A DNA stretch of 64,000 nt from Piromyces finnis finn (taxonomy: Eukaryota; Fungi; Neocallimastigomycota). A program made the position numbers and the translations under genes. The notes under the pieces are model-generated. The model had not been told where the DNA came from, searched no databases, and saw only the letters and a program-made list of their open reading frames with translations. Below are positions 1-64,000 of the stretch, piece by piece; position 1 is the first letter of the stretch, and each line of letters opens with the position of its first letter. The stretch spans positions 1 through 64,000 of the forward strand of contig MCFH01000046.1 in assembly GCA_002104945.1 (NCBI GenBank), given 5' to 3'.

Positions 1-2462
1 AAAAAAGAAATAATATGATTGACTATCAAATTATTACATATATACCTTTTTCTTTTTTGTAATTAATATTAAAAAATTTTTTTCTGTATTTTTGAAATAT
101 TTAATTATTTTAATATTAATCTAAATTTTAATATATACATACAATTTAATTAATATATATATAACTTTATAAAAACTTTATAAATTCTATTTTTAAAATT
201 GTTTTAGTATTACTATTATTCATATAAAGAGGTTTTTCATTCTGGTTTTATTATTAATATTATTATTTATTATTTTCTATAATAGGATATAATCTTAAAA
301 TATATAATTTTTTTTATTTTATTTTTAGGTAGAATTTTAAGATAATCCTTTTTTATGGATAAAGTTTTTCCAGAGAAAATTTTCTTCCAGTATAAAAAGT
401 CTAGTTTAAAATAACTCTATTTGTAATCATTGTGGCTTGACTTATTCTATAGTATTATAGAATGAAAAGAAAGCAATGGGAAATAAATATATATTTCAAT
501 ATTATTTATTATATATTAATTAATGTTATGTAATATAACTTTTTAAATAAATTTATATATAATGTAATATTTATTATGTATTTAATTTACATATTATAAT
601 TTAATTAGTTAAAATGAAAGAAATCTTCAATATCTTTTTTTAAAAAATAAAAAAATTTTTAAAGATATATTTAAATTAATTTACAAAAAAAGAAAGAAAT
701 ATAACTTTAAAATATATTAAATTTTAGATTTTTATTATTAATATATTATATACAATAATTAATTTATTTTTTTATATTCTAGATTTAAATAATGTTTTGT
801 GTAATCTTTCTATTAATGTTAAAATTTCTAATTAATTTATATTAAAAAATGATATTAATATATAATAAGATTTTTATTCAATGCTTTAATATCAAAATAA
901 ATCTCATCAAATTTAGCCAACTATATTGGAAGATAGTAAGCGTTGGTCTATGGTTATTGGATAGAGAGGTAAAAAAAATATATGAGTATTATTTTTTAGT
1001 TTGTTTAAAAAAAAGTGCTATAGGAAAAAAAGAGAAATATATATATTTCATTATTATTAGTATTACTTTATTATTATGAGAATTAATAAAGGTATTTAAT
1101 ATTTTATTGGATAAATTTGCAATTGGTAATGCTAATTTATTAATGAATTTTATTTCAAAAAATACCTTTAAATAGTTTTATGTCAAACATTTTATTAATG
1201 ATCGTCTTTCTAAGTTTTATGATAAATAGAAAATTTATTATTTTTTTTTACAAATTAATAGAATTCAATATTTTTAAAAAAATATAAATTATATAGAATT
1301 ATGTTGATAATATGCATCAAATGTTACTCTAAGCCATTTTAATTACTTTACAATATAGTATTTCATGAGATTTAATTTAAATTATTATTCATTGAGTATC
1401 ATTTTGTATATTTATGTTCATTGTTCAATATTTTATATAAAATAGAGTAAATAAAAAGAGCTTGAAAAAAGAAAAAATATTTTTTGGATAAAAGAACTAT
1501 AATTTCATAAAATTTATTGAACTTTTAAATTAATAAAGTTTAAAATTTTAATTTAATTCTTTAATAAGCATATAAATTAAAAATACACTTTTAATTTAAA
1601 ATGTATAATTAATAAAGTATTTGTGTAATATTTGAGGAATATTTTTTAAATTAAATTTCAAATTTCCTCTATTTTTTTTTATTTTTAAAAAAAGTAAATA
1701 ATTAATTTCAATTTTACTATGAAGAAAAAGATAATAATTAATTTTTTAAAAAATAAATAGGAGATATTAATATGCCATCTTATTTATACTAAATTATTAT
1801 TTAAAAGTTTTACAAGAGATTATTAACGCTTTTTACACTATTTTTGAAATGTATATTAAATATAATAAAAATACAGAAAATCATGATAAATAATAAATAG
1901 TTTATAACGTTACCATTTAAAAACAATTAATTTTTTATATGTATATTATATAAAGTTTAACATAATGACTATATTATTTATTTATAATCTTTAATATAAC
2001 TTTATTACTATATATAGAAGTCTTTATATATTACACATTTTATTATCCACTTTTGAAACTTTTTATTTAATTAAATAATAAAAAAAAAAAGAAACATTAA
2101 TACTATATTATAAACATAATTAATTTATTTGGGCTAAAAGCTTATTTAATTTTAATATTTTATTATAATATATTTATTATATATATTAAATAATTTATTT
2201 TATTTTTTGGCTAGTACTTTAAAAAAAGTTCTTTTTTTTTTTTTTATTAATTAATTAATTATTTTTTTTTTCAGTTTCATTCTATCTTTTTTTTTTTTAC
2301 ATCCATATATTTTAGTATATATCAATATATTTAATTTATAATGGATCGTTTTACTCACTATTGGTTGTTTTAATAATCTATTTTTATTTTGAAATTAAAG
2401 AATATTATAAAAGTTTATTTATAAAAGTCTAATTATTAGATTATATTAAGAGTTGTTTAATT

Positions 2463-2560
2463 TAGGTTTATAATTATGTCAACTTTATTAATATATTTTA
2501 TGATAAAGAACTAGGTTTATAATTATGTCAACTTTATTAATATATTTTATGATAAAGAAC
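2463..2560. repeat. Perfect 49-bp tandem duplication (2 copies)
   Basis: taggtttataattatgtcaactttattaatatattttatgataaagaac occurs at 2463-2511 and again at 2512-2560. Confidence 0.9.
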
Positions 2561-5500
2561 TACTTGCATTCTTCTCAAACTACATGTATTTATACATTTA
2601 CATTATGGCTTAAACATATAATCAAATACAATATATACAAATACGTTTTAATACATTTCAATACATTTGAATACATGTGACATAACGTTTCACATATTCT
2701 AACAGATTACATCATTTATAAATTAATTTATTCATGTTTTATGAAATTTGGTCTATATTGACTATTGAATATAATGTAATATATCATTGTATTATTAATT
2801 TTAAATTCTATTTTCGATTATTTTATTAATATAGTATGAAATAATTAATTTAATAATTTTAAAAAATCACCAAAATAATTCTAATTGAAATAAAAAGATT
2901 TTATTGTCAATTGTTATGCTTTGGATTTTATTCTCCTCATCCTTTTTATCTTTATCAAAAAGAAACAATATTTCAATTATAGTATAATTAATAAAAGTAT
3001 ATCTAGTATTGATAATTACTTTAATGTTCTATTGTTAAAACCATATAATTATAAAAATAGGTTATAAATTTATATTGGGCTAGAAATTTCTTTTTTTTTA
3101 TTTCAACTAATTAAATTTCCATATTTAGAAGAGCAGTTATTTAAAATTTAATTATCTAAATTAAAATAACAATAGAATAGGGGCAGACAATATTAATCTT
3201 TAAAAAAGATGACAAATATGGTTAAATTAAATAAATAAATTAATTTCTAACCTATTTTATTATATATAATAAACTTTTTAAACTTGAAAAAATATTTAAT
3301 TAATAATTGTTGTAAAACCAAGATCGGAGCCAAATATTTTATCCAATAAAATCTAAATAAAATAATTTCAAAACTTTTTTAATAATGAATAAAGTTTTAA
3401 TAAATATAAAGTTTTTCTATTAATTTAATTTTAATATCATAACTATTAGTAATGGAGTAAATTACTAAACATTAATATAATTCTAATATTCCATTTGTGT
3501 TAGAATTATTACATTGCAAACAAATAAATTAAAAAAAAAAATAGTCTTTTTTCTTTATTTTACTTTACCTATTTATTAATGTAAATTAATGTATTCTGTT
3601 GTACATGTTTTAAATATTACGATATCAAGTTTTTCTTTACTTCATTCCGATGATCCATCATACTAAATTTTATTATAATGTAAAGGATATGCCATAGTCA
3701 TACAAATTATATAGTATTGCTGATAAATCGCTTTTTAATTATTTATTATAATATTCTTAATAAAATATATTATGAATGAGTTTCTATTAATTTTCTTTTT
3801 ATTTAATTAACTGTAAAGATATAATTTTCCATAAATAAGTATTGGTAAAATCTAAACATATAAGATTGTCATTCGAAAATTTGAAATAAATATTAGAAGT
3901 GTCACGTTTTAATTAAAAATGAAAAAAAGTAGTCTTTTAGAAAAAGATCATGAGACTTATTCTATATGAATTAATTGTTCTCGTGTCAGAAATTCTCATA
4001 AACTAATTATATGAAAAGAATTTAATAATAAGAATAATAAAATGTTCAATTTTAAGTCTACTTTATACTTTATTTTCTTTATCCGCTTAGTTTTAACCTG
4101 CCATTTTGTTAACTTTACCAACTTTTTTTTTAAAAAAATTAAATTGAAAAGTTAATCTTAATATTTGTTTATTATTAGTTAGGATAGATGAATGAATCTT
4201 TATTATTTAGTACTATTTATTTTTGTTTATTATAGTAATAAGATAATAAGGTAGCATGGAATAAGAAATAAATATATAAAAACTTTTTATTTATATATTA
4301 TAAAATTATAAATAATTTTTTGTTATAGATAAGATTTTTCCATCGATTCTTATTCATTTGTAATATTGTCATTTTTTGTTATAGTACGTTAATCTAATAA
4401 ATATACAATATTATTATAAGTTATTTAAATGATTATGATGGATTATGCCTATATGCCTATATGCCTCTATATAAAAAGAATTTTATTATACCATTTTTTT
4501 TAATTGACTTTCAAGTTATGTAGACTTACCTACCATAAAAGAAAAAATCATCAAATTCAAATTTCATATATAGAAAGAAATAATATTCTATAAAAAGTAA
4601 TAATGATTTCATTATATAATGCCTTTTTTTTTTTATAAAGAATAGGAATACCTTTAAAGAATATATTCCTTATTTTTAATGAATAAGTTTTACAATATAT
4701 TATTCTTATCGATATATCTTAACTAATAAGAATTAAAAATATTATAATGGTATTAGTAAAATATGTTGTGAAATATAAAACAAGATGTGTGTTTTTTTTT
4801 TTTTTTCAGTATAGTTTATTGGTATAAATTGTCAATAATTCATAATTCTGTTTTCTAAATCAATGATTGATTATATAATTAAATATTTATTATGTTAATA
4901 AAGCAAGTATATCAGTATTAAATTAATTCATCCTTTTTATGGTTTAATGTTATTAGTAATTTTTAAAAAAATTACGTTTATAGGTTAAGTAATTAATCTT
5001 GAATTTAGATTACATACTTTTTAAAGGATTTCTTTTTACCAATATATATATATATATATATATGTATAATAGTACAGGAAAAAAAAAGCATCTATATACT
5101 ATAATAATAAAGCCATTTTATTCAATATATAATATAATTAGTATCGTTGGATAAGTATTTTTTTAATTAATAATATTATATTTTGGTGTTTATTCTAAAT
5201 ATTAATAAATCTAGTAAATAAAATATATAGAAATATTATAAATATAAAACAAATAATATATTTAAATATTTCAAGTAGCATTCATTAAATTTTAGTAATT
5301 CTTTCAGTTATAGAAATTATTTAATAGGCATTTCTATTTCTATTATTTATAAAAGTAAATTTAAACTAAATTTTATTTATTGTTAAATAATTTATTATTA
5401 ATGATAATTTTCTTTTTCTTTTTTTTTTTTTTTTTTTTTTTTTGAAATAAAGAATAGACTTATATTAGCAATAATAGTTTTTTAGTAAAAAAAAAAATAT

Positions 5501-7372
5501 TTCAAAAGATAGTAATAATTTTATACTACAGGTGGGAAATAAAATAAAATTAAGAAGCTTGATAAAATTTTCTATTTATCATTATATTATTACAAAGTAA
5601 AAGAAAAACTTTATGCAAAAAATTATATATATGAATGATACACTTATTCAATAAAAGGATAAGAGAATGATAAATTTTAAAATGATAGAAAAAATATATA
5701 GTTATCCTTTAATTTAAAACATCCTTTTTCCATTTAATTTTAACTTTAAAAAAAAAGAGAATTTGATCACAACACTTCAAATTTTAATTTTTTTTTCTTT
5801 TTTATTTTTTGTAAGTAATAATATTATATTTTAGTATTAATATATAAAAATATTACTTAGGGTATCATTAAAAATTAATTTATTTGAATTAACTATGCCT
5901 ATACTAATAATGAGATGAGTTTATAAATGACCACCGTAACCAAATACCAAATTATTCAATGATGGATAAAATAAGTTTTAAAAAATTTATAATTTAAAAA
6001 AATTTTTTTGAATTATTTATCTTATCAGAATCAAAAGGAATGAACCATTTTTTTTTACTATTGGTTTATATAGAGTTTATTATAAATTATACTTTTTGAA
6101 AAATATTCTTGTTTAATTATTATAAAATATACTCTATTATTTTATATATAAATTCTTTTTAAATAAAAACCCGATTGCTTGAATGTTGTATATATGAAAA
6201 GCTTGTATTAACGATTAAGTTTCTTTTAATATACATTTTGAAAGAAAAAAAGAATAAACTATTTATTTTTAGATCATGAATAAATATTAAAGATAACAAG
6301 GAATCTATTTTTATTTTTATATTTTTATAGAAAAAAATAACTAAATAAAATTATGTTTGATTATATATAATATACTTTTTACCCATATTAAAAGATACTA
6401 ATAGATATTAATAAGAATGATAAAAAAACATTATTAGCAATTTATCTATTTTTTTCATCTTTTTTTTCATTTTATATTATAAAACTGGAAACAAATTTTG
6501 AATAAAAAAAAAAAAAGCTTATTCTTTTTTTAAAATATATTTAATTTTTTTTATTATTAAATAAATTTATTTTAAAAATATTGATAATATTTTATATAAG
6601 GATAATTACTGCTTTTTAAATATATAACCTAAAAAAAAAAGATAACATTATAACATTATATTATAGTTGTATATTATAATAATAGAAAATGTTTATTATT
6701 TTAAAAGATTATTATAGGCCTTTTTTTCTTTTCTTTATTTTACTTTTAAAGTGGAATTATTAAACATTATTAAACTTTTAACTTTTTAAAAATTAACTAA
6801 AATCGCCAATTTTAAAAAAAAATGAATTCTAATTATAACATACGTTTTTTTTTTTTTTTAAGTATTCACAATTTAACAAAGTTTTATATTTAATTTTAAT
6901 AATCTAATAATTATAAAATTATTCCTATAATTATTTTAATCTATAATTATTATAATAATTATTAATCTTTATTATTTTTAATTATTTAATAAAATAACTT
7001 TATTCAACTTTTTTTTTTTGTATTCTATTTACCTATTTAATTATTCAACTATTTAAATATTTGAAAGTATTATATAAGTCAAAATGAGATATAAAGAGAA
7101 ATATAAATATTAATTTTTTGTTTTAATGTTTTAATAATATATATATATATAATTTAATTTTTCCTATTAAATCTTAACATGTATTTCTCATCTTTCCCTA
7201 ATGCAAACTATATCAAAAAAAATTAAAAAATTTTTAAATAAGGAATTTTATTGATTAAAGTTTATTATAAAATAATAATAACCATGTCATTAAAAATAAG
7301 ATTAAAGTTGTAGTATTAAATAAACAAAAGTAAAAAAATAAAAAGTAAAGAATAAATCAAATTTTTTAATAA

Positions 7373-7397
7373 ATTAATAATAATAATAAAATAATAA

Positions 7398-7432
<35 letters not shown>

Positions 7433-7445
7433 TAATAATAATAAT
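7373..7445. repeat. Imperfect (AAT)n microsatellite upstream of PMC1
   Basis: Direct reading of aataataat... with a few interruptions. Confidence 0.85.
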
Positions 7446-7630
7446 AGATAATTATATGAAATATAATTAAAAGATTGGAAAAAAAGGAAATAATTTTAAA
7501 TTATTTTCCATTTATATTAATACTTTTCATTACATCATATTAAAATAGAGGAAATAGAGAAGGGAAAAAAAAAGATACTTAATTTAAATTTTTAATTGTA
7601 TATATTTTCTGTACATATATAATATAAACT

Positions 7631-10600
7631 ATGGCTAAGAAAAAGGATACAGAAAATACAAATAAAAATGAAGAAGTAATCAATAGTCCTTTTGCTTTTA
7701 CAAAAGATGAATTATATTCATTATGTGATCCAAAAAATATAAAATTATTAGAAGAATATGGTGGTGTTAATGGATTATTCATAGGTTTACAATCATCTCC
7801 ATCATTCGGTTTAAGTTCAGCAGAAACAGATAATTTTGAAAAACATGTTAGTAAAGAGGATTGTAAAATTAAGAAAACGGCTAGTCAAATATCAGTTCTA
7901 GCATCAAATGTTGGTTAGTAGGTTAATTAAAGTTAAATATTATTATTATACAAAAAATATATTTATATAAATATTTAATACCTTAAAAAAATATTATATT
8001 TTTATACAAGAAAAAAAAAAAAAAAAGAAAATTATTTAAAAAAATTATATATTTAAAATCAACCATAAATTAATTTATATATTTATTATTTTTATGTGAA
8101 TTATGATAATCTTTAAATTACCATTTATAAACGCATCAACATATTACTTTTTTTTCGAAATCATCTTCAAATGAAATATAAATAATTATGTCAATATCAT
8201 AATCATGTTTTAATTTTTTAAAAATAAATAAATATAAATGTTAATGGGGAATAAAATTGATCATCGGAATATTATTTAATACGATATTAAAAATATATCT
8301 TTTTGAAATATCATTAATATGTGTTGTGGATTAAAACTATTTTAATTCTGTTATCGATAAAATTTGAAATTTTATATTCAATCTCATTAAATTATATATA
8401 ATCGTGTATATAAATCATTTATATATTATCATAAAATAATAATATAGATGATGTACATGACAACCAATTTTGTATAAGAAAAAAAGTATTCGGTGAAAAT
8501 AAAGTACCACCAATTAAACAAACGTCATTATTAGAGTTGATGTTAAGTGCTTTAGCTGATAAAACTATGGTAAATATTTTTAAATAGTATTAATATTATA
8601 GAATAATGAAATAATTGTAAGAAATTATTATCATTGTATTAGAAAATAAAATAAAATGATTTATACTATTCGTTAAAGATATTATAATTTTTTATTTTTC
8701 AATTATTTTATTTATACCATCATCATTAAAATTTTAATTTTTATTTTTTTTACACCACCACCATTTTCCTTTTAATTTAATATGTATAAAATTCTTTTAT
8801 AAAAATTGTATTTTTTATATATAAATATAATAGATTATGTTATGTATAGCTGCATGTGTTTCATTAGCTATTGGTATTTATCAAGATACAACTTCAGATG
8901 ATGATGAGCCAAAAGTTCATTGGGTTGAAGGTTGTGCTATTTTAGTTGCTGTCTTAATTGTCGTTTTAGTTGGAAGTATTAATGATTATAATAAGGAAAA
9001 ACGTTTCAGAAAATTAAATGAAAAGAAAGAAGATAGAATGGTTAAGGTAAAATTAATAAACTATTTTTTTTTTCTTATTTTTATAATAAAGATTTCCATT
9101 TTATAAATATATAATTATTTCTATAATAATAATAATAATAATTGTTATATTTTTAATATATAATTCAATTTTAAATGATAAACCATTCCTTTTTTAAAAA
9201 AAAAAATCAAATTCATGATATACCTCATTCGTATTATAATATAATATTATATGATAAAAAAAAAGGCTTTTAGAGATGGACAAAATACTTTAATTTCAGT
9301 ATATGATGTACAAGCTGGTGATGTTTTATTATTAGAACCAGGAGATATTATTTGTGCTGATGGTGTTTTAATTGAAAATCAAAATATTCGTTGTGATGAA
9401 TCTTCATCTACCGGTGAAAGTGATACTATTAAGAAGAATTTAACAGATGATCCATTTATTATTAGTGGTAGTAAAATTTTAGAAGGAATGGGTAAATATA
9501 TTGTTACTGGTGTTGGTACTAGTTCTTTCCACGGTAGAACTATGATGGGTAAATACTCTGTATATAATAAAATCTATCTAGAAAAATTAACATGTGTCAA
9601 TAAATTGATATAATAATAACATTTTTATATATAAATTAAAAATAAAAAGGTTTACGTGTTGAACAAGAAGAAACTCCATTACAAGCTAAATTAAATGTCT
9701 TAGCTGAACAAATTGCTAAAGCTGGTGCTCTCGCTGCCTTACTTATGCTTATTGTATTAATTGCCAAATATATTATTATTATTATAGTAACTAATTACTG
9801 TGATGATGATGTATGCCTTATATTTCATATTTCATATATATTTTTTTTTTAAAAAATATTCTCAATAATGAAAAAAAAAAATTCCTCTTATTAATATATT
9901 TTTATTATTTAATTTAATATGTTATATAAACTAATATACATAATACATATATATATATATTTGAAAAATTAATAACATCAACTAAATTTATATATTGTTT
10001 TAGAATTGTTCATTCCAAAAAGTATTCGCACAAATTACTAACATTGTAATTGCTGCTATTACAATTATTGTCGTAGCTGTTCCAGAAGGTTTACCATTAG
10101 CTGTTACATTAACCTTAGCTTTTGCTGCTACAAGAATGATTAAAGATAATTGTTTGGTAAGATTAATTGCTTCATGTGAAATTATGGGAAGCGCTACTGT
10201 AATTTGTTCTGATAAAACAGGTACTCTTACTGAAAATAAAATGACAGTTGTAGAAGCCATCTATGGTAGAAATGTTCATGTTGCTGGTGATACAGAAATT
10301 AGAAAATCATCAAAGATTCTTAGTAATCTTTACATTAATAATCCTATTATGCAGCAAGGTGTTCTCACCGGTACCGAATTATTAAAGATATTGCTAGAAA
10401 ATATCTCAATTAATTCTACGGCATTTGAAAATGTAGATGAAGAAACACATCAAATTGTTTTCATTGGTTCCAAAACTGAAACAGCTCTTTTGAATTTCTG
10501 TCAAAAAATGGGTGGTGATTATATGGCCTATCGTGAATCTAAATACATTAAACAAATTCAAACTTATCCTTTCTCATCTGAAAGAAAAAGTATGACTACT

Positions 10601-13335
10601 TTAATTGAAATTAATTTGAATGCAGAAGGTATTGAATATTCCGAACCAATATATAGAGTTCATATTAAGGGTGCTAGTGAAATTGTTTTAGGTTATTGTT
10701 CTCATGCTATTATATTACCACATCCAAAGGATAGACAAGGAGAAGTCATTAACCAAGAAATTGATGAAAAATTATTAAACGATTTCAATGAAAATGTTAT
10801 TAAGAAATTCGCTGAAAATAGTTTAAGAACAATTTGTTTAGCCTATCGTGACTTAACAAAATCAGAATACACTGAACTTTTAGAAAGACTTAAAGTTGAT
10901 GTTGAAAAGGAAGAAAAAGAAAAGAAAGAAGCTTCTGAAGCTACTCAAAAGGAAAATGATGATGTTGTTGAAATTCAAATTGATCAAGAAAATACTAAAA
11001 AGGAAATTGATGAAGAAACTCTTTTATCTCATCCAAATGCTTTAAAATATTTATTAGAAAAGAATTTAGTTTGTTTAGCTATTGTTGGTATTGAAGATCC
11101 AGTTAGAGAAGGTGTACCAGAAGCTATTAAGATTTGTCAAAGAGCTGGTGTTTCTGTTAAAATGGTAATAATAATAATATTATTATTATTATTTTTAATC
11201 AATATAAAATTTTTTTTGGTTTATTTAAAATTTTATTATTTATATATTTTTATCTAATATTATTATATTATCTTTTTTTTTTTAAAAAAAAAAGGTTACT
11301 GGTGATAATATTGATACTGCTAGATCAATTGCTAAAAAATGTGGTATTTATACTAAAGGTGGTGTAGTAATGGAAGGAAGTGATTTCAGAAAATTATCAT
11401 CTGATGAAATGGATAGTATTGTAGGTAAATTACAAGTTTTGGCTCGTTCATCTCCTATGGATAAACAATTATTAGTACAACACTTGAAGGATGTTGGTGA
11501 AACTGTTGCTGTAAATATTTTCTATTTTAATTATTTTTTTTTAAAAAAAAAATATAAAATATTGAATGAAAAAATAACAATAAATTATATACTTAATTTT
11601 TTTTTCTTTAATTACAATTTTCTATCAAAAAAAAAAAAAAAAAAGGTCACTGGTGATGGTACAAATGATGGTCCTGCTTTGAAACGTGCTGATGTTGGTT
11701 TTAGTATGGGTATTTCAGGTACAGAAGTTGCAAAAGAAGCTAGTAGTATTGTACTTATGGATGATAACTTTGCTAGTATTGTAAAAGCTATGCTTTGGGG
11801 TAGAAGTGTTAACGATAGTGTAAAAAAATTCATTCAATTCCAATTGACAGTAAATGTATCTGCTGTATTATTAGCTTTCATTAGTTCAGTAATTGATGGT
11901 AATGAATCTGGTGCTTTAACTGCTATTCAACTTTTATGGGTAAATAAAAATTATTATTAAAAAAATATACTATTTAAATAATATATTCTTAGAAAAAAAA
12001 CAAAATACTGATTATAATATCTTTAAATATTTTTTTTTAAAATATACATTTATTTATTTACAACATAAAAAGGTTAATTTAATTATGGATACTTTAGCTG
12101 CTTTAGCCTTAGCTACAGAATCACCATCCATTGATTTATTAGATAGACCACCAGCATTAAGAAATGCCCCATTAATTTCTATTCCAATGTGGAAAATGAT
12201 TATTAGTATGGCTATCTTGCAAGTTATTGTTGGTAATGTACTGTTATTCTTGGGACCAAAATTATTCAAGTATGTAATATATATTGTATATAAAAATTAA
12301 AAAAAAAAAAATTAAATTATTTTTAAAGTCATTTTATATTACAAAAAATATATGAATATAATAAATTAAATATTATAATTTTTATATATAAATTTTAAAT
12401 CTCAATAGATTTACAGAATTAGATAAAGTTGGTGGTATTATTAAAACGAAAAACAATATTAAAGATTACTACAATAGAAATAAAGATAGAATTGGTAAAC
12501 CATATCGTAAATTTGAAGATATTATTGAAGATCAAAAGAAAACAATTAAAACTATGGTATTTAATACATTTGTATATATGCAAGTCTTTAACGAAATTAA
12601 GTAAGTCATTCTTTTAATTATTATTTTATTATTGCTAACTATTAAATTAAAATATAAAATTATATTACGTTTTTTTTTATATACTTATAGATAGAAATTT
12701 TGAATATATTTATTAATTTTTTTTTATTTTTAATTTTTAAAAAAAATTTAAAATAAATTAGTTGTCGTGTAATTACCAATGAATTAAACGTTTTCAAAGG
12801 TATTCATAAAAACCCATACTTCTATTGTATTTTCTTATTTGTTGCAATTGCTCAATTCTTTATCGTTCAATATGGTGGTACTATTTTCCAAACTATTAAA
12901 TTATCATGGTGGCAATTCCTTGTTTGTATTGGTATTGGTGTGTTCTCACTTCCATTTGCCGTTTTCATTCGTTTAATTCCAGATAAGTGGTTCTATTGTT
13001 TCTTTAAGAACCAACAAAAAGTAGTACCAAAGAATACTGAAGAAGAAGATGATGATTTAGAAGGTAGTAATAATAGTCTTAACTCCATTTCAGAAAATAA
13101 AACAACACTTAAAGTATTCCGTACAGTAAGAGGAGGTCGTTTAATTTCATTATCCTCTATGAATGGACTTAACGGTTCACAAAAATTAACCTATTCTAAC
13201 AGTTCTCTTAATTCAACAAGTGGAAGTAAAAAGAGTTTAAATAAAAATAATGATGAAAATATAAAAAAGTCTCAAAATATAGTTATTGAAATGCCAAATA
13301 ATGAAGAATCAAAACCAGTTGATATTGATGCATAA
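7631..13335 (+). CDS. PMC1: P-type IIB (PMCA-like) Ca2+-transporting ATPase, fungal Pmc1 type; 11 exons, about 1231 aa
   Basis: Exons 7631-7913, 8448-8569, 8834-9046, 9266-9548, 9650-9810, 10004-11164, 11295-11510, 11646-11939, 12073-12269, 12409-12600 and 12762-13335 have GT-AG ends and sum to 3696 nt in frame. Motifs: DESSSTGES (A domain), [12 protein letters not shown] (TM4), CSDKTGTLT (phospho-Asp), [33 protein letters not shown] (TM6), and a C-terminal RTVRGGRL. Confidence 0.96.
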
Positions 13336-13738
13336 AATCTAGAAATTATATATATTTAAAAAAAAAAAAGAAAAAAAAGAAAAAGAAAAAATTATAAATT
13401 ATATTATATTCATATATGTATATATTAGAATTCTCATAAAAATTTTGTATTTATAATATATTTTTAACAAGTATATCCTTTTTTTTTATAAAAAAAAAAA
13501 AAAAAAAAAAACAGCATTATAACACATTATTAAATTTCTTTTTATTTTCTCGGACTAATTACAATATATTATATATATAATAAAAAAAATAGTATCTTGT
13601 AAATACAACAATTTAAAATAATATTTATTTATATTTATTTTAAAATATAAATACTATAGTCAATAAAGAATAAATATATATAAATCATGTATAATAATTA
13701 AATCATTATTCAATAAAATAACATTAAAATTATAATTA

Positions 13739-13883
<145 letters not shown>

Positions 13884-14044
13884 TTAATTTTTGTTTTCAA
13901 TTGTTATTCAAAATTTTTACATTATTATTACAATTTGATTTATTTATAATATTTTACTGAAAATATTCTAAATAAATTGAATTTCAATTACAACTATTCT
14001 TTAAATATAAACATATATATTACATTATTATTCTTTTTTTTAGA

Positions 14045-14610
14045 CTAGGAAAATAATACATTTCTTGTATTTATTCATTTAATTTGAGATCTACACATGT
14101 TAGATAGAATAGTAGTCAGAGAAAAATTTTTATTGAATGGGGTTCCAATACAAGTATAACAAGAAGTCATTGGAATCGAATATATATCGATGTAAAATAT
14201 TGAGTCTATATTCCTAGGGGATCTATTAAAATTGATTAGATTTAACAACAAAAATTGTACATTTATTATTCCAAAAGGCGTTTCATTAAAATTAGCCCAA
14301 TCTAGAACTAGATTGAGCATCTTTTAAAGGTTCTTCTTTCAGGCTGCAATTAGAACAATGCCATCAGCAAAAAGGCCACCACCACAACATTTATTTCCTA
14401 AATTAACACAAAGCTTTCCACATTTATTTAAAATATTATTGAGGAAAAGATTAAATAGTATAGAAGAATAGGAGAAAGATGGCATACACCATGATTAATA
14501 GGAAATTCCTTAGAAAGCATATCCAAGAAACTTGCACGTTCATTTGAGGTAGAGTAGAGATTATTGAGAAAATCAAAACATTTACCAATACATTACATTA
14601 TATGCAGCAG
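14045..14610 (-). mobile_element. Degenerate non-LTR (LINE-like) retrotransposon reverse-transcriptase fragment
   Basis: The minus strand reads GKCFDFLNNLYSTSNERASFLDMLSKEFPINHGVCHLSPIL, then a frameshift, then FNLFLNNILNKCGKLCVNLGNKCCGGGLFADGIVLIAA*KKNL*KMLNLVLDWANFNETPFGI...SIPMTSCYTCIGTPF. These match decayed RT motifs GV(RQG)CPLSPILFNLFIND, LFADD (here FADG) and YTYLG, with stops and a frameshift. Confidence 0.85.
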
Positions 14611-15281
14611 CCAAAATAAAATATAAACATAAATTTCAAAAAATATATATTCCTAAAACACAATATTACTAACAATATATAATTTTATTTTATTATTTTT
14701 ATATATATTATTATTATTATTATTTTATTTCATTTTATTAAAATTACTAATTGTAATTTTTTAATATGATTAAAAGAAATTTATTTTTCTTTTATTATTT
14801 AATATAATATTACATAATCATGGTTTAAAAAATTATAAATTTTATAAAGAATTATGATTAATGTTTTCGTTTTTTTGTTTTTTTTTTTTTTTTTTTTTTG
14901 TTTTTTGTTTTTTTGTTTTATTTTTTCACTATAATAAAAAAAATAAAAAACAAAAAAATACTGGATTATAAAAACAATAATAATAAATATTTATTTATGA
15001 TGAAATATATATAATGTTTATAATTTAAAGATTTCGAAGTGAAGAAGAGTTACAGCAAAAAGAATAAAAAAAAAAAGGTAATATTATTTTTGCATATATA
15101 AAAATTATAAATAGTAATGTGTGTTTTATTCTTTTTCTTTTTTTTTTTTTTTTTTTTTTTTTTTTGTTTGCTTGCTTGCTTTACTGTTTTATATATTGCT
15201 TGGTTTTTCTTTTCTCGTTTTTAATATTAATAATGTTTCATAATTTCTATCGAGATTTAATTCAATGTATTTATTTCCTAT

Positions 15282-18023
15282 TTAATTACCGTATTTATTC
15301 TATTTAAAATATAATAAAATATATTGTTAATATATTGTTATTGCTTTTATATATATATTTGTTTGTTTTATCATTAATTTATATATTTACTTGGAAATCT
15401 TGCATAATATCTGATAATTTCATACTACCAGAAGTAACAATTTTTCTGACCTTTTATAGTGTATAATAATTAATATTTAAAAAAAAAAAAATTGTTAAAA
15501 CCTCTATAAATATAATTGTTATCTTATTATTTTCTTGATATTTACAGATTCAATATCATCAGAAGCTTGACCAACAAACTTTCTAGCAAAATCTGAGGCA
15601 TGGTAACTAACTTGACCAACAACATCTGAGAATGAGTAAGAAGAAGTACTTCTTGATTGGTTTCCACTAGTATTGTTGGAATTACCACTTTTATTTATTA
15701 ATACATATTTTTTCAGTATAATTTATTGTTTGAGTATCGTTATCTATTTTTATATTTTTAATTAATAAACTTTACTTACTTGTTTTCATCTCTACCAAAG
15801 TAACTTGAACTACCAAAACCAGTTTGACCTTCAAATTGCTTCAATCTTTCTCTGGCAGCAGCACTTTTATAAATTGAATGTAATGAAAATATATGAAAAT
15901 AGAAAGAATTAATAAAATGGCATAATTAATATAATAAACAATAATAATATGCATTTCATCTTACTTTTCTTGTTCATCGTATTGACCTCTACCAAAGAAC
16001 ATATCTGAACTAATACCCTTACATTTATTGAATTTTTCTTGGGCAGTAGTTTCACTTTGATTGTTATTATTATAACTATTACCAGTACTACCAAACTTCA
16101 TACTACCAATACTATTATTAGAATTACCAAAACCACTGGATGTATTATTGTTATTATTACCAGTGCTACCAAAACCGCCGGTACTACCAAAGCCCATTCT
16201 ACCAAATCCCATACCTAAACGATCCATGGCTTCTTCTTCTTCCTTAGATAATGGGTTTTTGGCAGAAGTACTACCAAAACCACCAGACTTTCCGAAGCCA
16301 TTGTTATTAAATCCATTGTTATTAAATCCATTGTTATTAAATCCATTGTTATTAAAGCCATTGTTACCAAAGTTATTAGAGTTATTATTAGTGTTATTAT
16401 TGTTATTATTCTTGTTTTCGTTTAATCCCATTGTTTGAGCCTTGAATGGATCAGCAGCAGAATTCTTTTCCATTTCCTTCTTCTTTTCTTCTTCTTCCAT
16501 CTTTCTCTTTTCTTCTTCTTCCTTGGCACGTTTAGCCATTTCTTCAAAGTTTATTCCCTTTGTGGCCTTCTTAGCACCTAAACTCTTTTTATTAGATTTA
16601 AGCATACTACCAGCAGCACGATTACCTCCTAACTTCATTGGAATTGGAGCTGGAGCGGATGATGTTAAAGTGTTAAGACTGCTACTTGATTGGGATTTTG
16701 GGGTAGAAACATTAGAACTAAATGGAGAACTACTTAAACTATTGCTTTTAGATTTATTTTCCCAACTTGAGAAGAAATCTTGTGGGGCTTCTTGTGGAGC
16801 TTCTTCGGCTTGTTCAATAACAATTCTATCTGGATATCTTTAAAATTTATTTTATGAAATTATTTTGTAATTTTGATACATATTTTTTGTTGATAAAATT
16901 GGTAAAAGTTTTTTTTTATTTCGACACATTTTAAATTTTGTTAAAATTGATAAAAAATTATTTAAAAAAAAAGGTATTTTAATTAGAAAAAATATTATAA
17001 TTGTTATTTCTATTATTGTTGTTTCATAGTAAAAAGGAAAAAAAATTAAGTTTTGTATAGTAAATAGGATACTAATAAAAATATTTACTTTTTAATATCT
17101 TCTTCAATTAATTTTTGAAGATGTTCTTTGTATAATAAAGCTGGTCTAGATTGGTATTTAGCCTTTGGGTCCTTGAATTTGGCAACACCACCATATTGAT
17201 TAAGGTGAATTCTAGCATTTTCATTACCACCGAGCTTCATGTTTCTTAATTGATCAAGATTCCATGAATCTAAAATAGTAGATCTTTATTTCATAACATA
17301 AAATAAAGTTTGTTTATTTATTATTATTGTAATTACATAAAGTGTTTAATTATGGGAATAATTTATTATGTTTTTATTATTTATTTCGGTTTTCGTTTTT
17401 TTTTTTTATTTTTTTTTAGTTATTGATATGTTAAAAATAATATTTTGCAGATATAAAAAAGGTAAATATATATAAAAATATATACAAAAAAAAAACATTT
17501 TATTCAGTAATTGTTAAATGTTAAATAATAAAAAGTTATATATAAAATATAACTATTCATCTATATTATTATTATTATTATTACCTTACAAAACTAATGT
17601 GAACACCCATATTACGGTGAACAGCAGAACAATCTAAACATAAATAAATACCAAAAGTAACAGAAGCCCAGGTTGGGTTTTTAGCACCACAATCAAAGCA
17701 TACCTATTTGAAGAAGAAATAAATATATTTATAAATTTAAAAGGAAATCAATTAGTTATTTTTACATTTTTCTTTGTTGGTATATTAACTATTTTTATTG
17801 AAGATACTTTTTTTTTAAAAAAAAAAAAAAATATCATTCATTTGTCTTTAATAACACTAATAAATAAGCTTATAGTGTAAATCCTAATTCATTAAATGCT
17901 ATACAACATAATTTATGGTTTAATAAAAAAAAAAAAAATCTTTAAAATAAAAATTACCTTATTTTCTCTTTTACTCTTTAATTGTTTGAAAATTTCATTG
18001 ATTTCTTCCTTCGAAACCTCCAT
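15282..18023 (-). CDS. GLO3: ADP-ribosylation factor GTPase-activating protein, Glo3/ARFGAP2-3 type; 8 exons, about 518 aa
   Basis: Exons 18023-17958, 17703-17585, 17283-17089, 16837-15965, 15863-15780, 15687-15546, 15450-15391 and 15299-15282 sum to 1557 nt. The zinc finger is [41 protein letters not shown]...GGN. The Glo3-motif-like segments are GISSDMFFG and GFGSSSYFG, and the protein ends ...DFQNKYGN*. Confidence 0.93.
16298..16366. repeat. Coding 15-bp tandem repeat (4+ copies) encoding (NNNGF)n in the ArfGAP
   Basis: The unit ccattgttattaaa(t/g) is repeated on the + strand. Confidence 0.9.
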
Positions 18024-18455
18024 ATCTTTAAGGTCGTTTAAAAATTGTAATAATGATAATAACAATAACAAAATATTGATGATTATTTGTAAATGATTTT
18101 AAAGTTTAATCGATAAGATTAATAATATGTATAATAATGGTAAATAATTGTTAAAGTTAGTTGTTTGGATGGAAATTTCGAATAGAGATAAAAATAAATA
18201 AATAGTTAATTTATCCATATATTATAGGTAATTGTTAATAATATCTATATATATATATATATAGTTATTTTAAAAATATAGCAATACTTTTTCCTCTACT
18301 ACTTACTTATTATTATTAATATTTATATATATTCTATTTTAATAAAATGTAAATAATTAAAAAAAAAAAAAAAAAAGAATTAAGAAAAAAAATATTAATA
18401 TATAAATAGTATAAAATAGTAAAATATAATATTTTAATACTATTTTCCATATAGG

Positions 18456-18498
<43 letters not shown>

Positions 18499-19568
18499 TA
18501 CTATTTACTATTATTTAATTATTGACTATATTATTATTAATTATTATTATTATTCAAAATTTCATCATTAATTTATATTAATAAATTTATTATAATTATT
18601 TTTGTAATATATTAATATATTATATTAAAATATAAATCAATATAATCCAATATATTACATTAAATATAAAAATAATAACTTCCCAAATTAACGAATAAAT
18701 AAATTATACACTTTTTATTTTAATTATACAAAAATCATTTTAAACTCGTTAAAATCTATAAATATATTATAAATATATTATTGATTTATTTTAAATTTAT
18801 TAATAAATATATTATAATAATATATATTTATATTGAAATTATATTAAAAATATATTATTTTAAAATTTAAAAAAAAGGACTAAAACCATGCAAGAAAAGC
18901 TGGTTAAAAATTAATAATACTAAGGAAAGTGAGGAAGATTAAAATTCATTTAGAAAAAATTACCACTTTCAAGATAGGTTAAAAAGAAAAATAGTTTTTT
19001 TTACATATATCATGAATACTATTTATTAATATTTTAATTTTATAATTATTAACATTTTCAAAAAAAAAATAAAATAAAATTATAACTTTTCATAATAATT
19101 TAAAATTAATAAATATCTTTTCTATCCTTTCTTTTAATCCCAATTTTTTATATTAAAGATTATCACTTTTTTTTTTGAGTAATGAATGACATTTTTATAT
19201 CAATGAATTTATATAATAATAAAATGATATTATTCATTCTATTTTCATAATTTCTTTTAATTCATTTCTTTTCTCTTTCTTTCTTTCTTTCTTTCTCTTC
19301 TTATTATAGTTTTTCTTATTTAAAAAATAATTTAAAAAATGTATTAAATAATAAATATTAATATTTTAAATTTTCATTGGATTAAAATTTAAGTTTATAT
19401 TAAATCTATATTAAAAATGAATGGTTTAAAAAAAAATTATAAAGTATTCTTTTTTAAAAATATATATATTCAGATAAAAAAGTATACATTCTTTATATAT
19501 ATATATATTAAAAGAATATACATCAAAGTAAAAAATAATAGTGATAAAACATTTTTATTGAAGCTAAT

Positions 19569-21787
19569 ATGGAAATTCCTTTTTCACCAGAGTATCCTAA
19601 TATTCGAAAAACAATTGATAGCGACAAATGGATCTTATATATAAAATCAAAATGTATAGTAAATTGTGAAGCCTTTTTACATGTTATGGTAGAGTTGTTG
19701 TTGTTGTTGTTGTTTTAATAATTAAAATATTAAATAATTATTATATACTATTTTATAAAATAAAAAAGTTTCAAAATATTCAATTAAAACTTTTACTTTT
19801 TTTTATCTCAATTGAATAATAATGCTAATAATAATAATACATTAAAAACAAAAATAAAAAGAATCAATGGGTTAAAGAACCAGAAAATGTCACACCTCCT
19901 ATTTTAAGAGCAGAAATTATAAAAGAAGAAACAAATGAAATTAAAGAAAATGATTATACAATAATAAAACAAATTAGAAGAAAAATAGTTTCTCGACAAG
20001 AAAGAGACAAAAATATAATTCAAGATGTAAAATTTATAAAATATGACAACGGTGGTAAATAGATATTTAAAAAATGTATAAAAATGATATGAAAAAAAAA
20101 AAAAAAATAATAATAATAATAATAATAATAGTTAAAAAAAAAAAAAAAGAAAGAATAAATAATAATATAGATTATTATTATACAATTTATTGTTATTTAT
20201 TTATACATCAGAATGTAAAGCTATTCATACCCCAGTTTTCAATGATGAAATTAAAAGTTATTCAGATTTCCCATATTATTTTCCACCTGTAAGTTTATAT
20301 ATTTATTATTAAATAATAACTCTTTTTATTAATGGCAATTTTAAAATTTAAAACTATAATTTTTATTCTCTATATTCGATAATGTATAATATATAATGTA
20401 ATATTATGGGGGAATCTTTTTATCTAAATATTTAATTCAATGAATATTAACGATAATATTAGTTAAAAAAATTTAGTTATGGTATCATTCCAATAACAAA
20501 CAATGATAATAAGAACGAAAAAAATCAGGATAAAGAAGTTTCTAATAATTCAGAAGAGAAAAGTGAAAAGAAAATTGAGGATATTAAGGAAAACACTGAA
20601 GATAAAGATGATACTAAAATAAACATAGGCAATCAGGACAAAAAAGATGATTCATCTCTAGAAACAACAAATAATAAATCAGAAGAGAAAAAAAATGAAC
20701 CAAAAAATAAAAAGTCCATAATAAATACTAAAAAGGAACCTTTGAATGATAGTAAAGAGTAAGATTTTAATAAAGTAACATTCTATACTAAAAAAAAAAA
20801 AAAAAAAAGAATAATTTAATAACAGTTTTAACAAAAATTTTATTTAAAAAAAAGTCTTGCTTATATTTATCTTGAAATTATACCCATAGAAGATAATGAA
20901 GAAATTTCTGAAAGAATGGTAAAAAAAATAGCAATAATTAAAAAAAAAAAAAAAAAAAAAAAGAAACAACTTTAAATTATTTAATAATTATTAATATTAT
21001 TATTATTATTATTATTTCATATATATATATAAAAAGAAAAAAATTTATACAAGATTATTGAAAATGCTTTTTAAACATTGTAGAGGTACAATGAATGGTT
21101 ATAAGAAAAGAGTAATACATGATGTATTAGTACCTAAAATTATATATCAAGATACTTATCGTGAAATGAAAAAAAAGTATGGTAAATATTGGGTAGAAAA
21201 TTGGCCAGAAGACACAGATCCTCAAAAGCATGTATTTGAAGATATTGGTATTGCAACTTGGTTAAAATTATTGTGGAACAACGATAAAGAAAAGTAAATT
21301 AAACTCTAAAAATGAATTAAATATTAAAATTTACATATAAAATTAGTTATTTTTCATTTCATTTATATTAAATTCTTATTTTTTAAAAAAAAAAAAAAAA
21401 TATTTATATATATATATGGATATAAAATAGAACATCATTTATAGATATTGGTTGTGGTAATGGTTTACTAACAAATTTATTAACAAAAGAAGGATTTAAA
21501 GGTTATGGTATAGATATTTCAAAAAGAAAAGTATGGGATTTATATGAAAAAGATGTTAAATTAGAAGGTATCTTTATAAGATAATGAAAGAATGCTGATA
21601 TATATATAAAAAAAACAATAATAATAATAAAAATCATTTATACTCAATAAAAAAATAAATTTTATATATGCCATGTTTAATCTATAGAAAGATTCATTAG
21701 TCCTCTTACCGAAACATTTGACAATGATACATGGTTAATTGGAAATCATCCAGGTAATTTACATTAAATGTTATTATATATGGGATA

Positions 21788-21829
<42 letters not shown>

Positions 21830-22420
21830 TAATATCCTAAACTCTATAATTTTTTTTTTATTTATTTATTTCCTTGCTTTTTTGTTTTATTATTATTAAT
21901 AAACTATTTTATATTTTTAAAAAGATGAAATGACTTTATGGATTCCAATTATGGCAGCAAGATCAGGATATAAATCAAAGTACAGTATATATAAATATAT
22001 GTATAGATATATGTTAAATTTTTTATAATAATTAATTGTTTATTTTATTTTATATAATTATAAAAATGAATAACAATAAAAAGATTTGTTATTATTCCAT
22101 GTTGTCCATTTGAACTTTCTGGTGCAAAGTTCACTGGAGAAGGATTCAATCTTAAGAATGTAGGAAGATATCGTTGTTTCTTAGAAAGAGCTCGTCAATT
22201 AATAAGAGAATGTGGATATGTTGTAGAGGAAGAAAATTTAAGAATACCATCCACAAAAAATATTGCCTTGATTGGAAGAAAAAGATCATTTAAAGAAGGT
22301 AACTAATTATAGCAATACAATATACAATACCTTTTTTTAAAAGAAAGATAAATAATTAAAAATAATTTTTTTGTTTTTTTTTTTTTGTTTTGTTTTGTTT
22401 TTGTTTTCTTTTTTTAAAAA

Positions 22421-22459
<39 letters not shown>

Positions 22460-22677
22460 CATTCCTCCTAACACATTTTCAATTCATTGGAATAATGAAA
22501 ATAAAAAATAAAAAAAAAGATGATGAAGAAACGCATACCCAAATTAAAAAGAAAATTGAAAGATATATAAAAGATGTTGAATCCAGTGGTGATTTTAAAT
22601 TAAGAATTCCTGATGATGAAAAACAAAGACAATTATTAGCCAAAAAATTGGCTAGAAAATCTCATCAATCTAAATAA
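19569..22677 (+). CDS. TRM44: tRNA (uracil-O(2)-)-methyltransferase Trm44; multi-exon
   Basis: The spliced product starts MEIPFSPEY... (ATG 19569). It contains WVKEPENVTPPILRAEI, DFPYYFPP, GYKKRVIHDVLVP, WVENWPEDTDPQKHVFEDIGIATWL, FIDIGCGNGLL (SAM motif I), WLIGNHPDEMTLWIP, IIPCCPF and LRIPSTKN. The stop is at 22675-22677. Confidence 0.93.
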
Positions 22678-23363
22678 AGATTATTAATTCTTAAAAAAAA
22701 ATATCAAGATAATTTGTATTTTTTTAATAATAGATCTATCTTAAAAAAAAAAAAAAAAAAAAAAAAATAGTAATAAATAATAATAATATTTTCATAATAC
22801 TCTTATTTTGTTATATATACTCTAAAAATAATAAAAACATGATAAAATATCATCATATATACATAAATATATTTTTATTTTAATAAAAAAATTTTTTTAA
22901 TTTATTTATAAAAGTTTGTTTATAATATTTAATTTATAATTATTTTATATTATTTATATCAGTCTTTTTTTTTTTATTTTTATAATTTAGGTTTTAGTTT
23001 TTTTAATTTTGTTTGTTTGTTTGAGTTTGGTTGGTTTTTGTTTTTTTTTTTTTGTTTTTTATTTTAGTTTTCGTTTTCGTTGTTGCTTTGACTTTTTTTT
23101 TATATATATATAATTCTTGATGTGGTTTTTATTTCATTTATTTATTTTGTGGATTTTTACTTCTTTTTTATTTTTATATGCTTTTTTAAAAAATAATCTT
23201 TTCTGTGTTTCTTTTTTTTTTTTTTTAGTTTTAGGAGGTGACCTCTTTTGTTTATAAACTTTTTATATTAATAACCATCATTTCAAATTATTAATAAAAT
23301 ATACTTTTATAAAATAACGAAATATAGATATATTTAGAATATCATAAAATTTTATATTATTTA

Positions 23364-23394
<31 letters not shown>

Positions 23395-23826
23395 TAATGC
23401 TTTATAATAATAAAATAACGATCTAAATAAATTTCTAAATTATCTCTTTCTAATTTTCTTTTTCTTTTTACAAAAAAAAAAAAAGAAAAACTCTTTCATG
23501 TTTCTTGATAATCATGTATGATTGATTATTTATAATTATTTACTATAGTACTTCTTTTTCTATAACTATCTTGTGAACAAAAATATATATAAAAAGAAGA
23601 GGAGAAAAAAAAAAAAAAGAATAAATTATATAATATTAATATGAACAAAGATAATGAAAAAAATATATATAGGCTTAATGTTAATAATAATGATTTTAAT
23701 AAATGGTATTTTAGTTTTTAATTTGCTGATAAAATGTTACTATTAAATATAAAAATACATTATTAATATAGAAATATTTCAATTTTTTTTTATTAATTCT
23801 CATCCATTACCACACAAAGAAATAAA

Positions 23827-25525
23827 TTATATGTTGATATCGTTTGTTAAGACTGGCATTGCTGGTAATGGTTGTACTGGTATTGAGGAAAGAGGTTGAG
23901 AAACTAACGATACTAATATTAAATTAAAAATAATAATAAAATAATAAATATACAAGTTTTATTTTACTTTTACAAAAATGGTGTATTCAACCTGTACTTA
24001 AAAATACTTACAGTTTGTACTACGTTGAGTCGCTCTTCTATGTAAGGATGATCTTAATGATGTACTACGTTTAAGATTATTTAATGGTAAAATCATGTTT
24101 TCTGGTGGGGATGGTATCTTTATAACAACTGAATTTGGATCTTGTTTAAGAACAACATCTTCATCTTGAATATCATCATGAATTGGTTCAGCAACCACTG
24201 AAGCTTCCCTAATGGATTGAATTGTGGCTTTTGTAACCTTAAGATTTTTAAATTCAATTGGTAATACCACTGAAGGAAACATACCATACATGGCTATTTC
24301 TTCATTTTCCTGTACACTAAGATTAATATTATATTCAATTTTTCTATTTTCGTTCTTTTCTTTTTCATCAAATAAAGTTTTATTTTGACCATAACACCAT
24401 AAATCATCATAAATTTCTCTAACAATTAATTCATCACCAACACGAATTAATAATTCATCATCTCTACATGGAGTAAATGATTTTTTAGCTATCCAAACTT
24501 TATCTAATAATCCCATAGATTTAGCTGCTTCTTCTGCTTCTTCTAATAAATCATATCCATACATATCTTCAATGCTATCTGCGGAAATATTTGCTTGAGG
24601 TAATTCGATCCATGATTCACGATAACTTTTGATTGGAGGTTCATAAGTTTTACGTCTATTAACAGTTAAACTTGGTATACTTCTTGATCCCATTGGAATG
24701 GTTTCAGCAGCCTTTTTCTTATAATTAGTATATAAAACAAATACGATAGGGACAATAACTGCTACACCTATGATAATATATGAGATTGAACTAAAATTAA
24801 AATTCGAACTATTACTTCTATTTAATGAAAAATGAGGGCTTTTAGTTATCATTTTCCTATTGGAATCCCATAATATAACAGTTTTTAAACCATTTTCCTA
24901 TGGTATTAATTTAAATATCAAATATTGATTAAATAAAATATGAATTGTTATTAATCTTTGTATCTACCATAAAAATGATTTTACTATAAAGATAACTTGA
25001 TATAGCTATAATAATAAAATAAATTTTCTATCATTTATTTTCATCACTAAACTTACAATTTTTTTATTTAAATTATTTATTTCATAATTGAAACAAGTAG
25101 AGCTTGATGAAATATTATCACCTAATATAACACCATTAATGAAATTGTCTTCATCTAATTTATTTAAAGTTACTATAAAATTGGTCTCTGGTTGTTTAAC
25201 ACCTTCCCAACACACTGCTAAAGATGTATTTTCTATTTTTTAAAATATATATATATTTAAATACATTTTCATAAATTTGAAGTCCCAGAAAAGGTTTTAT
25301 TTATTATATAAATTTGTATTTTTAAATTTACCTTTAACAATCATATTTTCTTTTGGGTGAGTGATTTTCCATCCTTTTAAATTATTAAAATTTGTTAACA
25401 TTTTTTGTCTTTTTTTAATTGTTATTATATTTTTTCTTACCTTCTGCATATGCAACATTAATTGTATGGAATATAATGAAGCACAAATTTAACCAAAAAT
25501 ATCTTCTTAATATAAAACTGTCCAT
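23827..25525 (-). CDS. Predicted type I membrane protein: signal peptide, small Kre9/Knh1-N-like ectodomain, TM helix, cytoplasmic SH3; 5 exons, about 424 aa
   Basis: Exons 25525-25441, 25373-25332, 25232-25057, 24897-24012 and 23912-23827 sum to 1275 nt. The N-terminus MDSFILRRYFWLNLCFIIFHTINVAYA is signal-like. The TM helix is ISYIIIGVAVIVPIVFVLY, followed by NYKKK. The SH3 domain is WIAKKSFTPCRDDELLIRVGDELIVREIYDDLWCYG...GMFPSVVL. Confidence 0.8.
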
Positions 25526-28500
25526 TTTTGTAAAAAAAAAAAAAAATTCTTTTATATCAAAAAAATTAAAAAAGAATATTAATAATGACTTGTATAGAAA
25601 AAAGAAAAAAATAATATCAATAATTTATATAATATATACTTTATTTGGTATCGAAAGAACGTTTTATGTTTTATTTTTAAAATTTAATAATTATTTTTAT
25701 ATATTTCTTTCTTGGAAATATTGAGTTTTTTTCTTTTGGTTTTAATATTGTATTTTTTTTTATTCGGTTATCAAAAAGTTTATACTTTAAATATTCTTAT
25801 GGTTTATATTTAAAGCTTACTTATTTGTTTTTTATTTATTTTAATATTATGATTTATTTATTTATTTATTTATTTATTAATTAGGTTGTTGGTTGTTATT
25901 ACTGTTATTCCTATATTTATTTTTTTTTCTTTTAATTTATTTATTTTTATTTGTTTATTGCAATAATAGTATAACACTGAATAATAATTTGTTCTAGTGT
26001 TTTTATATATTTAAAAATATCTTTACTAATTGTTATTTTCTTATTTATGCAATATAAACATTTAAAATAAATAATATTTAATTTGACTTAAATATTATAT
26101 ATTCTCTCTTGATAATAATTTTATAAAAATAAAAGGTATTTGTTATATCTATAATTCCTTATTTATATTTAATTTTTGCATTACAATTATAAATTACAAT
26201 TTTTTTTCTATTAGAAAAAAAAAAGTATAATTTATATTTCAAATAACACTTTAAAAAAACTTTATCTACATTAAATTTCTATTTGACAATCCAGGGAATA
26301 TAACTTTTAAAAATTATTTATTCCTTTGATTGACTTTTTATAAAATTATTATAAAGATTCTTTTTTAAATATTATAATATTTAAAAGGTCATTTAAAAAA
26401 AAGTTTATAAACTTTTCTTTTATTTTGATTTCCTTTTATTAATGAATATCTTTTTTTTTTTTTTAATTATAAGCAAGTAATCAATTGCTTAATTTAAATA
26501 GTATTGTAATTCAACAACGTTACGATGGAATTAAAAAAAAAATAAAAACCAAAAAGACGAAAAATGGAGCCCAATAAATTCTTCTGTATTTTAACATTAC
26601 AACTTAAAGTTTTAAAATGAACTACAAATAAATTAAATTTAATTAGCATAAATGAAAAAAAAAGAAATAATAGAGTACCAATATATTTCAATAAATATAA
26701 AATATATTGTTCATTTAAAATTATAAAGTAAAAATAATATTAAAAAAAAATGGTATGTTAATTAAATAATTCAAATATCAACAAAATAAATAATGCATTT
26801 ATATTATGATATATATGATTCAATTATAATATATATTAAATTTTGATATTGAATTGAATGAATAATTAATATAAATATTAATATATTTTTATAATATAAT
26901 AATAATAATAATAGGAAAATAATTTTATAAAATATAATTTTTAATAAGCCTTACCCTAACAATATCATAGAAGAATTAGGGAGAATGAAGGGTGGTAGGC
27001 ATGTATAATAAAGGATGATTATTACTACACCAGACTTTTAAAAGGATGAATAGCATATATTCAAAATATATGTAAAATATAGTTCAATAGGTTCATCTCA
27101 GAATAAAAGCTGCATTTTTGGTTTTTTAACATTTTAGGAAATTTTATGTTATTGAAATAATGATGTAGAATTACATAAACTAAAATTACTATTATTTATT
27201 TAACCATAATATTATATAAATACATAGAATTTATAAAATATTATTTTCTCATATTCTATCAAAAATTTTAATTTCATGATAATAGTAGCAATTATTTTTA
27301 ATAGAATATTAATAACAGCAATAAATGGTGAGCAATAAGTGTGTATAATTATTATTAAAAAGTAGATATAGCAGCACTTGTTTAAGTCTTTAAGTAGTTC
27401 AATATCACTATTAATGGCATTATTATTTGTAGTAGTAATATTGATTGATTATCAAGTTATCAAAGCTGCATTTTTTTTCTTTTGAAATAAATTGACTTGT
27501 GTAACCTTTGTATATTGCAATTAATATATCTTTAGTATAATTTATTAATAGAAAAATGTATAACCCTTAAATGTCATCCTTTCCTCTATTAATTGGAAAA
27601 TAAAATTATTAATAAATATAAACCAAGTTCTTTTGTGTAACTAAAGATATTATATTAACTGAAAATATATAATATATAAATAATATATTTTAAATTTATT
27701 ATATATATATAGTATTGATATTATTTTGTTATATAATTAATATATGGAATTAATTATTTTATATATGATTCATATACGATAAAAGAATTTAAAATTTAAA
27801 ATTTCTATGGAATATTTTATTAGAAGATGCTAATAAAAATATGCTTTATTTTTTTAATTAATTTTAATTAATATTTAAATTTTAATTAATCCCAATATAG
27901 AAGTCTTTTGTAATAAAAATTAAAGATAAAAAAACAAATAGAGGTAGTTGAAAAAAAAAGAAAAAAGAAAATAGAGAGAAAAAACATGATTGTAAATAAG
28001 GAAAGATGTTATTACCATCAAAATAAAATAAGCATCTATAGATGCTTTGAAAAAAAAAACAATTTATAAAAAAAGAATTAATACGATTTCATTTCACGTT
28101 TTATCTAATAAAAAAAGCTACAAAGATTCATTAAACTATAAAAGGAATCTGCTAAAAAAAATGAATGGATGATTATTAGATAATTCTATTTTATAATTAT
28201 CATACTATAACTGATTATACTTGATTATGACTGTGATTCCTATTCGATCTATGATAATAGATAATGAATAATGAATAATATGAATATATAAATTATAATA
28301 TTTTATTCATGAAATATATGTATGTTAATAGAAGGGGATAATTGAATTTTCAATAGCAATAATCTATTATTCCAAAACTTTGTCATAGCTTTACATATCA
28401 TGTTTTGTATAATAATATAATAGTTACAGAAAACACTTTTAGTACTCACATTTGTTTTAAAAAAATTTTATTTTATTCAATGAGTCATAAAATTAATTAT

Positions 28501-29050
28501 TAAAATTAAAATATATTAATTATAAAGTTAAAAAATTTACTAATGATGATGATAGTCGTTATACAACTATAAAAAAACAAAATATTAGGAATTGTGTCTA
28601 TAATTAAAATAAAATAAAAAAAAGAAAAGATGATCTTTATAAATAGTCATTATGAGAAAAATAAAGCTTATATAAATTATTAAATTTATTATTATATTTC
28701 ATTATTTAAATAAAAACCATCGATTAACAAATTAACAACACGCGAAATAAAAAAAAATTATTTGGGTTATCATGGTAATATAAAGCATTTTAATAAAAAG
28801 TTCAATGATCACAAAAACACTATTAACTATAAAAAAAATAACCTAACCCTATAAATAATAAAAAATAAATTATATACTTTTTGTTTCTTGATATTTTTAT
28901 TTTTATTTTTATTTTGTTTTATCTTATTTTACTATTATGTTTTTGTATTGCTTATATTGAGCTTTTGTTTGTTTATTTGTTTTTGATATGCATAAATAAT
29001 AATTTATTTATTATTAATAAAGTTATATGATAAAATCATGTAAATAGATT

Positions 29051-31617
29051 TTATATCTTCAAATATTCAAATAAATGAATATTTGCATATAAAAGAAAAC
29101 CTAATCCAATATATTCAAAGTTTCTTGATAAAAATATAACAGAATGTCTTGGAAGATGATATTTCTTTTTACTATCATAGTTATAAAGTTTAAAATATAT
29201 AGAATATAAAAAATTATTTTAACATCTATTTCCTATTTTTTTTTTTTTTTTTTTTTTTTGTTACTATTATAATTTTATGTAAACTTACTGGTTTAAAAGA
29301 ATATCTTCATCTTCAGTATCATCTTTGACTTGGTTTAAATCACTCTTGGATTTATCCCTTAATATACAAATGACATTATTGTTATTATTAGTTATCATCA
29401 TGATCTAACATTAAAAATAAATAAATCTACTTACTTGATATTTTTATTCTCTTTTTTAAATCTATTTGCAATAAATAATATAGTTTTTCTAATGACTTTT
29501 TTAAAGCATAAAAGTATTATTAAGCCTATATATATTATTATAGAAATATTAATTAAAAAAATTTTATTATAAATATTTAAACTTTATAATTTTATAATAT
29601 AAATAGCTGGTAAAAAAAAAAAAAAAAGGTATTACTAACCTAATACATATCTTATTAATAATACTGATTTAATTCCAAAAATATTATATAATTTATTTAA
29701 GAATTCGTATCTTAAAAAGGAACTTTTTATATTTTTATATCCTATAGGTTCGTTCATTAAAGCACTTTTAAGACTATGAATATTTCTATTTTTAATATTA
29801 TAGGTTTTAACAGAACTGTTTGAACCATATATTTTTTTATCAAACCATGAACCAATAGCAATGCCATCGAAGAAACAGAAAAATGAATAACTATCTTCAA
29901 AGCATGGACAATAATCTAAAAAAAAAAAAAGTCATACATATAATGATTATCAGCTAAATATACTAATAAAATGCGTAGAGACATTTTATAATAATTTTTA
30001 TTAAATAATAATGAATATACGTTCAGGTTCTGGATGAATATATAAAAGTAAAAATCTATGGAAAATCAATTGAATAATAGGACCTATGATAATATATGAA
30101 ATATTTTTTATAATATAAAAATTATTATTATTTAAATTTATTAATTCCATTATGTTTAATAAAATAATAATAATAAATACCTAAAATACTGGAATAAAAG
30201 AATGATTCATAAATATAACTGAAAATATACCAATTGATCACTGTAACTGTAATTCCAATAACAAGACCTACAGTTATATCTAAAAATGAATGCATTCCAA
30301 AGTATATTCTACTTATGCTAACCATAAAGATAAATAAAAAGGTAGTGAAATATATTATTATCATCAATGGATTACTAACAGTTATTACTGGTTTAATAAA
30401 TGTTAAAAAGAAAAATAAAAAGTTAAGTGCAAGAACACAGGCATTTGCTGAATGAGTACTTGGACATCCAAATTCATAGTCGACATAACTTTTCTTTAAT
30501 TTTCTTATAACTGGTGGACTTTTTGGTCTTGGTAAGCTTAAATAATCCTATAAAAAATTAATTTATATAGATTGAGATATATATCCATAATGTACTGATA
30601 TAACAAGAAAAAAAAATACCTTTACAAACCCGGTTATAAATGTTGAATATGCAAAAGATAATACCTTTTATATTATGTATAAATATTTATAAGATTTATG
30701 AGATATTTATAAATTAAATTTTATTATTATTGAAAATGAATTAATCTATTTTTTTTTCCTATCCCAAATCAATTAATTTCAGTTTTAATGTTTAAAATAA
30801 ATAAATAAAAACCAAAGGATATATATATCTGAATAAAATTCAATATTTTAAAGAGAATTGATAAAGTTTATATGTTTTTAACTTTTTTAATTTTATTATA
30901 CATTATACATTTAAAAACTATATTTAGTTAAAATTATAATATATCCTAACATTGGAATTAATTTAACTAACGTTGTGTTTGTTTTTGTTTTAGTTTTCGC
31001 TTTTTCTTTTTCTTTTTCTTTTTCTTTTTTTTTTTTTTTGTTTTGTTTTTTCAATTGCTTATTTGATTTTTGTTAATTTTATAATTATATATATTACTTC
31101 ATGAATATTCTTTTTAAACTAAAATTATTGTTATACGAATAATTGATTTTATTATATATTATATGAACATATTTATTTTTTGCAAAATGTTATATACTGA
31201 ATTGATAATATAAATGTTTTTTTAAGAACGAAAAAAATTGAAAGGACAATTCCAACTGCTGAATTAAAAAAAAAAATACTTTAAAAATTTACAAAAAAAA
31301 AAAATAATATTTACTAAATTTCTTGCTAAAAAGTTAATTTCTCTAAATAATTCAGCTCTTATTAAACCATATCCTGATATATCACATGAAAAAAGCATTG
31401 GAATAAATATAGTATAAAAGTCATCATTTCCGGTAAAAGTTGCAATTAACATAATCTCATTTAATATTGGATTTTGTATTTTTTTTTGAAGTTTTAAAAT
31501 TGCATTGGATTCACTTTCAATCCCCTTTTTCAAATAAAGTCTTAATTTTTCTTTAAAAGTTAATGGGTCAACAGTTTGACCTTTATTCGTATTATTAATT
31601 TCAGTAGTAGCAACCAT
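29051..31617 (-). CDS. LCB3: Long-chain-base (sphingosine/dihydrosphingosine)-1-phosphate phosphatase, PAP2 family (Lcb3/Ysr3/SGPP type); multi-exon
   Basis: The true ATG is at 31617; the ORF track starts at an upstream GTG. The three PAP2 motifs are GFVKDYLSLPRPKSPP, EFGCPSTHSANA and SRIYFGMHSFLD. The last exon is KKYHLPRHSVIFLSRNFEYIGLGFLL...EYLKI* with the stop at 29051-29053. Some internal junctions were not individually checked. Confidence 0.9.
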
Positions 31618-31898
31618 TTCAAATAACACTTTTTTTCATTAATACTATAAAAAGAGATAATGGGAAAAAGGAAAAAAAAAAAAAAAAAAGAAAGAAAGAA
31701 AGAGGAAATAGTTTATATATATATTTTTAAATTAATAATTTTATTATTTTGTTTTGTTTTGTTTTGTTTTTTAATTTCTGTATTTTTCTTTTTTATCTTC
31801 TTATTTTTAATTTTAAAAATTAAAAAAAAAACTTTTCCCATTAATTTTTTTTAAGAATAGTTTTTAATTTTTTGAAAATTAAATTAAAAACTTTGATT

Positions 31899-31929
<31 letters not shown>

Positions 31930-32098
31930 TTTGTTTATTTATTTATTTATTTATTATTTATTTATTTATTATTTATTTATTTATTTATTTATTATTTATT
32001 TATTTATTTATTATTTATTTATTTATTTATTATTTATTTATTTATTATTTATTTATTATTTATTTATTTATTTATTATTTATTTATTTATTTATTTGT

Positions 32099-32137
<39 letters not shown>

Positions 32138-32152
32138 GTTAGTTAGTTAGTT
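31899..32152. repeat. Imperfect (ATTT)n microsatellite ending in (GTTA)n
   Basis: Direct reading. It produces the spurious ORFs 31872..32138 and 31931..32146. Confidence 0.95.
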
Positions 32153-32552
32153 ATTATTGAGAAAAAAATTAATTATCATTTAGATTTATGTTCTTCAATA
32201 TTTTTAATGACTTTTGGAAAAATCGTTTATTAATAATTATAAATAAAAATAAAAAACCTTTCATAAATATTTCTTTAAACCTTTGAAATAGAAAAAAAAA
32301 AAAAAGTAATATTAAATAATATTTAATAATAATAAAGAAAAAGCAAAACACTTTTATATTAAATATACAACTATAACATTTATAAAACAAATATATTAAT
32401 ATTATGATGCTATAATGTTATATCTTATAAGCATTATAATACAACCATTACTTCAAAATTAAGCGTTTTCCTTTTTCGATTTTACCTAATTAAAAACTCG
32501 AAAACTTTAAAAATAGTAATAATCAATTCTATTAAACTTTAAAATGAATTTT

Positions 32553-32561
32553 AGCCAATCA
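32553..32561 (+). promoter_or_regulatory. Possible CCAAT box (AGCCAATCA) about 260 bp upstream of DPH4
   Basis: Matches the RRCCAATCA NF-Y/HAP consensus in the LCB3/DPH4 divergent intergenic region. Motif match only. Confidence 0.25.
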
Positions 32562-32822
32562 TCACAAATAATTTTTGGAAAAAGTTTAATTTAAATCTTT
32601 ATATTTTTTTTATTCTGCTATAACAAAAGCAGTACAACCAACTGAATAAATATTGTTTTTTATTAGTGAATTTATATAAAAGAAACATTACTGTATTTTT
32701 CAAATAATAGTAAAAAACATTTAAGGGATATTAATTAATAAATATAAACCAGTATAAATAACTTGAAAAATTACATATATATGTCATTTTCATAATTAAA
32801 TAGTATAATAGTAAATTTTATA

Positions 32823-33591
32823 ATGAATAGTTACGAAATTCTTGACATTGACCAAAATGCAGATTTTGATATTATTAAGAAAACCTACCAAAAGCTTATT
32901 TTAAAAGTAAATATAATTACTTTCGTTATAAATTATATTGAAAATGATTTTAAAATTATGGGAAACTAAATTCAAACATAAATTTGTTTTATAATAGTAT
33001 CATCCAGATAAATTACAACAAAGTGGTGTTACTTCTCAAGAAATAATTGAAAAAAACAAGAAAAAATTTCAAGAGATCCAAAAAGCTTGGAACAATATTT
33101 CAACTCCAGAAAAAAAACTACAATATGATAAAGAACTTTTAGGTAGTTATCACTAATTATTGTTGTTATTGTTATTGTTATAATAATTAACATACCTATA
33201 TATTATTTTATATGAACATTTCATTTTAATTAAAAGCACAATCATTTAAACAAGATGGTGTCATTAATGAAGAAATAGATCTTGATGATATGGAATTTGA
33301 CGAAGGTCAGTATTTTATATAAGTTCTTTTAATTTCGTATAATCCATTAAGAAAATTGTATTTATACAATAATTTATTAATTTTTACTTTAAATTTACTA
33401 TAAATGTTGGTGGGAATTCATTTTGTTATGATTTTATAGAAGAAGAAACTTATTTCAGTGAATGTCGTTGTGGTGGAATTTATAAAATCACTATTGATGA
33501 TTTAGAAAATAATGTGAATGTAATTAGTTGTGATATTTGCTCTTTAAAAATAAAGGTTTTGTATGAAGTTATTGAAGACGAAGAAGAATAA
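32823..33591 (+). CDS. DPH4: Diphthamide biosynthesis protein 4 (J-domain plus CSL zinc finger, DNAJC24/Jjj3); 4 exons, 149 aa
   Basis: Exons 32823-32906, 32998-33142, 33237-33305 and 33440-33591 sum to 450 nt. The product reads MNSYEILDIDQNADFDIIKKTYQKLILK|YHPDK...FQEIQKAW...YD, then EEIDLDDM, ECRCGGIY and CDICSLKIKV. It is absent from the ORF track because the exons are short. Confidence 0.95.
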
Positions 33592-34235
33592 AAATAAACT
33601 ATATTTAATATACCAAATTAAGATTTTTAATTAATTGAAAAATAAATAATAAATGATACCCAAAGTTCAAATAATAGTTTCGATTTGAACGAGAATTTTA
33701 CATTTACATGAATAAACAAATATAAAAAAATTATTACACATATTACATTTATAATAAATAAAATAAATAACTTTAATGGTTATTAATCATTATTATTTAT
33801 TCAATAATATATAATATAGCAATTATATATTTGATAATTTTTTTTTTTTTTTTCTTTTGATAAAAGAAATAATTACAATTTTTATATACTATATAAAATA
33901 AAAATAGATATTATTACTATTTTTTATATTTTTTATATTATTTATATATTAATATTATTATCTTTTACTAGATAGTAATTTTTATATATGTATTAATTAT
34001 ATAAAGGTTTTATTTATAATAATGTTATTAATAATATCGATCTGGTGATGTTGTTATTTCATTGTTTTACTTCAAAAATATATATATATATGCTATATCT
34101 TTAATAATAATAAATATAAGAAAAAAAATAAAGTGAAATAAAACAAATAAATAAAAAAAAAACCTAGAACTCTTAATAATATGGATATACTTTTTAAAAG
34201 TAAGAGAAACTAATATAACTAATATAAAATTAAAT

Positions 34236-40966
<6,731 letters not shown>

Positions 40967-42971
40967 TTTGTTTTATTTATTATTATTATAAATAATAATA
41001 ATAATAATATATATATATTATACTTTTTTTTTTTCTATTGATTTATTTAATATTTTATGCTTCTAAAAATTCAACAATTATATATAAATCTAGGCGAAAT
41101 AATTATTAATTTAAAATATATGTATTGTATATGTATGCTTCTTGAAAAAAATTATTAAAACCGTTATTATATATATATGGTAATTTAATACATTATAATA
41201 TTAAGAAAAAGATATTCAAAAAAAAAAAATCTATATATAAATAAAACAAAAAAAAAAAGTTATGTTATAAAAATTAAAATGTAATATTAATATTTTTTGT
41301 TTTAAATATTATTGATAATTGATAATATTTTTCAACATCAATTTTTATTAGGATTATATGATTTGGCAAATATATAATCGAAACTATTTTAATTCAATAT
41401 ATGTTTTTTATATTTGATGTTATATAAAGTATTAATGATAAAAATTGACTTTGTTATATATATATAATATTGCCTGCATAATATTTATATACTAAATTAC
41501 TTTTTTTTTTCTACATATAAAGATATCTATAATTGAGAATTATTATACTTTTAGAATTTCTATTGAATCTGAAATATATACCAACAAAATGCTTTTTTTT
41601 TTTTATCCAATATAAATATAAATATATTCAACACCAAAAATAATATATAATATATATATACTTATTGACTTTTCATTATAATATTCAGAAGAAGAAGAAA
41701 AAAAAATTGATTTATAAAAAAGAAAATGTAATTAAAAATATCTATAATTTTTATATATATAAACTTATAGATAATTACATGAATTAAATAATATATGATA
41801 AAAAAATATAATTATAGTAATACTACAGTTTAAAAAATAGAAAATTTAAAATAAAAATTTAATAGAAAAAACTTTGATATTAAAAGTTATAACTTTATTA
41901 TTATTTATACCTATTCCTCTAATATTTATTGTTCACAATCATTATTTGGTAACTTTAATAGAAAAAAGTTTATTGATTACCTTTCTTTTCTTTTTCCAAA
42001 TTTTTAGAATTATACCATTAAAATGTTTCCATTATAAGATATTTTTTCTATTGATATTATTGATAATAAATATATAATAAATATAATACAATTATAAAAA
42101 ATACTTTTTTTAAATACTACACTACATCATTTTAATTCTTTCTGAAATATGAATATTTGTCTATCTGTCTACAATAAACCGCATTTATCATCAATGTTTT
42201 CCATATATATATAATGTACCTATCTTTAATTTAAACTTCATATTAAAATCAATGAAGACATAATAATTACAAAACTTTAATTTTATTATTTTTTGTCAGA
42301 GTAAAAAAAAATAAAAAAAATACTCTAAATATTAATGTTTAATTAATACTATAAATAAAAAAAAAAATAAAAAAAAAATAAAAAAAAAAAAAAAAAAAAA
42401 AAAACTAATCTAAAAATAAAATTTAATATTTTTATATATATTTATACACAAAGGATACTAAGACTTAAAGATAAATTCTATTATTTTATTTTTTCATTAA
42501 TTTCTATAACATTATTAAAAATATTATTTTCTATAAAACTTTTAACTAATTACGTAAAATAAAATATATAAAGGAAAAAAATAGTTTATAATTTAAAATA
42601 AATAAATAATAAAAAAGAAAAAGAAAACTATTTAATTATAAAACAATAACTTTTTTTTTTAAGAGTATTTATTTATGTCATGCTATTCACATCTTGAATG
42701 AATTTTTATATTACTGTATTTTTTATTTTATGCTTTATATTTTATAAAAAATAATAATAATAATAATAATAAAAAAAATTAAAATAGAAAATAAAAAAAA
42801 TACAAATATTAATTGACTGATCATATTATTAAAAACTTTGATCACTTCGTTTATATATTGTTTTTTTTTTTTGTTTTTGTTTTTATCATTATTATTATCA
42901 ATATTATTATTATTCCTTTGTATTTGTTTTTAATACATATTATTGATAATCAAATATCTTTTCAAAATAAA

Positions 42972-44156
42972 TTATTTACAATATGAGTCACTCTTTAATT
43001 TTTCTCTTCTATCAAGCATAGCTTCATGCATCTTTCCAGACTTTTTAGCTTTTCTTAGATCATTAAAATCTTGATTTGGCATAACAAGTCTTCCATTACC
43101 CCAACTTTGATATCTTTTACTATTAAGCAGAAAATAAAAAAGCAATTAATATACATTAAATATTAGAAAAGTTTAATTTTAAGAATATATTGAAATTATT
43201 ATTACTCTTATGATTAAATTGATATAAAGTTTTAAAAATACTTACACAGAATCAATTTCTTGAGAATATAATGGTTTTTCTTCAACTTTAACCTTTTTCT
43301 TTTTTCTATTTTGAGCTTGGAATTTAACTAAAAAGATTTCATGGAAACCAATAGTATCACTATCTGCTCTTATAACCATTTTTCCATCTTGCTCATCAAC
43401 TGTTAAAAATTTATCATATGAGTTTTTAAATGCGATTCCATCTTCTCTAAATATAACTTCCCATTCTTCTTGAACACCGACTGCTTCATTTTCACATGAA
43501 ACAACACCAAATTTATCACAGCCAATATATTTATTATATGCTGATTTTAAATTAAATGATGATGAATCAATAACTCTCTTAATAACAAATACCTGAGAAA
43601 CATCAGTTGGTGTAATATCTTTAATTTGGTAGTTATCTGAATCAACAACTGAATTTAATGAAATTTTTGAACTTTTAGAATCAGAACATATACATGATAA
43701 TTTTTCTGTAGCATTTGATAAAATAAAAATTGGACCAGTTAAATCATCAGCACTTTCAACATTTATCCATCCTTTTTTTTTTTTTTTTTAATTTAAATAA
43801 TACATTGAATAAATAATTTAATAAATAATTTAAATTTTATTTAATAAAATGAAATGTTAATTTATAAAATAATTACCTTCTAAAGGCATTTCATTTTCTT
43901 CTTCTTCATGTTTTCTTTTCTTATCCTTCTTCCTTTCATTTTAAAATTTGGATAATTATTATTAAGAATAATTTGTTAATTATATATTTTTACTACAAAA
44001 AAAAAAAAAAAGAAAAGAAAGATGAATTTTAAAATCTAATTTTAATTCATTAATAAAAATAATGAATTTTAAATATTACTTTTTATGATGATGTTTCTTC
44101 TTTTCTGAACCCTTAAAAGTTAATTTTCCTTTTATTGATTTATAACTAGATGACAT
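42972..44156 (-). CDS. FRG1: FRG1-like protein (beta-trefoil/fascin-like fold); 4 exons, about 268 aa
   Basis: Exons 44156-44080, 43932-43877, 43771-43246 and 43119-42972 sum to 807 nt. The product reads MSSSYKSIKGKLTFKG, has a basic NLS-like stretch, then GW...DDLTGP, KSAYNKYIGCDKFGVVSCENEAVGVQEEW and KRYQSWG, and ends HEAMLDRREKLKSDSYCK*. Confidence 0.92.
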
Positions 44157-45462
44157 TTCAAAATTTCAAAAATGATTTCAATTTTTTTATAAAGTTATTA
44201 AATTATCAAAATTTATTTTTACCTTTTTAACCCTTACGAAAAAACTTTTTGGACCAAATTATTTTGTACAATGAATTATTATATTGAAAAGGTTAGTTTT
44301 TACAAAATTTTAAAAATAATAATTACATCAAAGTGTATTTATTTCTTTTTTATAAATTCTAATTTTTTTTAACTATTTAAAACATCGTAAATTGTAGAGT
44401 TATTCATTTTATTATAGAAAACAGTTATCTTTAAGGATTGATAGTATCCCAATGATACTATTAGACATTACCTATAAAAATATTTATTTTCAAACTTTAT
44501 AGAAATAAAATTCATTTTAATAAGGTTAGTGTCTACACTTTATATTTCCACAAAGTTTATTACATATATTTATATGCTCGACTGTAGATTGACTTTTACT
44601 ATCACTGTTAGAAAAGAAATTATTAGGAATGACTTAAATGCTTTGTATATAATAGAATAAGTATATACACTGTTATCACAAATTAAAATAATTATTATTA
44701 ATAAATTTTGATTTTGATAAAGCTAATTTAAAAATGTTTTTTTATTTTATATTATCTAGTGATTTTTTTCTAATTAGTATAAATATTTAAAGATGGATAA
44801 AAGTATTCTTTTTTGCATTTTATTACAGTTTTAATTTTATTATTATTTATTGTACATTTAGAATTACATTTTATATAAATAATATAATTAATTTTTTTGA
44901 AGGAATAATATTTAATTAATTTGTTAAAAAATAAAAAGTAAATTTGTGTAGAATTTAAATTAAAATTAAATTTTTTTTTAATTAAATAAAAATAATAATT
45001 AGGATAATTAAACTTTAAATTTTTTGAAATTTTAAAAAAAATTAAAGTTTTAATTTTTTTTTTTTTGTAAAAATCATATTAATAGAATAGTTTTTTTTTT
45101 TTTTTCTTGATATAAAAGATATTAAAAAAAAAATCAACAAAAAAAAACAAATATTATATGATGATAATAAATATATATATTGATAAAAATTAAAGTTCAT
45201 TATATATATAATATATTATTTTATGTATTTTAAATATCTATTATTTCAAGTTTAAATTAATATTATTAGTTATTCCACTTATTAATGAATAATATGTAAT
45301 GAAAAAGTTATTTTAATTATTATTTTTCTTTTTAAGAGTAGAATTTATTTATAATATCATCAAACTTTATGATTAATCTATATTTAAATAAAGATAAGAA
45401 GGTTATAATTAATAATTAATAAATGAAATGAACTAGTTATTGAAGGTATTTTCTTAAGCAAA

Positions 45463-45518
45463 TAACTAACTAACTAACTAACTAAATAAATGAATGAATA
45501 GATAAATAAATGAATGAA

Positions 45519-45565
<47 letters not shown>
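45463..45565. repeat. Compound (AACT)n-(AAAT/GAAT)n microsatellite
   Basis: Direct reading. Confidence 0.9.
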
Positions 45566-45566
<1 letters not shown>

Positions 45567-47322
45567 ATTTAATATGGAATAAATTAAAAATTTCCATTTT
45601 TTAATAATTTTAAATTATTTCTTTTTTTTTTTTTTTAAAAAAATAAATATATAAATTTTATTTTTTGTTAAATAAAACTTTTTTTTAATAAAAAAGTAAT
45701 TAAGGAAAAGTCAACAATTAAATTTGCTGTAAATGTCATTTTTATTTTATAATATGTATTACGCAATAATATAACTGATTATAATAAAAAACAAAGTATT
45801 ATATTATGAATGAAAATAGAATGAATTTATACTTTTTTTTAAATCGTAATAAATGGGTAATCCATATTAATGTTATTAAATTACTAAAAAAGGATATTTA
45901 CATTTAAAATATTTTTCAGACGTGAATAAAAAAATATATTTTAAAAAATATGTTTAAATTACAAATGATAGATAAGAAAAATGCCATTGTATTTAATAAT
46001 ACCAATATATGATTTAAGCCGATCTTTATTAATTAGACAATTCAATATTTAATTTATTAATGTTTAAATAAATAATCTTTAACAAGAAATAAAAAAACAA
46101 AATTTTATTATTATGTGGAATTTTTCATAATATTATTAATTACCAATGATATAATTAATATTATCAGGAATTAATATAAATTTTAATAATAATAAGAAAT
46201 GCAAGAAAAAAAAAGCACTCATTAAGTATCATTATTTCATTAGGATAATATTTAATATATCATTTTAAAATATTTATATAAAAATAATTGAAAATTTAAA
46301 AGAATACATGAAATTATATTATAAAAGGGTATAAGGGTTATTCATATTAAATAATATACTTTTATTTTATAAATATATAAAATAATCCCATTAATCAATT
46401 GCTATATATATTCTAAAAATATATTCATATATATATAATGAGAAAATAACAAAAATAAAAATAGTTCTTTTTTATTATAATAATGACAACCGTAATAATA
46501 TATATAAAACTATGAAAAGTGAAAACTAACAATTTTGTTATTTTTTTTTTAAAAAAAAAAAATTATAGTAAAATTGAGCAATTTAAAAACGGCCACAATT
46601 TTTTATTTTTATTTTTTTAAAAAAAAAATAAAATAAAATATATAACAAATAAATTATAAACAAAAGTATAATATAAATATTAATATATTATATATTACTA
46701 TTTTATGATAGCATTAATATATAAACATATTTCATTTTTATAATTTTTCTTTATACATTTTTTAGGTTAAATAAAATAAAAATAATTAAAATTAAATTCA
46801 ATAAATAACAAAATCAAGTCAATAAATTATATAAAAGAAATATATAAATTATTTCATAGACTGTAACAATATATCCTATTAATTGGTATTTATTTTATCA
46901 AACATTTATAATTAATTTTTATATATTATTATATGAAAAAAAAAAAACTCAATTTTTGATTAGTAAGTATACTTTTTTTTTTTTCTTTTTTTAACATTTG
47001 TATATATTAAACATTTAATTGTAAAATTACAATTTTAATTACATTATTTATTTTAATTATAAAACCATTTTTATAATTTATTCATAAAATTTTGAATTAT
47101 TAATATTGAAATTATAATTATTATTATTATAATATTTATTAAATTTTTATATATTATTTTTTATATTTTTTATATAAATTAATTAAACAGATAAAAGTAA
47201 TTAATAAAATTTTTTGTTATATGCTTTTACAAAATATTTATTAAAAGGTATATAGTTAAGTAAAAATAAAAATAAAAATAAAAAAAAATCAAAAATCAAA
47301 AAAAAAAAAGTTAAAAAGAAAT

Positions 47323-48057
47323 ATGTCACGTTCAATTTCTTGTTTTGATTCATCATTACCAGCAATTGAACTTGATATTGCTCAAGCAAAAGCTAATAAC
47401 TTCAATGAACCTGGAAAAGAAACCGCAACTTATATTGAAGGTACACTTTTAGTAAGAAGCAATGCAGGAATGAATAAGTCTGTCTATGTACGTTTATATG
47501 ATCCTAAAAAGCAATGGATTAATATAGGTGCATCATATTTACGTACTATAGATGATAAAACAGAGCTTTGGTATTTTAAAACACCTTCTTATGGATATGA
47601 TCCAGGAGCTGAATATGTTTGTTTCCAATTTGCTTTATGTTTAGTAGTACCAGGAAGACCAGATGTATGGGATAATAATTATGGCAGAAATTATGAAGTT
47701 GGTAAAGGAACTAAATGTCCAACACCATTAATTGCATTTGGGGCACGTAAATTAATTCCAAATTTAGAAAGTATAATGATATATGATGGTTGGAAAGGAA
47801 GTATTTATGTATCACCAGCTATTGGTAAGCCAAAGGATGTATCTATTATTTGGTCATTAGATAAATGGAAGAGTGAAAATATATTATCACTTCAATATGT
47901 CTATCAAACAAATCAAGTAGATGTTTATCGTTGGAATATTGAACTAAATGTACCTCAGCATACCGAAATTAATTACTATTTTAAAGCTATTACTGAAAAT
48001 GGAGAAATATATGTAGATACAAATAATAACAAAAATTATGATTTAATAAACTATTAA
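47323..48057 (+). CDS. Intronless protein of two tandem CBM21-like (starch/glycogen-binding) domains, 244 aa
   Basis: Domain 1: IEGTLLVRSNAGMNKSVYVR...W...A.Y...ELWYF...FQFAL...VWDNNYGRNYEV. Domain 2: WKGSIYV...KDVSIIWSLDKWK...YYFKA...YVDTNNNKNYDL. Both follow the CBM21 pattern GxxxVxN...KxVxvr...W...WDNNxGxNY. Confidence 0.85.
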   Translation: MSRSISCFDSSLPAIELDIAQAKANNFNEPGKETATYIEGTLLVRSNAGMNKSVYVRLYDPKKQWINIGASYLRTIDDKTELWYFKTPSYGYDPGAEYVCFQFALCLVVPGRPDVWDNNYGRNYEVGKGTKCPTPLIAFGARKLIPNLESIMIYDGWKGSIYVSPAIGKPKDVSIIWSLDKWKSENILSLQYVYQTNQVDVYRWNIELNVPQHTEINYYFKAITENGEIYVDTNNNKNYDLINY

Positions 48058-49014
48058 ATAATTATAGTATAATATATATACTTTGCTCAGCTTGAAGTTT
48101 CAAAACTAATAAGATAAAAAAAAATAATGATATAAAAATGACAAAACAAAACAAAACAACCAACTAAACAAAACAACCATTTCTTTTTTAAAAAACTTAA
48201 AAAAACATAAAATTTTTTATTTACTGATTTCTTTTTTTTTTCTTCCCTTTTTTTTTTGTTTTGGAAAAAGAAAAACACTAAAACATAAATTAACTTAGGA
48301 AATAAAAAGATAATGTTCAAAAGCAATACCAATACAAATGTCAATTACAATATTAATAACAACAATAATAATACAACAATAATAATAGTTAAAAGCAATA
48401 ATAATATAAATTGATTAGTGTAGTATTATACATGCTCAATATATCTAAATTCATACATATTACATTTATACATCCAGAAAAATAAAAACAAAGATAAAAA
48501 TAAAAATATAATTTATAATTTTACAAGTATTCCCCCAAAAAAATGAGAAAGCAAAAAACTAAAAATAAAAAAGCAAGAATAAAAACAAAACAAAATAAAA
48601 ATAATAATAATAAAAAATAAAACAAGACAAAAAAGCAAAAGTGAAAAACCAAAAATCATTAAAAAAATTAATAATAAAAAAAATATATATTTATTTTGCA
48701 ATACAATTTTTTAAATGAATAAATAATAAGAATAAATAATAATAATAATATTATAAATAAGATATACTAATTTAATACCTTATCATTCCATTTATTATCA
48801 ACATTTCCATTCCATTATTATTATTATTATAATAGAGCTATTTATTTATTTATTTCATTTCATTTTAAATTAATACTATTTATGAACTATTTAATATATA
48901 TAATATATATACTTATTTACTACCAATAATTTATAAAGAAATAATACCATAATTTTAACATTAACAATATAAATTCATTCATTACATTTTTTTTCTTTTT
49001 TCTTTCATTCTTTC

Positions 49015-49050
<36 letters not shown>

Positions 49051-49315
49051 TTTTATAAAAACAGTAAATAAGTAAAATAATTTAAAATATAGTTTTTTAT
49101 TTTATTTTATTATTTTTTCAACATTAATATTAAAAACTACTTATTCTAATAATATTGTTAAATATATATTTGGTATGATTAATAAGTATATATATACATA
49201 TATATAAATACAATAAAAACACAAATATATAAAGGAGAAATAAAAAAAAAAAGAAGAAAAAGTAATACAGCTTTTCAAATTTAAATTATAACATATATTC
49301 TTCCTAATACAAAAT

Positions 49316-49318
<3 letters not shown>

Positions 49319-49352
<34 letters not shown>

Positions 49353-49356
49353 AAAA

Positions 49357-49420
<64 letters not shown>
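49319..49420. repeat. Poly(A) run of about 32 nt followed by (AAT) about x21
   Basis: Direct reading. Confidence 0.9.
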
Positions 49421-49424
<4 letters not shown>

Positions 49425-51563
49425 TATATATAAAATAAAAAGTATTTATATTATTATTTTTAATTAATAAATTATTGTTATAATTTTGTAATTATACAAA
49501 CTTTAACATTTTTTATTATCCTTTAAGTTATATATATATATTTTATTTCATAGGAAGAATTGATTAATATAAATATCCATGTTTATAACGATAAAATAGT
49601 TTTTTTCTATACATTATTTTTTTTTAATATACGTTAATATGTTTGATATTTAGTATAAAGTTATATAGTGATTTAATATAATAACGATGTTGAAAGATTC
49701 GTTTAATGCTATAATTACTTTGGAATATGATGAACAATCTTTTTCTAAAGTAATCATTATAATATAAACTTTTTTTTCCCATCTTTTCTTCCTTCAGTTG
49801 TATTTTTTTATATGTTTTATCTTAAAAGATGATATTTTTTTTTTGCCCTAATTGTAACACTAATTTATTTAGTTATATATTATTTATTCATTTAAAAATA
49901 AATGAATATGTTTTACATCACATCAATTAAATTAAAATTAATTTATTTATTGATTAAATCAATACTTCTGACATCATTTCCTTTTATGGTTATTCGTATT
50001 TAAGATTCAAATTTTAATGTTACCTAAATTATAGCACAACAAATTTGTTATTGGGTGATATAAGGCATACCAAATGATATTTCTATATTTTTTAGATGTT
50101 ATCATAGAACTATTTTGTTTATTTAATATTAAGGTTTTTTAAATTTTTTAAAATGAAATTATATATATAAAATATATAAATGCTCGTATACTTTAAAAAC
50201 CTTTTTATTTTATATATAAATATTTCTTTTTTTTTTTAAATAGCTTCGATTTTAAAAGTAGTATTATAATATATATTATTAATTTCCTTCATTTTAATGA
50301 TATATCATTGAATAATAATTATATTTTTATTATTTTATTACTATCTTTATTTTTTTTTTATTTCAACTAAACTAAATAAATATTATTAAAGTTAAAGTAA
50401 AAATTTATAATATTTTTCCGGTTTATTTATTTTTATTTGTTTTTAAAGTAGTATTAATGCTATTATTATTATCATAGTAATAATGTTTATTATAATAAAT
50501 ATTATTATTGTAGCTATAGAGGCTATTATTATATTATTATTATTACTACTAGTTCAAAGTCTATAAACATAAAACCGTTCATTACACACTCTAACCGATA
50601 ATAATAAAATTTAATATAAATTCTATGTTTATAAATGGAAATACTGTAACTTTAATAAATAATATTTATTATTATTAATTGTATATTGATATATTATAGT
50701 ATATTATATAATATATTATTTTATATGTCATGATAAAATTTATGTGATGTAGATTAATTTTATTTGCAATGATTTACTTTTTATTTGTTTTATGTTAAAT
50801 ACATACATCATTCTACATTCCTACAAATAATATCTATTTCATGTACAATTACAAAATTTAATCTATTTTTTATTAAAAATAGTTACAATTGTTCTACAAC
50901 ATCTATTACGTGATTTAATTATCATTGATATATAAAAAAAAGGATTTAATCATATTATTAATTTTACTATTTATATATATAATCTATTTTTATTAAAAAA
51001 TATATATATATACAAAGGTATTTCATTTTTTTTTTTCTTTTTAAATAAAAAGAACTCATTATTAGAAATACATTAAAAAAAGGTAGTGTGTTGTAATAGA
51101 AATTAAATTTATTAGAATGAATATATGTATATTATTTTATATTTAAAATAAAACGTAGTGTTGTTGACTTTTATAAAATAAATAAATAATAATTTTATTA
51201 TTAATATTATTATTCAAAATAATCAAATAACCATATAATAAATATTAATGCTATAAAACAAAAATTATAATGAAATGTTTAGTACTATTTAGTTTTATAT
51301 ATTATTATTGTAATATTTATTTACAGATGAAAGTAAATAGTATAATTAAAAGAAAATAATTTATTTTTTTTTAAAGTAATTTTAAAAATTATTTAATATA
51401 CACTTTTTATTATATAAACATACTAATTTTATTTTATTTTTATATATATAAATTTTATTGTGTATAAAAAATTCACCTCAATAGAAATAAATATTATTGA
51501 GTAATATTTAGTTTTTTTTTCTCCATTCTTTCCAAAAAAAAAAAAAAAAAAGTTAAAAAAAAT

Positions 51564-51594
<31 letters not shown>

Positions 51595-51624
51595 ACAAGG
51601 AAATAATAATAATAAATAAAGAAA

Positions 51625-53013
51625 ATGGCTTCAAATAAGAAGAGCGTTGATGCTAATGCTTGTCAATCAAAGACTCCAATTTGCAAGTTAGCTTGCTATG
51701 GTGTTATTTTAATATTTATGATTTTCCAAGTAAATATTTAATATTTTATTTATTTTATAAAATTAAAAGAAATATAAGTAAAATAAAAAAATATATATAA
51801 GAAATAATATTTTTTTTTTAAAAAAAAAAAAAAACATAAAAGAAAATATTTTACATTTACAATATAAAAGTTAGAAATATTTTAATGATAGAATGATCAT
51901 TTTATAAGATTAAGAAATAAAAATATCAACATTAAACTGAAAGATAGCACAAAAATAATATATTAGTATTGTGTTTAATAAACATAAAAAGGAAATTAAA
52001 AATGAAAGAGTATTTTTTTTTTAACAAATTTAATAGCAACCATAAATATTAATAATGTATTTTATTATTATTATTATTTTTTTTTTGAAAAAAATAAAAG
52101 ATTACCCAAATTAAAAAATCTACTGAAATCGTTAATGATATTGGTAGCAATATTCGTTCCGAAGTTTGTGAAACTTACCAAGAAGAACATCCAAATGAAA
52201 AGCACTATGGTATTTCAGAATTAGAATCTATTTTCAGTGTCAAGTATGCTTCAAAGACAGTTTCAGAAAGTGCCTTTATTGAAAATTTATTAAACACTAT
52301 GAACGTTACTGAAAGTGAAAGATATCAACAAGATGTTTATGAATACCAAAGACGTAACAATCAATATGGTCCTTTAATTGAAAGAGGATTTGATAACGAT
52401 AAGAGATTCTACATTAAGGTAAATATTAAGGGATATAACGTTATAGATTGTAAAAAAATTGAAATAAATAATATTAGCATATTAATTAATTTGTATTATT
52501 TATTTTATAGCTTTCTTCAAAGGAAGTTGGTTATGGTCTTTTTGCTAATGTCGATATTTTACCAAATACCGTCATTGGTGCTTATCACGGTACTCTTACT
52601 CATGTAAAATCTGGTTATACTAACACTGATTATGCTTGGGATTATGGAACATTCCCAAACCCAGAAAACCCAGAAGAAAATGTTGAAATTTGTATTGATG
52701 GTCGTACTTATGGTAAATATTATTTATTATTAAAAAAAAAATCATAATAATAATAAATAAATTACTTAAACTAATGGGATGAATGTATTTATTAGGTACT
52801 TGGTTACGTTTTGTTAACCACAAGGAAGATGCTGATGCTAACTGTTATGCTATGTATGTCCCATACAACAACAGATGGTACATTGTTTACATGACCAGAA
52901 AGTTCGTTCCAAAGGGTAGTGAATTATTCATTAGTTATGGTGATAATTACTGGACTGCCAGAGCTGAAACTCACAATTATGAAGCTGAACCAGAAAAGGC
53001 TTATGAAAATTAA
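51625..53013 (+). CDS. SET-domain (lysine methyltransferase-like) protein with an N-terminal signal-anchor/TM segment; 4 exons, 280 aa
   Basis: Exons 51625-51729, 52101-52418, 52511-52712 and 52796-53013 sum to 843 nt. The hydrophobic segment is ICKLACYGVILIFMIFQI. SET motifs: VGYGLFA, IGAYHG, IDGRTYGTWLRFVNH and ELFISYGDNYW. Confidence 0.9.
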
Positions 53014-54090
53014 TTATAAGCATAAAATAAAAATAAAAAAAAAATATAGTATAAAAAATAATGTATATATAATAATTATTAAAAAGCAAATGATAATTTT
53101 TTTAAAAATTATTATTAGTATACATATAAAGAAATTTGGTTTTTAAAATTTAGAGATACAATAAACATATATTACCATCATAAATATATATTATAAAAAT
53201 ATTTAAATAATTATAAAATATATAAAAAGTCAAATTTAATCATCATAAAGTTTTTTTTTTAATAAAAATAAAATAAAATCTCATAAATAAATTAAATAAT
53301 TATTTAAAATGGTGTTTTAGTATTTCTTAGTGTTTAAAAGCAATAAAACATACTCTTTATTAATTCTTAATACTAACGTAAATAACAACAACACTAGTTT
53401 CACCAATATTGATTCAAAATAATCATTTTTTTTTTATTTAGGTTATTTATATATTTATCTATTTATTTAATTATTAATATATTTTATATGGATCTTTCAT
53501 AAATTATTAAATGATTAATATTAATGTTGAACAAATTCAATCCAATCATTTAATAATTAAATATAAATTATTATAGTATGATTATTATTGTAAATTTTTT
53601 GATTTATTTATTATTAATAAACCATAATTCTTTATTTATAATTATTTTTTTTGTATATAATATATATATTATAAATCTTTTTATTTAGGATAATTCAAAA
53701 GTTTTATATATATATTTTTAAAAATTAAAAAAGATTAGTACTAATAAATAATAACAACAACAACAATAATAATAAAAGGATTTATTATTGATATTAATTA
53801 AATAAATCTAAAAAGTATGTGTTATAAATATATATATATTAATAAATATTAATATAAGCTTATTTCATTTTACATCGTAAAATGAAACATTTTTAAAAAA
53901 TTAATAATGCTAACATAAAATTATTGTTTTATATATTATCTGCTTTTTTTTTTCTTTTCTTTCTTTTTTTTTTTAAATAAAATTAACAAACCATTTTATA
54001 TTCAATAATCACAATATCTTAAAATTATATAAATAATATTAAATGTTACAATTAAATAATAATAATAACAATAATAATTAAGAAATCAAG

Positions 54091-56885
54091 ATGAGTGAAA
54101 TTGAAGAAAATGAAGTTATAAACAATGAAGTCGAAGAAGAAGTCATTGAAAAACCAGTTCTTTCAATGAATGGTTAGCAGCAAAGTTCTATAATTTTTAT
54201 ATTTATATAAAAATACATTATTCAAATAAAATTTGAAACGAAAAGAATAAAAAAATAATAAAAAAAAACTATCAAATAGAAATAAAAATTTATAATAAAT
54301 ACAAAATAAGATTATCATTATAAATACATAACATAATAACAATAATAACAATAGTAATATAAACAAATGTAGTTAGTTATATTATTATCACTATTTTTCA
54401 AAATAAATAAATTTAATATATTTATATTATTTGAAATGCAAATATACAAAATTGATTATTCATTTTTCTACTTGTATATGTTTATATCATATTTTAAAAT
54501 ATCAATTTTAATAGTTCTTGAAATCATTACTGAAGAAAGAAACATGCACGGTTTAAGACACCAAGATTATCAACGTTACAGGTATAGATTTTTATTTTAA
54601 TTAAATATTTACTGTAAAACTCTAGAAAAATTCAATTTTTAATTAATAAAAAATAAAAAATAATTAAATTTTTAAAAATAAGACGTTACTGTACACAGAA
54701 AATTCATAATTTAAGAAAATTCTTAAAACTTACTCAAGGAAAGAAAAGATATCAAAAGAAGGAAATTACTATTGATATTATTAATAACATTAAGTATGAA
54801 CTTTATTATAAATTTATATATATATACATTTTATTCTACAATAAAAATAGAATTGATAAATATACAAAAAAAAAAAAATTAAGAATTAATAAAAATTTCA
54901 CAATATTAAATTAAATAAAAAAGACATTTATACGTTTTCCTCTTTTCAGCTGAACGTGCTTGGAGTTATGCTATGCAACTTAAATCAGAATCACTTGATG
55001 AACCAAGAAAACATTATCATTTAATAAAAAGATTAAGAAAAGCTGCTTCTTATGCTAATCAACTTGAAGATGTTTGTAAGAATTATGAAAAAATAGATGA
55101 AAAAACTCTTCTTGATGTTCAAGTAAGTTAAAAAAAGATCAGTTGATTTTTAATTTTAATCAATATTTTTAAATAGAAAAAGCAATGAAAAATGATGAAG
55201 TATTATAATTTAGTATAACTAAATTAAATTTATTTTCAATTTCTGTTTTTTTTTTTAATTTATTTAAAAGGCTTATGCTGCTTTAATGACTGGTTATAAG
55301 TTATTTGAAGAACAAGATTGGCAAGCTGCTTTAGAAAAATTTGCTATTGCTAGGTATCTTTTATTTATTTTTTTTTTTAGAATTTTTAAAATGTTTTAGA
55401 ATACTAATTTAATAATAATGGCAACTTTAAAATTTTAGAACAATTTATGAAAAGTTAGCTGCTGCTGGTGATCCGCAACAAGAAGCTCTTTGTCATTCAA
55501 CTATTGATTCAATTGATCCAAATATCAGATACTGTGCCTACAACTTAAAAATTAACAACACTTCTAATGAAGATGATATTGCTACTTTAGTTGAAATGAA
55601 ATTAAAGAGTTCTTCTACCGGTGCTAATTTCTTAGACGATAAAATTGAAGCTTTATTACAAAAGAAAATTCAAGAAAAGGCATCTCAATTTACTTCAATT
55701 ACCTGGCGTAGTCATAACATTGATATTAAGAATTCAAAGATTGCTGAAGGTATATTACAAGCCAATGATGCTATAAAGGATCTTGAAAAGGCTAAGATTG
55801 TTGATGCTGAAAATGAAAAGGATATCAAACAATTTAATGATAGTGTTGAAGATAAATTAAGCAGATTCAGTAATGTATTAAATGCTTATCATGATGGTCA
55901 AAGACAAGCTGAAAAGGAATTACTCGAAGATAAAGTAATAATAATATTTTATATGTAAAAAAATTTTTTTATTAATTTAACAATGTATTAAAATATTTCA
56001 TAAAAACTAAATAATTATTTATTTAAATTATAATAGTTGGCTACTGATAAGGTTACCTCATCCAAGAGTGAAGAAAAGACCAATAATCTTAAGGCTTTAT
56101 TCTCATACATTTCATACCAAAGATTAATGTTTACACTTAATCGTAATTTATTACTTATTAAGCAAATTGAAATCAATAGTACTTATCCAACCGAAGATAA
56201 CACCAAACTTTGTAAATCAGACAATATTGTCAAGTTATATGATACTATTCAACAAGTGAATATTTTTTCCCTTCATAATAAGAATTTTATATGAATAGCT
56301 ATTTTTAATTCATAGCAATTACATTAACATTTGAATATTTTTAAATTATAATTTTAAATAAGGTTATTAATGAAGTTAAAGAATTACCATTTGTTGATAC
56401 TGATGTTTCTTTATCTGCTATATTATCCATTAAGACCTGGTATTACAAGGCTTGCAGGTTAATAGACTTATTTATTTAAAAAATTATTGATTAATGCATC
56501 TATAAACAAACATTAAGATATACATATTAACAATTTTTATTATTATATATGTCTATAGATGTTTATCTTGTGCTAATCTTTATATTGAAGACGCAAAAAT
56601 TCCAGAATCATTAGCTTTATTAACTCGTGCTAATTCCTATGTTAGTAATTCTAAATTAGAAATTGATACAATTTTAAGAAAAATTTCAGGTAATAAAACT
56701 TTATCAACTGAAATTAGTGAAGAAGATGTTAAAGAATTAGAAGAATTTAAACAAAAATGTGAAGAACTTAGTGGTAAGATACGAAAACTTAGAATTGAAC
56801 AAAAGGCTAAATATTGTATGTCAATTGCTGAAGAAGAAAATGCCTCTTCAATTGAAGATCTTACTAAAAAGGAAGGAAAAAGAAA

Positions 56886-56945
<60 letters not shown>

Positions 56946-57227
56946 TTATTAATTAAATTTATACTATTTATTATACTATTGAAATATTTTAAATAGATTC
57001 TCATTAATCATTTGGATGATTATGCAACTGATGAATTTGATAAAAGTGATCCACGTCTTATTGACTTCCCACCAGCCTTTGAACCAATTCCATGCAAACC
57101 ATTGTTCTTTGATATTGCTTTAAATAAGATGGATTACTCAATGGATAGATTACATTTAAGAGCTTCTGGAAAAACTCAAGAAAAGAAGGGATGGGGTATA
57201 TTCAGCATGTGGGGAAAGAAGAAGTAA
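54091..57227 (+). CDS. SRP68: Signal recognition particle subunit SRP68; multi-exon
   Basis: Contains RNMHGLRHQDYQRYRRYCTQKIH, LFSAERAWSYAMQLK, KRLRKA, IDPNIRYCAYNL and ITWR, and ends LIDFPPAFEPIPCKPLFFDIA...GWGIFSMWGKKK*. Confidence 0.95.
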
Positions 57228-57793
57228 ATTTTGGATTTTCCCTAATTATAAGAAAATAGAATTTTATAATAAACTTTAATTTTTTTTAATAAAAACGTGA
57301 ATTTTCATTCAATACAATAATTACCAAAATAATTAAAATAATAACAACATATATTACCAATATCATCATTAAAAGAACTATTAAAAATTTAATTAAATAA
57401 TTTTTATTATTTGTTTTAATTTTATTTTTGATATGGAAAGAAAAGAAAGAAAAAAAGAAAGAAAAAAAAAAAAAGAAAAAAAAAAAGCAATGATACAAAA
57501 GTTCAATAAAAATGTCATTTTTTTATATATATTTTTATATTAAAGAAAGAATCATCAAATAATAAAGAAACCATATGCTGTAGTCATTACATATTTTTAA
57601 TAGAAATATAAAATGAAAATTTAAGAAAGAAAGCATATGGTAAGCCTCTAAAGAAATTTTGGTAGTAAGAAAAATATATTTAAAATAAATAAATAAACAA
57701 GAAATAATAATAATAATTATTATAATAATAAATAATAAAAAAGCCTATTAATAATCAAACATTTTTATTTTAATTTTACTTTTGATATTTTAA

Positions 57794-57825
<32 letters not shown>

Positions 57826-58052
57826 AATAAGAAAAGTTTAAAAATAAAATAAAAACTAAAACTATAAAAAAAAAAAAAATATTAAAAATATATATTAAAA
57901 ATAATCATATATATATAAAATAAGCAATAGATTTATATTTTTATAAATAATTAATTTGTATAATTCTTCTTATAACATTTAATAAAATTTATAATAAAAT
58001 AAAAATTATTTTTTATAATTTATAACTATGAATATTAAGGTAAATGTATATA

Positions 58053-60452
58053 TTAATATTTATTTTCTTTTTCTTTATGACTAAAAGTATTAATTCCATA
58101 CGGATTGTTTAAAGGTCTAATAATACCACAACCATAGTCTTTATCACCTCTTCTTAATTTACTATTATAACAACAATAATAATAGAAAAAAAAAAAAAAA
58201 AAAAGAATGACAGTTTAATATAAAAATATTTTTAAGTTTAAAAATAATAGATATATAAAATTATTATAATGGATTAAAACCAACCTTCGAATGCTTGGAA
58301 GAGTATAATTTACTACATTTTTATGTCGATGACTTCTTCTATTTGGATTTATATTTTCTTTATTAGAAGAAAAATGGGAAGGTGACTTATAAGGGGATAT
58401 TAATATTTTTGATAATACATTTTTATTTTTATTTTTATTTGATAAAGAAGATATTGAAGAAATAATTTTAATGTTTGTCTCTTGGGATTTTTTTTTATTT
58501 TTTTTTAAAGAAGATGATTTCACCGTGGGATTTGTTTTTTTTGTTGGTTGATTATTTTTATAATTTTTAATTTTTTTATTTGTATCCTTTTTTTTAGTAT
58601 TAAATAGATCATCATTCCGGCTTTCATTAGTGTCACGATTCATCGTCTTCGTATCTTGAACAATTTTGTCATATTCATGATTTTTTGGATTTTTTATAGA
58701 ATCATTACTAGAATCTGAACATATGGAATAATCAGTATCATCTTCTTTATTATTACTATTATAATATGGTTTATTTATTGTATCAAAAGTATTTGGGGCA
58801 ATTATAAAGGATGATTTTGTTTTTTTAAAAGTATGAGATTTACTTGTATATTCATTTCCTCTCTTTTTTTTATTGAAATTTTCTTTTAAATTGATATTTA
58901 TTAAATCCTGATCATCAGAGTTTTTTGATAATGAAGGAGATGGTGATGAAGAAGATAAAAAAGATGTCGTTGATGATGATACATGTTTTAAATCATTTTT
59001 TTTAATTACGATAGGTAAGTCATCTGAATTTTCAATATATATTTCTTTTTTATCACTAGGAATATTCTTTTTAATTATTTTTACTTTTGATGATGTGGTG
59101 GATTTATTGACAATTGATTTTGTCGGTTCTTGAAATTTGGAATTTGAATTTGATGATGAATGATCATCATCATTGTTATATGTATCCGATAATATCGTAT
59201 TTTTATTGGAAAAATTTGTTAAATCTTTCAATTGAATAGATTCTGGCTCAATTTCAGAAATTATGGTATCATATGAAATTTCACTAGATTCATTATAATC
59301 TGATACTTTTTGAGGAAAGTTATATTTGTAATCTTTAGTGGTATTTTTATTCATTCTTCTGGATAGAGAAGATGAATTATCATTATTTAAAGTCAAATAT
59401 GAAATATTTTCTGGATCATATTCACTATTAAAAATATTTTGTTAATTAATATAGTATATGAAAAAAAAATAATAATAAAAAAAAGAGAAATAAATAAATA
59501 AATAAATAAATAAAAATAAAAATAAATATACTTAATATCAGTAATCGCATTCAATTTAAAGGTATTAAGTTTTTTGGATGTGTTTTTATTAATTGATCTT
59601 TCTGTTTAAAAGATTTGAAAAATCTATTATTAGTTATATCATATGAAGTAGTAGGTTAATTTATTTAAGGTATTACAAAATTTTCTTTTTTAAAATTATA
59701 ATATATAATATTTATATAATTATTGAAAAATCATACTTTATAAATTTAAAAAGAGTTTATATTTTATTTGATATATACGTTTTTAAAATATTATTAATTA
59801 AGTATCAATTATATATTAAAATTTATTATAAAATAAAAACCTTTAACAGTGTTATGAGAAAATTGTTTATTATCAATGGTTAATAATATATTATAAAGTG
59901 AATTAAATATTTTTTCCAAATATTCCTATTATATATATGAAAAAGCACTTTTATTAATAGGATAATTCATTTAAATGAGTACCATAAAAATAATTGTACT
60001 ACCTTTTGAGAAGAATCCATTGAATATATCTTATTTTTAAACTCATAATAATAACAAAGGCAATTTTTAATCATTTTTCCAATTTTATTAAGTTTATTAG
60101 TCAAGTCTATATTTGCTTGTAATAACTTACTATGCTTTATCTTTTTATTTATATTAAGAAAATAAGTTTTTAAAAATATAAAAAAAAAAAAAATGTATAT
60201 TGTAACCTTTATTATATATTATATATTACTTCAAAATTTCTTAGTTTAGCTGCATAAATTGTATTAATCCTTGCCATGTCATTGTTTTGTTTTTTATAAT
60301 TTTGTTTTACTTTTTCATAAAAAGGTATAGAAACATTAAAAATAATATATTATTTAATTATTTAATAATTATAGTAATAGATATTAATACTATTATAATT
60401 CCAATTGTATTTTTTTTTTAAATAAAATATACTTACATATTTCTAGTTCCAT
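58053..60452 (-). CDS. SGO1: Shugoshin (Sgo1/Sgo2 family); 7 exons, about 545 aa
   Basis: Exons 60452-60437, 60309-60230, 60140-60003, 59925-59841, 59601-59532, 59424-58285 and 58161-58053 sum to 1638 nt. The N-terminal coiled coil is LKQNYKKQNNDMARINTIYAAKLRNFEIKHSKLLQANIDL. The C-terminal SGO motif RRSHRHKNVVNYTLPSIRS|KLRRGD spans the last splice junction. Confidence 0.87.
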
Positions 60453-61116
60453 TTTTTTTTTTTTTTTAATATTTTATGCAACTTTTAAATATATATATAT
60501 AAAGAAATAACATATTTTCTCGATATGAAACCGAAGGAAAGAAAAACAAAAAAAAAAAAGAAAAGAAAAATGCTTTTTTTTTTATTTAAAAATTTTTGTG
60601 TGAAAAAATAAAAACTTTAAAAATTACTACCAAATGAAAATTGAAGAAGAAAATTTTATTTCACAATTTATATTAAAAATTGCAAGTTTACATTAAATCT
60701 TTTTTAAATATTACAATTTTATATATTAAAATTTTAATCTATCAATATTTAAAAAAAAAAAAAAAAAATAGAAGTATATTTTATTTTATTAAATTAAAAT
60801 CTGAATAATTTTTATACATTTTATTTCTTAGAAAATAATAATAATAATAAAAAAATAAAAATAATAATAAAGTTGAATTATACAATAATCTACAATAATA
60901 TATAAAATATAAATTTAATTAAAGTAGATTATCTTTTATTAATAAAATAATGTGGAAATTTCTAAACATATTTAATTAAAGATTAATAAATATTATACTC
61001 ACAATTATTATAAAAATTGTTCCAAAGCTTTAAAAAATATCTCTATTATAAAAATAACAAATAATATTTAAAAATTTAAATTTATTTTAATTAGTAAAAT
61101 AACTTTTTGATAAATA

Positions 61117-64000
61117 ATGGATCCACCTTTAATTTCTGATGGGCAAACGAGAGCAAGTAACCCAGAAGAAATTTACATTAATCTTTTATCTTTTCCAAAA
61201 TCTTCAAAAGGCTGCTTAGTATATTTATTAAAAAGAAATGATTATGAAAATGAAAAAATCAAAAAATGGTTAACAGCAGCATCCAATAAATTAACAGAAA
61301 TTAGAAAATGTAAATTTGAATTACTATCCTCATTACCTTCCAATTACACTTTTATTTATTTAATATATTCCCCAGATATTGAACAAAATCATATATCTGA
61401 TAAAGTAGAAGTAGATGAAGATTCAAAAAGAAAATATGAAGAATTACTGTAATTATTTGTTTATATATATATATTTCATTCATAAAATCATTAAATTTCA
61501 TACTATTAAATTTTAAATAATACAATTTATAATAAATATCTTCTTCTTAATTTTTATAAATATATAGTTTTATATTAGGTCATCCTTCTGGTCTACCATT
61601 TATAGATATAGAGTAATTTAATAAATCCAATAAAATATTCGTTTTATATATATAAAAAAGAATAATAATTAATAACAATAATTTAAATGACATAATGAAA
61701 TATTAATTTGTATTTATTGGTTGTTATATAAACAGTTCTTTTAATAAGCATTTAGAATGGTTGGAATCAATGTGTCAAAATAAATGTCAATGTCCATTAT
61801 GTCCCTTTAATAGATTAAAAGTATCACCAAGAAAACAAATTCATTATATAGAAGCATTATTTTGGATAAAAAAGAATTCAAAATATAATACCAACATTTT
61901 GAAGAGTCTTACTAAAATTGACACTTTTTATATAGAAGATATAAATAATTTCTTTCGTTATGGTGAAACCACACAAGAACAAATTAATGCTTTATTTGCA
62001 ACTATTGAAAAAATTGGTAAATAAATAAATATATTAAAAACATAATAAATTTTCATTCTCAAATAAATTTTTATTATAAATTTGTATTGTTTAAATAAAT
62101 CGAATAAATAATTACATAAAATAAACCTTGTACTAATTAATTTATCATTAAACGTATAAAAGATGATAAAAATTATGATGATATAAAAAATGAAATTGAA
62201 AATCATTTAAATAATATACAACCATCAATAAATATTGAACCAAAGTTATTACAAGCTAAGACGGAAAAAAAGAAAGAAGAAAAACTCAAAATGATTTTGG
62301 TAGATATATATATAATTATATATCTGATATATAAAATTCATACTAACCTAATTAAATTATTTATTAAATATCATATAAGAATGATGAAATTGTTTCCAAG
62401 ACATTAAAAGATGTACTGTCGAATAAAAATATTATTGAAAAAATTTTAAATATTAATAATTTACAATTGAAAAATGGAGAAACCGAATCAATTTCAAGTA
62501 CTGAAGAGTTTAAAGAAGGTGATAATAATACAACAATTTCTCAGAAATCAAATATAAATAATACTACAACATCAGTTGAATCAACTTTAGTGAAAATTCC
62601 AACACAACCTTCAGAAAATGCAACAACTTCTGTAGTAACAACATCAATTCCAACATCAACTATAACTTTAGGTGACTCAGTTTTATCTCAAACCAATCAA
62701 ATAAATGACAACGTAATAATTAATTCAATTTTAGATTTTAAAGAATTTGATTTACCTAACTCTGATATAATAAGAAAATTATTATTAGAGCCTGGTATTT
62801 CTAAAGAAAAAATAAGCCAATATGAAGTAGAGATTTATAAATTTAAATATAATGAAAGGAGATTAAGAAATAAATTTATTTTAATTCAAGATCAACAAAA
62901 ACAGTTAAAACTTCATCGAGACCAATTACAAAGTCATGAAACAGAAAAACTAAAAAAAGTATCAGAAGCAGAAAATAAATTAAATGTACATTTTAAGGCA
63001 TTTCAAGCAGAATTAGAGCAGCATAAAAAACATAAAGAACAATTAATGAAAGTAGCAAGTTTAATTGAGCAACAAGCAAAAGAAATGAAAATTAGGCTTA
63101 AACAAAATGATGAATCAAAAGAATCAAGTAAAATACAAGAGGAATTAAAAAGACAGGAAGAACTAAGAAAACAAGAAGAACTAAAAAAACAAGAAGAGTT
63201 AAAGAGACAGGAAGAATTAAAGAAACAAGAAGAATTAAAAAGACAAGAGGAATTAAAAAGACAAGAGGAATTAAAAAGACAAGAAGAATTAAAAAGACAA
63301 GAAGAATTAAAAAGACAAGAGGTGTTGAAAAAACAAGAAGAATTAAAAAGGCAATTAGCTTCATTAAATCAATTATATAATAAGCAAATTATTTCTTCAT
63401 CTAATAATATAAATCGCATCAATAATAATTATAATCAATCAAATCAAAAAACACCTGTAATGCAAAATCAATGGAACAATCAAAAATTTCCACAAAATTA
63501 TAATCAAAATCAACAAATTCCAAAGCCTATTACCCCAAATCAAATGTTAATATCAGCAATATCATCTTCTTTACAATCTTTTCCATATCAATCACAGAAA
63601 GAATCATCAATAAATAATATTAATAGAAATATAGAACAAACACAATATCATTATCGAAAATTACCCCAAAATCATTGTTATCAAACACCACCATCAATTC
63701 GTCAGATGCAACCACTTCAGCAAATGCAACCGTCATCTAAATTCAATCAAGCACAACCAATACATCAACAATTTACTCAACCGATAAATCCATCTCCGTA
63801 TAATCAAAAACATAACTATACCCAACAACAAATTCAACAACAAATCCAACGACTTCAACAATATGAAATTAACAAAAATCTAGAACATTTAACACAATTA
63901 AAACAAATACAGCATAATTTACAACAAAAACAATTAAAACATCAACAACAAATACAAACTCAATCACAAATTATGATACCAAATATTTCAATATCTCAAT
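61117..64000 (+). CDS. Protein with a Clr2 N-terminal-like (HxxW...CxCxxC) domain, a charged helical repeat and a Q/N-rich tail; 3'-incomplete
   Basis: Exons are 61117-61448, 61568-61612, 61736-62016, 62163-62299 and 62380 to beyond 64000 (open to the window end). The spliced product reads PLISDG...LLSSLPSNY...LFILGHPSGLPFIDIDSFNKHLEWLESMCQNKCQCPLCP, matching the Clr2-N pattern SDG...LPxxY...GHPSG..F...F..HL.WL...CxCxxC. Confidence 0.75.
63136..63351 (+). repeat. Coding 18-bp tandem repeat x12 encoding QEEL(K/R)(R/K)
   Basis: There are 12 consecutive hexapeptides from CAA GAG GAA TTA AAA AGA (63136) to 63351; one variant is QEVLKK. Confidence 0.95.

Follow-up and report, generated by a model that had tools for sequence, protein, structure and literature searches.

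The window analysed here, a 64,000-nucleotide stretch of Piromyces finnis DNA, carries on its forward strand a four-exon gene (51625-53013) whose exons, as read from the window sequence, encode a product of 280 residues. Exon 1 supplies the start codon, a lysine-rich N-terminal tail (residues 1-18, with two cysteines) and a hydrophobic segment (residues ~19-35). Exon 2 contains two family-specific motifs upstream of the SET domain (DLESIF.V.Y... and ..ERY...YGPLIERG...RFYIK). Translation of exon 3 yields the GYGLFA SAM-binding loop, a TDYAWDY insert and the sequence ICIDGR, and exon 4 provides RFVNH, ELFISYG with its catalytic-type tyrosine, and YW.AR. The borders GTAAAT...AG are common to all three introns.

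Table 1. Positions of the exons, introns and flanking elements of the SET gene in the window.
Feature	Position	Strand	Description
5' UTR, A-rich	51534-51624 (start approximate)	+	Contig X1 has 94 nt upstream of 51628
Exon 1	51625-51729	+	Translation MASNKKSVDANACQSKTPICKLACYGVILIFMIFQ
Intron 1	51730-52100	+	GTAAAT...AG, phase 0; absent from all four contigs
Exon 2	52101-52418	+	106 aa; end of anchor, helical stalk, helical pre-SET region
Intron 2	52419-52510	+	GT..AG; joint 52416/52509 skips 92 (cut +2) in all four runs
Exon 3	52511-52712	+	67 codons + 1 nt; N-terminal half of SET domain
Intron 3	52713-52795	+	GT..AG, phase 1; absent from contigs
Exon 4	52796-53013	+	C-terminal half of SET domain, C-tail ..EKAYEN, TAA stop included
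TAA TTA TAA	53011-53019	+	Stop, relic Leu codon, ancestral stop
3' UTR	53014-53177	+	Contig X1 reaches 53177

Four runs belonging to three studies yielded single contigs of 727-1098 nt in which the anchor exon and the three that follow it are joined with 0 mismatches (blocks 51628-51729, 52102-52416, 52509-52711 and 52795-53177). The kind of the source runs could only be guessed as RNA, but a spliced form that is missing from the genome must stem from RNA. Since the contigs span both features without mismatch, both the TAA stop, which is seen in contigs X1 and X2, and the joining of exon 1 to the SET exons are real. The gene is thereby confirmed to make a genuine spliced mRNA with anchor and SET exons, and the contigs of all four runs agree with the splicing of exon 1 to the SET exons proposed in the initial annotation. 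No ATG was found in the ~90-nt 5' UTR, and in-frame TAA stops lie upstream of the coding sequence.

The N-terminal hydrophobic anchor behind a lysine-containing tail, likewise proposed from the sequence at the outset, is borne out by the Kyte-Doolittle hydropathy of exon 1, which reaches 2.38 over 15 residues (ICKLACYGVILIFMI) and 1.72 over 19. The segment measures 15-19 residues, follows an N-region of 18 residues and is flanked by lysines on both sides. No small-residue (-3, -1) cleavage site was found after it in the translations of exons 1 and 2, and in an AF2 model of the ortholog P0003 one unbroken helix (residues 16-62) runs through anchor and stalk. Hydropathy, N-region length, the missing cleavage site and the modeled helix concur in predicting a single, uncleaved N-terminal hydrophobic segment.

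All full-length orthologs (Kyte-Doolittle 1.8-2.5 over 19 residues) and all four paralogs keep the anchor. Within the fungal-type clade, a strong N-terminal hydrophobic segment was present in 48 of 77 rows and a weaker one in 11, the rest being mostly fragments. The tails that precede it range from 15 to 90 residues across the family (at least 30 residues in 21 of 54 members), are rich in lysine and arginine, and carry a cysteine adjoining the anchor on its N side. The mean number of lysines and arginines is 2.65 in the N-terminal flank and 2.17 in the C-terminal flank (p = 0.03, on related sequences); by member, the N-terminal flank holds more in 23, the same number in 16 and fewer in 15. One relative, P0032, is a LIM-TM-SET protein; we set it aside as proof of a cytosolic N-terminus, as it possibly represents two genes merged by annotation.

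Between anchor and SET domain, the initial annotation had described a stem of ~100 residues. A stalk is present, but the stem consists in part of a conserved, family-specific helical pre-SET region, which alignments show to be kept in the orthologs and in other fungi and partly in bacteria. The ortholog P0003, whose SET part is close to 90% identical to that of the window protein and whose stalk/pre-SET part is 78% identical, served as a stand-in for the full-length window protein in folding and searches; its model (pLDDT 88.6) places helices in the pre-SET region at residues 71-128.

The Pfam SET profile (PF00856) matches exon 4 alone at 33.3 bits, above a cut-off of 22.4, matches exon 3 weakly at profile positions 1-30, and scores 50-58 bits against full-length orthologs. 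The GYGLFA, RFVNH and ELFISYG..YW motifs, described at the outset as intact, are all read in exons 3 and 4. Their GxG, NH and ELxxxY cores are invariant in alignment A1, and the GYG loop, RFVNH, the ELFISYG tyrosine and YW show little or no variation in the two Neocallimastigomycota clades and in a distantly related marine sequence. Searches with the Pre-SET, AWS, CXC and post-SET Pfam families returned no match at E <= 1 in the orthologs P0002, P0003 and P0006, in line with the absence of pre-SET and post-SET cysteine clusters reported earlier. The P0003 model adopts a SET fold, its best solved match being the SET domain of ATXR5 (Z 16.4, rmsd 2.8 over 183 residues), followed by SETD2/NSD (Z about 15.5) and G9a/GLP (Z about 15), and the agreement spans the whole globular part (residues 67-280). 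Profile, motifs and ortholog fold thus identify the window product as a SET-domain protein, and we predict that it transfers methyl groups to lysine.

Outside the fungi, the nearest relatives are SET proteins of bacteria (Chlamydiota, Dependentiae, Bacteroidota and Desulfobacterales) rather than proteins of the Set1, Set2 or Clr4 types. An alignment-based search confirmed 91 bacterial loci, of which 80 sequences were retrieved. The family profile matches 169 of 201 sampled chlamydial-order genomes at up to 93 bits, among them genomes of 1.0-1.2 Mb with a single match and open frames of roughly 220-260 residues; run against the Piromyces finnis genome, it detected no canonical SET gene at E <= 0.01. 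The best ESM Atlas fold clusters are Chlamydiota SET proteins (TM 0.82, rmsd 2.4 over 189 residues), and the only NCBIfam match is to the SET part of LegAS4. The profile counts, the fold clusters and the lack of cysteine domains uphold the early impression of a chlamydial or bacterial affinity: the window SET domain appears nearer, in sequence and predicted fold, to bacterial than to canonical eukaryotic SET domains. Dependentiae/Babeliales relatives have classic N-terminal signal peptides, and the chlamydial relatives that were read have ankyrin-like N-termini without an anchor.

In an unrooted FastTree phylogeny every fungal row falls into a single clade, set apart from the 66 bacterial rows with an SH-like support of 100. 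Recent transfer from chlamydiae is not indicated, since this fungal clade is distinct from all sampled bacterial relatives; that clade and the three spliceosomal introns of the window gene, whose positions are common to paralogs A and B, lead us to reject such an event.

Like the NUE (CT737) and Legionella LegAS4/RomA proteins, the fungal protein combines a compact SET domain, devoid of pre-SET and post-SET cysteine clusters, with a short helical region before it, a likeness to NUE that is drawn indirectly, from chlamydial-order genomes and fold clusters. NUE, a soluble effector secreted through a type III system, moves into the nucleus of its host and acts on histones as a methyltransferase (PMC2904774), whereas the fungal proteins are the fungus's own and membrane-anchored. 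Nothing points to an NUE-like role in a host nucleus here, and Piromyces finnis is not an intracellular parasite. The plant H3K27 mono-methyltransferase ATXR5 and the SETD2, NSD and G9a enzymes share the fold over the whole globular part but only 13-22% identity with the fungal protein; they are nuclear and soluble, carry PHD, AWS or pre-SET modules and, unlike the fungal family, have neither an N-terminal membrane anchor nor a KDEL-like end.

The four paralogs of the Piromyces finnis genome have a common layout, each with an intron directly after the anchor. Paralog D (P0181, BCR36DRAFT_580900) is about 40% identical to the window protein over the SET part; it differs in its length (425 residues), its N-tail of ~57 residues and a long K/E-rich C-tail with a conserved KEEL end, the window protein ending in YEN. 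Named relatives occur in chytrids, Blastocladiomycota, Monoblepharidomycota, aphelids and Basidiobolus, all annotated as 'hypothetical protein', and no Dikarya were found among the 20 named relatives outside Neocallimastigomycota. Judging from these comparisons, the union of anchor and SET domain is a family-wide and ancient feature of early-diverging fungi rather than the oddity of one gene.

The C-termini vary within this common layout. Where the window gene has TAA TTA TAA, its orthologs have GAA TTA TAA (..EL*), as seen in a DNA alignment with the ortholog transcript L008; the window copy therefore lost its -EL when a stop codon took the place of the glutamate codon. Its YEN end departs from the KDEL-type pattern [KRHQSA][DENQ]EL. 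Among its clade-A orthologs, 9 of the 12 that are complete at the C-terminus close with -[KHNQE]EL; the residues before this end are variable, most termini fall outside the strict pattern, and only -EL is kept. A KDEL-type signal is not universal in the family, because -EL is missing from the window copy, from three other clade-A orthologs and from all of clades B and C. A variable K/E-rich tail closing with KEEL is found in paralog D and in 9 of its 10 other complete orthologs; the Anaeromyces protein ends in AKEL. The calreticulin of the Piromyces finnis genome likewise has a K/E-rich tail, with a VKDEL end. Some chytrid members have long acidic C-tails.

The NVT sequon noticed at the outset is present in exon 2 but is not kept among orthologs, and no conserved N-glycosylation sequon was found in the Neocallimastigomycota rows. 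Of the 67 other fungal rows, 22 contain a TN[x][ST] sequon, whereas none of the 10 Neocallimastigomycota rows does. An N-H-S sequon that includes the SAM-binding asparagine is found in 34 of 66 bacterial relatives, compared with 0 of 10 Neocallimastigomycota and 5 of 67 other fungal-type rows. The alignments contain no conserved pair of cysteines that could form a disulfide; the Neocallimastigomycota members share only two conserved cysteines, one in the stalk motif EVCE and one in the SET-domain motif ICIDGR, and other fungi retain neither.

We favor, with a probability of roughly 55%, the reading that the window gene encodes a type II signal-anchor protein whose SET domain lies in the lumen of the ER or early secretory pathway. 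The lysine-rich N-tail would stay in the cytosol, followed by the uncleaved signal anchor, and the helical stalk and helical pre-SET region would lead to a catalytically intact-looking SET domain on the lumenal side. There, the enzyme might use SAM imported from the cytosol to methylate lysine residues on proteins of the lumen, the secretory route or the cell surface. Counted for a lumenal SET domain are the KEEL end of paralog D, the -xEL ends of clade A, the long tails rich in lysine and arginine, the missing cleavage site and the rarity of the NHS sequon at the SAM-binding asparagine in the fungal clade relative to the bacterial proteins. The KEEL and -xEL termini and the long N-tails tilt the balance toward a lumenal SET domain, without proving it, where the initial annotation had kept both orientations in play. 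MFS_5 is a family of putative Golgi SAM transporters. An MFS_5 gene was found in the Piromyces finnis genome at G000:C135:5958-8172 and is counted on the same side, without being proof of lumenal SAM.

The observations counted against a lumenal SET domain are the lack of -EL in the window copy, in three other clade-A orthologs and throughout clades B and C, the departure of most clade-A termini from the strict KDEL-type pattern, the weak positive-inside bias, the lack of a conserved cysteine pair and, in Neocallimastigomycota, of a conserved sequon, the acidic chytrid C-tails, which would also suit binding to basic nuclear proteins, and the fact that all close structural relatives are histone methyltransferases. 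An anchor inserted in the opposite orientation into the ER, the nuclear envelope or the hydrogenosome outer membrane would instead tether the enzyme with its SET domain facing the cytosol or nucleoplasm, where it would methylate nearby cytosolic or chromatin proteins. This arrangement, which we consider unlikely although a serious contender, would accommodate the action of all solved-structure relatives on histones, the weak charge bias, the acidic tails as a means of binding basic proteins and the window copy's lack of -EL; SAM is present in the cytosol, and the anchor has lysines on either side, a pattern shared with signal-anchored outer-membrane proteins. However, it needs Lys/Arg-rich N-tails of 40-90 residues to be moved across the membrane, leaves the strictly conserved KEEL of paralog D and the clade-A -xEL ends without explanation, and would have to treat it as a coincidence that the fungal clade lost the NHS sequon.

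The same -xEL and KEEL ends are typical of soluble ER residents, and the classic signal peptides of the Dependentiae/Babeliales relatives could be taken to mean that the fungal protein, too, is cleaved and becomes a soluble SET protein, either retained in the ER through -xEL or secreted like bacterial Sec-signal relatives. We regard cleavage as quite improbable: the 15-65 residues before the hydrophobic core far exceed the N-regions of cleaved signal peptides, no small -3/-1 residues follow the core, the modeled helix passes unbroken through anchor and stalk, and an extracellular SET enzyme would be without SAM. Every named member of the fungal clade is annotated as a 'hypothetical protein', which would leave room for a membrane-anchored, non-catalytic SET-fold protein acting as a binding module or pseudo-enzyme; yet the invariant or near-invariant GYG, RFVNH, ELFISYG tyrosine and YW follow the pattern of an active SET enzyme and make a non-catalytic role highly improbable.

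Histone lysine methylation is the textbook role of SET enzymes, which are regarded as nuclear or cytosolic. To our knowledge, SET enzymes have not been described from the ER or Golgi lumen, and protein lysine methylation there hardly at all; our literature search on SET enzymes that are membrane-anchored, secreted or ER-lumenal brought up no relevant work. The comparisons above indicate that the family is ancestral in early-diverging fungi and uncharacterised, with bacterial SET proteins, including chlamydial ones, as its nearest outside relatives. Extending the lumenal reading to the family as a whole, we tentatively propose that early-diverging fungi may hold an ancestral family of SET lysine methyltransferases with the catalytic domain in the ER/Golgi lumen, some members being KDEL-retained, with SAM supplied by an MFS_5-type transporter and with secretory, cell-surface or cell-wall proteins as targets. 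A lumenal SET domain would extend protein lysine methylation to the interior of the secretory pathway and would raise the questions of what its lumenal or secreted targets are, how SAM enters and why early-diverging fungi retained the system. The full-length transcripts, four paralogs and many orthologs make the question directly testable. The family also ties the fungal proteins to bacterial SET proteins from chlamydiae and from further symbionts of eukaryotes and thus bears on the origins of both.

The proposed layout has a counterpart in the type II, SAM-dependent polysaccharide methyltransferases of the plant Golgi, which are likewise built from a short cytosolic tail, a signal anchor, a stalk and a catalytic domain. 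Under the lumenal reading both would need SAM in the lumen, supplied by MFS_5 in plants and matched here by the MFS_5 gene. The plant enzymes have a Rossmann-type fold and act on sugars, whereas the fungal protein has a SET fold, for which the known targets are protein lysines, and the likeness to type II Golgi and ER enzymes is one of protein placement, not ancestry.

The window gene lies in very AT-rich DNA (G+C 14–27% in 2-kb windows). Its four translated exons sum to 280 residues, the product length given in the initial annotation, and all three introns start with GTAAAT and end with AG. One contig each (727–1098 nt) in four public runs from three studies spans the four exons with 0 mismatches; the covered segments (51628–51729, 52102–52416, 52509–52711 and 52795 onward, the longest reaching 53177) are contiguous. 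The kind of these runs was guessed as RNA, and contigs that lack all three introns can hardly derive from anything else. The exon with the hydrophobic segment, exon 1, is thus joined to the SET exons, the point for which the initial annotation had looked to RNA. The TAA stop at 53011 was verified in contigs of two studies, and the 5′ UTR (~90 nt) has no ATG and contains in-frame stops, so that no start codon precedes the ATG at 51625. Orthologs also sit on intronless contigs of ~1.1–1.2 kb (JGI samples); when one of these is aligned with the window, the gaps fall precisely on introns 2 and 3. The gene model is confirmed.

Coordinates of the exons, the four Piromyces finnis paralogs and two further genes (exons and paralog A in window positions; G000:C, genome contigs; L, retrieved loci)
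Feature	Position	Strand	Remark
Exon 1	51625-51729	+	MASNKKSVDANACQSKTPICKLACYGVILIFMIFQ (read of 51300-53400 and translation)
Exon 2	52101-52418	+	106 aa (translation)
Exon 3	52511-52712	+	translation
Exon 4	52796-53013	+	C-terminal end ...EKAYEN, then stop (translation)
Paralog A	window gene, 51625-53013	+	genome profile search
Paralog B	G000:C194:76034-77426 (L006:852-2244)	-	all three intron positions common with A
Paralog C	G000:C13:~627448-629219 (L003:~1312-3083)	-	genome search
Paralog D	G000:C200:666322-667787 (L004:353-1818)	+	genome search
Calreticulin, last exon	G000:C200:~89894-90847 (L099:1150-2103)	-	K/E-rich tail and VKDEL
MFS_5 (PF05631) gene	G000:C135:5958-8172	-	multi-exon

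Window exons were searched singly, and a full-length ortholog from the searches, P0003, served as proxy for the whole protein. The Pfam SET profile matched exon 4 alone with 33.3 bits (cut-off 22.4) and exon 3 weakly; Pre-SET, AWS and post-SET modules were not found by Pfam in the three full-length orthologs searched (P0002, P0003 and P0006). By sequence, the SET parts of EZH2 and G9a score best among solved structures (E ~1e-7 to 1e-5). The AlphaFold model of P0003 (121 aligned sequences, pLDDT 88.6) is nearest among solved folds to ATXR5 (Z 16.4, r.m.s.d. 2.8 over 183 residues, model residues 68–273), followed by SETD2, NSD and G9a (Z ~15). Its two best ESM Atlas fold clusters are Chlamydiota SET proteins (top: TM 0.82 by target, r.m.s.d. 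2.4 over 189 residues), and the SET part of Legionella LegAS4 is the sole NCBIfam match. The family profile matches 169 of 201 sampled chlamydial-order genomes with up to 93 bits, among them single-contig genomes of 1.0–1.2 Mb that have one match apiece (open frames of ~220–260 aa); in the Piromyces finnis genome, at E ≤ 0.01, it matches the four family members only and none of the canonical SET genes. Chlamydia has one conserved SET protein, NUE, of ~28 kDa including the tag (PMC2904774). Given this, and the matches in chlamydial-order genomes, NUE, considered here by description rather than by its own sequence, very probably lies within the reach of the profile.

A word search with exon 2 yielded nine orthologs of 250–286 aa, one of them from Piromyces sp. 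E2, and a search with the SET part yielded 26 proteins falling into two clades. Clade A, which includes the window gene, comprises proteins of 278–286 aa; clade B proteins (305–322 aa) carry a K/E-rich tail of 41–56 aa and a CxxCC cluster ahead of the anchor. The anchor is retained in orthologs, every full-length member having a hydrophobic segment (Kyte–Doolittle 1.8–2.5 over 19 residues). The genome searched (56.46 Mb, 232 contigs), assigned to Piromyces finnis through a 100%-identical protein of another locus that bears this name, encodes four family members, A–D. In each, a Lys/Arg-rich tail opens the protein, and the hydrophobic segment after it is bordered directly by an intron. Paralog B has a K/E-rich N-tail of ~45 aa and, just ahead of the anchor, a Cys cluster (SCNGCC), a possible site of cytosolic acylation. 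An anchor exon is also present in paralog C (ortholog P0040, 361 aa), along with extra introns and a C-terminal extension to ..NSGF, without -EL. Paralog D (P0181, 425 aa) combines an N-tail of ~57 aa, an anchor and an intron with one long exon encoding pre-SET, SET and a K/E-rich tail to KEEL.

A family profile of the pre-SET plus SET part, run against 1.84 billion representative proteins, returned 4144 matches at E ≤ 1e-3 and 44 at E ≤ 1e-30. The named matches outside Neocallimastigomycota are all early-diverging fungi: chytrids (Quaeritorhiza, Phlyctochytrium, Zopfochytrium, Chytridium, Cladochytrium, Nowakowskiella, Gorgonomyces, Terramyces), Blastocladiomycota (Paraphysoderma, Sorochytrium, Blastocladiella), Hyaloraphidium, Amoeboaphelidium and Basidiobolus. 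Most fungal relatives are built alike: a tail and a hydrophobic segment are followed by a stalk (often coiled-coil-like), then by the helical pre-SET region and SET. The N-terminal hydrophobic segment is strong in 48 of 77 fungal-type rows, weaker in 11 and absent from ~6, and 12 rows are fragments. Because the helical pre-SET region is conserved across relatives, the "stem" of the initial annotation is in part a family-specific domain.

Bacterial relatives, taken from species genomes, are numerous in Chlamydiota, where the members read have ankyrin-like N-termini and no anchor. They also occur in Bacteroidota (Amoebophilaceae among them), in Desulfobacterales and Spirochaetota (~205 aa, without signal) and, with classic signal peptides, in Dependentiae/Babeliales. 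Classic Sec signal peptides were read in L023, L024, L041, L059, L070 and L078, loci from Dependentiae/Babeliales and other MAGs; bacteria that carry such Sec-signal-bearing members are likely symbionts of protists. A quick, unrooted FastTree of 211 domain rows, which shows separation and not direction, places all fungal rows in one clade excluding all bacterial rows (SH-like 100), with Neocallimastigomycota clades A and B as sisters (support 100; A and B only). The proposed likeness to NUE-type proteins rather than Set1/Set2/Clr4 therefore stands as a resemblance in profile and fold; the data do not support placing the fungal proteins within a bacterial clade. In the 211-row alignment, a TN[x][ST] sequon lies just ahead of the TDY.W.Y motif in 22 of 67 fungal rows outside Neocallimastigomycota.

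The enzyme is of an already known kind; what is new is its predicted placement behind an anchor. Our full-text literature search turned up no account of a SET enzyme that is membrane-anchored or located in the ER lumen, and the named family members are annotated only as 'hypothetical protein' outside Neocallimastigomycota and at most as generic 'SET domain-containing protein' within it. Topology, compartment, activity and substrates as given here are predictions.

Paralog D terminates in KEEL, as do nine of the ten other complete orthologs, which come from Piromyces, Neocallimastix and others (10 of 11 complete sequences); a K/E-rich tail of variable length and sequence precedes it. The Anaeromyces ortholog ends in AKEL. 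KEEL matches the [KRHQSA][DENQ]EL ER-retrieval pattern (PROSITE PS00014). The VKDEL of Piromyces finnis calreticulin indicates that the fungus uses KDEL-type retrieval signals. Among clade-A orthologs with a complete C-terminus, 9 of 12 end in -KEL, -HEL, -NEL, -QEL or -EEL. The window protein ends in YEN, its TAA occupying the place of GAA in the GAA-TTA-TAA of orthologs; a stop thereby removed -EL in this species, seemingly by a single nonsense change. Positions 53011–53019 read TAA, then TTA TAA, where orthologs have GAA TTA TAA (..EL*).

Judged by the translation and the structural model, the hydrophobic segment looks like an uncleaved signal anchor with a stalk rather than a cleaved signal peptide. 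Exon 1 reaches a Kyte–Doolittle value of 2.38 over 15 residues (1.72 over 19), behind a tail of 18 residues, three of them Lys and two Cys, and the P0003 model comprises a single helix (residues 16–62) followed by a compact domain (68–262), pLDDT >90. The unbroken helix, together with the lack of small residues at −3/−1 after the core in the exon 1/exon 2 translation, makes a cleaved, soluble form improbable, and a pseudo-enzyme appears more improbable still.

We favor a lumenal, type II placement of the SET domain, with a probability of about 0.55. The KEEL/AKEL ends of the paralog D group and the -xEL ends of clade A are counted for it, as is the MFS_5 gene; putative Golgi SAM transporters from plants and from C. 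elegans belong to this family. At the SAM-binding Asn, the canonical N-H-S, a glycosylation sequon, is found in 34 of 66 bacterial rows, in none of the 10 Neocallimastigomycota rows and in 5 of the 67 remaining fungal-type rows (5 of 77 overall). Such rarity would be expected if glycans were being kept away from the active site, and one ancestral change could also explain it. Counted against the lumenal placement, or as neutral, are the YEN end of the window copy, the absence of -EL from clades B and C, long acidic C-tails in some chytrid members, the weak bias in K+R charge flanking the anchor (N 2.65 versus C 2.17, p = 0.03) and the alignment of Neocallimastigomycota, in which no conserved disulfide pair or sequon was found. 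A tether facing the cytosol would require Lys/Arg-rich N-tails of 40–90 residues to cross the membrane, a further point for the lumenal placement; it is the less likely prediction, yet clearly likelier than cleavage.

Two relatives differ in composition. P0032 (Phlyctochytrium bullatum, 1007 aa) carries three LIM domains ahead of the hydrophobic segment, pre-SET and SET; if real, it would place the N-terminus in the cytosol, and it may be two neighboring genes fused by annotation. P0106 (802 aa) contains two SET domains in one family member and ends in SDEL, another KDEL-type end.
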